Notes under the pieces: generated by a model
Told to the model about the DNA's origin: nothing
Seen by the model: only the letters and a program-made list of their open reading frames with translations
Database searches by the model: none
Position numbers and translations under genes: made by a program
Origin: a virus
Taxonomy: Duplodnaviria; Caudoviricetes
Strand: one strand, 5' to 3'
DNA: 43,999 nt
Virus record (IMG/VR): IMGVR_UViG_3300003969_000013
Location: 1-43,999 of that record
In this document: positions 1 through 43,999 of the stretch, piece after piece
How the letters are laid out: each line of letters starts with the position of its first letter
How positions within the stretch are numbered: the stretch's first letter is position 1

Positions 1-120
1 GGTGAAGAGCGAAATGAGAACGGAGGTGAATAAATCACACTCCGCCAGCAGCGCCGGGGGCAGCAAAGCCCAGTCGCCGCGAAACCGGGAGCTATCCCAG
101 CGCGTTGTAATGTCGGGCAT
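1..120 (-). CDS. Mu gp46-like baseplate protein, 5' part (runs off window edge)
   Basis: Not in ORF track; manual translation from ATG at 120 gives MPDITTRWDSSRFRGDWALLPPALLAECDLFTSVLISLFT, matching the GP46-family N-terminus (GDW...DL.T.V.ISLFT); expected position after gp45. Confidence 0.85.
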   Translation of the reverse strand, partial: MPDITTRWDSSRFRGDWALLPPALLAECDLFTSVLISLFT

Positions 121-130
121 GGAACCCCGC

Positions 131-397
131 CTATTCGGTGATGGTGAAAAAATCCGAGCCGGTCGCCGGGTGCCCGCAAGAGGCAGCATTGCCCGCGCGC
201 ACAACTTCGACGCCGTTGATCGTAAAAAAGCCGACGCCTTCGGCCAGCACCGGCCCGGCGTGTTCATCCAGGCCGTGACCCGCAACGGGATCGCCCTTCA
301 GCGCAACGGGCGCGCCTTCGACCGAAACGAAGCCCTGCCCGCCGCCGAGGATCACGCCCCCGGCGCTATCAAGCCCTACCCGCGAAATCCCGCTCAT
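131..397 (-). CDS. PAAR-motif spike tip protein
   Basis: 88 aa; PVALKGDPVAGH, VVRAGNAASCGH motifs; ATGA-coupled to the spike gene. Confidence 0.85.
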   Translation of the reverse strand: MSGISRVGLDSAGGVILGGGQGFVSVEGAPVALKGDPVAGHGLDEHAGPVLAEGVGFFTINGVEVVRAGNAASCGHPATGSDFFTITE

Positions 398-903
398 GCC
401 CCGCCTCCGCCCGTCTTGATGAACTGCACGCGGCTAGCGCGGACGATGAAACCCTCATTCTCATCAAGGATCATTTCCTGATCGCCGCACTTGAAGCTGA
501 AGCGCCGCCCTCGCAGCGTGACGGATCGATCCCGGCCCAGGGTGATTCGGTGTGTCGCGTCGTCGGCCGCCGCCGCCGGGTCATCCTGATCGGTGTAGAG
601 TGCCACGTCGCCGGGCTCCAAGGTGCGCGGGCGCTTGGCTTGATCGTGCGCCAGGATCGCAGCGCCATTCTCCCGCTCACCACCGACGAAGAGGCAGACC
701 GCGATAGCGCCCGGCAGCGGCACCGCTGTAAGACCATACCCTTCGAGCAAGTCGAGATCGTTCTTCGTCTCGCCTGCCGACAGATCGGCCTGAAGCTGCT
801 GGGTTTGCCCGCCGGATTGCGCCAGCCGGATAACGGCGCGCGCAACCATGTTATCGATAGCGCGGTTCAGCGGCGCGAGCACGCGCCCAAGTCCATCGAG
901 CAT
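394..903 (-). CDS. Baseplate assembly/spike protein (Mu gp45 / gpV-like)
   Basis: EGYGLTAVPLPGA, RPRTLEPGDVALY motifs; GGAGG RBS; synteny. Confidence 0.88.
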   Translation of the reverse strand: MLDGLGRVLAPLNRAIDNMVARAVIRLAQSGGQTQQLQADLSAGETKNDLDLLEGYGLTAVPLPGAIAVCLFVGGERENGAAILAHDQAKRPRTLEPGDVALYTDQDDPAAAADDATHRITLGRDRSVTLRGRRFSFKCGDQEMILDENEGFIVRASRVQFIKTGGGGA

Positions 904-915
904 GTGCTTGCCTCC

Positions 916-942
916 AAAAGAAAAGGGGCGGAAAACCGCCCC
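916..942 (-). terminator. Rho-independent terminator after the GIY-YIG-like moron
   Basis: GGGGCGG-TTTT-CCGCCCC followed by TTTTCTTTT on minus strand. Confidence 0.75.
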
Positions 943-1017
943 AAAACTATGCTGCCAGCGTCAGCATTTTCGCAAAGGGGTTTCGGTTCTCGCTGGCGCG
1001 CAACGCAATATTTCCGC

Positions 1018-1410
1018 TTATTGGGAGTATAGTTTTGAATCAATCATCACATAAAGGGCATAACCAACAGCAATTTCTGCCTCCCGAGGCCGACCAGACC
1101 GCCTAACATTCCAAGTATGCTCTGGATAATCACGTTGGCAATATTCGATAATTATTCCTTCGATCTCAATTAATTTTTCTAAATTCTCTGCCTCGTAAAG
1201 AATATACATTACCTCCCATTCACACCCCTCTCCCCAACGCCTATTGTGTTGCAAAAGCCTAACGCCAGGCCTCTGTTGAGTTATTCCGACATATACGTGA
1301 GGGTGTTTTTCAGCCAATCGCCTAACGTGTTTCTTTATATGGTCTATGCCATCTCCGTCCTCATGTGACATTCGAAAATCATATTTAACTATCGGTTTCA
1401 GGGTATCCAT
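1018..1410 (-). CDS. GIY-YIG-like nuclease domain protein (AT-rich moron)
   Basis: VYVGIT...RLLQH, conserved-type Glu (IEIEGIII) and WN; much lower GC than flanks. Confidence 0.6.
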   Translation of the reverse strand: MDTLKPIVKYDFRMSHEDGDGIDHIKKHVRRLAEKHPHVYVGITQQRPGVRLLQHNRRWGEGCEWEVMYILYEAENLEKLIEIEGIIIEYCQRDYPEHTWNVRRSGRPREAEIAVGYALYVMIDSKLYSQ

Positions 1411-1446
1411 ATGCGGCTCATCGCTCTTGAGATCGTTATTTTTCTC

Positions 1447-1474
1447 ATCTTAAGTTTATCCGTGTAGCTGTCGA
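1447..1474 (-). promoter_or_regulatory. Putative sigma70 promoter of the moron
   Basis: TCGACA-N16-TAAGAT upstream of ATG 1410. Confidence 0.4.
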
Positions 1475-1482
1475 GTCATGGA

Positions 1483-2634
1483 TCACACCCCCCGATCATC
1501 CCGTAGCGCCATCCCGCCAACCCCCGCAGGCTTGGTTTCCGCGCCCTCCAGCAGCCCGCCGAGCGGTTTAGCCGTCCCGTCCTTCGTGCCGATTTCCGAA
1601 TAAGCCGCCGGATCAACAAGCGTGACGGTCGCAACCGTGCCCTGCTCACTCAGCGATAGCTCAACGCCGCGCACCCGGTAATCGTCGGACAGGCCGAGGA
1701 ACGAATCCTCGACCCGTACCGTCATGCCCTTCCACCACAGCCCGCCGCCGGGGTGCCGCCAGCCGGTGAGTTCGTACTTGATATTATTGCCTTTGCCCTT
1801 GCGCTTGCGGGAATCATGCGCGGCACGCTTTTGCGCTTCTTCGCCCGTGATCCGGCCCTTGGCGGTGATGACTTTCACCCGGGCTGACTTTACCGCCGGG
1901 TCTGTTGCAACGCCCTCGCTAAGAGCGACTGCCGTGCCATCGAGGAGGCCGGAGCCTCCGAGGGGCTGCTGACCCCGGACGATGGTCTTGCCGTAGCGGT
2001 CGGACTGATCCCATTGGGCTGACCCGGTGCGGATGGGGCTGGAGCCGAGCCGTATTTCTGCGCGACCGCCTCCCGCGCCAGACCCGGTAATGACGAGATT
2101 TCCCCCCGGCCCATCGCTGACCAAAAGCGACCGCAAGGCGCACAACCGTGTGAGTTCGCCATGAACCGTTTCTCCTGTTTTGGCGTGAAATTCTTCAATC
2201 GGCGGGCCGGTATCAGCTTCGACCGTGACTTCGATTCCGTGGGGCGCGCAAAGCTGGCGCGCGATGTCTTCCAGCTTCTTGCCCTTGATCTGCTGGTCTT
2301 TCTCGATGGAGCTATCGACCAGATCGCCCGTCTTCGAGCGGCCCGAAACGGATACCTTATGCTCCTGCGGCCCATAGCTTTTTTCGAGCTTATCGACGTG
2401 GCCGGTGCAAACGAGCGTGCCGCCGATCCGCACTTCGCAGTCGTCCCCCATGCGCACGCCCTGGGCAATCTCGGTAATGCCGCCGGTCTCGCCCGCGCGC
2501 GGCTCCCGCCAGCGTTCGGTAAGCTCCAGATCGAAGGAGGTCGCCGTCTGCTCAACGTCCGTGCTGACGCGGATAGAGGTCCAGCCCTCATATTCCGCGC
2601 CATTGACACGCAAGGTAACGCGCTCTGTGCTCAT
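1483..2634 (-). CDS. Baseplate hub protein (Mu gp44/gpP-like)
   Basis: VTLRVNGAEYEGWTSIRV, SGRSKTGDLVDSS motifs; synteny. Confidence 0.9.
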   Translation of the reverse strand: MSTERVTLRVNGAEYEGWTSIRVSTDVEQTATSFDLELTERWREPRAGETGGITEIAQGVRMGDDCEVRIGGTLVCTGHVDKLEKSYGPQEHKVSVSGRSKTGDLVDSSIEKDQQIKGKKLEDIARQLCAPHGIEVTVEADTGPPIEEFHAKTGETVHGELTRLCALRSLLVSDGPGGNLVITGSGAGGGRAEIRLGSSPIRTGSAQWDQSDRYGKTIVRGQQPLGGSGLLDGTAVALSEGVATDPAVKSARVKVITAKGRITGEEAQKRAAHDSRKRKGKGNNIKYELTGWRHPGGGLWWKGMTVRVEDSFLGLSDDYRVRGVELSLSEQGTVATVTLVDPAAYSEIGTKDGTAKPLGGLLEGAETKPAGVGGMALRDDRGV

Positions 2635-3851
2635 GATGCGAAATCCAGATCGGTGCGGGCAGGCAGGAAGCCGGGATGCCCTTGCACGGTGGCCTTACGG
2701 TTGCGGGCTTCGATTTCTTCGGCCCGGCGCGCATCGCCATAGAGCCCATAGGCTGCAACAAGCGTCGGCGTGACGGTCGGAAGGCTCATGGTGCGGACCC
2801 GGGCGAGCGTGCCAATGTCTTCCGATACCCGGTCCACATAGGCCGTCCGCAAATCGGTGATCGCGGTAAACGCGCCGTCGTCGCGCGCCAGGGAGGCTGC
2901 TTGCGCTTCCTCGTCGCACCAATCGCAGACGCGAGAGCGCCATTGCACCGCCTCATTATAATCCCGGTGCGGGACAGAGCCCGCCACCTGCACCGCCGTT
3001 CCCAGCGCAATCAGGCGCGTTACATCGGTCAGCGCGTCGCGGTTCTGCTTCTGGCGGCGGCGGTTGCTCGTGGTGAGCGGGATCGACGGCAGGAATGACC
3101 CGAAACGGCGGAACACGCTCTCGAAGTTCTGATAGGCGCGGCGCTCGTCCGGGCTTGCGCCTGCCAGCGACAGCATCATGCCCGACAGGCCGCTGACGAT
3201 CTGCGTCGGGCTGCTCAGGCCATTCCGCGCAACGCTGACGACGGTATCGACCGCGCGCATCACCTCATAGCCCGAAAGCGCTTGGCCCGGCGTATTGAGC
3301 CGGATTTGCTCCCCACCTACTGCCGCCTCAGTCAGCACCATCGATGCGTCGCCCTTCACAAAGCCGGGCGTGCGGACCTGGGAATAGCGATTGGCGAGCG
3401 AGCCTTCCGCCGCCGGGGCAACGGCCTTCGCCGCCGTCTGCAGCGACGCCCGCGTATCCCGCCACGCCGTAACGACCGAGGCCCGCCCCGCCTCAACGAA
3501 GGTCAGCGACAATTCCGCCTGCCGCCGCGCATTGCGAGCTTCGCGGACGCTGCTGGGCTTTGCGACCACCATCAACCGGCCAAGCCAGGGGTGGAATAAT
3601 TCCCCTGGCCCTGGGGCTTCCAGCGCAGCCAACAACCTATCGCGCTGATCGAAGACGTTATCGCCGTTCACGTAAGCGGTCAGGGTAAATTCCCGATCCG
3701 CCCGCCCCATGTCCTCGTGATAGCCCAGGTCGCGCTGCGGATAGATATGATCCGCGTGGCGACGGCCCGCTTTGACCTCGTGGCTCGTGCAGGTGAACAG
3801 CACGCCCCGGAAGGACGCGGTTTCGAGCTTCGGCGTTGTGATCGTGGACAT
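2631..3851 (-). CDS. DNA circularization protein (Mu gp43/gpN-like)
   Basis: ASFRGVLF...GRR...HIYPQRD...EDMGR, GPGELFHPWLG; C-terminal LYGDARRAEEI...HPGF. Confidence 0.92.
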   Translation of the reverse strand: MSTITTPKLETASFRGVLFTCTSHEVKAGRRHADHIYPQRDLGYHEDMGRADREFTLTAYVNGDNVFDQRDRLLAALEAPGPGELFHPWLGRLMVVAKPSSVREARNARRQAELSLTFVEAGRASVVTAWRDTRASLQTAAKAVAPAAEGSLANRYSQVRTPGFVKGDASMVLTEAAVGGEQIRLNTPGQALSGYEVMRAVDTVVSVARNGLSSPTQIVSGLSGMMLSLAGASPDERRAYQNFESVFRRFGSFLPSIPLTTSNRRRQKQNRDALTDVTRLIALGTAVQVAGSVPHRDYNEAVQWRSRVCDWCDEEAQAASLARDDGAFTAITDLRTAYVDRVSEDIGTLARVRTMSLPTVTPTLVAAYGLYGDARRAEEIEARNRKATVQGHPGFLPARTDLDFAS

Positions 3852-3865
3852 GGATGGTCCTTTCT

Positions 3866-6022
3866 TTAGCCGAAGGCGAGCGCCGTTGAGATGCCGGATT
3901 TGGCGAGCAAGTTAAGGTCGCCGCTGCTGCCGGTGACGCTTGCCGTGGTGCCCGGAGGGCCTTCGACTTTCACTGTGATTTCGCCCTTTGATGGAGCGGG
4001 TTTTTCACCGCGCGCCCATGCAGCCAACTGCTGCGCTCGGGTCGTTGCCCCGCCGCTAGATCCAGTGATGGTCGGCTTGTTGGCGAGGTTATCGGCGATC
4101 TCCGCCCCAAGGGCGCTACCGCCGCTCGATCCGAGCCAACCACCAAGCGCCGCCCCGATGACGCCACCGATTGCGGTGCCGACGAAGGGCACAATGGAGC
4201 CAATCGCGGCACCAGCCGCAGCGCCGCCCCAAGCCCCGCCCATACCGCCCAACAGACTTCCGGCTGAACTGCCCATGCCTCTCGCATCCCCCTGAAGGGC
4301 GGAACTGCCGAAGTCGTAGACATCCATTGCCATGCCGATAGGCTTTGCGAGCTTACCGGCCATGCCAAGCACGCCTGCACCAGCGACGCCGCCAAGCAGC
4401 GCCTTCATCCGACCGCCGAGTCCACCCTTGGCCGCGTCCTTAACGGCCTCCCCGAGACCACCCTTAGCGCCCTTGCCGAGATCACCGATCCCCGGCAGTC
4501 CGCCGAAGCCGCTTCCTGGCATGTTGACGACGTACACCCGCTGGACACCTTGCATACTCGCCGCTTCTGCCAATTTTCCTGATAAGCCGCCCTTACCGAG
4601 CGCCCCTGTTTTTTGGAGAAGGCCGACAACTGAGAGTGCGCCGCCCTTAACGAAACTGAAAAGCCACCCGACGGCGATAGCCCCGATCTTGAGCGCGACG
4701 AGGCCGGCCAAGATACCCATCACGGCAGAGAGGGTTCCAGGCATCGCGCCATTCATGGCCTCGGCCCAGCCCGCCAGTTTCTCAAAGATCGACGCAGCTA
4801 GAGTGGTCGCGGGAACTAACGCCTCCCCGAGCACGACAGAAAGCCGCTCCAATGCAACCATAGCCCGCGTGATTTGCCCGTCGAAACTCGCGTCGCGCTT
4901 CGCCTTATCGGCATCGACTGTGCCCCGTGCCGCAGCGTTCGCCCCCTTGATCCGCTGATATTCCGGTAGGTTCTGAAGCATGGCCCGCAGGAAGTTCTTT
5001 ACCTGCATATCGCCGAAAAGTTCGCCAATCAGCTTTTCGTCACCGCCCTTCGTCAGTACAGCAATTTTCTGAAGGGCGGCTTCGACGGGATTGATTCCGT
5101 TCTTGATGGCATCCTTCACCACGGCATCGATATCGACGCCCTTCTTGGCAAAGTTCGTGATCGAATCGGGGGCAAGGATCTTTGAGAGGAAATTTCCGAG
5201 GTTCGTTGCCGCTGCCTCGTTCGTGCCCGCACCCTTGCGCGAAATTTGCAGCATCGCGCCGATGGAGTTAATAGCCTCCATCCCTTCAAGCTTAACGCCC
5301 TTCGCCATTGCCGCCAGTTCGGGGAAATAGCGCGCCATGTCCTTTAGCTCGAAATTACCCTCTTTGCTGGCATTGGACAGCGAGTCGAAGGCTTTCGCCA
5401 TTTCGCCAGCGGGTACCTTCAGCGTGTCGAAAGCCGTGAAGGCTGTCTTCGCCACATCCTCCATATCGGCGCGATAGGCCCCGGCCACATTGGCGATGGA
5501 CGGCATAAGTTGCTTTACGAGGTCGTCTTTCAGGCCAGCAGCAACAAGCGTGTTCTGGCCTTTCATGAGGTCGCCGAGCGACTGGCCGGACTGGCGGCTC
5601 CAGGCTTTCGTGCGCTCTTCGACCTGTTTCATTTCGGCAGAACTAAGCCCAGCCGTAATGCCGAGGTCCGTCACGGCCTGCTTGAAGTCGAATACATCCT
5701 TCATCGGTTTGGCAAACATCATGCCGAGCCCAACGGCATCGACAGCCTGCCCGCGATAGTCCGCCCGCCGCGCCATGTTCTGCGCCTGCATCTGCGGCAC
5801 ATTCATGTTGGCGAGGTTCTGGCGCATCTGCGAGACGTGACGCGCCACCGTTTCGACCGAGCGCCCAAAGCGGGACATGGAGCTTGCGGCGCGGTCGATA
5901 TCGCCCGACATGCCCGAAATGGGGCGCTTCATGTCGTCAAGGCGCTGCTTGAGCGCCCGGATCGGCGCCATCGTTTGGTCAATCGCCTTCAAGACGACGG
6001 AAATTTCATACTTCGTCGCCAT
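3866..6022 (-). CDS. Tail tape measure protein (TP901 family)
   Basis: 718 aa, KEGNFELKDMARYFP core, Gly/Ala-rich C-terminus; follows tail chaperones. Confidence 0.93.
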   Translation of the reverse strand: MATKYEISVVLKAIDQTMAPIRALKQRLDDMKRPISGMSGDIDRAASSMSRFGRSVETVARHVSQMRQNLANMNVPQMQAQNMARRADYRGQAVDAVGLGMMFAKPMKDVFDFKQAVTDLGITAGLSSAEMKQVEERTKAWSRQSGQSLGDLMKGQNTLVAAGLKDDLVKQLMPSIANVAGAYRADMEDVAKTAFTAFDTLKVPAGEMAKAFDSLSNASKEGNFELKDMARYFPELAAMAKGVKLEGMEAINSIGAMLQISRKGAGTNEAAATNLGNFLSKILAPDSITNFAKKGVDIDAVVKDAIKNGINPVEAALQKIAVLTKGGDEKLIGELFGDMQVKNFLRAMLQNLPEYQRIKGANAAARGTVDADKAKRDASFDGQITRAMVALERLSVVLGEALVPATTLAASIFEKLAGWAEAMNGAMPGTLSAVMGILAGLVALKIGAIAVGWLFSFVKGGALSVVGLLQKTGALGKGGLSGKLAEAASMQGVQRVYVVNMPGSGFGGLPGIGDLGKGAKGGLGEAVKDAAKGGLGGRMKALLGGVAGAGVLGMAGKLAKPIGMAMDVYDFGSSALQGDARGMGSSAGSLLGGMGGAWGGAAAGAAIGSIVPFVGTAIGGVIGAALGGWLGSSGGSALGAEIADNLANKPTITGSSGGATTRAQQLAAWARGEKPAPSKGEITVKVEGPPGTTASVTGSSGDLNLLAKSGISTALAFG

Positions 6023-6068
6023 AGGGCACCTGCTATTTGATGGGTGAGTTTATGGGGAGGGGGCGCAC

Positions 6069-6233
6069 CTACGCCCCCCCGCCGTTCACTTTCAGAAAGA
6101 AGGCTATCGCCGCGTCATGCCACGCATGAAGCTCCGAGACCGATAAGGCGTCGATCTCGGAAGGCTGCCAGTGGAAAACCCCCGCGAGATCAGCCGCTAA
6201 TTCGCGCCAGTTCCGAGGATATCCTTCAAAAAA
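6069..6233 (-). CDS. P2 gpE'-like tail chaperone extension made by -1 frameshift
   Basis: -1 frame after TTTTTTG reads FFEGYPRNWRELAADLAGVFHWQPSEIDALSVSELHAWHDAAIAFFLKVNGGGA*, a GpE-family motif. Confidence 0.8.
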   Translation of the reverse strand, partial: FFEGYPRNWRELAADLAGVFHWQPSEIDALSVSELHAWHDAAIAFFLKVNGGGA

Positions 6234-6472
6234 GGCTTCAGCATCTCCTGAGCCTTAAAGAAGTCAGCCCCCGACATTGCGTCGATCAACTCGACCGGCT
6301 CACCCGACAGGATGGAAAGAATCATCGCGCCGTTAGCGACGTTCCCTTCGGCCTGATCCAGCCGCCGCAGGTCTTTGACCGTGACTGCCATCCTAAAGGT
6401 CAGTTCTTCGACCCGGCGCGACGCCGTGAACTGGATGGGCTTTTCGAGGGTGTAACGAATTTGGTCAGACAT
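6197..6472 (-). CDS. Tail assembly chaperone (gpE/Mu gp41-like)
   Basis: 91 aa between tube and tape measure; IDAMSGADF motif; slippery site near 3' end. Confidence 0.85.
   Translation of the reverse strand: MSDQIRYTLEKPIQFTASRRVEELTFRMAVTVKDLRRLDQAEGNVANGAMILSILSGEPVELIDAMSGADFFKAQEMLKPFLKDILGTGAN
6227..6233 (-). other. Programmed -1 ribosomal frameshift site TTTTTTG
   Basis: CCT TTT TTG at end of chaperone; same heptamer as P2 E/E'. Confidence 0.78.
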
Positions 6473-6484
6473 AGCGGCGCTCCT

Positions 6485-6862
6485 TTAAGCGATGATTTCT
6501 TCGCAGCGGGTTGATGTGAATTTCAGGCCGACCGAGCCGCCGTCTTTGCCGCTGATCTTCGGGCGATTGTTTTGGCGGGCTTCGGACATGATGAAGCGCT
6601 GTCCGGTGTCGTACTCGATCACGACGGTGACGCCGCACATGCCGACGAAGCGTTGCACGCTGTCGCCCGGCTTAATCATGATGTTAAATTCTGCCTCGGC
6701 GGCTTTGAACTCGGCAGTGAAGCCGGTTTCGTAATCGCCTTCGACCTCCTTGATTTCGTCACCCGCCAAGGTGAGGGCCACGCCCTTTTCGGTGCGCAGA
6801 ACCTCCCCATCGACCGTCACCCGGCCCTTGCCGAGAACGCGGTCGCCGCAAACTCCAGCCAT
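6485..6862 (-). CDS. Tail tube protein (Mu gpM-like)
   Basis: 125 aa immediately after sheath; beta-rich. Confidence 0.8.
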   Translation of the reverse strand: MAGVCGDRVLGKGRVTVDGEVLRTEKGVALTLAGDEIKEVEGDYETGFTAEFKAAEAEFNIMIKPGDSVQRFVGMCGVTVVIEYDTGQRFIMSEARQNNRPKISGKDGGSVGLKFTSTRCEEIIA

Positions 6863-6879
6863 TGCAGGCCTCCCTTAGT

Positions 6880-8346
6880 TTAAATGATGAACTGCAACTG
6901 CCCCGCGAAGACGCGGAACTGGTTGACGAGGTTGGTGGGAATGAGGGCGTTCACCCGGTTGCGGTCGCCTACGTCCCGCTCGACGACGATCTCGCGCTTG
7001 AAGGTGTCGATGTTCTCGACAAGCCCCAGGCTCTCCCACAGCAGCGCCCGGGCGATGAGTTCATCCTTCAGCAGGTCGGGCGTCACGATGGGCTGCCCGG
7101 CCAGAATGCGCGTCCCGTTATCGGCGAGCTTATGGCGCGGGAATTTGCTTTCGATCAGGAAGCGGATGTCTTTCCGCAGGAACGAGAGGGTCGCGGGCGT
7201 TTGCACGTCCAACCACGCCGCGTCCTGCTGGCCCCAGGCGTTCTTCTGGTAGGTCGTGATTTCGCGCTGAATCTGAACGCGCCCGTCGCTGCTGACCATG
7301 AACGTCGCAATGCCGTCATAGAGCAGGATGTTCTGTTCGTCCTGGCGGAAGCGGTCGCCCGAGGTCGGCGGCAGCAGGCCCTTGAGGATGAGGGTATGGA
7401 TCGGGCGGGCCGGATCGATGGGAAGGTGGAAGGCTGCAACCGCGCCATAGGCGGCAGCCCATTCGTAAGCCGGGCTTGGGGATTTGTTGAACCCCATGCA
7501 CGAGACGAACTGATTATTCCGCGCATTGCCCCAGGTCGAGAGTTGCGCCAGGGTGCCGCGCCGGGCGGTGAAGGCGATGGCTTCGCGCATCACGGTTGGA
7601 CCCGACGCGGTGAGCAGCCAATCGTCCAGCACCGCCATATTCGCGGGATCGGTCCAGGGCACGATTAGGAACTCGTAATGCTCGCCGCCGATGGCCGCGA
7701 GAACCGTCGTCAGGTCCGGGTTCCCGGCCCCGACCACTGTTTGCGTGAAGACCATCGCCACGCCGCCGGGCAGCCGCTCGCCGGGATAATAGACCGGGCG
7801 CAAGTCGATCTCGTTCCCGCCTTCCCCGGCGTTGCGCGCGGTGAGGGTCAGGATTGAGCCCGTCCGCGTTGCCGTCACCGGCAGATCGGCGTCAAGGTTG
7901 ATCGCGGTCAGCAGGTTCGTTGCGACCGTGTCGGCCGTCTCAGCCGGTTTCACCCGCGCCTGCACGCGCCGCCCGGCAATATAGAGGGACAGCAGCCCGC
8001 TCTCGGTCGGCACGGTGCCGGTCAGATCGACCGTCCACGCCGCTTTGACGCCTGCCCCCAGGTCCGAAACGCCGATGGCGTAGGTCTCGGTATAGGCGTT
8101 ATTGTCGCGCACGCGGGCGATCATCTGGTGCAGTTGCGAGCCCGCGCCGAAGCCGATGCGCGCTTGGTCGGAACTGGTGATGAGTTGCGGCACGAGAGGC
8201 GCGTAAGTGCCGGTCGAGAGCATCTGCCCGATCACCAGCAGCTTCGTGGGGAATTGCGGCAAGCCGCCCCCGGCCTTGCTGGCGTCGAACTCGATATAGG
8301 TGAAGGGCGTCCGAATCGTATTCGGGATGTCGTTGAAAACGATCAT
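6880..8346 (-). CDS. Contractile tail sheath protein (Mu gpL-like)
   Basis: FNDIPNTIRTPFTYIEFD, FGAGSQLH, DPARP, ITTYQKN, FPRHKLA motifs. Confidence 0.95.
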   Translation of the reverse strand: MIVFNDIPNTIRTPFTYIEFDASKAGGGLPQFPTKLLVIGQMLSTGTYAPLVPQLITSSDQARIGFGAGSQLHQMIARVRDNNAYTETYAIGVSDLGAGVKAAWTVDLTGTVPTESGLLSLYIAGRRVQARVKPAETADTVATNLLTAINLDADLPVTATRTGSILTLTARNAGEGGNEIDLRPVYYPGERLPGGVAMVFTQTVVGAGNPDLTTVLAAIGGEHYEFLIVPWTDPANMAVLDDWLLTASGPTVMREAIAFTARRGTLAQLSTWGNARNNQFVSCMGFNKSPSPAYEWAAAYGAVAAFHLPIDPARPIHTLILKGLLPPTSGDRFRQDEQNILLYDGIATFMVSSDGRVQIQREITTYQKNAWGQQDAAWLDVQTPATLSFLRKDIRFLIESKFPRHKLADNGTRILAGQPIVTPDLLKDELIARALLWESLGLVENIDTFKREIVVERDVGDRNRVNALIPTNLVNQFRVFAGQLQFII

Positions 8347-8352
8347 GCGGGG

Positions 8353-8547
8353 TTACTCCTGGGCCGCTTTGCGCGGGCGCGCGGGCGGCGGAACAATCAC
8401 GTCGCCATCGGCCAAGCGCCGCAGCCAATAGGGGGTAGCAGGCACATCCAGGCCTTCCGGCGGCAAGGGCTGGCCGGTATCGGGATCGAGAACGCGCAAA
8501 TGCGTTCCGGGCAGGCTATCGCCAGCCGGGGCGGGTTTTACGAACAT
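8353..8547 (-). CDS. DUF2635-like protein (Mu gp38-like)
   Basis: MFVKPA...DPDTGQPLPPEG...YWLRRLADGDV. Confidence 0.85.
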   Translation of the reverse strand: MFVKPAPAGDSLPGTHLRVLDPDTGQPLPPEGLDVPATPYWLRRLADGDVIVPPPARPRKAAQE

Positions 8548-8583
8548 GGGAAGTCACCTTTTTGCGGGGTTGGGCGGAAATGG

Positions 8584-9192
8584 TCAGGCTTGCGCGCCGG
8601 GGACCGTAATCATGTCGGTCGACAGGATCGTGTCCTTCTCCGGCTCGGTGCGCGGAATGGCGTATTCCGGGGCAAACCGGAGGAACGGCACAAGGCTACC
8701 GTCACCGTTCGTCGGGTCTTGTTGTGCGCTGGTCACGTCCAAGGCCCGGTCGCTCTCGAATAGGAACAGGTGCCAGAGCCGCCCCCGATCCACGCGAAGA
8801 TGCCGCGACCCGGCATAGGTAAAAACGCCGTCGCAGTCGGTGGGAGCCCAGGCGAGAAGCGCGTACCAGAGGGCAGCGCGCGCGTTGATGATCGCATGAT
8901 GGTGCGGCAAGGCCAGTTCTGACGAGAGCGCCTGTTCGGTTGCTGTCTGCCCCCGGGGATCAGCCCGATTATCGAGGCACACGACGACGCCGATTTGCTG
9001 CCGGATGTCCTGGGTAACATTATCGTCGCCTCGGTTCTCGGATGCGGTTTCGCCCATCAGCAGCACCGAAGCCCACGGCATCGGCACCGCAACGGCCTTA
9101 TCAAACGAGGCGTCTAGGCTCGCTACCCCAAATACGCGATCTTCAAAAGGCGTGCCCGCCACGCGAATACGGCGGATGGTTTGGGTAAGCAT
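8584..9192 (-). CDS. Tail terminator/completion protein
   Basis: Position between gp10-like gene and sheath; DNRADPRGQ, ALLAWAP motifs. Confidence 0.7.
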   Translation of the reverse strand: MLTQTIRRIRVAGTPFEDRVFGVASLDASFDKAVAVPMPWASVLLMGETASENRGDDNVTQDIRQQIGVVVCLDNRADPRGQTATEQALSSELALPHHHAIINARAALWYALLAWAPTDCDGVFTYAGSRHLRVDRGRLWHLFLFESDRALDVTSAQQDPTNGDGSLVPFLRFAPEYAIPRTEPEKDTILSTDMITVPGAQA

Positions 9193-9623
9193 TACGCGCC
9201 CCTCCGAAAAGCACGCACGAAGGCGTCAACGACGGTGTTTTCATCGGCGGCAGGCTTGAGGAACGGGCGATCCATGCCCTCTTCAAGAAAGAGGCCGTAA
9301 TCGCGCCCGGTTCCGATTTCAGCGGCCATGCCACCTAGGCGAATATCCATCGACATGCTGGACGCCAAAGCCCCGCTATCCGACGCCGGGGCTTCCCCGG
9401 GAGCAGAGGCCTGATGCGGCTTCCCACGCGCCCGGATAGGCACGGCACGGCCTTTTATAGTCACAAAATAGTGAGTATAGACCCGCCCCGACTTGGTGCC
9501 GCTCTGGATCGATTCGACGGCGCGGCGATGAACGCCGGTTGCAGCTTCCGCGATCCCCCGGCGCACGTCGGCGGCAAAGTCCAGACCGTCGCCATCGATC
9601 ACGATTGAGGTTTCGATCATCAT
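9192..9623 (-). CDS. HK97 gp10-like tail component
   Basis: HQASAPGEAPASDSGALASS, YGLFLEEG, RPFLKPA. Confidence 0.8.
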   Translation of the reverse strand: MMIETSIVIDGDGLDFAADVRRGIAEAATGVHRRAVESIQSGTKSGRVYTHYFVTIKGRAVPIRARGKPHQASAPGEAPASDSGALASSMSMDIRLGGMAAEIGTGRDYGLFLEEGMDRPFLKPAADENTVVDAFVRAFRRGA

Positions 9624-10108
9624 GGCGGGCCATCCTGTGAATAGTCGGGCGGTTGGGTGCGGCTGTGCTCGATGACGCTCGCCGCGCTGAAATCGGTGAG
9701 GCTTTTGGGATCGGGCAAGCGGCGAAGCTCCTCGCAGGCGAGCTCAAGGAACCGGCTACGTTCATGGATTTCGCGCGCGCCCCTGACCCGGTACAGCGTG
9801 CGCTTTCGCGGCCAAAACAGCATTCGGTCGAGCCGCTGGACCGCGTCGGTATTGAGATCGTCCAGGCTGCGGGAGGCACGAAGAAACACCGTTACGCCGG
9901 GCTTCGGCTCCTCACCAACCTGCATGCCGTTGATGTACTGCTTCGGCAGGTAGGGCACGATGGCAGCCCAGCGCGTGGCAAGGTCAGTACGGGTCTCAAT
10001 CAGGCCTACCCAAGTATCCGGGCGCTGGTCGAGGTCTTGCAGGATGATCCGCTCCCGCAAATCGCCGATGCCAAGGGTCTGCTCGTGCCGGGATTTCAGC
10101 AGGGCCAT
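9620..10108 (-). CDS. Head closure / head-tail adaptor (SPP1 gp16-like)
   Basis: IGDLRERIILQ, RWAAI, FLELACEE. Confidence 0.8.
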   Translation of the reverse strand: MALLKSRHEQTLGIGDLRERIILQDLDQRPDTWVGLIETRTDLATRWAAIVPYLPKQYINGMQVGEEPKPGVTVFLRASRSLDDLNTDAVQRLDRMLFWPRKRTLYRVRGAREIHERSRFLELACEELRRLPDPKSLTDFSAASVIEHSRTQPPDYSQDGPP

Positions 10109-10111
10109 GAC

Positions 10112-10837
10112 CTATATCCTCAGCAGCCGATAGAGGTTCCACAGCGCGGCGACGCCGAAGGGAATCGGGTTGCTCATTTGCGCGGTGCCGCCGACGGCAA
10201 CCGCTTCCCGCGTCTCGTACCAATGGGCGACCAGCATCAACATGCCTTGACGCAGGGGCGTGGGGATTGCGCCTGCCGTCTCGCCATAGCCCGCGCGGTA
10301 GGTGATGGCGATACCGCCGTAAGGGCGGATCGGTTGCGGCCACGGGGCGTAGGGCACAAGCCGATTGCCGGTCAGGTAATAGCTCGCAGGCGTGCCGGGG
10401 GCCGCGCTATCGGGCATCGGCAGCACGGTAAAGCCTTCGACCGGGTCTGGCTCCGGCGGGGGTTCGAGGGGAGGAGGCGGCTCAGGCGGCACCCAATCCG
10501 GCGGCAATGGATCGGGAGGGGGCGGCGGTTCGGGCGGCGGAGGAGGTGGCGGGGGCGTTACGGGAATCCGGGCCAGCACGGCAACCTGCGTTACGGCCAG
10601 CACTGGCGGGCGCGGCAGTTCGACCGGCCCCACCGGCCAAAAATCCCGCCACAGCCGCAACGTCCGCGTGACGAGCGAGCGCCGGGTATGGAGTTCACAG
10701 GCTTGGGTCGCCGCGTCGATGAGGGCCGAAATCAGCGCGTCATCGTCGGGGTGATCCACCCGCAAATGCAGTTTCGTTTCTTCAAGGGTGAGCGGCAGCA
10801 TCGCCGGGGCAGCGAGGGTTTCAATCCGGTCTTCCAC
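10112..10837 (-). CDS. Head-tail connector (HK97 gp6-like) with polyproline insert
   Basis: PLTLEETKLHLRVD...DDALISALI; ITYRAGYG; LVAHWYETRE. Confidence 0.88.
   Translation of the reverse strand: MEDRIETLAAPAMLPLTLEETKLHLRVDHPDDDALISALIDAATQACELHTRRSLVTRTLRLWRDFWPVGPVELPRPPVLAVTQVAVLARIPVTPPPPPPPPEPPPPPDPLPPDWVPPEPPPPLEPPPEPDPVEGFTVLPMPDSAAPGTPASYYLTGNRLVPYAPWPQPIRPYGGIAITYRAGYGETAGAIPTPLRQGMLMLVAHWYETREAVAVGGTAQMSNPIPFGVAALWNLYRLLRI
10441..10561 (-). repeat. Low-complexity proline-rich coding tract
   Basis: TPPPPPPPPEPPPPPDPLPPDWVPPEPPPPLEPPPEPDP. Confidence 0.85.
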
Positions 10838-10888
10838 GGGCGCGCACTCCGAAAAGCCCTCACGTAGCGCAAGGCGCGGTAGGGCAAT

Positions 10889-10922
10889 AAAAAAAGTAAG
10901 GGCGGCACCGAAGCGCCGCCCT
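10889..10922 (-). terminator. Rho-independent terminator after the capsid genes
   Basis: AGGGCGGCGC-TTCG-GTGCCGCCCT then TACTTTTTTT. Confidence 0.85.
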
Positions 10923-10954
10923 CAAGGCTGGGAGGAAAGGGAGAGAGGTAGGGC

Positions 10955-11254
10955 TTAGGCTTGGCCTGCGGCGGTGCCGCGCCGCTTCACCGGAGGTTCG
11001 ACCCTGGTCACGGGCGGCGCAGGCTCGACCTTGGTTTCCAGCGCCGGGGTTTCGGATAGTGTGTCGAGCGCAGGCTCAACTTTCGCCTCGCCCGGCGGCG
11101 GTTCGACCTTAGTTTGAATCTCGGGCGTGTAGCGCTCTGCATACCCGCCACGTATCAGGCGCTCGGCATCGGCGGGGGGTACTCCCCCCACCTCGCCAGC
11201 ATTGAAGGGCGATGCGCCCTTCAAAAATCGGACTATCTGCATGATTATTTCCAC
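10955..11254 (-). CDS. Hypothetical protein after major capsid, with (K/R)VEP repeats
   Basis: VRFLK...FNAGEVGG...AERLIRGGYAE N-terminus typical of post-capsid genes; start may be the second Met. Confidence 0.7.
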   Translation of the reverse strand: MEIIMQIVRFLKGASPFNAGEVGGVPPADAERLIRGGYAERYTPEIQTKVEPPPGEAKVEPALDTLSETPALETKVEPAPPVTRVEPPVKRRGTAAGQA

Positions 11255-12654
11255 TTCACGCCTTCGAGAACCGCCACGGCTTCGAGGTGACGCATATTGA
11301 AGTCGTGGCTTGCGAGGGCGCGCACAACCGTCTGATCGACGCTGAAGGTCGGAACGACGTTTGCCCCGTCCATGTAGGCCGCTTCCGTCGAGGTATCGAT
11401 GATGATCCGCATCGAATCGCCGATGATCGCCTGGGACATATCGACGAGGTAGATTTCCGATTCATCACCACCCGCGCCGAGCGTGCTGGGAATAAGCGTC
11501 GTGGTTTTAAACGGGATACCATTCAGCTTACCAGTCTGCATTTCGGTGCGGAAAGCATAGTGGCCACTGGCATCGCGGATCGACCGCAGGAACTTTGCCG
11601 TCCGTGGGCTAAAGAACCAGATCGGGCGCGTGAAGGGGACGTTCGCTTGCTCCAGCAGTAGCTGAAGGGTTTCGAGTTCGTCAGTCACCGCGTCGAGCGT
11701 TACCGTGCCCGAACTGGCGATCTTCTGCCCGGCAAGGCACCAATTCAGCAGGCCCTTCGGATCGTCTGCGAGTCCAGCGCCCCGGAGAAACGCGATGTCC
11801 TCGCGCCAAGCCATCGCCGACAGAACGTCGTTCTGTACCACTGCCGACGCCTGTGGGCTGCTGTAGCGAATAAGGTCGTTCGAGATCGGGACCAGAACTG
11901 CAAGCTTTTTCCAAGTCAGCTTGATCTGGCCGAAACCGGGCTGACTGACCGGGATTGGCTGATTCTCGCCGATATAGCTCGCTTGGCTGGCCGTTACCTG
12001 GCGCGGCATCGTCAGGTTGCCGTTCGGCATCGGCATGGTGATCGGCTGAGAGGCGCGCACAACGGTGTGCGGCGTCAGCAGTTCGATCATTTGCGATACG
12101 TAATCTTCCGGCACGAGCGCCCCGCCCGTGACCTGCGCCCCGGTGGCAAGCGCCTTCGACAGCAGCTTGCCGCGCTCATCGCCCTTCTTCAGCGCGGTTT
12201 CCGCCGCGCGGTCGGCATCCCCGCGCGCGCCAGCAATGGCGATAGCGATATCGCCGACGTTGATCGGGGGCGGCGCTTCAGCTTTGCCGATGATGCCGGG
12301 GCGGTTGAGAGCGGTCTTCATAAGATCGATCTGATCCGTAAAGGGTTTCAGCGCTTTGGCGATGGCCGCTTCCACATCTTGGGCTGATTTCTGCTGATCG
12401 CCCTGCCCTTCCGGCTTGTTCTCCGGCGGCTTCTCGGTATTGGCCTTCTTTTCGATGTCGAGCTTGAAGCCCTCGAAATCGGCCTTGAGGGCGGCAACGG
12501 CGGCGGCATTCGCCGTCATGGCCTCGCTCACCTGCGTCGTCAGCCCGCTAATGGCTTTTGCTACGGCGTCGGTGTCGCTGGCGGGGGGCTGTGCGCCGCC
12601 CTCGCTCTTGATAACCAGATCGGCGGGGAGGGTGTCGGTCAAATCACGCGGCAT
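11245..12654 (-). CDS. Major capsid protein, HK97 family
   Basis: Coiled N-terminal delta domain, GGALVPE, YIGENQPIP, FLRGAG...PKGL. Confidence 0.95.
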   Translation of the reverse strand: MPRDLTDTLPADLVIKSEGGAQPPASDTDAVAKAISGLTTQVSEAMTANAAAVAALKADFEGFKLDIEKKANTEKPPENKPEGQGDQQKSAQDVEAAIAKALKPFTDQIDLMKTALNRPGIIGKAEAPPPINVGDIAIAIAGARGDADRAAETALKKGDERGKLLSKALATGAQVTGGALVPEDYVSQMIELLTPHTVVRASQPITMPMPNGNLTMPRQVTASQASYIGENQPIPVSQPGFGQIKLTWKKLAVLVPISNDLIRYSSPQASAVVQNDVLSAMAWREDIAFLRGAGLADDPKGLLNWCLAGQKIASSGTVTLDAVTDELETLQLLLEQANVPFTRPIWFFSPRTAKFLRSIRDASGHYAFRTEMQTGKLNGIPFKTTTLIPSTLGAGGDESEIYLVDMSQAIIGDSMRIIIDTSTEAAYMDGANVVPTFSVDQTVVRALASHDFNMRHLEAVAVLEGVKWK

Positions 12655-12664
12655 GGATTTTTCC

Positions 12665-13270
12665 TCAGTTGCGGTTGGTCAAGGCGAGGCGCGCGGCGGC
12701 GCTCGCTAGGGAGGTTGCGAGGCTCGCGCGGTTGAGTACCGCGACGAGGGTGGACGGGTTGGGGTTGGTGGCTGACTTGACGCCGTCGATCAGCGCGCCG
12801 GGCATTGCCCCGAACGTGACGAGGGAGATTTCGCGCAGATCGACTTCGGTGATGCGGCGGACGTTGCGGCTGGCATCACGCACCGACTTAACGATATGGA
12901 ACCCGACCGAAAGACCGTCGAGCGCGCCCGCCTTCAGCAGGGCATAGGCCTTCGCACCGAAGTCGGTTTCGAGCACGAGACGCCCGGTGACGCGAAGGCC
13001 TTTTTCGTCCTCGGTTATGTCGGTCCAAACGCCGATAGGCTCGCGCCGGTCATGCTGCCAGAGCATTTTCGGGGCGCGTTTCGCTTTGCGGGCGGCGGCG
13101 AGGGTAGCGCGGAAACAGCCCTTCTCCATAACGTCGTTATCAGTGTCGACGACATTGAAGAGGCTGGCGTAGCCGGAGAAGGTGCCATCGGGCGCGACAC
13201 CCTCCGGGGCCTCCTTCAGTGAAAGATCGTGCAGCAGGGCGTGCCCGTGCTCAATCGGCGGACTGGTCAT
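12665..13270 (-). CDS. HK97-family prohead protease
   Basis: FSGYASLFN, MLWQHD, LDGLSVGF, LREISLVTF. Confidence 0.95.
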   Translation of the reverse strand: MTSPPIEHGHALLHDLSLKEAPEGVAPDGTFSGYASLFNVVDTDNDVMEKGCFRATLAAARKAKRAPKMLWQHDRREPIGVWTDITEDEKGLRVTGRLVLETDFGAKAYALLKAGALDGLSVGFHIVKSVRDASRNVRRITEVDLREISLVTFGAMPGALIDGVKSATNPNPSTLVAVLNRASLATSLASAAARLALTNRN

Positions 13271-13287
13271 GTCCCCTCCAGAAATGC

Positions 13288-13310
13288 AAAAAGCCGCCCG
13301 GAGGCGGCTT
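13288..13310 (-). terminator. Rho-independent terminator after MuF and its partner gene
   Basis: AAGCCGCC-TCCG-GGCGGCTT-TTT. Confidence 0.7.
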
Positions 13311-13338
13311 CAGATGATGGCGATGTAAGGCTTAGGCG

Positions 13339-13533
13339 CTATTCGGCGGCGGCGATCTGCGGGCGATCTTGCGGCAGGATGGTAATCTCGTAGCTCGCTT
13401 CGATCTGCTCGATGGTGAAGCCGCGCGCCAGCATCCTGGGAAGGCTATCAACGATGCCCCGATAGCGGATCGACGGGTCTTCCCGGTCCATCTGTTCGAG
13501 CGACAAATACATGTCCGTGGCGTCTTCAATCAT
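13339..13533 (-). CDS. Small acidic hypothetical protein (possible immunity partner of MuF)
   Basis: 64 aa, ATGA overlap with MuF stop, followed by terminator. Confidence 0.6.
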   Translation of the reverse strand: MIEDATDMYLSLEQMDREDPSIRYRGIVDSLPRMLARGFTIEQIEASYEITILPQDRPQIAAAE

Positions 13534-15122
13534 GGCCGTCTTCCATATAGCCGCAGGCGTTTAAGCATCTCTGCGTCCGTGAGGTCGATACTACCCTTCC
13601 AACTGGTGCCGAGCAATAATCGTCTGCCATGCTTATGATCTGCAACGCCCCAGATGCTTTGAGGATCATCGTCTAGGATCGTGGCGAGCAAGATCGGGTC
13701 ATTCAGTCGAAACCCCTTATAGCGCCGCATCAGTTCGGCCCGCAGGCTCTTCCAGCTTTCCGGTGTCGGCGCGAACCCAGCCCGTGCCCAGGTGTAGCCG
13801 CCGGTATCGAGACCCGCCGTGATAGCCACGCGCTCAATTCCTGCCGGAAGGTAGAAATCCAGCAGCAGAGCGGCAAGGTGCGTGCGCCCGATATTCTGGC
13901 CCTGAAAGGCCGGTTCGACGATCAGCCCAGCGTTGTAAGCGACGCGGCGAGCGAAATCGAAGGTCCGGTCGGCTTCGGCGATCATCGCGCCGGTCGCGTC
14001 CGAAAGGGTCATGGTGAGCCGCCCTGAGCCGTTTGGCCTGAGGTCGAACACTACGCGCGGCAGCCCCGGCAACCCTTCCGCCAGCACCCGATAGACTTCC
14101 GCCGGGTTACGGTCGATCCAGAGGTTCCAGGCGCGCACTTCGTCGTCATCGCCCCCAAGATCGAAGCGGCCCTTCAGCCGGTCGAAATCCTGCCGGGTCC
14201 AGCGTGGGCCGGAACCTGAGCCGCCGCCAGCAGGAGGCGAAGGCGGACGAGAACCGCCGCTGCCGCCCCCGCCGAGTTCGCCCGGCCCTACCCCGGTCGC
14301 TTCAAGCCGTCGCCGCCCTTCCGCTTGCGCGGCTTCGGAAATCCTAAAAGTCAGGCAGCAGCGGCAACGCACAGTTTCGCGTGCAGGCCCAACGCCGGGG
14401 CGCGGCATCGATGCGCCGCCAACCGTGAAGTTTTTATCCATCGCCACCGTCTGACCAGAGGCAGAGGCATGGGTCGGGCGGGTCCGGCGGTCGCCAACGG
14501 CGCACCAGGTCTTTTCGGTCTGGTAGCCAAGGGAATCGACGGCGGTGAAGGTCGCGCCGACGCCCGCATTATGGGTTTCGGTGATGGCAATGGTTTCGGC
14601 GCGGGTGCGGTTATAGCCGGGCGCGTCTTCCCGAATCCGCTTGGCGATTTCGCTATTCGGCCTACCTGCCGCCAGCCCTTCGGAAATCCGCCGCCGGATC
14701 GCCGTCATGGTTTCGGCAGAGGTTTCGTTGAGATGCGCCAGGGCCTCCCGACCGACGAAGGCTTGCACCGCCTCCTGCCAAGGCCCTTCCAGCCCCGCCC
14801 GCTTCAGAACCAAGTCCCGCATCAGGGCTTTCGCCGAATGGGGGAGCGCGGGTGGGGCACCGATCAGAACGTCGCGCGCAAAGGCGTTCGCTGTCGCGGT
14901 GAAATGCTCTTGCAGGATCTTCGCAAGGCGCGACCGATGCCCCGCCCCAACTGCCGGAAGCACCCCGCCATTTTCGACGGCACGGGCGGCGGCGTTCCAC
15001 GTTGCGTTGAGTTCGCTTTGGAGCGCGTCGGCCAGGGCGTTTTCGCGGGGGGCGGCGAGCCCGATATAGCGCGCGAACGCTTCCTCGGGGGTATCGCCCC
15101 CGAGCCTAATGTCACCGGCCAT
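13530..15122 (-). CDS. MuF (minor head morphogenesis) protein with C-terminal GNAT-like extension
   Basis: RAETIAITETH, KTW...DRRTRPTH, RCRC; Gly/Ser/Pro linker; then PAFQGQNIG and GGYTWARAGF. Confidence 0.85.
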   Translation of the reverse strand: MAGDIRLGGDTPEEAFARYIGLAAPRENALADALQSELNATWNAAARAVENGGVLPAVGAGHRSRLAKILQEHFTATANAFARDVLIGAPPALPHSAKALMRDLVLKRAGLEGPWQEAVQAFVGREALAHLNETSAETMTAIRRRISEGLAAGRPNSEIAKRIREDAPGYNRTRAETIAITETHNAGVGATFTAVDSLGYQTEKTWCAVGDRRTRPTHASASGQTVAMDKNFTVGGASMPRPGVGPARETVRCRCCLTFRISEAAQAEGRRRLEATGVGPGELGGGGSGGSRPPSPPAGGGSGSGPRWTRQDFDRLKGRFDLGGDDDEVRAWNLWIDRNPAEVYRVLAEGLPGLPRVVFDLRPNGSGRLTMTLSDATGAMIAEADRTFDFARRVAYNAGLIVEPAFQGQNIGRTHLAALLLDFYLPAGIERVAITAGLDTGGYTWARAGFAPTPESWKSLRAELMRRYKGFRLNDPILLATILDDDPQSIWGVADHKHGRRLLLGTSWKGSIDLTDAEMLKRLRLYGRRP

Positions 15123-15133
15123 GCTGAATATCC

Positions 15134-16525
15134 TTAGCCTTTACGGGCGAGCGCCTCGGCGTCAGCCTCTGACCAGCCCTCGCGGATCAAGGCTTGCTTG
15201 ACGACTGCCGCCGCATCGTCTGCACCCTTGGCCGGATCGGCGGGCGGGGTGCGTGAAGTCGAAGACCGGGGCCGCAGCTTATCGCCGCCTTCAATGGGGC
15301 CATAACCGACAGCCGCGCGTTTCTCGTCGTCGGTCAGGAAGTCGGCATCTTTCAGCTTGGCGAAAGTGGCGTAGCGCCGTTCCGTAAGGGCCGGGATTGC
15401 ATCATCATCGATGTCGAACGCCCACCCCTCTTCGCCATAGGCAGGCCAGAGCCACTGATTCACTTCGGCGACGACGAGCCGCAGGATCGGCAGAACCGTA
15501 TCTTCCCAAAAGCTCAGGCGGGCTTGCTCCATGTTCGCGTAAGTCTGCGCATCGGGAATGCCGATCAATTGAGCCGGCACACCGAAGGCCATAGCGATTT
15601 CGATGGCCGCTTGCTGGCGACCGGCGAGCCAATCCATATCCTTCGGCGAAATCGACAGTTCTTTAGCCGTGAGCCCCCCGTCGAGCAGCATCACCGACCC
15701 GGCGTTGCGGGAGCCCGCATGAAGCGCCTGCAATTCGCCCTTGAGCCGCGCAAACTGTTCGTCGGTAAGCGTTGCCGGGCTGCCGTCTTTGGGCTCATAG
15801 ATGAGCGCGAGGCTGGGGCGCGCGCCGTTATTCAGCAGCGACTCGTTCCAGCGACCCGCCGCGAGATGCTGGGCAATCGCGGACATGGCCGGTTGCGTGT
15901 CGCCCTGCCCTAGCAGCACATCGCGCGGCGAGAACCGCTTGAGGTGCAGCAGCGCGCACCGCCCGGTCAGCGGGTCGGGGGTGTAGGTGTGATGACCGAG
16001 GCGCGTATCGTTGATCCGGTAGGTCGGAAGCGATAGCGCCGCCTCGCTCACCGAAACCCTATCCGGCTGGATCGGGTACAGTTCGCGCGGCGGCGCGTCC
16101 GTATCAGGGCCAACACCGAGGAGATAGGCGTTTCCCCCGATGACAAGATGGGAGACCAGGGCCTCGATCAGCGCTTCCCGCGTCCGCATCAGCGGCGACG
16201 GGCGCTTGATGAGGTCGATGGCCGGATGCTGGATCACCTCCTTTCGGTCTGTGCCGCTCGTGTCATAGAGCAGCCAGGGCACCGACGCCGCCGACCGGGC
16301 AATCAGGGAGATGCACCGATAGGCGACGGCGGATTCGGCGTAGCCCGCTTGCGCCAAAGCGCCATAGCTGGCCGTGCTAAGGTAGGACAGCAGATCGCCG
16401 CCGCCCGCAAAGCCAGCCACCAACGCCGGGGACGGGGCGTGCAGCGTCCAGCCTTGCTGCGGTTGATCGGCGACAGGCGCGGCCCCGAAACCGAGGTTCT
16501 TGCGGATGAACGAGACGAACGACAT
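15134..16525 (-). CDS. Portal protein, HK97 family
   Basis: YRCISLIA, GNAY, NGARPS, IAMAFGVPAQLIG, TYANMEQA. Confidence 0.95.
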   Translation of the reverse strand: MSFVSFIRKNLGFGAAPVADQPQQGWTLHAPSPALVAGFAGGGDLLSYLSTASYGALAQAGYAESAVAYRCISLIARSAASVPWLLYDTSGTDRKEVIQHPAIDLIKRPSPLMRTREALIEALVSHLVIGGNAYLLGVGPDTDAPPRELYPIQPDRVSVSEAALSLPTYRINDTRLGHHTYTPDPLTGRCALLHLKRFSPRDVLLGQGDTQPAMSAIAQHLAAGRWNESLLNNGARPSLALIYEPKDGSPATLTDEQFARLKGELQALHAGSRNAGSVMLLDGGLTAKELSISPKDMDWLAGRQQAAIEIAMAFGVPAQLIGIPDAQTYANMEQARLSFWEDTVLPILRLVVAEVNQWLWPAYGEEGWAFDIDDDAIPALTERRYATFAKLKDADFLTDDEKRAAVGYGPIEGGDKLRPRSSTSRTPPADPAKGADDAAAVVKQALIREGWSEADAEALARKG

Positions 16526-18063
16526 CAGAGCATCCTGATACGGGGTTGCGGGGCGGTGATGATCGGGGCGAAGGCGAGCATCAGGGCATCGGCCCGGTCG
16601 GGCGAAGGCAGCCCGCGCTTTTTCATCTCGTCCTTGCTCTCGATCACCACCCGCCCCCGGCTATCGATCCGATACCGGATCGCGCCGAGCTGGGTTAGGA
16701 GCGTGTCATCATCGGGCAGGCTGATCGTGCCTTCCCGAAAACGCTCCCGAAGGTTCCAAAACAGTTCGGCGCGCAGGTTCACATGCTGATCCGGCTCCCG
16801 CGCCCCGGCGCCGACGTTGATCGGGCACACGGGCAAGCGTTGCTCCTTCAGCCGGTCGGTCACGCCGCCGCCAAGGCCCGCATCATCGACATTGGCGATG
16901 CTCGCCCCGGTTTCGCGGAGCAGCCGGACAATCTGCCCCGTCGTTTCCATCAGGTCGCGCCCGCGCGCCGTGTGAGCGATACGGGCTACGTCCCCGCGCC
17001 GTTCGATGATGACGGTCTCGTCGGTGCCGTAGCGGGCAATATCGCAGCCGAGGGCAACGGGATCGCCCGGCGTGACGTTTTCCCGGTTCACCGCCGCCCG
17101 CAGCCAGCCCATCGGAATGAGCGTGTTCTCGGAAGCTTCGGGAAACTCGCCTTTGATCTTGGCGGTATAGAGGGGCGATTCCTCGCCCCAGTTCACCGCC
17201 ATTTCCTGAACCCATTTTGCCCCGACCAGCAGCGCGCGCAGCCCCTCGGGGATCGCCTCCCCGGTTAGGTTCGGCGTATCGAAAGCGCTGATCGGGATAA
17301 CCTTAAAGCCACTGCCGGGCGCGCATTTGCGGGCAAACTCGCTGGTGGGATCGTCCGGGTTGCCGATGGCAAAAAGGCGGCTTTCGTCGTTCGTCACCAG
17401 CGTTTCGGCGGCATCCCATAGGGTTTTGGGAATGCCGCAGGCTTCATCGAGAATGACCAGCACCCGCCGGGCGTGAATGCCCTGGAACGCGGTCATATCC
17501 ATATCTTGCGGCTTGCGCCCGAAGGCGACGAGTTCGCCGTCGATATGCCATTCGGTCTGATTCGTATGGCCGGGCAGCCCGCCCCGTTTGTGCGCCCGGT
17601 TGATTTCGCGCCAAAGGATCGCGCGGACCTGCCCGAAAGTTGGGGCCGAGGTAACAACGAAGGCATCGCCCGGCGGGCTTGTCGCCAACCACCAGGCCGC
17701 GACCCGCGCCGCAAGAAAGCTCTTCCCCGCCCCGTGACACGACGGCACCGCGACGCGGCGATGATCGCGCACGGCTTCGGCAATCACGCGCTGCCGCGAC
17801 CAAAGATGCTCCCGAAGCACGAACTGAACGAAGCCGACCGGATCATCGGCATAGGGGTAGCTCTGCTTCCGCGCGGCTTCCGCCGCCTCCCGCCGCGCCA
17901 GTTCGGCCCGAATGTGCCGCGCCAGCGCTTCCCGTTCAGCCGGGCTCAGCGGCCCCGCTACCGCCCCGACCTTCGAGCACGGCGAGGAGGGCGCGGAGCG
18001 TGTCACTGTCGGCGTTCTCCAGATCGAGCGGAATGGGGGCTCCCCCCGGCCCGCTATGCTCAA
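16525..18063 (-). CDS. terL: Terminase large subunit (start uncertain)
   Basis: Walker A SCHGAGKS, Walker B VILDEA, GNP, nuclease GCDIAR and SPDRADA. Confidence 0.92.
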   Translation of the reverse strand: MSIAGRGEPPFRSIWRTPTVTRSAPSSPCSKVGAVAGPLSPAEREALARHIRAELARREAAEAARKQSYPYADDPVGFVQFVLREHLWSRQRVIAEAVRDHRRVAVPSCHGAGKSFLAARVAAWWLATSPPGDAFVVTSAPTFGQVRAILWREINRAHKRGGLPGHTNQTEWHIDGELVAFGRKPQDMDMTAFQGIHARRVLVILDEACGIPKTLWDAAETLVTNDESRLFAIGNPDDPTSEFARKCAPGSGFKVIPISAFDTPNLTGEAIPEGLRALLVGAKWVQEMAVNWGEESPLYTAKIKGEFPEASENTLIPMGWLRAAVNRENVTPGDPVALGCDIARYGTDETVIIERRGDVARIAHTARGRDLMETTGQIVRLLRETGASIANVDDAGLGGGVTDRLKEQRLPVCPINVGAGAREPDQHVNLRAELFWNLRERFREGTISLPDDDTLLTQLGAIRYRIDSRGRVVIESKDEMKKRGLPSPDRADALMLAFAPIITAPQPRIRML

Positions 18064-18376
18064 GCTGCTGCGGCTTCTCGCGCCACCCTGCCCGCGTCTT
18101 CAGCCAGAAGATTTGCGCCGTATTGTTCCCGGCAATGGCCGACTTGAAGAGCGATTGCGCCACCAGCGCATTGGCCTTTTCGAGCCCCTGCGAAAGTTCG
18201 GCGCGGAAGTATTTCGTGAGCGTCGGCACCGTGATCGGCTTACCCGCCGCCCCCGTGATGAAGGTGCAAATCACCTCCTGCTGCACCCCGCAGGCAACCA
18301 GCGCTTCGACAAGGCGGCGCTGTTCATCGGTCGGGGTGAAGACGGGACGGCCTCGAGTCATTGCGATTTTCGCCAT
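17936..18376 (-). CDS. terS: Terminase small subunit
   Basis: GRPVFTPTDEQRRLVE, TAQIFWLKTRAGWRE, EHSGPGGAPI. Confidence 0.85.
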   Translation of the reverse strand: MAKIAMTRGRPVFTPTDEQRRLVEALVACGVQQEVICTFITGAAGKPITVPTLTKYFRAELSQGLEKANALVAQSLFKSAIAGNNTAQIFWLKTRAGWREKPQQLEHSGPGGAPIPLDLENADSDTLRALLAVLEGRGGSGAAEPG

Positions 18377-19199
18377 GCAATTTACTCGCTTCCGTAATCA
18401 TAGCCAGCGTGTCGAGCGCTTCCGATCTATCGGAATAAATCTTTCCAGGATTAATATAAAAGCCATTCCCATTCAGGCCAGACTCACCCCTTATCACAGT
18501 AACCCAATCCTGCATAAAATAATCAAAATAAATTACCTCTATTTCTATGAACATATTTTTACTATTTTCATGACCCAATAAAATATTACCAAATTTACTA
18601 TTTAGAAATTTTTCATCTTTTATCACTGTATTCAATTTAAAAGACTCATTTCCATGGATATAGACATCAACAATCAATCCACTTACCAAATCTTCATTTA
18701 TCTTTTTTCTTATAGATCCAGAATCAAGATATACATTAATATTTTTTATAATAGCAGCGCTTTTACCATAATTTCTTATCTTTAACCCTATTACAAAAAA
18801 TGTTGGGTCGTAACCCATTACAACTAAATATGGCCTTTCAGCAATTTTGTTAATCAGAATAGATGCCTGAGCCGCGTTTGCGGAAATTTCTGCCTGTGCA
18901 GTTGCTGCCTGCATCTCCGCACGAGTAGCCTCCAATTCCTCCCGCTGAATGCGGATACTGACTAACAGCAAGTAAATTGTGATGAACGTAAGAATCGGGT
19001 TGACTACACCGCCGAAGAAATCGCCGATCGTACCAAAGCCGCCGAACTGACCGTCTCCCGTTACCCCCTCAATATTGAAGGCGAGGCGCACCACCCCGGG
19101 AAACCAGGCTGCGCCTAAGTAGACAAGTGCGAACAGCGCGACGATTGAACCGATGATCCATTTACCGTTCGGATACTTCGTCTTCTGTTTTTCCGCCAT
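18324..19199 (-). CDS. Membrane-anchored moron protein with putative-Abi-like N-terminus
   Basis: Two TM segments, GTIGDFFGGVVNPILTF...QREELEATR; very AT-rich C-terminal half; start reassigned to ATG 19199. Confidence 0.65.
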   Translation of the reverse strand: MAEKQKTKYPNGKWIIGSIVALFALVYLGAAWFPGVVRLAFNIEGVTGDGQFGGFGTIGDFFGGVVNPILTFITIYLLLVSIRIQREELEATRAEMQAATAQAEISANAAQASILINKIAERPYLVVMGYDPTFFVIGLKIRNYGKSAAIIKNINVYLDSGSIRKKINEDLVSGLIVDVYIHGNESFKLNTVIKDEKFLNSKFGNILLGHENSKNMFIEIEVIYFDYFMQDWVTVIRGESGLNGNGFYINPGKIYSDRSEALDTLAMITEASKLHGENRNDSRPSRLHPDR

Positions 19200-19266
19200 A
19201 ACGTCCCTGCCCCCTTGAGAAAACCTCCCATAGGTTGCAGGGACGCCACGGCGATAGCAACCGCTT

Positions 19267-19932
19267 TTAACCTCCCTTAACCCCGACCCAGCCGCCGAAC
19301 TCGCCATAACGGAACCATTCGGCCCAAGCGACGCCCTGCCCGTCCGTCCGCAAGTCAGGCGGGATGGGGCGTTGCAGTCCGGCAAGAGACAGGTCTTTCG
19401 CCAGAATATCTATCGCCGCCTCCCCCGCGTCGGCCTTCGCCGCCCAGGTGAGCCGCCTCAGAACCGTTCCGATATAGCCCGGCGGCGCATCCTCCTTATC
19501 GACCAGCAGCAAGGCCCCGCCCGGCTTGAGGCTGGCGAGCAGCTTCGCCACCAGCGCCGCCCGGTCGGCGGGCGGGATGAACATGAGCACGAGCGCGCAC
19601 ACAATCAGGTCGGCCGGGCGAAACGGATAGGTGCGCGCGTCCGCCTGAAGCACCCGCCCCGGCCCCCGGTACTGGCGGATCATTTCCGGGCTGGTGTCGA
19701 GCGCGATCAGCTTTGCCTGCCGCGCCGTCAGGGTTGGGGCGAGAGCGCGCCCGACGTTGCCGGTGCTGGCCCCAATGTCATAGACGAGGCCGCGCTCGGG
19801 GATGAAGTGCCGGGCGACGAGCGTAAGCGCCCCCGTCATGAGATCGTACCAGGGCAGTTGCGCCCGCACATGGGTATCAAACCCCGCCGCCACCTCCGCG
19901 CTGTCGAAACTCCAATCCGCCGGGATCTTCAT
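19267..19932 (-). CDS. CmoA-like class I SAM-dependent enzyme
   Basis: DWSFD..VAAGF, LPWY, VYDIGASTG, ALDTSPEMI, LKPGGALLLVDK, WFRYGEFG are colinear with carboxy-SAM synthase CmoA motifs. Confidence 0.8.
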   Translation of the reverse strand: MKIPADWSFDSAEVAAGFDTHVRAQLPWYDLMTGALTLVARHFIPERGLVYDIGASTGNVGRALAPTLTARQAKLIALDTSPEMIRQYRGPGRVLQADARTYPFRPADLIVCALVLMFIPPADRAALVAKLLASLKPGGALLLVDKEDAPPGYIGTVLRRLTWAAKADAGEAAIDILAKDLSLAGLQRPIPPDLRTDGQGVAWAEWFRYGEFGGWVGVKGG

Positions 19933-21464
19933 GCCGCCCCCCGGTGGGTGAGGGGAAGCCCAAGCCGGGCACTGAAGGCCGCAAGCGCATCCTCTACCAG
20001 CCCCAGGCGCGAGCCGTCCGGGTAGGGTAGATCGAACTCAAACCGAAGCGCTTCGGCCAGCCGGGCCGGGTCTGGCGGCAGGGCATTGGCACAGGCGGCA
20101 TAAACATTGTTCCCGTCGCTAGAAACCGAGACCGTCCCGAAGAAAGGCCGGAACAGGGCGTAAAACTCCTCCGGCGTGTGGAACTTCTGAACCTTGGGCT
20201 TGTCCTGAAAATCCCCCAGGGTGATTCCCGGCTCATACTGAAGCCGGAAGACGTTGGACCGTACCGCCTGCTCAAACAGGTAGTGCGCGCCGTTGACCGA
20301 CTGCCAGCCCTGCTGCTCAACACTGCTGGCGCAGGCATAGAGGCGGGTCCGGGGTCCGCATAGGGCGGACGTTAGGCAGGCGATATGCTCCCGATCCTCC
20401 CGAAACGGAACACTGTTGAGCACCGACGAAATGAAGACGCTCGACCAGTCTACCCCGGCGGCGACATCGGCCAGGAAGGCGCGGGCGAGGGTTAGGCTTT
20501 CCGCCTTATCGATCTGCTGGCTTTGGCCCAGGCGGTAAGGCTCGAAGGCCGACACCCGCACGCCGACGCTTTCCAGCAATCGGGCTTCCTGCAAGTGCCC
20601 TGCCCCGAAGTCGATAATGCTGCCCCCATGCAGCCGCTTCCATTGGGCGGTGAGCGCCGGTTTGGCGATGTCATAGCGCCCTGCCGTTACCTTCGGCGCA
20701 ACGAAATAGGTGAACCCGAGCCCGAGCCCGTCGCGCACCCGCCGCGCCCGGCGGAACGAGTTATGCCGAAGCAGGTCGCGGTAACGGTTATGGATGTCGA
20801 AATCCATGCTGAGCCGGTTCAGCATCGCATCCGACAGCGCGGCTTCAGCGTCCGTCACCCACACCACGGGAATGAGGCCCTGCCCCGCTTCCCCTGCGAT
20901 CATCAAGCGCCCGATACCGTTGGTGACGCGACCGTTCCGGGTGGCGATCACCGGCATGATGATGCCCTTCCCCTTGAGGGTGCGGGCCATACCTGCCGCA
21001 TACTCGATCCAGCGCCCGGCGTTCGCGTCGATCAAGTCCCGGATCGGCACCAGGTCAGGGGTAAGGCAGCGGAAGGCTTCGGCACTGTCCGGGGCTTTAT
21101 CCGGCACCGCCTCGGCCAGGGCAGGCAGATCGAGGCTTGCCAGCGCCGCCGCCATCGTCTCTGGCGTATCGCTCGGGTGCAGATCGTTCGTGCCCCGGTT
21201 AAAGAGGACGTTGACCGCCTTACGTTCGGCCAACTCCATCGGGCGCGTGCGGGCGACCGGCAGGCGGGTATAGCCCAAGCGTTGGGCGACGTGATGCCGC
21301 TGGTGGCCTGAGACGATTTCGCCCGCGGGGTCCGCATAGATCGGCAGCAGGAACCCCAGTTTCCGCAGCGACAGTTCAATCAGATCAAGCCGCGCCGGAT
21401 CGGCGACGCGGGGGTTATAGGTGCTGGGGTTGATAGCCCCGAGCGGAAGAAGATCGATCTGCAT
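19929..21464 (-). CDS. ParB/Srx-domain protein fused to a SAM-dependent transferase domain
   Basis: YNPR...GFLLPI...IVSGHQR; second ParB-like repeat IMPVI...VTNGIGRL; IIDFGAGH motif I, AFEPY, SSVLNSVPF; start via TAATG coupling. Confidence 0.78.
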   Translation of the reverse strand: MQIDLLPLGAINPSTYNPRVADPARLDLIELSLRKLGFLLPIYADPAGEIVSGHQRHHVAQRLGYTRLPVARTRPMELAERKAVNVLFNRGTNDLHPSDTPETMAAALASLDLPALAEAVPDKAPDSAEAFRCLTPDLVPIRDLIDANAGRWIEYAAGMARTLKGKGIIMPVIATRNGRVTNGIGRLMIAGEAGQGLIPVVWVTDAEAALSDAMLNRLSMDFDIHNRYRDLLRHNSFRRARRVRDGLGLGFTYFVAPKVTAGRYDIAKPALTAQWKRLHGGSIIDFGAGHLQEARLLESVGVRVSAFEPYRLGQSQQIDKAESLTLARAFLADVAAGVDWSSVFISSVLNSVPFREDREHIACLTSALCGPRTRLYACASSVEQQGWQSVNGAHYLFEQAVRSNVFRLQYEPGITLGDFQDKPKVQKFHTPEEFYALFRPFFGTVSVSSDGNNVYAACANALPPDPARLAEALRFEFDLPYPDGSRLGLVEDALAAFSARLGLPLTHRGAA

Positions 21465-22150
21465 TAGGCCGCCTCCCCGCTTTCGTCGGGGACCCTCAGG
21501 CGGCGTTTGATTTCCGCCAGAATGAGCGGCTTTTCCAAGCCCACATCCCGCCGCAGTTGATCCTGCCACGCCAGATAGGCGGCGCGGGAAATCGGGGCGC
21601 GGTACATGCCGATGACGATCATCGTCCCGGCTTCGGGAATCTCCCCGATGTCGCTCAAGGGTGAATGCACACCGTCGAGCAAGGGCGTCGGCGCGAGCAT
21701 CGAGGTTAGGTCGGCAATCTCCAGGGCCGAGAAGCCCGTGAGGTCGAGATTGAAACCCTCCTGCTGCAAATCCGCCAGCTCAAGCGCCAGCAACTCACTA
21801 TCCCACCCGGCCATTTCGGCGAGGCGGTTATCGGTCAGCACATAGGCGCGGCGTTGCGCTGGGGTGAGGTGCCCGAGGTCAATCGTCGGCACCAGCGCCG
21901 GATCGGGCCAATGGGGAATCAGCCGCCCCGTCTCGACAATCAAGCGCACCGCCGCGACGCGGCCATGCCCGGCGAGGATGCCCGACTGCCCATCGAGCAG
22001 CACCGGAGCCGTCCAGCCATATTCGCACAGGCTGGCCGCAATCGCCGCCACCTGCGCCTTTGTGTGGGTCCGCGCGTTGCGGGCATAGGGGATCAACCCG
22101 TCAAGGTGGCGATTGACCACCTGCACGGTCACATTCTGTTCGTCTTTCAT
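21464..22150 (-). CDS. ParB/Srx N-terminal domain protein
   Basis: LIPYARNARTH, ILAGHGR, AYVLTDNRLAEMAGWD, LTGF. Confidence 0.85.
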   Translation of the reverse strand: MKDEQNVTVQVVNRHLDGLIPYARNARTHTKAQVAAIAASLCEYGWTAPVLLDGQSGILAGHGRVAAVRLIVETGRLIPHWPDPALVPTIDLGHLTPAQRRAYVLTDNRLAEMAGWDSELLALELADLQQEGFNLDLTGFSALEIADLTSMLAPTPLLDGVHSPLSDIGEIPEAGTMIVIGMYRAPISRAAYLAWQDQLRRDVGLEKPLILAEIKRRLRVPDESGEAA

Positions 22151-22159
22151 TGATGCACA

Positions 22160-22297
22160 GCCGATGCTAGAAGCTCCCCGCCGCAGCGCGCGGTGCGGGG
22201 ACGGTCGAACGGAGTCGACCTTTTTGGCCGTGCAGGGGACTAGCCTGCGGTTCCTGGCGTTGCCGCGCCAGTGCCCCCCGCTTAAAACGCGGAGGGG
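22160..22297 (-). promoter_or_regulatory. Candidate structured 5' leader (five tandem hairpins)
   Basis: Inverted repeats at 22274-22297, 22254-22271, 22232-22248, 22203-22220, 22175-22201. Confidence 0.4.
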
Positions 22298-22305
22298 TAA
22301 AACGC

Positions 22306-22331
22306 AAAAACCCCTGACGAATCAGGGGCTT
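22306..22331 (-). terminator. Terminator ahead of the late operon (tR'-like position)
   Basis: AGCCCCTGA-TTCG-TCAGGGGTT-TTT. Confidence 0.7.
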
Positions 22332-22583
22332 GGGTGTTTTCTAGGGTCAAAAAGAAAACCCTCGGCAGGCGTTGGGCGCTTTTCTGCCAAGGGTACAAAA
22401 ATATATGCCTTTTTTTGGAAAGTATGGAAAGGGGGAAAAGCATAATAGTCAACGCTCTTGCCTGCAAAGTGCCATAGAGCGGGAGAGGCTTTAACCAATA
22501 GCAATCTTTTTAATTGCATTATGCGAGAAAAATCATCACAAAATTGATACAAAGCGTACACCAACAACTATTATCTGGGGCTG

Positions 22584-24407
22584 ATGATGCAGGATGAAAA
22601 ATCAAAAAGCGAACAACTTGCTTTTTTTTCACAGCAAGTTACCGTTCCCAAACTAAATCCCAAAAAAATACCTGGACTTGCCAGAAGAAAGCCAGAATTC
22701 ACCAGCTCCCCCCATGTTCCACACAGAATTCAGATCAATAGCATTAAATTTCAAGAAAAGCCATTCAGAAAGCTTACAACTCTTGAGCTTAATATTGCAA
22801 ATCACATTACTCTAATCTCCGGCCATAATGGAATAGGGAAATCAACTATAATTGGTTTAATTGCAGCTTCTTCTGGATTAACGGAATCGAGCAGCAATAA
22901 CAATACATATGCAAATAAAACATTCCAAGCCGATCTCTCAGAAATAATATATGTCGGAACAGACGAAATTACAGAAGACGTTAATAAATCTTATCCGATT
23001 GTTACATACTCTGTAAATGGAAATCAGATACTTCGAAAAAACTGCAGCCTCACGACACGTAATGAGGGTGCCGGAACTCAGTCAAGGCGTGCTAGAATAG
23101 TTCCTAGAAATGCTCGACCATCTACAAAATTCGTAAGCAACGAACCTGAAATAACGATTGGTGAGGCGGCAAAAGTACCGCTACCCACAATTTATCTAGG
23201 AATGGCTCGGGTCCTCCCTATCGGAGAGGCCGCAGAGAGCTCTGTTGAAAGTAATAAGATTGAGGACATGGAATTAGAGGACCGTAATTTTGTGACAGAC
23301 TTTGTAAATGGAGTGATCTTAGGCTCGCCTGCCAAAAGCGAGACAGTTACATCAAACCTCATTAGAGGAACCAATAAATTCTCCAGCCATCCCGAGTATA
23401 CTTATAATGCGCAATGCGTATCATTGGGCCAGGATAGCTTAGGTAGCATCGCTGCCGCACTAGCCTCATTTCAACGCCTGAAGCGCAATATGAAAGAGAA
23501 ATACCCGGGCGGGCTTTTAATAATAGATGAGCTGGATTGCGGCTTTCATCCGCATGCTATCGGGCGTCTGGTCAGCCGTCTCGAAGAACAATGCGAGAGA
23601 TTACAGTTACAGGTAATCGCGACAACACATTCAACAAAACTGATTAAATGCATACATAAAGATAAAAATAAGAAAAAGCAAAATAACGGAGTGATTTATC
23701 TCCGTGACAGCACATCTCCGCACTTACTTGGCTCTGGAGACCTAAATGATATTCTGGACGATATGGATCTCGTCCCCCCCGCCCCCAAACCAAAGCGAAG
23801 GAAGCCAAAATTAACAATCTACCTTGAAGATAAAGAAGCCCTATTCATCTTCAATAAGACAATATCTAAGGCAAAAAAAATCTCAATTTCTAGAGATCAC
23901 TCAATCACTCTTAACCCTGTCGACTTGGGGGTGGGGTGCTCAAGTCTGGCCGAATTCCCGAATAAGGATCCGCAATTCAAGAGAAATATCATTTGCCTAG
24001 ATGGAGATTACGGACTGACGAAGGGGCAAGCCACCAAAAAAAACTTAGTGACCCTTCCTGCAGATGGTAAAAAGTCCCCGGAAAATACTATATACGATTT
24101 CATAAAAGATTTAGTGAACAACCCGGGCGGTCATAAAAATTCCTGGGAAATTCTCCACTCAAATAAAGTGACTACCGATATACTGCGCGAATACCTATTA
24201 AATTTTCCTGGGGGGATAAACAATCGACAGGAGGCGAAAAAATGGTGGAGAGATAGGGTGCAGCATATTCACAACTGGGGGCTTTTTGAGCTGTGGCTCG
24301 GCGAGAACCCTCAGGCCGCAACGAAATTTGAGAATGACTTAACAAATGCCATAAAGGTCGTCTCGAAGCACATCCGGACGCTGGCCAGAAACGAAGAGTT
24401 GGAGTAA
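22584..24407 (+). CDS. ABC-type (AAA_15/21) ATPase with C-terminal TOPRIM-like domain (OLD/GajA-like)
   Basis: Walker A GHNGIGKST, signature SLGQ, Walker B LLIIDELD-GFHP, H-loop TTHS, TOPRIM IYLED and LDGD; AT-rich. Confidence 0.82.
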   Translation: MMQDEKSKSEQLAFFSQQVTVPKLNPKKIPGLARRKPEFTSSPHVPHRIQINSIKFQEKPFRKLTTLELNIANHITLISGHNGIGKSTIIGLIAASSGLTESSSNNNTYANKTFQADLSEIIYVGTDEITEDVNKSYPIVTYSVNGNQILRKNCSLTTRNEGAGTQSRRARIVPRNARPSTKFVSNEPEITIGEAAKVPLPTIYLGMARVLPIGEAAESSVESNKIEDMELEDRNFVTDFVNGVILGSPAKSETVTSNLIRGTNKFSSHPEYTYNAQCVSLGQDSLGSIAAALASFQRLKRNMKEKYPGGLLIIDELDCGFHPHAIGRLVSRLEEQCERLQLQVIATTHSTKLIKCIHKDKNKKKQNNGVIYLRDSTSPHLLGSGDLNDILDDMDLVPPAPKPKRRKPKLTIYLEDKEALFIFNKTISKAKKISISRDHSITLNPVDLGVGCSSLAEFPNKDPQFKRNIICLDGDYGLTKGQATKKNLVTLPADGKKSPENTIYDFIKDLVNNPGGHKNSWEILHSNKVTTDILREYLLNFPGGINNRQEAKKWWRDRVQHIHNWGLFELWLGENPQAATKFENDLTNAIKVVSKHIRTLARNEELE

Positions 24408-24416
24408 GCTAGAAAA

Positions 24417-25283
24417 ATGTTCTCCAATCGGCTCTTCACCCCCCTGCGCTATCCGGGCGGAAAAGCTCGCTTTGCGCCCTACGTGGCTGACGTGATGCGG
24501 AATAACAAGCTCGACGGCGGTCACTACTTGGAACCCTATGCCGGAGGTGCGGGTGTAGCCCTGGACCTGCTGTATTCAGGGATCGCTTCTGAAGTCCACA
24601 TAAACGACGCGGACCCTGCGATCCGAGATTTTTGGTTGGCCGCCACCAAACACACAAGCCAACTGATCCGAATGGTCGAAACAGAGCCTGTTACGATTGA
24701 GGCTTGGCGTCATTGGCGCGCAATCATGAACCACCAAATCGAGGCTGACGAGCTGAAACGTGGCTTCGCGACACTATTCCTCAATCGGACTAATCGTTCT
24801 GGCATTTTGAATGGTGGAGTTATCGGAGGAAAAGAGCAGGCCGGAGAGTATAAGATAGATGCGAGATTCATTAGAAAAAACCTTGTCCAGCGCTTGGAAA
24901 AAATCGGACAACACGCGGAGAGGATTCACGTCTACGGCGAGGATGCGTTAGGCTTGTTAAACCGCTGTGCAGATTTTTTGCCCAAACACTCGCTCATTTA
25001 TTTAGACCCCCCTTATTACGTAAAAGGTCAAAGACTTTACCGAAATTTTTATGGTCATAACGATCACCTTGAGATCGCCAATCTTCTGCAAGCGAATAAA
25101 TTTCCGAGAAAATGGATAGTCTCATACGATGATGCACCCGAAATTAGGAAAATGTATCATAAGTCTGAGTTCAGAAGTTACCTTTTACACTATACTGCTC
25201 GCAGACAATACAAAGGGTCGGAGGTAATGATCTTTAGTCAGGAGATTAAGGATATACCAAACAGTGATCTACTGGCGGCATGA
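24417..25283 (+). CDS. DNA adenine methyltransferase (Dam/D12 class)
   Basis: TPLRYPGGK, YLEPYAGGAG, IND, FLNRTNRSG, IYLDPPYY, WIVSYD. Confidence 0.92.
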   Translation: MFSNRLFTPLRYPGGKARFAPYVADVMRNNKLDGGHYLEPYAGGAGVALDLLYSGIASEVHINDADPAIRDFWLAATKHTSQLIRMVETEPVTIEAWRHWRAIMNHQIEADELKRGFATLFLNRTNRSGILNGGVIGGKEQAGEYKIDARFIRKNLVQRLEKIGQHAERIHVYGEDALGLLNRCADFLPKHSLIYLDPPYYVKGQRLYRNFYGHNDHLEIANLLQANKFPRKWIVSYDDAPEIRKMYHKSEFRSYLLHYTARRQYKGSEVMIFSQEIKDIPNSDLLAA

Positions 25284-25290
25284 TTAGAAA

Positions 25291-25740
25291 TCAGAGAGGG
25301 GTGTGCCGCTCAGCTAGCAAGACACATCCCTCTTTCCGCCAAGCCCTGAGGGTCTGGCGCGTAACCCCAAGCTCTTGCGCCAGCGCATCATACCGCACGC
25401 CCAACGCCAGCCCCACGAGCACCTTACGCCTATCCAAATCCTCAATGAGAAGCGGCCACTGGATCGCCTCTTCCATCCGCGTGATCCGTGCCGCGCTAAA
25501 CACCTGGCGCTTCTTCGTCGGCCATGCCTCGCCCGGCCCGAGCAGGGGTTCTGGCATCGAGGAGCCATAGCCCGCAGGCCAGCAGCGTTCGGGGATATGC
25601 TTGAGGGTCTGGAAGGCTTCCTTGAGCCGCGCCCAAACGTACTCGGGGGTGATTTCTTCCGGCGGCACGTCGAGATCGCGCGGGTCGGAACGCTGCCCGA
25701 GGGCGACGAGCCCGAAGGCTTGAGCGCGGTTAGCCGTCAT
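25291..25740 (-). CDS. DUF6362-like HTH protein, putative late-gene regulator (Q position)
   Basis: TPEYVWARLKEAFQTLKHIP...GYGSSMPE...ITRMEEAIQW; C-terminal HTH; last gene of early-right operon. Confidence 0.6.
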   Translation of the reverse strand: MTANRAQAFGLVALGQRSDPRDLDVPPEEITPEYVWARLKEAFQTLKHIPERCWPAGYGSSMPEPLLGPGEAWPTKKRQVFSAARITRMEEAIQWPLLIEDLDRRKVLVGLALGVRYDALAQELGVTRQTLRAWRKEGCVLLAERHTPL

Positions 25741-25945
25741 TGCGCGAGGCTCCTTTTCGCGGGCCGTAGAGTTGCGCGCCGATAGCCTCGGCAGCGAGGG
25801 CATTGACGCCGTGGAGCCGGTCCAGCGGCACGACGAGGAAGCCCCGCTCGTGCCACACGGCAGCGGCCATAGCGCGAAGCTCGGTTTCGGTGGTCGGCGT
25901 CCGACCGGCGGCGCGGCCCAGGGGCGACGGCAGGGCTTTAGGCAT
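25730..25945 (-). CDS. Hypothetical phage protein
   Basis: MPKALPSPLG...AVWHERG; overlaps both neighbours in operon. Confidence 0.55.
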   Translation of the reverse strand: MPKALPSPLGRAAGRTPTTETELRAMAAAVWHERGFLVVPLDRLHGVNALAAEAIGAQLYGPRKGASRNDG

Positions 25946-26642
25946 GGGCGCTGTCTCCGGTCGCTGCTGCGCGCGGGGGCGTCGCATGTGTTTCGAAGCC
26001 AGGAACGAAGGGGCGTTTGAAAAACCCGTCGAGTATTTCACTCACCCGGTCTTTGTTCGCCGCCCGCTCCTCGTCGGTGACGCGGGGTTGGGCTGCCAGC
26101 AGCGCGCGGCGCTGCCCGTCTTCGAGATGCGAGCGAGCGAGGCGACGGAGTTTCAGCAGGGTCTCGTTCGCCTCGGACAGGGCGAGTGCAAGCTCGGCCC
26201 GGCTCGGCAGAAACTTCGCCGTGCGGGTAAGCTCATCGATGGCCTGGGCGCAGACCGTGGCAGGGTATTCCCACAGCAGGGTTTCGAGATTGGCGCGGTA
26301 GGCCTTCTGGTCGGAAATCCGCCGCTCCGGCCAAGCGCCGAGGAGCTTGAGCATGCAGGCGGCGACCACGGCGGCATGCTCCCGGTTCGGGTTCGCTTCG
26401 TCCCCCTTCACCGGAGGCCGAACGGGCTCCAGCGCCGCCAAGATGGCATGGCATTTTTCGGGGGATACGATGGCGGTTGCGGGCAAGTCGCGGACGTAGC
26501 TCACGCCCTCCGGCAGCATCCGCGCCACGGCTTTGCGGGCGATTTCCAGCCCCTTTGCCGTCGGCTCTAGTGCGGGCGAGGACGGCAGGGATAGGGCGGT
26601 TTGCTGTGCCTGCTGGGGCACGGTCGGCGGGCGGTGCGTCAT
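25938..26642 (-). CDS. Hypothetical protein after replication initiator (helicase-loader-like position)
   Basis: ATGA coupling; EYPA...AIDE...KFLPSRAEL motif. Confidence 0.65.
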   Translation of the reverse strand: MTHRPPTVPQQAQQTALSLPSSPALEPTAKGLEIARKAVARMLPEGVSYVRDLPATAIVSPEKCHAILAALEPVRPPVKGDEANPNREHAAVVAACMLKLLGAWPERRISDQKAYRANLETLLWEYPATVCAQAIDELTRTAKFLPSRAELALALSEANETLLKLRRLARSHLEDGQRRALLAAQPRVTDEERAANKDRVSEILDGFFKRPFVPGFETHATPPRAAATGDSAHA

Positions 26643-27673
26643 GGTACTTTCTCCCAGGTGTCAGCATCGATGATCTGCCCCGCAGCGGGGGCGTTCGGGT
26701 GGGGTTCAAGTGGCGGCTCGCCGTCGCGGAATCGGGGATCGCCCCCAAAGTCGCGGCGGATTTCAGCGGCGAGATCGGAGGTAGTTTGGCCGCGATTGTG
26801 CGAGCCGTTCAGGGTGACACCTGTCACCCCCGAACGCTCAACGACGGCCCTCACCCGATTGCGCCAAGTCGCGCGCCAATCGAGCTTCACGCCCTTCGAT
26901 CCCGCCACACCGAGCCAGAAATCTCGGAACTCATCGGCGACGCGGTCGATGCGGTTCCAGGCCAACCCAAGCGCAAGCGCATCCTCCCGCCACTCAGGCG
27001 GCAAGGTCCAATCAGCAGGCAGGCGAGCGCCTCGCAGTGCTGGCTTCGGCTTGGGCGGTGTTTCTGGCTTCGCTGGCTCTGCCGCTTTGGGCTCGCCAAC
27101 CGGCGCTCCCCCCTCCGGCTCAAGCCCCGGAAGTTGCGGGGGGATAATGGGGGGAGTATCCGAACGGAGTGAGGATACTTTCCTCTCTGTTCTATTCCGT
27201 TCCGTTCCTAGCATTGCATCTGCAATGCCATCGCATTTTTGCTTTTCAATGTTTTCAATGGGTTGATCGAAAGAAGGCGCGTCTAGATTCCAACGGTTCT
27301 CCGCGCTACGCCGTCCGCGCTGGGACTTTTGCAGCGCTTCCTGCACCGCCTCGACCAACATCGGGTGATAGAGCCGCCCGTCCGAGCACAGAACCCACCC
27401 CCGCAAAGCCCCCTTCCGGCGCTTTTTCCAGCCGCGTAAATCGCGCCCCATCCCGGCGAGGTAGGCGAGCTTTGCGTCGTCATCCGGCAGGCTCCCGGCA
27501 GGCAGTTGGTGCCACGCCGCCATCATCAGGATCATGCAGAACCAGTTGTCGGCAGGGTCGCCTTCAATCGCCATGTCGCTATTGCGCAGGTCGGCCGCAT
27601 TAATGCTGACGCACGGGAAATGCCGCAGATCAGCGTCCGCAGGGATCGGGGGTTGGGGGAGTTGGGCTGTCAT
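26639..27673 (-). CDS. DUF1376/YdaU-like replication initiator
   Basis: AWHQLPAGSLPDDDAKLA, GWVLCSDGRLYHP; C-terminal RLPADW...FRDFW...KLDWRATWRN. Confidence 0.82.
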   Translation of the reverse strand: MTAQLPQPPIPADADLRHFPCVSINAADLRNSDMAIEGDPADNWFCMILMMAAWHQLPAGSLPDDDAKLAYLAGMGRDLRGWKKRRKGALRGWVLCSDGRLYHPMLVEAVQEALQKSQRGRRSAENRWNLDAPSFDQPIENIEKQKCDGIADAMLGTERNRTERKVSSLRSDTPPIIPPQLPGLEPEGGAPVGEPKAAEPAKPETPPKPKPALRGARLPADWTLPPEWREDALALGLAWNRIDRVADEFRDFWLGVAGSKGVKLDWRATWRNRVRAVVERSGVTGVTLNGSHNRGQTTSDLAAEIRRDFGGDPRFRDGEPPLEPHPNAPAAGQIIDADTWEKVP

Positions 27674-28740
27674 GCCGCCCCGTCCAGATAGGCCGCGATA
27701 AACTCAGCCGCGAGTTCCGGCACGATGGCATTGCCGTAGCCTTGCAACATCCCTGTGCGCCACGGCGGCAGACCTAAGCCGTCTTTGCCTTTGCGGTACG
27801 GGCTGGCTTCGCCGGGGCGCACAGATCCCATATCGGCGGATAGCCCATCAACCAGCGGGAATGAGCCGGGTTCAACTGGCCGGTACTTGCCGTCTGTGCA
27901 GTAAATCCAGTCGGGGTTTCGCCAGAAACCGCGTAGAGAACCTGCCGGGCCAAGGGCTGCCCCTTCGATCCGTATAATTGTTCCGCCGTAAGCTGGCTCC
28001 TGTCGCTGCGGAAGTCCCGCGCCGCTGGGGTTGCCCAGGTCGATAAGGCTAAGGTCGCGGCGGTCTGAAGATTCAGACCGCCTTCCCGCCCTTGGTTGCC
28101 CTTGCCGGTACAGTTGCGCGCCGTCGCTGTAGGCCAGGTCGCCAGCAACGCCACGCCCGGCAGCTTGAGATAAATCGGCCTTGATCCGTCCGGTCTGATC
28201 GGCCCGTAGCTGTGCGTGCTCTTCCCATCGTTGCTGATCGCGGTCGGCCACGAACCAAAGGCGGGGTCGGTTGTGCGGCGCGCCGACGCTCGCAGCAGGG
28301 GCAGGCACCGTCCCGATGGCGTAACCAGCGGCTTCCAGGTCATCTGAAACAAGATCGATCCAGCCGTGTTTAACCGCGCTTTCAACCTGCTCGCCAAAAA
28401 TAGCGTTAGGGCCGCACTCGCCGATGAGCCGGAACCAGTCCGGCCAAAGGTGCCGCTCGTCGGCGGTGCCTTTGCCTTCGCCCGCGCTGCTGAACGGTTG
28501 GCAAGGACAGGAGCCGGTCCAGACGGGCCGATCATCGGGCCAGCCTGAGAGGCGCAGCGCGTGGCTCCATCCCCCGATTCCAGCGAAGAAATGGCACTGG
28601 GTAAATCCCACAAGGTCATCTGGTTGAACATCAAGGATGCTCCGGGTATCGACAACGCCCGGCGCAATCGCCCCGGCGTCGATCAGGTTCCGCAGCCAAT
28701 CGGCGGCGTAGGGGTTGTTCTCATTGTAGTAGGCCGTCAT
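27670..28740 (-). CDS. DNA (cytosine-5) methyltransferase, main chain
   Basis: Motif [44 protein letters not shown]. Confidence 0.92.
27774..28631 (-). CDS. Nested alternative-frame polypeptide carrying C5-MTase motif IX (putative beta subunit; start uncertain)
   Basis: Same-strand ORF ending [18 protein letters not shown]; repeated WPT/WATP segments. Confidence 0.65.
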
Positions 28741-28811
28741 GCCCACGCCCTCCCTGTGCAACCAGGGGTGAGGCTGATAGGCTTTAGGCTCTCGTGATAA
28801 CGGAGGCGCGG

Positions 28812-29366
28812 ATGGACCGGAGTTTTTGGCTTGGAAGTGTTATTGGCTGCCTGTTTTGCTACATTGCAGTCTCGCCCTTCATAATTTTCAATTTGTCGAT
28901 ACTCGTACCGAAGAATAGTAGTGACGTGGCTGCATGGATTCAGGCTGTTGGTTCCATTTTGGCTATCGTCGGAGCAGCTATATTTCCTAAAATTCACGAT
29001 ATTCAGAAACAAGAGAGCAGACATAGGCAGGTTTTGAAAAACATCAAGATCGAGATGCAAAGCATAAAAAAAACGCTGAAACCTTTCATTGAGAAACCGG
29101 AAATGTATATTGGCATTTCTGTTGCAAAGCCACTTTTTTATAGAGAAGCAAATCTTCAAGAAATGATGGAAATTGATTTTGATATTTTTTCTGACTACAA
29201 AGAAATTATATTCATAATCGAAGCGTATAATAACGCAATTCAACGGAAAACCGTGCTGATTGCAGCGCGCGACCCGGCTGCAGAAAGTGGTCCAAACCCC
29301 CATGAAATTGGGAAATACCTCGACACTACTTGCACGCGGATAATTGGTCGGATTGAGCGTATTTAG
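28812..29366 (+). CDS. AT-rich membrane protein (moron)
   Basis: GGAGG RBS at 28802; two TM helices, AAWIQAVGSILAI; antisense to the operon. Confidence 0.65.
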   Translation: MDRSFWLGSVIGCLFCYIAVSPFIIFNLSILVPKNSSDVAAWIQAVGSILAIVGAAIFPKIHDIQKQESRHRQVLKNIKIEMQSIKKTLKPFIEKPEMYIGISVAKPLFYREANLQEMMEIDFDIFSDYKEIIFIIEAYNNAIQRKTVLIAARDPAAESGPNPHEIGKYLDTTCTRIIGRIERI

Positions 29367-29371
29367 TCGCA

Positions 29372-29845
29372 TCACACCGCCCCCCCGTCCGCATAGGCGA
29401 GCAGCAGCAGCGCATCGGCGGCGTTATCGTCCTGGGGGGAGTGGCCTTTGCGGGCAGCCCAGGCCAGAACGTCACCTTTCGTCGAGTTACCCTTGCCGAG
29501 AACAGCCTTGCAGATCGTCCCACGGTGCTGCTCGAAGCAGGGCGTGCTGCGACGGTACGCAAGTTCTTCTGCGAAGGCCGGGAGCGCCATGAGGAGGCGC
29601 ATCGTCGCAATCGAGCGGTTCGTCGTCGGCAGTGGCGCTTCGAACCAAATCTCGTCCGGCGTGTGGACGGCGAGCGTGTCGCTGAGCCAATCCCGAAAGG
29701 CGGCAAAGGCGCGGCCAAGGTCATCGCCGATGGTGCCGTGCAGGATTCGATGCGAGCCATAGAGCGGGCCGTTCCGACCGGGCTGCGAAACAGCCCAGCC
29801 GGTGACGGTTGCAATATCGAGCGTCAGGATGACCTTGCCCGGCAT
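29372..29845 (-). CDS. RuvC-like Holliday junction resolvase
   Basis: ILTLDIATVTGWA, IWFEAP, GKGNSTK, DDNAADA. Confidence 0.8.
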   Translation of the reverse strand: MPGKVILTLDIATVTGWAVSQPGRNGPLYGSHRILHGTIGDDLGRAFAAFRDWLSDTLAVHTPDEIWFEAPLPTTNRSIATMRLLMALPAFAEELAYRRSTPCFEQHRGTICKAVLGKGNSTKGDVLAWAARKGHSPQDDNAADALLLLAYADGGAV

Positions 29846-30576
29846 CAGTGCGCCGCCTGCCCTGCTTCGACCGGGGCGGCTTTCGGTGGGCGACCGCGTT
29901 TCGGGGCGGCGGGCAGCTTGATCGCTTCGGCGGCGATGGGTGCGGCTTCGGCCTCTTCGACGGGTTCAGAGTCGGCTTCCGCAAGGGCCGTATCGTCTTC
30001 GCCCGCCGGACCTGACATATGCGCAAGGTCGCGCTGCCCGTCGTTCCAGCCAGTCTGCCACGCCGACCGCAGCTTTACGTCGTCGGTGTAGGGGTTTTCG
30101 TGATTGCCCCCTGCACGGCCCTCTCGATACCCCATGTCGTAGGCGCCTTGCATGTCGGTCGGCAGCGGCGCGGCAGCTTGGCTTTCGGCGAATTTCTGAT
30201 CGTCAACGCGGGTGGCGACAGTGACGCCATCGTCAAACAGACCAAGCTGCGCGCCGAGGGGCAGGCCCATGAACTTGCACAGCGTGTTCAGGGCGCGGGT
30301 TTCGCGGTCGATGTCTTCCACGTCGCGCTCGCGCAAGGCGAGGTATTGATCGATGGCAAGCTTATCGTGACCCAGCTTTTCGCCGAGGCTGTAGAGCACC
30401 TTTTTCTTGTTGTTCCAGATGGCCTTCAGCCCTTTGGCCTTCTGGTCTTGCTCGGTGAAATCGCGCTTCGCGGCAGTCAGTTCGCCGAACATTTCCTTGA
30501 AGCGTTTCTCGGTATGGGGCGCATCGAATACCTCGGGGGCAGCGTCTTCGCCGCCGCGTCTACCTCTGCGGGCCAT
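29845..30576 (-). CDS. Hypothetical protein: GapR/DUF2312-like N-terminus plus Rmf-like motif
   Basis: KLGHDKLAIDQYLALRERD...FMGL; AYDMGYREG...NPY...AWQTGWNDG; AAGGA RBS. Confidence 0.55.
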   Translation of the reverse strand: MARRGRRGGEDAAPEVFDAPHTEKRFKEMFGELTAAKRDFTEQDQKAKGLKAIWNNKKKVLYSLGEKLGHDKLAIDQYLALRERDVEDIDRETRALNTLCKFMGLPLGAQLGLFDDGVTVATRVDDQKFAESQAAAPLPTDMQGAYDMGYREGRAGGNHENPYTDDVKLRSAWQTGWNDGQRDLAHMSGPAGEDDTALAEADSEPVEEAEAAPIAAEAIKLPAAPKRGRPPKAAPVEAGQAAH

Positions 30577-31228
30577 GATGATTTCCTTCAGTTTTGGGGG
30601 TGGGGGTGGCTTCGGGGAATCGGTCGGTTTGATTTCCCCAAACGGTCCAGCCTGCGCGGGGTGCGCGGGCAAAGAGTTCGAGATACGGGCCGCTCACCAG
30701 CCGCTCTATCCCGACATGAGCATCAACGGGTTTGCGCGAATGCGGGCCGCGTGGAGCGACAATCAATCGGCGCACATTTCGGCCTGTGGGGAGGCGCTTT
30801 GGACGGCCCCTCGTGCCCAGCAAGCAAAGCTCGGCGTTGGAGCGGGTCCAATACCCAAGGCCCATAAAGAAATCGGTATTGTTGAAGGCGAATGGGGGTG
30901 CGTTCTTGTTCAGCTTCGCCCACACGAACCCGACGGTTCGATAGGTGAAGCCCCAGGCCTCCATGACGGCCAAGCCCTGGGGAACGTGCGTGTCTGTAAC
31001 CCATAGAAAGAGGGTGCAGTCCGGGGCAGCGCAGGCATTAACCGGCATTTCCCGAATCGCGGAGAGCGACATGGTGTCGTAGTGCTGGCTAGGCGAACGC
31101 CCCGCCCCCTTTGCCGACCGAACCTGAAATGGCCAAGGCGGGTCGGCATAGATCGCGCTAAATGGCCCCTCAGGCAGCGGCCCTGCGCCAGCATTGGACC
31201 CGGCTTCAATGGTATCGGGCGCAATCAT
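30560..31228 (-). CDS. MT-A70 family N6-adenine methyltransferase
   Basis: IYADPPW, LFLWVT, AWGFTY, GLGYWTRSNAELCL, HSRKP, LELFAR, GWTVWGNQ. Confidence 0.92.
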   Translation of the reverse strand: MIAPDTIEAGSNAGAGPLPEGPFSAIYADPPWPFQVRSAKGAGRSPSQHYDTMSLSAIREMPVNACAAPDCTLFLWVTDTHVPQGLAVMEAWGFTYRTVGFVWAKLNKNAPPFAFNNTDFFMGLGYWTRSNAELCLLGTRGRPKRLPTGRNVRRLIVAPRGPHSRKPVDAHVGIERLVSGPYLELFARAPRAGWTVWGNQTDRFPEATPTPKTEGNHHGPQR

Positions 31229-31335
31229 GGGAGCGCCCCGCGCACCAGCATCAGGCCCGCGTCCCAGTACCGACCGGCGAGCGCGCCGAGGACGAAAGAG
31301 AGAACATAGGCTCGCACCCAAGCGGCGGCGCTCAT
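31225..31335 (-). CDS. 36-aa hydrophobic peptide
   Basis: MSAAAWVRAYVLSFVLGALAGRYWDAGLMLVRGALP; ATGA overlaps at both ends; below ORF-track cutoff. Confidence 0.55.
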   Translation of the reverse strand: MSAAAWVRAYVLSFVLGALAGRYWDAGLMLVRGALP

Positions 31336-31817
31336 GCGGCTTGCGCCTTTTTGCGCAGCGCTTCGGCACGGCGGCGGACTTCCTTAGCTTCGACGACCTG
31401 CGACGCGCCACCCGGCCACGTCAGCCGATAGTGCGGCAGGCCGTCCGAGCAGCGCGCTTCAAGCGCCTCAGCGGCAATGCCGTGATGGTTCAGATCCCGG
31501 AGGGCTTGCCTCGTAAACGCTTCGAGCAGGACCGCCTGCGGATCGAAATCGCTCCGTTCATCCGCCGCTTCGGTCTTCGCCATTTCGACCGGTTCCCCGG
31601 AATCATCGCCCTCCTCGCCCGCCAGCCAAAAATGACCATCGGCGCTTTGTTGCAGCAGGCGCGCGGCCCGCAGGTCATTAATCAGCCGCGAGGTGTAGAA
31701 CTTTTCCGGCAAGCCAGAGGTGACGCCGAAAACGGTGCGCTGAATGACGGAAGCTGTCGCGCCGAAGGTACAGGCAGCGGCAACCCGGTAATGATCGAGG
31801 GTTAGAGCGAGCGTCAT
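31332..31817 (-). CDS. Hypothetical phage protein
   Basis: ATGA coupling to upstream gene, GGAG RBS. Confidence 0.6.
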   Translation of the reverse strand: MTLALTLDHYRVAAACTFGATASVIQRTVFGVTSGLPEKFYTSRLINDLRAARLLQQSADGHFWLAGEEGDDSGEPVEMAKTEAADERSDFDPQAVLLEAFTRQALRDLNHHGIAAEALEARCSDGLPHYRLTWPGGASQVVEAKEVRRRAEALRKKAQAA

Positions 31818-32317
31818 TGACGGTCTCCCGTGTTGGCGGCAGCAGGGCATTTCGCGTGAACGTCGCGCCGCAGATGGGTGAGGATGGTTTGCAGCCGGTC
31901 GGCTTGGGTCAGCAGCACTTTGGCTTCGGCCAGCGTGATCGCCGCGCCGCCGTCCCCTGCCGGGCATTTTGCGCCCGCGACTTCATCGGCGAGGTCGCCG
32001 AACGCTGAAACGGCAGCCGTCAGCCGGTCACGCAGATCGGCGGGCGTGTGGGGCGGCTCATCCCCTAGCTGGGTGAGGGTCATGTACCGCTGCTCGGTGT
32101 AGAGCGGCAGAAACAGCGGGGCCTGCCCTACGGCGATCAGCGCCGCGTCGAGCTTGGCGCTCTCGATCAGGCCCAGCTTTATGCGCGTCTTGTGGTTGGC
32201 GATGGCATAGAGCGCGTCGGGCGTAATGCCGATGGCATCAAGCACAGCGAGCGGCAAAAGCCGAATGGCGTTATGGATAGCGGCACCGGGAGAGCCCGGC
32301 AGATGCAGGCGCGTCAA
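31814..32317 (-). CDS. Putative CII-like regulatory protein
   Basis: Position downstream of cro; ends AITLAEAK..L resembling phage CII-family helices; GGAGGG RBS with TTG start. Confidence 0.5.
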   Translation of the reverse strand: MTRLHLPGSPGAAIHNAIRLLPLAVLDAIGITPDALYAIANHKTRIKLGLIESAKLDAALIAVGQAPLFLPLYTEQRYMTLTQLGDEPPHTPADLRDRLTAAVSAFGDLADEVAGAKCPAGDGGAAITLAEAKVLLTQADRLQTILTHLRRDVHAKCPAAANTGDRQ

Positions 32318-32577
32318 ATTCCCGCCCTCCGATTGGTGATGCGGTTAACCTTTTGCGCAGGCACGATGCGGCCATGACGATGATGCTGAGGCTCCCGCCA
32401 GTACGCCTGCCGCCCGATCACCTCGCGCCGATGGCGGAGGCGAAGGCGCTGCGCTTGCAGGCGGCACGGATGGAAGATGCTGCGGGAGGGTCGCGCCTCG
32501 CGGCGGCAGCCCGGCTGCGCATCAAAGCGAGCGAGATCGAGCAAGCCGTGTTCAGGGCGATGGCAGCGGCGCGTCAT
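32314..32577 (-). CDS. Hypothetical protein
   Basis: Stop/start overlaps with cro and the next gene. Confidence 0.4.
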   Translation of the reverse strand: MTRRCHRPEHGLLDLARFDAQPGCRREARPSRSIFHPCRLQAQRLRLRHRREVIGRQAYWREPQHHRHGRIVPAQKVNRITNRRAGI

Positions 32578-32825
32578 GCGGCGGCGTCCGACGAGGCGGC
32601 GCGCTCGTGATGGGGCTCGGGCAGCGGAGGAACGGCGGTCAGTCCCAAAAAATCACCGGGGCCGACCTTGCCGCCCGTTGCCTCGTAGATCCGCTTCATG
32701 CTCTCAGGCCTGGGGTGCCGCTGGTCCGAGAGCCATCGGCTGACCTCAGACTTTGAAAAGCCGGTGGTCCGAGCAAACTCTGCCGGAGTGATCTTATGGG
32801 CGTCGAGGAAGGTTGCGAGTTTCAT
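32574..32825 (-). CDS. cro: Cro-like HTH repressor
   Basis: MKLATFL...EFARTTGFSKSEVSRW...ATGGKVGPGDF; divergent from cI. Confidence 0.85.
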   Translation of the reverse strand: MKLATFLDAHKITPAEFARTTGFSKSEVSRWLSDQRHPRPESMKRIYEATGGKVGPGDFLGLTAVPPLPEPHHERAASSDAAA

Positions 32826-32834
32826 GATCGTCAT

Positions 32835-32884
32835 GTTGCCATTAAGACAACATTTTTGTCAACTCATGTTGCCACTATAGCTCA
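32835..32884. promoter_or_regulatory. OR-like region: two 17-bp operators (32835-32851, 32868-32884) and PR-like promoter
   Basis: GTTGCCATTAAGACAAC and GTTGCCACTATAGCTCA; minus-strand TTGACA at 32857-32862. Confidence 0.75.
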
Positions 32885-32918
32885 CGACGACGGCGCGCGT
32901 TCATGCGACGCTCTCACC

Positions 32919-33620
32919 ATGAATAGGATCAAGGAATTACGCGAGGCAGCAGGCCTGTCGCAAGAAGCGCTCGGATTTCAGATCGGGAGCGACAAGGCTA
33001 CAATTAGTCGCCTTGAAAACGGCTCGCGCAAGCTGACGCAGGAACGAATGGTTGCGATAGCGCAAGCGCTTGGCTGCTCTCCGGGGGATCTAATTGCGAC
33101 CCGCGGGCTGGAATTACCGGTGAAGCATGCCCGCCAAGCACACACCGCCCCGCCACCTGTAATTGCGCCGACTGGAATTGCAGAAATCGACGTTCGTGCT
33201 GGGATGGGCTTTGGCGGCGAAGCGTTGGCCGAATACCGGCCCGATGGCAATGGCGGTGCTGCGCTAGGCGACGCTGTGCTTGGCGAATGGCGGATGCCGA
33301 ATGATTATCTTCGGGTTGAATTGAGAGCAGCACCCAATGACCTTAGGATTATAGAGGTCGAAGGCGACTCGATGATGCCTACGCTCCAGACGGGCGATAG
33401 AGTGATGGTAAATCTAAGGGCTCGCATCCCCTCGCCGCCGGGCATTTTTGCGATTTGGGATGGGTTGGGAGTTGTCTGCAAGCGGGTCGAGCATATCCAA
33501 GGCTCGGACCCGCCGCGCCTTCGAATCATCTCTGACAACGACAGACACGAAGCCTATGAGCGTACGATTGAAGAGGCGCATATTATTGGTCGAGTGGTGT
33601 GGTTCGCGCGGCGTCTGTAA
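32919..33620 (+). CDS. cI: CI-like repressor (XRE HTH + S24 peptidase)
   Basis: MNRIKELREAAGLSQEAL HTH; AG cleavage site (RAGMG); VEGDSM and CKR catalytic motifs. Confidence 0.93.
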   Translation: MNRIKELREAAGLSQEALGFQIGSDKATISRLENGSRKLTQERMVAIAQALGCSPGDLIATRGLELPVKHARQAHTAPPPVIAPTGIAEIDVRAGMGFGGEALAEYRPDGNGGAALGDAVLGEWRMPNDYLRVELRAAPNDLRIIEVEGDSMMPTLQTGDRVMVNLRARIPSPPGIFAIWDGLGVVCKRVEHIQGSDPPRLRIISDNDRHEAYERTIEEAHIIGRVVWFARRL

Positions 33621-33792
33621 CGCTCTCTCGGTAAACAGGGACCATCCCTTTGATCCACGCCTCGCATAATTCCCGCCGTGCGTACCTAAAAGGGTGAATC
33701 TCGCCGCGCTCATTGACTGGATACCAGCCGTACCCCGGCAACCCAGCCGCGCGAGCCTCTTCCTCCGCGATTAACTCCGCTCGCCAAATCAC
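33583..33792 (-). CDS. Hypothetical protein
   Basis: GTGA overlap with thermonuclease stop; overlaps cI 3' end. Confidence 0.35.
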   Translation of the reverse strand: MIWRAELIAEEEARAAGLPGYGWYPVNERGEIHPFRYARRELCEAWIKGMVPVYRESVTDAARTTPLDQ

Positions 33793-34256
33793 TTGCGTCG
33801 CTCTTTACGCCAGTCCCAAGGCGCGGTGTGCGACCCTTGCCATATGCCGCGCTTCGCGGCGCGGGCCTCACTTTCCTGGCTGACGTAATCCCGGCTGTAC
33901 TGCGTGTAAGCACGCGCCCAACCGAGACGCACCATTTCGCTATTGAGGTTGGTCTTGCCCACCCAGCAAACCCCAACAATTCGGCGGTAGCGGTCAACGT
34001 CCCGGTGCTCGCAAGAGACTTCAGATTTTCCGACTAAGCGCATCAGCGCTTCGGTCGAAGATCGCCCGCATAGGTATTCACCATCGGCACGAACGCACGG
34101 CTGATTTCCCTCCGGCGCATCAATGCCATGCAGGCGAATGGTTTTTCCGGCGACCTTCAGGGTATCACCATCCGTAATCGTCGGCGCGCCCATTACTGTC
34201 TGAGCGGTAGCAGCACTCGCAAGCAACACCCCCATAACGATTGCGGTTATTTTCAT
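33789..34256 (-). CDS. Secreted thermonuclease (SNase) family protein
   Basis: Signal peptide; DGDT, IRLHGIDAPE, DRYRR, EARAAKRGIW, PWDWR. Confidence 0.92.
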   Translation of the reverse strand: MKITAIVMGVLLASAATAQTVMGAPTITDGDTLKVAGKTIRLHGIDAPEGNQPCVRADGEYLCGRSSTEALMRLVGKSEVSCEHRDVDRYRRIVGVCWVGKTNLNSEMVRLGWARAYTQYSRDYVSQESEARAAKRGIWQGSHTAPWDWRKERRK

Positions 34257-34311
34257 GATATGCATCCATAGGTCGCAAACGGCGGCGGCATTATACGATG
34301 AGGATGCAAAT

Positions 34312-34584
34312 ATGAAACGACTGATTATCGCAGCGGCTCTAGCCCTAATGCCTATGTCCGCGCTGGCGCTATCTGACGACCAGGTGCGCGAACGCATGAT
34401 TAAAGAATCGATCAACGCTTATCCGGGGAAATGCCCCTGCCCCTACAACACCATGTCGAATGGCAGGGCATGCGGAGGACGCAGCGCTTATAGCAAGCCG
34501 AGCGGCGCAAGCCCTCTTTGTTATTCTCAAGACATCTCAGATGCAGCGGCGGCAGCCTACCGGAAGCAACGCGGTATAAAATAA
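34312..34584 (+). CDS. Small secreted cysteine-rich protein
   Basis: GAGGA RBS, signal peptide, CPCPYN...GRACGGRSAYS...PLCY. Confidence 0.75.
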   Translation: MKRLIIAAALALMPMSALALSDDQVRERMIKESINAYPGKCPCPYNTMSNGRACGGRSAYSKPSGASPLCYSQDISDAAAAAYRKQRGIK

Positions 34585-34591
34585 ATACCCT

Positions 34592-34622
34592 GGCTCGCCG
34601 TTCGCTCCCGGCGAGCCGCTTT
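34592..34622. terminator. Hairpin between convergent genes
   Basis: GGCTCGCCG-N8-CGGCGAGCC, short T tract. Confidence 0.5.
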
Positions 34623-35128
34623 CAACGATACTGACCACAGAAACGCGGTGCCCATTTAAAACTGTCTGCGTCCGCGCAATATTTTTGAAGCGTATCAATT
34701 CCATGTCGATCATATTTAACATCAAATGCAAACTCCAAGAAATTGAATGAGAACATATTGCCCCAATTAATTTGCTTTAAATCGGCCATCATGTAACTAA
34801 TAGACAAAATTTCTTGAGATCCTATGCTATTTTTATATTTATCCACCATATCAGCGACAATAGAAAACTTGATATAAGGTATTTGTGGGTAATGATCCGC
34901 AACCCACTTAGCCGACTTCATCATATCATCGGCAGAGATTGAAAAATCTCTTTTTCCGCTATCCCAATTTTTTGATTTCAATGTAACTAGTAAATATTTT
35001 CTCCCGTCCGCATCCGTCAACCCTTTGTAATCCGCTATGTTGCCGGATACCTGACCCAGTTCAGTCGGCTCACCGCATGAAATCAAGGGCAGGGCAATCA
35101 GGGCAGCAGCCCAATTTATCGGACGCAC
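34622..35128 (-). CDS. AT-rich lipoprotein
   Basis: Lipobox LISC after hydrophobic stretch; GAGGAG RBS, GTG start. Confidence 0.7.
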   Translation of the reverse strand: MRPINWAAALIALPLISCGEPTELGQVSGNIADYKGLTDADGRKYLLVTLKSKNWDSGKRDFSISADDMMKSAKWVADHYPQIPYIKFSIVADMVDKYKNSIGSQEILSISYMMADLKQINWGNMFSFNFLEFAFDVKYDRHGIDTLQKYCADADSFKWAPRFCGQYR

Positions 35129-35297
35129 CAGACTTCTCCTCGGCGATCAAATATCTAAAAGCGGCTTTTAATTCACCGCCGACACAACCGGAAAGATACC
35201 GCTAAGGAGGCTTCCGGTCCAAGGTTTTGATCCAACCAAAAAACTCCGGTCTCTTTAGGGTACCCCACAGGCAGCGTCAGGCTGGGGGTTTTGTTAT

Positions 35298-35351
35298 GTT
35301 GCCATTTAAGCAACTTTTCTGTTGACGCAACGATGCCGTAATGGCAACAAT
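35298..35351 (+). promoter_or_regulatory. OL-like region: two 17-bp operators (35298-35314, 35332-35348) and PL-like promoter
   Basis: GTTGCCATTTAAGCAAC and GATGCCGTAATGGCAAC; TTGACG-N18-AACAAT. Confidence 0.75.
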
Positions 35352-35379
35352 GCCCCTATCACAACCGCTGGGGGCTACG

Positions 35380-35688
35380 ATGTCCTGGAAAACCCGCAAA
35401 CTGACCCGCGCCGAACTGAGCATCGCCTTTCGCAACGCTTGGACCGATGCGCGCGCCTATCCGAAACCCGGCGAGAGCCTGAAGGCTGCTTTCGGTCGCA
35501 AATTGAAGTTTTGGATGAAGGTAATCTTGGACGATGTGCGGACCCGCACCAGCATTGCGGCCTTTTCCGCAAGCCGCGTCTTAACCGAAATTGACGGCGA
35601 AATCATGCAGATCGAAGCGGCTGACCGGCTGACGCAAGCCGACCGCGCCCGCCTTGCCGAACTGCGCAGCCTGCCGCGCGCCGCCTAA
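35380..35688 (+). CDS. Hypothetical protein, first gene of early-left operon
   Basis: ATG after GGGGG, downstream of PL-like promoter. Confidence 0.6.
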   Translation: MSWKTRKLTRAELSIAFRNAWTDARAYPKPGESLKAAFGRKLKFWMKVILDDVRTRTSIAAFSASRVLTEIDGEIMQIEAADRLTQADRARLAELRSLPRAA

Positions 35689-35756
35689 TTTCCACGCGGC
35701 CCCGCGCCGCCTTCGGGCTTCGCCCCGTACCCCTCCCTCTCCTGAGGAACCCCAAC

Positions 35757-36131
35757 ATGACCTGGAATTATCAGCCGGAGGCTCCCTTGAGCCTCGGAAC
35801 GATGAATTGCATCGACACGCGCCGGATTATCGCCGGGCAGCACGGCCTAAGCCTCGGCGAAATGCGCGCGCTTCATGCGACGCTAGTGACGTGGCTTGAG
35901 CCGCTTAAATGGGTGCGCGATGCCGCCACCCGGCAGGCTGCCCACGAAGGCCCCTGCGCTGCACTCAGCCTCGCTGACAATATCGAAGGGGCTATTCACG
36001 ACACCGGGATCGAGGATGCCGTCAACACCCTGGCCGACCAAATCCGCGAAGCCGAAGGCGGGGTATCCGGCCCGGTCCACCTGTCCGCGTTTTTCCCGAC
36101 CGCTGCCGAAATGCGGGGGCGCGCTGCATGA
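35757..36131 (+). CDS. Hypothetical protein
   Basis: GAGGA RBS, operon context. Confidence 0.6.
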   Translation: MTWNYQPEAPLSLGTMNCIDTRRIIAGQHGLSLGEMRALHATLVTWLEPLKWVRDAATRQAAHEGPCAALSLADNIEGAIHDTGIEDAVNTLADQIREAEGGVSGPVHLSAFFPTAAEMRGRAA

Positions 36132-36424
36132 CCGCCGCCCGCTGCCCTTACGTCGCCTCGCTCACCGAGGAAGCCCCTTTCAGCGACCCTATCGGCGCTT
36201 GGGCCTATCTGCTGTGGGGCGCGCTCTCGGTCCTGAATGATCCGCAATCAAGCCAACAGGATTTCCACGACGCGCTGAAAACGGTCGATGAGATCGGCCA
36301 GCACTGCCCGGTGCCCGCCATTTCGCGCCGGGCGCGGGCGATCATCGCCTCGATCTTCTGGCGGCTCCATCCGCCGCCGCCCCTGCCGCCCTGTCTTCCC
36401 CCGCCCGGCCCGGAGGCCGCTTAG
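36128..36424 (+). CDS. Hypothetical protein
   Basis: ATGA coupling. Confidence 0.55.
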   Translation: MTAARCPYVASLTEEAPFSDPIGAWAYLLWGALSVLNDPQSSQQDFHDALKTVDEIGQHCPVPAISRRARAIIASIFWRLHPPPPLPPCLPPPGPEAA

Positions 36425-36426
36425 CC

Positions 36427-37308
36427 ATGCCCTATGATAATTCGCCCGATATTGTCGTCGTTCGCGCGTCGTCGCTTTCTGGTTACTCAGATTGCCCCCG
36501 CCGCGCCGCCGCCCGCATGTTCCGCCGGGAGATCATTGCCGCCGGGTTTGACTTGCGCGAAACCCCGCCCGGTATCGGTGCAGCTATCGGAACCGCCGTT
36601 CATAAAGCGGCTGCCGTCATGCTGGCCGAAAAGGCCGAAAGCGGCACGCTCCCGCCGTCTGACGTGACCGACGACGCGGCGATTGAAACCCTGCGCGAGC
36701 AAACCGCCCCCGGCATTCTGTTCGACCGGGAAAGCCCCGAAATCAACGCCGCCGAATTGCAGGTGCGGCGCATGGCCCGCGCCTACCGCGATGGCGTCGC
36801 CCCGGATATTCAGCCCCTCCTGGTCGAGGAGCGCCTGGAAGCGCAGGTCACGCCGGAGCTTGCCCTCTCCGGACAAGCCGACGTTATCGCCCGTGAACCG
36901 GGCCGCGTCCGGGATCTGAAAACCGGCAAACGCTTGGGCAATCATGCCCCGCAGATCGGCGCTTACTCCCTGCTGGCCCGTACCCCGACCGAGGCGAACC
37001 CGGAGGGCGTCGATGTGCAGGAAGCGGCAATTGATTGGGTGCCGCGCGTCTCCAGCAAAAAGCCGCAGCCCACGCCCGAGCAGCACCGCCACGATGTCGC
37101 CCGCTGCGAAACCGCCGCCCTGGCCGTCCTGCGCCACATCGAGAGCGATCTGAAGGTTTTCCGCGAAGGCGATTTTACGCGCGGCGTTCTGCCCGGCGAC
37201 CCGTGGGCCTTTGTTGCCAACCCGTCATCGATGCTGTGCGGAGAGAAATACTGCCCGGCCCACGGCACGAGCTTTTGCCACGAGCACGCCAAGAAAGAAG
37301 AGGAATAA
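36427..37308 (+). CDS. PD-(D/E)XK exonuclease (RecB/Cas4-like)
   Basis: N-terminal CPR, GTAVH, GQAD...DLKTG, QIGAY, C-terminal C..KYC...C cluster; precedes RecT. Confidence 0.85.
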   Translation: MPYDNSPDIVVVRASSLSGYSDCPRRAAARMFRREIIAAGFDLRETPPGIGAAIGTAVHKAAAVMLAEKAESGTLPPSDVTDDAAIETLREQTAPGILFDRESPEINAAELQVRRMARAYRDGVAPDIQPLLVEERLEAQVTPELALSGQADVIAREPGRVRDLKTGKRLGNHAPQIGAYSLLARTPTEANPEGVDVQEAAIDWVPRVSSKKPQPTPEQHRHDVARCETAALAVLRHIESDLKVFREGDFTRGVLPGDPWAFVANPSSMLCGEKYCPAHGTSFCHEHAKKEEE

Positions 37309-37311
37309 TCC

Positions 37312-38361
37312 ATGACCCGCCCGCAAATCGCCGCGCCGCAGGGTGCTAAAGGCGACGCGCCCAAGCAGCCCCCGCGCATTCAGGACATGCTGCAATCGCC
37401 CGATATGGTGAAGCGAATGCAAGCCGTGCTGCCGCGTCACCTGTCCCCGGAACGGATGCTCCGCGTAATGGCGCAGGCCGTTTTCAAAACCCCCAAGCTG
37501 GCCGAATGTCATCCAATGACGCTCTTGGGCGCGATGATGGCGTGCGCCTCGCTTGGGCTGGAGCCTAACACGCCGCTCGGTCACGCCTACCTGATCCCCT
37601 TCGAGAAGCGGAAGAAGGTCGGCAACGATTGGGTCACGGAGCGCGTCGATGTGAACCTCATCATTGGCTACAAGGGTCTGATTGACCTCGCCCGACGCTC
37701 TGGCGATCTCGAATCTATCCATGCCGATGTTGTGTACGAGGGGGACGAATTTTCGTTTGAGTATGGGACCAACACCCATCTACGCCATGTCCCGACAGGC
37801 GACCGCGAAGGCCGTATCCCGAAGTGGGCCTATGCCCACGCGAAGCTGAAGGGTGGCGGGCAAGGGTTCGAGGTGCTGCCCTACATCGAAGTACTGAAAA
37901 TTCGCAACGCCAGCCAAGGGTATCAGCAAGCCTCTCGCCAGCGTGATGGCGGCAAATCGAGTCCCTGGATTGCGTTTGAGCACGAAATGGCGGTCAAAAC
38001 CATGATCCGCCGGCTGAGCAAGTTCCTCCCCGCGTCTATCGAATTTGCGAACGCTGCCGAACTGGACCGGATGAGCGACGGGGGTAGCGCAAACCTAGCC
38101 GTGTTCTCGGATTTGCGGGATAGCACCGGGTTCGATGCAAGCCTTGCCCTGACCCAAACCGCCGAGGCCGAAATCACGCCGACGGTGGATGCGGGCGAAG
38201 GCGAGCCCCAAGCCGAGCCGGTACAGCAGGCAGCCCCGGCACCGCAACAGCAGCCCGCAAAGCGCGCCGCACAACAGCAAGCGCCCGCTCAAGCCGCCGC
38301 ACCGCCCCCCCCATCCGACGAACCGCCACCCCCGTCCTCTGACGATTTTTTTGGGGAGTAA
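37312..38361 (+). CDS. recT: RecT-family single-strand annealing recombinase
   Basis: LGLEPNTPLGHAYLIPF, IGYKGLIDLARRSG, EMAVKTMIRRLSKFLP. Confidence 0.93.
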   Translation: MTRPQIAAPQGAKGDAPKQPPRIQDMLQSPDMVKRMQAVLPRHLSPERMLRVMAQAVFKTPKLAECHPMTLLGAMMACASLGLEPNTPLGHAYLIPFEKRKKVGNDWVTERVDVNLIIGYKGLIDLARRSGDLESIHADVVYEGDEFSFEYGTNTHLRHVPTGDREGRIPKWAYAHAKLKGGGQGFEVLPYIEVLKIRNASQGYQQASRQRDGGKSSPWIAFEHEMAVKTMIRRLSKFLPASIEFANAAELDRMSDGGSANLAVFSDLRDSTGFDASLALTQTAEAEITPTVDAGEGEPQAEPVQQAAPAPQQQPAKRAAQQQAPAQAAAPPPPSDEPPPPSSDDFFGE

Positions 38362-38367
38362 CCGACC

Positions 38368-40065
38368 ATGCGCCTCATGATCCGAAACTTCGGCTCGCTG
38401 GAGCGGGCCGATGTGACCCTCTCCGATAAAATCACGCTGATTGCCGGACGCAACGGGGCTGGGAAATCCACCACGGCCCGCGCGCTCGCCATGCTCCTCG
38501 CCGGTGTGACTATCCCAGAAGGGCTGCTCAAGAAAAACTCGGCCGACATTGTGCGGGACGGCCAAGCCGCAGGCTCCATCGCGCTGATGATCGGCGAAGG
38601 CCAGTCTATCAGCATCGCCTATCCATCGGCGCAGCGGGCGACCACCGGCAGCGATTTGCCCTATGCCTCGCACATCGCCGCCGGGCTCACGTCATGGGAA
38701 AGCCTGAAATCCGACGAGCGCGCCCGCCTGCTGGCCGACCTGTTGAAGACAGCGCCGACTGAAGCGGACCTTGCCGCTGTCCTGGCCGATAGCGGATTGA
38801 GCGCGGAGGAAGCCGCCGCCGTCTGGAAGGAGATCGGCTCTATCGGCTGGGCGAATGCCGAAAAATCTTACAAGGAGGCGGCAAGCCGCGCGAAAGGCGC
38901 TTGGCAACGCATCACCGGCGAGAACTGGGGATCGAATAAAGCCGCGATGTGGCGTCCGCCTAACTGGACGCCCGACCTGATGGATGCGACGAAGAGCGGT
39001 CTCGAAGCTGCCGTAAAGCGCGCCGAAACCGAGCGCGACAAGGCCGTCGCGGGCGCTGCGGTCGATAGTGCCAAGCTCGAAGAATTGCGGGCGAAAGCCG
39101 CTACTCTTGACGGGATTACGTCCGAAGCGGAAGCCGCCCGAAAAGCCCGCGACAGCGCGGAGAGTGCTCTTCAAAAAGCGATCCAAGCACGATCCGAAAT
39201 GCCCTTGGTCGAGGGGCACGGTGCGCAGGCTGTGCCCTGCCCGTGCTGTGGCGAAAACCTGCTCGCACGGCGGGACCATCGCACCCAGGAACTCAGGCTG
39301 GCTAAGGCCGTCGAACTGTCGTTTTCAGAGAAGAAGGCTCTGGAACTGGATTTGGCGGGCGCAGATGGCAAAGTCGAAAACTGCCGGGGAGCGCTCGGCG
39401 AAGCCGAAAAGAAACTCGCCGCAATCAGTGCCGCATTCGAGGCCGCCGCGAGCGCCGCAGACGAGCTCGCACAAGTCTCTGGCCGCACCGGATCGATGGA
39501 CGCGATCACGACCGCTACCGATGCCCTGAAGGCCGCGCAAGCCCGCTTTAAAGCCTGGAACGACGCAAACGCCGCCAAGGAGGAATATCAAAAGTGGGCG
39601 CGTGCCGACGCCATCGCGACGGCTCTCAGCGATACCGGCGTGCGGAAAACCAAGCTTGAGCGCGTGCTGTCGATGTTCGCCGCTAGCTGGCTAGCCCCGC
39701 TCTGCGACGGCGCGAAATGGGCGCGCGTCGAGATCGGGCCCGACCTGACCCCGACCTATGGCGGCAGGGCTTGGGCGCTGCTGTCGGAAAGCGAGCGCTA
39801 CCGGGTCGAGGTGATCCTGCGCATCGCCATCGCCAAGTTGGACGGCTCCTCGCTCGTCATCATCGACCGCGCCGACGTGCTTGACCAAGGCAACCGCAAC
39901 GGCCTGCTTGGGATGATCTCCCGACTTGAGGATCTACCCGCCGTCGTCTGCATGACCGCGCGCCGCGAAGCCGTGCCGGATCTGTCCGCCCGCAATCTCG
40001 GGCTCTCGTACTGGATCGAGGACGGCACCGCCGCGCCGATCACTGCACAAGCGCAAGCCGCCTAA
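38368..40065 (+). CDS. Rad50/SbcC-like coiled-coil ATPase
   Basis: Walker A GRNGAGKST, central CPCC zinc hook, LSESE, IIDRADVLD. Confidence 0.8.
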   Translation: MRLMIRNFGSLERADVTLSDKITLIAGRNGAGKSTTARALAMLLAGVTIPEGLLKKNSADIVRDGQAAGSIALMIGEGQSISIAYPSAQRATTGSDLPYASHIAAGLTSWESLKSDERARLLADLLKTAPTEADLAAVLADSGLSAEEAAAVWKEIGSIGWANAEKSYKEAASRAKGAWQRITGENWGSNKAAMWRPPNWTPDLMDATKSGLEAAVKRAETERDKAVAGAAVDSAKLEELRAKAATLDGITSEAEAARKARDSAESALQKAIQARSEMPLVEGHGAQAVPCPCCGENLLARRDHRTQELRLAKAVELSFSEKKALELDLAGADGKVENCRGALGEAEKKLAAISAAFEAAASAADELAQVSGRTGSMDAITTATDALKAAQARFKAWNDANAAKEEYQKWARADAIATALSDTGVRKTKLERVLSMFAASWLAPLCDGAKWARVEIGPDLTPTYGGRAWALLSESERYRVEVILRIAIAKLDGSSLVIIDRADVLDQGNRNGLLGMISRLEDLPAVVCMTARREAVPDLSARNLGLSYWIEDGTAAPITAQAQAA

Positions 40066-40097
40066 CCCAAACAAAATCCCCTCTCAGGAGTTCCATT

Positions 40098-40571
40098 ATG
40101 GATTCGATCAACGCCGCCTCCCTATCACGCCCAAACATTAAGCGCCGTCGCGGCAGCCGGGGCAGCCCGGACGGCAAACCCAACCCGATCGATATTCACG
40201 TCGGTAGCCGCGTTCGTCTGCGCCGCACGCTTCTCGGCATGAGCCAGGAAAAGCTAGGCGAGGCCATCGGCCTGACGTTCCAGCAGGTGCAGAAGTACGA
40301 GCGCGGGGCGAACCGCATCGGCGCAAGCCGCCTGTTTGAGCTGTCGCGGGTGCTGGACGTGCCAGTCTCGTTCTTCTTCGACGATATGAACATTGAGACC
40401 AGCGGCGGACCGGTGCCCGGCCTGTCGGCTGCTGCACCTGACTTCGATACCGCTGCTCTGACGCGCCGCGAAATCCTTGAACTCGCTAAGGCCTTCGACC
40501 GGATCAAAGACGAGAAGGTTCGGAAAAGCGTTCTCGAACTCACAAAGGCCCTCGGGCGGGAGGCGTCATAA
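40098..40571 (+). CDS. XRE-family HTH transcriptional regulator
   Basis: PNPIDIHVGSRVRLRR...GLTFQQVQKYERGANRIGASRL. Confidence 0.92.
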   Translation: MDSINAASLSRPNIKRRRGSRGSPDGKPNPIDIHVGSRVRLRRTLLGMSQEKLGEAIGLTFQQVQKYERGANRIGASRLFELSRVLDVPVSFFFDDMNIETSGGPVPGLSAAAPDFDTAALTRREILELAKAFDRIKDEKVRKSVLELTKALGREAS

Positions 40572-40855
40572 TGCACAAGCCCTACCTTGAGCGTAAGGCG
40601 GCAGAGTTCCGCCCCGCGCATTGGCTTGGCGCATCGGCTAAGTCAAAACCGGGCAAACGGCAGAAGGCAATCTTGCGCCATACCCGCTCTCGATTAGCAA
40701 TGCAGGATGCCCGCAGCCAGGGCATGCGCTGCGGGAACTGCCGCTCATACCGAGCCGAAAACGGCAGAGCGTGGTGCGAGCGCCATAGCGATGCCGGGGG
40801 CTATGTCGTGGCGAAGGCCGATGGAATATGCGCCCAACATCGGGAGGCCGTGTGA
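40571..40855 (+). CDS. Hypothetical Cys/His (Zn-binding) protein
   Basis: CGNC...CERH...CAQH; TAATG coupling. Confidence 0.6.
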   Translation: MHKPYLERKAAEFRPAHWLGASAKSKPGKRQKAILRHTRSRLAMQDARSQGMRCGNCRSYRAENGRAWCERHSDAGGYVVAKADGICAQHREAV

Positions 40856-40944
40856 TGCCTGACCTCATCTCGATCATCCTCAGCATCGTTGAGTTCGTTG
40901 CCGACCTCGCAAAATCGCTCAAGGAGCGAACCCATGAAAGATAA
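40855..40944 (+). CDS. 29-aa amphipathic peptide
   Basis: MPDLISIILSIVEFVADLAKSLKERTHER; GGAGG RBS, TGATG coupling. Confidence 0.45.
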   Translation: MPDLISIILSIVEFVADLAKSLKERTHER

Positions 40945-41614
40945 CATCGAAAAGGCGATCCAGCGGGCGGAGATGCTGGATTTCCCGCCGCCCTATGTTT
41001 TCGCGCTCCAAATGAGCGCGCCGATGGTGCTGGCGCTGCTGCGGGAAGTGCTGCGAGAGCCTGGCGGCAAGCGTGAAACCCGCCGCTTTGAAACGCCAAT
41101 TCTCCGGGCTGCCGAGCGCGCGCAAGCGGAGGGGCGGGAGTTGCAGGCATGGGTTCGTGAGGGATGGCAAGCGTGGAAGGACTTTGACGACAAGCCCCCG
41201 AGAGACATTCCCCGGAAGGCGGTTGTTCTGTACATGGCAGACCGCCCGAACTCCCTTTGGGATAGCGCCAGACGCGCGCCCTTCCATATGCCTCGTTGGG
41301 CAAGCCGCATTACGCTTTTGGACGTGACGATCCGGCGCGAAAAGCTCGGTGATATTTCCGCAGAGAGCGCCCTAGCGGAAGGCGTTTGCTGGTCTGATCG
41401 CTGGCAAGGCTTGGTGGTTCCGGGCGTAGAGCACACGAATAAGGATTTCCCCGTTCTCTCGAGACCGACCGCGCGGGAAATGTACGCCGCTCTATGGGAC
41501 CACCTTCACGGCCCCGGCGCATGGGAAACCGATAAAGACCGCGAGGTCATGGTGATCGGCTTCCGGCCCGTGCTCGCCAACATCGACGGAATTGGAGCCG
41601 AGCATGGGCGCTGA
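40934..41614 (+). CDS. Phage protein with ASCH/PUA-like C-terminus
   Basis: HMPRWASRITL...LGDISAESALAEG...W...V.VIGF; AAGGAG RBS. Confidence 0.65.
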   Translation: MKDNIEKAIQRAEMLDFPPPYVFALQMSAPMVLALLREVLREPGGKRETRRFETPILRAAERAQAEGRELQAWVREGWQAWKDFDDKPPRDIPRKAVVLYMADRPNSLWDSARRAPFHMPRWASRITLLDVTIRREKLGDISAESALAEGVCWSDRWQGLVVPGVEHTNKDFPVLSRPTAREMYAALWDHLHGPGAWETDKDREVMVIGFRPVLANIDGIGAEHGR

Positions 41615-42662
41615 AACCAAGATCGAATGGGCGCGGCATACGTTTAATCCCTGGTGGGGCTGCTCGAAAATATCGCTCGGTTGCGCCAACTGCTACGCGG
41701 AAGCGCTCGACAAGCGCACGGGCGGCGGGCATTGGGGGCCGAAGTCGGATCGTCGGCGCACGGGCCCCGACAATTGGAAACTGCCCCTCCGCTGGAACCG
41801 CAGGGCGGCTGCCGAGGGCAAGCGCTACCGGGTCTTTTGCGCCAGCATGGCGGACGTGTTTGACGATCACTCGTCGATCTTGCCGGAGTGGCGTGAGGAT
41901 CTATGGGCACTGATCGAGGAGACACCGTACCTTGATTGGCTACTGCTGACCAAACGCCCCGCCAACATCAGGACGATGATCCCCGAACGCTGGCGGGACC
42001 GGCTACCAGATCACGTCGCCGTGGGCGCGACCGTCATCAATCAGGCCGAGGCGGACGCCAACATTTTGAAGTTGCTCATGGTCCCGGCGCGGGTAAGGTT
42101 TCTGTCGATGGAGCCGCTGCTTGGGCCGGTCGATCTGACCAGGATCGTTCTGGGCACGGGAGATGCTGATTTGCCCGCCAGCCCCGAAATCCAAAAGATC
42201 ACGTTCACAATGAACGCCCTGACGGGCGCGCCCAAGACAGGTATTCCGGGGCTGGATTGGGTGATCGTCGGAGGCGAAAGCGGTCCCGGCGCCCGCCCGA
42301 TGCACCCGGATTGGGCGCGCCAGATCCGCGACCAATGCGCCGCTGCTGGTGTGGCGTTCTTCTTCAAGCAATGGGGGGAATGGGCACCGCTGAACGGCGC
42401 GGTCAATTGGTGGGAAATTGACGATAATCTGGAGGTCAGCCGCTTTGATCATCTCCAATGGTACGAAGACGAGCGCTCTTGGAGCATATCGTTCCGGCCT
42501 TTGTGGTGTGATTTTTCGGACGGCAATATTGACCGAGAACAGACGGTCGCGCGCATCGGCAAACGCCTCGCCGGGCGGCGGCTCGACGGCGTGACCCATG
42601 ATGCCACTCCGTTCATCGCAGAATCTACTACCGCCGCCCGCAAGGATTTCGGCAATGCCTAA
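41604..42662 (+). CDS. DUF5131 (phage Gp37/Gp68) family protein
   Basis: TKIEWARHTFNPWWGC...GCANCYA, VFCASMADVF, LLTKRP, SMEPLL, WVIVGGESG, FFKQWG. Confidence 0.92.
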   Translation: MGAETKIEWARHTFNPWWGCSKISLGCANCYAEALDKRTGGGHWGPKSDRRRTGPDNWKLPLRWNRRAAAEGKRYRVFCASMADVFDDHSSILPEWREDLWALIEETPYLDWLLLTKRPANIRTMIPERWRDRLPDHVAVGATVINQAEADANILKLLMVPARVRFLSMEPLLGPVDLTRIVLGTGDADLPASPEIQKITFTMNALTGAPKTGIPGLDWVIVGGESGPGARPMHPDWARQIRDQCAAAGVAFFFKQWGEWAPLNGAVNWWEIDDNLEVSRFDHLQWYEDERSWSISFRPLWCDFSDGNIDREQTVARIGKRLAGRRLDGVTHDATPFIAESTTAARKDFGNA

Positions 42663-42713
42663 GCTCATGTCGAAAATCCGCCCCGGTTTTCGATGTGGCG
42701 GGAGGGGAGACGG

Positions 42714-43010
42714 ATGAGCGACTATCTGACCCTGATTGAAATAGCCCGGCATTTCGGGGTCTCGGTGCCGACGATCCGGGGTGCAATCACACGCCACGCC
42801 GTCGGATTTCGTGTCGGCAAGAATTGGCGCTTCAGCCGGGACGATCTAACCACCCTTGAAATCAAACTCCGGGAGGAACGCAAGCCGTGCCCCTCAAAGT
42901 CTGCCCCCCGCACAAAAACTCGAAAAACTACCGTATCCGGGGCACAGTCCGGGGCGTCCGCGTTGACACAAGCGCGGGCACAGATAATCGCGCTGCGGCA
43001 GAGGAGCTAA
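42714..43010 (+). CDS. xis: Excisionase-like HTH DNA-binding protein
   Basis: YLTLIEIARHFGVS...RVGKNWRF; directly upstream of integrase. Confidence 0.75.
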   Translation: MSDYLTLIEIARHFGVSVPTIRGAITRHAVGFRVGKNWRFSRDDLTTLEIKLREERKPCPSKSAPRTKTRKTTVSGAQSGASALTQARAQIIALRQRS

Positions 43011-43999
43011 GGGCGCGACTTGAAGCCCAACTGCTGGATCAAACGATCCACGGGGCACCACAGGAAAGGCCGCGAGCCCCGGCGGAAATACCCTTCGCCG
43101 AGGCTTTCTTGGTTTACGTTGGAGCCCCCGACAGGTCGATTGAGGAAAAACTGCGGGCAGCGCCGCTGCTGGATTATTTTCAGGAAATGCCGCTCGGCAA
43201 AATAGATGCCGCCGCAATCGCCGCCTATTCGCTCAAGCGCTGGCCAAATGGGGCGGCCAGTTCGACGGTCAATCGCCTCGTCTATACCCCCCTGATCGCA
43301 GCCATGAAGGGCGTGGGCTATACCCTAAATGTGCAGCGCCCCAAGGCACGGCAGGGGCGAACCGAGTTCCTGACGACGACACAACTTAATGCGCTCCTTG
43401 ACGCTGCCTCGCCCCATCTCAAAGACATTATCCTCTTTATGATTTGTACCGGCTGCCGCCTGGGCGAAGCTCTAAGGCTGCAATGGTCCGACGTTGATTT
43501 GCGATCCGCCCGCGCGACGATCTATCAAGGTAAGACCCGCCGGAGCCGAGGCGTCCCACTGATACCCGAAGCCGTCGCCATGCTGGGGAATCTGCCGCAC
43601 CGAGACGGGGCGGTTTTCCGAACCGACAAGGGCGATGCCTACAGCATCTCGACGCGATGGGGCGGGCCGATCAAAAAGGCCTGGCACAATGCCTGCGTTA
43701 AAGCCGGGCTCTATGTGGATGTCCGCAAGATTAATCCTGCGACCAAGGCCGTGACGACGATCAAAAAGCACATCTTCACGCCTCACCATATCCGCCACAC
43801 CTTTGGGAGTTGGCTTACCCAACGCGGGGTAAACCAGAAAACGCTATCCGAACTTATGGGGCACACGACGCTTCAGATGACGGCCCGCTACTCCCATCTG
43901 CACCCAGAGCATTTGCGCGCCGCCGCCGGCCTAATTGGGGAAAATTTGGGAAGTGGCTTTGGGGAGCCTCCTAACCCTTTGATCCGCAAGAGGGGCTAA
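42887..43999 (+). CDS. int: Tyrosine recombinase / phage integrase
   Basis: TGCRLGE, GKT, HHIRHT, MGH, RY catalytic set; GGAGG RBS, GTG start. Confidence 0.95.
   Translation: MPLKVCPPHKNSKNYRIRGTVRGVRVDTSAGTDNRAAAEELRARLEAQLLDQTIHGAPQERPRAPAEIPFAEAFLVYVGAPDRSIEEKLRAAPLLDYFQEMPLGKIDAAAIAAYSLKRWPNGAASSTVNRLVYTPLIAAMKGVGYTLNVQRPKARQGRTEFLTTTQLNALLDAASPHLKDIILFMICTGCRLGEALRLQWSDVDLRSARATIYQGKTRRSRGVPLIPEAVAMLGNLPHRDGAVFRTDKGDAYSISTRWGGPIKKAWHNACVKAGLYVDVRKINPATKAVTTIKKHIFTPHHIRHTFGSWLTQRGVNQKTLSELMGHTTLQMTARYSHLHPEHLRAAAGLIGENLGSGFGEPPNPLIRKRG

Follow-up and report, generated by a model that had tools for sequence, protein, structure and literature searches.

A conserved phage gene module pairing ParB-N proteins with a CmoA-fold protein, a candidate system for DNA carboxymethylation outside the C5 position

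The window, by which we mean the whole 43,999-nucleotide stretch of viral DNA analyzed here, harbors three genes, g1, g2, and g3, all encoded on the minus strand (Table 1). The ORF check found the overlaps TAATG (g1-g2) and ATGA (g2-g3), in agreement with the first-pass annotation, which had described three coupled genes at this locus. That annotation also placed the genes just before terminase, which needs correction, as an ORF of 291 residues separates g3 from terS. This ORF, which matched nothing in Pfam or PADLOC, is probably an unrelated insertion, and gene order suggests that the trio stands at the head of the late operon. An Rfam search of positions 17500-25500 returned no match, and promoter and terminator counts were at chance level. 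Sequencing runs matched at most 0.23 of the words.

Table 1. Positions of the three genes, their domains, and neighboring features in the window
Feature	Coordinates	Strand	Evidence
g1, stand-alone ParB-N protein, 228 aa	21464..22150	-	PHROG 620/15396, E<=3e-39
g2, ParB-N/ParB-N/class I SAM-fold transferase, 511 aa	19929..21464	-	PHROG 5475, E 4e-105
ParB-N domain 1 of g2 (GHQR box; residues 1-93)	21186..21464	-	Pfam ParB_N E 4e-4, below cut-off; profile matches to Noc, Spo0J
ParB-N domain 2 of g2 (NGIGR box; residues 135-218)	20811..21062	-	secondary-structure pattern as in domain 1
g2 transferase domain, residues 222-465	20070..20801	-	DFGAG, FEP, VLNSVPF..DR, PKVQK; clade-specific R238, R239, R358, K424
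g3, CmoA fold, K[ED]LSLxGxQRP subfamily, 221 aa	19267..19932	-	phmmer to 4GEK, E 6.5e-18; TM 0.85 to 4GEK
g3 lid-helix motif KDLSLAGLQRP	19366..19398	-	column of E. coli Arg199: Asp; column 207, eight residues on: Arg
Low-GC ORF, 291 aa	18324..19199	-	GC 41%; PHROG 8999 (function unassigned)
Terminase small and large subunit genes	16525..18376	-	PHROG 309 terS, E 8e-16; Terminase_6N, E 9e-4

The g1 protein had been described as a ParB protein without a fused methylase, and this was borne out, with the match to the methylase family PHROG 498 limited to positions 29-170 of 633. It carries a conserved C-terminal extension in which W195, G204, R217, and L218 are invariant (n = 45 sequences), and it is found upstream of g2 in 127 of the 128 loci having at least 1.5 kb of upstream sequence. 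The GxxR boxes GHGR, GHQR, and GIGR are present in g1 and g2, placing both in the ParB-N (ParB/Srx) group, and structure and profile searches matched their ParB-N domains to Noc, ParB, KorB, and Srx. By analogy, g1 is likely an activator or loader of g2. According to passages of O'Toole et al. (PNAS 2026; PMC13229309), a phage ParB switches on a DNA-modifying dioxygenase in E. coli without packaging machinery, so adjacency to terminase need not imply physical coupling.

In the AlphaFold model of g2 (pLDDT 90, pTM 0.87), the same pattern of strands and helices is repeated at residues 3-91 and 137-216. The second ParB-N domain is 27% identical to the first over 64 residues (E 3e-5), and the g1 profile matches residues 1-90 and, weakly, 158-214 (iE 4e-4). 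With DFGAGH located at residues 285-290 and SSVLNSVPF at 346-354, the earlier description of a double ParB protein with a class I SAM fold is confirmed. The only PADLOC match in g2 is confined to the first ParB-N domain. The best match to the transferase domain by VIA-align was METTL6 (Z 13.0, rmsd 3.5, 195 aligned residues, 10% identity), with four further methyltransferases level to within 1, and Trm9 was also matched (Z 11.3). Both Foldseek and VIA-align matched DhpI, a phosphonate O-methyltransferase. The best methyltransferase match by sequence profile was the O-methyltransferase UbiG (E 2.6e-6). The top structural matches are RNA and small-molecule methyltransferases, not DNA enzymes, and matches of the METTL6/UbiG type give the fold class of g2, not its substrate. 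C5 and N6/N4 DNA methyltransferases do not occur among the fold-search matches listed for g2, an absence that does not amount to exclusion. Pfam and NCBIfam contain no curated family for this domain, and an NCBIfam search with it at E<=1 gave no match, CmoB included; CmoB was aligned by HHalign only weakly (probability 16% over 70 columns, in the strand-4 region). The Pfam family Methyltransf_23 was weakly matched in 17 of 39 members.

A literature search identified only one natural DNA carboxymethylation in print, the CmoA-CmoX-CmoY system of Synechococcus phage S-B43 (Yang et al., Nat Commun 2025; PMC12783734). The module differs from it in that neither CmoX nor an amide ligase gene adjoins cmoA, and no CmoY match was found in the window or in the g2 loci. 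Nor does g2 resemble the known DNA methyltransferases in its motifs: it has no PF00145 (C5-MTase) match, no PC dipeptide, and neither the SPPC nor the motif-X Arg of CmoX, and its strand 4 (residues 342-346) leads into SVLNSVPF, not the [DNSH]PP[YFW] of N6-A/N4-C amino-methyltransferases, which occurs nowhere in the protein. The first-pass statement that the cluster contains no C5-MTase fold needs a qualification, as a prophage C5-MTase lies 5.5 kb upstream of the module (28740-27670); where CmoX has the GR of its arginine motif, this protein reads GN. This enzyme was considered as a hidden CmoX and rejected on the basis of its GN motif and its SCPC. Of the 10 C5-MTases near g2 in its loci, all 7 that were inspected have GN. 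Di- and tetranucleotide bias gave no clue to a target motif that was significant after 136 tests, and this analysis is uninformative because the CmoX control also shows no GC depletion.

The description of g3 as CmoA-like was confirmed at the level of fold, as the top six Foldseek rows were CmoA/YecO, lid included; CysG and BelI methyltransferases were next best (TM 0.79-0.82). The protein belongs to PHROG 4752, as does the S-B43 CmoA, and scores 73.6 bits against TIGR00740, below the equivalog cut-off of 193.3. It keeps Y, G, S, D, D, and D at the positions of Tyr39, Gly64, Ser66, Asp89, Asp117, and acidic 164. Asn132 is replaced by Ala (Leu in S-B43 CmoA), the Q136 column holds Met, and the C-terminal region is shorter. 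The arginine of the Arg199 salt bridge (Byrne 2013) is Asp in g3, and Asp or Glu is found at this column throughout the subfamily. This might be taken to mean that g3 is no carboxy-SAM synthase, an objection weakened by the CmoX partners described below and by the S-B43 CmoA, which also lacks Arg199 (Glu199/Arg203) and whose activity is established in passages of PMC12783734. In g3, Arg188, at column 207, may hold the carboxylate instead. Exactly one Arg among columns 199, 203, and 207 is found in 177 of 181 CmoA-like proteins, representing about three clades and not 177 events; the proteins of phages SM1 and HJ05 lack Arg in all three columns. Overall, g3 is likely a carboxy-SAM synthase, because its subfamily is the only CmoA found beside arginine-bearing CmoX genes.

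The module is spread over phages of many bacterial groups (181 clusters at 50% identity, E<=1e-30), and among phages in isolation the g1-g2-g3 trio is present in those of Gordonia, Pseudomonas, and Aeromonas. In Aeromonas phage HJ05, a DAHP synthase gene lies three genes after the cmoA-like gene. A survey of gene neighborhoods, named in the first-pass annotation as a check, found that the genes do co-occur: the CmoA-like gene adjoins g2 relatives in 116 of the 120 loci with at least 3 kb of downstream sequence (26/27 non-redundant), and is absent at L007, L087, L101, and L102. In contrast, a sister clade of the same architecture has the CmoA-like gene at 0/125 loci (0/42 non-redundant), although these loci are short and a distant cmoA is excluded only for L245, the E. 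coli ATCC 25922 phage-plasmid, which was scanned whole and has its sister-clade pair at 34517-36513. All four of R238, R239, R358, and K424 are present in 32/32 g2-clade sequences; none of R238, R239, and R358 occurs in the 54 sister-clade sequences, 53 of which also have no basic residue at 424. In a wider set of 116 g2 relatives, R238, R239, and K424 are not invariant (99, 94, and 102 sequences, respectively), the register of residues 238/239 against the sister clade varies between alignment runs, and these residues could bind DNA instead of a carboxylate. In the second ParB-N domain, R186 is likewise present in 32/32 sequences, with Tyr or Phe in the sister clade.

The 81 loci of the g3 subfamily harbor either CmoX (50 loci) or g2 (24 loci), never both, and 6 of the 7 loci with neither have less than 1.5 kb of upstream sequence. 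In the 50 CmoX-type loci, the motif Arg is present in 50/50, SPPC in 49, and CmoY in 18. Protein identity in the g3 subfamily reaches 99%, and a transferase swap is visible between loci L209 (ParB-CmoX-cmoA) and L210 (ParB-g2-HAD-cmoA), whose cmoA genes share 95.7% identity across 632 nt. In the CmoA tree, which is the product of a quick search and has long branches, g3 falls in a 52-row clade (SH-aLRT 99) in which 28 CmoX-partnered and 24 g2-partnered enzymes are mixed, and the partner label changes seven times over the whole tree, three of these being forced. The mutual exclusion and the transferase swap indicate that g3 likely makes carboxy-SAM and that g2, a candidate carboxymethyltransferase, likely replaces CmoX. 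The chain proposed at first pass, in which a CmoA-like protein makes a cofactor that the partner transferase uses for a non-C5 mark, is strengthened by the co-occurrence, the CmoX exclusion, and the CmoA-less sister clade, and its cofactor can now be named as likely carboxy-SAM. The first-pass annotation did not cite the phage precedent already in print (PMC12783734).

Our results favor, with a probability of roughly 0.6, the view that phages conserve g1-g2-g3 as a module: g3 makes carboxy-SAM, g2 carboxymethylates DNA at a nitrogen (an oxygen being less likely) and not at C5, and g1 activates g2 on double-stranded DNA. In this scheme g3, with its CmoA fold, would carboxylate SAM with host prephenate in the manner of CmoA, and the class I pocket of g2 would take the product, one or more of R238, R239, R358, and K424 presumably gripping the carboxylate. 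Since g2 has no catalytic PC cysteine, it would act by direct substitution, alkylating a heteroatom of the base, and a base nitrogen is our best guess for the acceptor. In both g1 and g2, the ParB-N domains might load or open the duplex, as the phage T-dioxygenase precedent suggests. Because the module contains no amide ligase, the pathway would stop at the free carboxymethyl group (+58 Da). Late expression next to terminase could give the progeny DNA a mark that protects it from host restriction.

DNA as the acceptor is suggested by g2 occupying the gene slot of CmoX, the only known DNA carboxymethylating enzyme, and by the documented ParB partners of phage DNA modifiers. It is unlikely that g2 instead transfers the group to RNA, a phage or host protein, a small molecule, or a nucleotide. 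All characterized non-C5 carboxymethyltransferases (CmoB, TglF, MccB) do target tRNA or peptide products, the fold matches include the tRNA enzymes METTL6 and Trm9 together with small-molecule N-methyltransferases, and parts of PMC12704722 describe ParB-N folds as general nucleotide-binding modules. A PNKP/dNMPase-like HAD present in 124 loci would also fit such an acceptor. The window, however, contains no tRNA gene, and a tRNA gene occurs in only 15 of 160 related loci, with mixed anticodons. A role in supplying host tRNA CmoB was rejected, as 4/5 host genomes tested (completeness not given) have neither CmoB nor CmoA above cut-off. The same HAD, the O-methyltransferase profile match, DhpI, and the adjacency to terminase could point to carboxymethylation of DNA backbone or ends, at phosphate or hydroxyl oxygens, with the HAD trimming terminal phosphates and the ends or nicks from packaging being protected. 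We regard this as quite improbable, as the HAD is absent from this module and from six Vibrio-type or viral loci with g3 abutting g2, and a dedicated synthase suggests many sites, an argument drawn from part of the discussion in PMC12783734.

The cofactor could likewise be doubted. If g3 were a diverged CmoA-fold enzyme making another SAM derivative, performing a methylation of its own, or draining SAM, g2 could be a plain methyltransferase, as presumed for the sister clade. The acidic residue at the Arg199 column of the whole subfamily, Met136, the shorter C-terminal region, the proximity of CysG/BelI folds, and the SM1 and HJ05 proteins without the Arg are consistent with this. We nevertheless find it rather unlikely, given that the validated S-B43 CmoA has Glu199 too, that the subfamily accompanies CmoX proteins whose motif Arg marks carboxy-SAM use, and that wild-type S-B43 CmoX takes carboxy-SAM only, as passages of PMC12783734 report; a g2 using plain SAM would also leave the all-or-none cmoA link (116/120 versus 0/125) unexplained. 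Finally, the Trm9 match could mean that g2 is a CmoM/Trm9-like enzyme that methyl-esterifies a carboxymethyl group placed by another enzyme. This is very improbable, as neither CmoX nor CmoB nor any further conserved transferase is encoded in the g2 loci, and the 7 nearby C5-MTases inspected carry GN as noted above.

The chances are about even that g2 represents a natural DNA carboxymethyltransferase, the first from beyond the C5 family, writing an undescribed N- or O-carboxymethyl base; that it arose in an equally unstudied ParB-ParB-methyltransferase family whose CmoA-less sister clade (E. coli ATCC 25922 phage-plasmid) is a DNA methyltransferase class without PC or NPPY; and that phages swap two unrelated folds as cassettes between ParB and cmoA. 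The module points to a second, unrelated DNA carboxymethylating enzyme and to a likely new modified base in phages; if so, two methyltransferase folds that are not related to each other have been turned to the same cofactor by phages. Arg199 is an unsafe filter for CmoA-like proteins. A carboxyl group could serve as a handle for DNA labeling at a new position. The proposal is directly testable in the cultured phages SM1, HJ05, and Evaa, and E. coli makes carboxy-SAM itself.

Among known systems, phage Mu Mom resembles the module in that its product, N6-methylcarbamoyladenine, bears a carboxymethyl-type group at a nitrogen of the base and is a known anti-restriction mark, but the proposed Mom mechanism involves acetyl-CoA and iron, and Mom is unrelated to the SAM fold, according to sections of PMC7261163. 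The ParB-terminase loci encoding ParB-fused N6/N4 methyltransferases and ParB-Methyltransf_23 fusions occupy the same genomic slot (passages of PMC4738411 and PMC12704722); g2 differs from the N6/N4 enzymes in lacking [DNSH]PP[YFW]. The passages searched in this literature do not mention a link to a CmoA-like gene, with 0 occurrences of CmoA in PMC12704722, and no DNA-modification study was among the listed matches in the Samunavirus literature. The ParB-dependent T-dioxygenases also place a separate, HTH-less ParB-N protein, needed on double-stranded DNA, beside a phage DNA modifier (excerpts of PMC13229309); their chemistry differs, g2 has two ParB-N domains of its own, and the role of g1 is putative. 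The bacterial tRNA cmo5U enzymes CmoA/CmoB, as well as MccS/MccB and TglE/TglF, likewise pair a CmoA-fold synthase with a class I, non-C5 heteroatom or nucleobase alkylator, as described in portions of PMC3663124, PMC10491745, and PMC8323819. Unlike bacterial CmoA, g3 lacks Arg199 and falls under the CmoA cut-off, and g2 belongs to neither CmoB nor MccB, has ParB domains, and is encoded in a phage packaging region. As for CmoA-CmoX-CmoY, whose authors state in passages of PMC12783734 that no N6/N4 carboxymethyltransferase candidate was found, g2 is no C5-MTase, is of another fold class than CmoX, and carries two ParB-N domains in fusion, and its loci lack CmoY and often contain the HAD. In both systems, a phage CmoA homolog of PHROG 4752 adjoins a SAM-fold transferase gene and often a ParB gene, and the g3 subfamily is itself partnered with CmoX in 50 of its 81 loci.

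The g1-g2-g3 module is real and widespread. In the window, the three genes, on the minus strand, overlap (TAATG, ATGA) as the first-pass annotation had described, and their GC content (64 to 68%) is prophage-like, the source record being a 44-kb provirus. Among 164 g2 loci (the best 80 of 341, the best 80 of 130, and four phage records; full g2 in 161), the gene for the stand-alone ParB-N protein (g1) lay upstream of that for the double-ParB-N transferase (g2) in 127/128 loci with enough sequence, and a CmoA-like gene (g3 in the window) followed in 114/120 (narrow profile), 116/120 (broad profile), or 26/27 (non-redundant) loci, so that the expected co-occurrence is borne out by the neighborhood survey. 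Other conserved neighbors were terminase genes and a 130- to 150-aa HAD-like protein (124 loci), the latter absent from the window. There, terS/terL are near the module, but a 41%-GC ORF intervenes; the position just before terminase claimed earlier holds as proximity, not as direct adjacency. Coupling to packaging is predicted from gene position and a prediction quoted in PMC4738411.

The low-GC ATPase/Dam-like pair is likely a defense island carried by the prophage, its methylase matching PADLOC PD-Lambda-5_B (E 4.5e-112). A terminator-like hairpin with a T run (22331-22308, minus) lies about 160 bases upstream of g1, regional counts of such signals being at chance level, and a 297-aa ORF (27774-28667) overlaps the window C5-MTase on the same strand in another frame. 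One member of an 86%-identical g2 cluster bears a name from Elstera cyanobacteriorum, a hint that the host is an alphaproteobacterium.

Features of the window and of related loci (L numbers)
Feature	Location	Strand	Remarks
g1	22150-21464	minus	228 aa
g2	21464-19929	minus	511 aa
g3	19932-19267	minus	221 aa
291-aa ORF	19199-18324	minus	41% GC; between g3 and terS/terL; PHROG 8999, function unknown; hydrophobic N-terminal stretches
ATPase + Dam-like pair	22584-25283	plus	low GC; upstream of g1, opposite prophage direction
C5-MTase, phage type	27670-28740	minus	PHROG 363; ordinary GN motif
CmoA-like genes, products without Arg at columns 199, 203, or 207	L003:9264-10001 (SM1); L004:2645-3382 (HJ05)
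HAD-like protein	L162:1205-1657; L210:2142-2534; L002:2633-3115		between g2 and cmoA; DLNYT; PHROG 32036; PNKP-phosphatase-like
Sister-family ParB + ParB-ParB-methyltransferase	L245:34517-36513 (E. coli ATCC 25922 phage-plasmid); L246; L247; L336		often beside terminase

The g3 subfamily was sampled as the best 80 of 455 confirmed viral loci (g3 alignment) plus Moraxella phage Mcat8. CmoX-type C5-MTases were found in 50 of these 81 loci and g2 in 24, never both (0/81); 6 of the 7 loci with neither have <1.5 kb upstream. The CmoX loci retain the CmoX arginine (50/50) and SPPC (49/50), with the amide ligase CmoY close by in 18/50, and the Mcat8 enzyme is 48% identical to CmoX of Synechococcus phage S-B43, GRMV motif kept. 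According to PMC12783734, carboxy-SAM is the only cofactor accepted by wild-type CmoX, which makes it very likely, judging from this partnership, that the g3 subfamily makes carboxy-SAM. A quick maximum-likelihood CmoA tree (82 rows reduced from 182, long branches flagged) required 7 partner-label changes, 3 forced by well-supported branches, and placed g3 in a 52-row clade mixing CmoX- and g2-partnered enzymes. The cmoA genes of L209 (ParB-CmoX-cmoA-terS-terL) and L210 (ParB-g2-HAD-cmoA) are 95.7% identical over 632 nt, and the transferase differs; g2 thus occupies the slot of a proven DNA carboxymethyltransferase. Across L167-L242, the fifty CmoX loci use an Arg207-type CmoA, 18 with a CmoY-like ligase. 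Median 4-mer palindrome avoidance, compared without a significance test, was stronger in CmoX loci (-0.58) than in g2 loci (-0.29).

As had been annotated, g3 is CmoA-like: its model (pLDDT 93.5) has the CmoA fold (TM 0.85 to E. coli CmoA), but its sequence scores far under the CmoA cut-off. Arg199, which holds the carboxylate in CmoA according to Byrne et al., is Asp in g3 and Glu or Asp in close relatives. S-B43 CmoA, however, combines Glu199 with Arg203, and PMC12783734 shows that it forms carboxy-SAM at about tenfold the rate of the E. coli enzyme. Among 181 distinct CmoA-like sequences (182 aligned rows, one truncated row left out), Arg occurs only at 199 in 59, only at 203 in 12, and only at 207 in 106 (the group of g3). 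A single sequence carries Arg at two of the columns, and three (SM1, HJ05, and L216) lack it at all of them. This pattern follows roughly three clades and suggests, short of proof, that the Arg migrates among these columns; the SM1 and HJ05 proteins may use another residue or make a different SAM derivative. Three genes after its cmoA-like gene, HJ05 encodes DAHP synthase (L004:6257-7420), the entry enzyme of the pathway leading to prephenate, and a boost to prephenate supply is possible. CmoA and CmoB were both under cut-off in 4/5 host genomes tested; a Photobacterium host has both, yet its prophage carries the module.

The g2 model (120 sequences; pLDDT 90, pTM 0.87) comprises two ParB-N units and then a class I Rossmann domain, and the sequence has neither the C5-enzyme PC motif nor [DNSH]PP[YFW], in agreement with the earlier description of a double-ParB SAM-fold protein without DPPY or PC. 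The lack of both motifs argues that g2 belongs to the class alkylating a heteroatom directly. A search of 1.84 billion representatives shows a compact family: 514 clusters match at E<=0.001 and 181 reach E<=1e-30, and the matches listed are mostly ~500 aa long. C5-MTases lie close to g2 in ten loci, with motif GN in all 7 inspected, and no match to CmoY or CmoB was found in the g2 loci examined.

We put the probability that the module writes non-C5 DNA carboxymethylation at roughly 60%. The acceptor could instead be RNA, protein, or a nucleotide. Foldseek matched the g2 model to Noc/ParB and to small-molecule methyltransferases, UbiG was the best methyltransferase for a 123-sequence profile (E 2.6e-6), and METTL6, which methylates cytosine N3 of tRNA, was top in VIA-align over 48,161 chains (Z 13.0, rmsd 3.5, 195 aligned), four other methyltransferases tying within 1 and Trm9 scoring 11.3. 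The slot shared with CmoX speaks for DNA. For DNA carboxymethylation, a METTL6-like ring nitrogen would block pairing and fits dense modification poorly, which leaves an exocyclic amine, N7, or an oxygen as candidates. Word-frequency tests gave no target motif. In a search of open-access papers, the only one found on phage CmoA was PMC12783734, whose authors report identifying no candidate N6 or N4 carboxymethyltransferase; the supplement text searched gave 0 matches to the terms ParB and adenine.

A distant sister clade of g2 (25 to 27% identity, same architecture) occurs in E. coli phage-plasmids (71 of 5,426 genomes), Bacteroides phages, and Brochothrix phages, and may represent a class of methyltransferases that lack PC as well as NPPY. 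In a scan of 164 loci (153 full-length), no CmoA-like gene was found near it in 125 loci with at least 3 kb downstream (0/42 non-redundant). Both clades share DFGxG, E308, VxNS, Q426, and E476. R238, R239, R358, and K424 are present in 32/32 g2-clade sequences, and in the 54 sister sequences these positions hold Ala, Gln, Glu/Gln/His, and (mostly) Phe/Tyr, respectively; 116 more diverse g2 relatives, context unknown, have R238 in 99, R239 in 94, R358 in 115, and K424 in 102, with register shifts at 238/239. These residues might contact DNA instead of carboxylate.

As annotated, g1 is a ParB-N protein with no fused methylase. A phage T-dioxygenase needs a stand-alone ParB on dsDNA (PMC13229309), although that study did not observe a stable complex and mutating the NTP site changed little; by analogy, g1 may act like this partner. 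The basic residues of the g2 clade parallel the Asn-to-Arg change of CmoX (PMC12783734) and Lys91/Arg315 of CmoB. The module would work like CmoA-CmoX yet is not a member of that system, its transferase being of another class.
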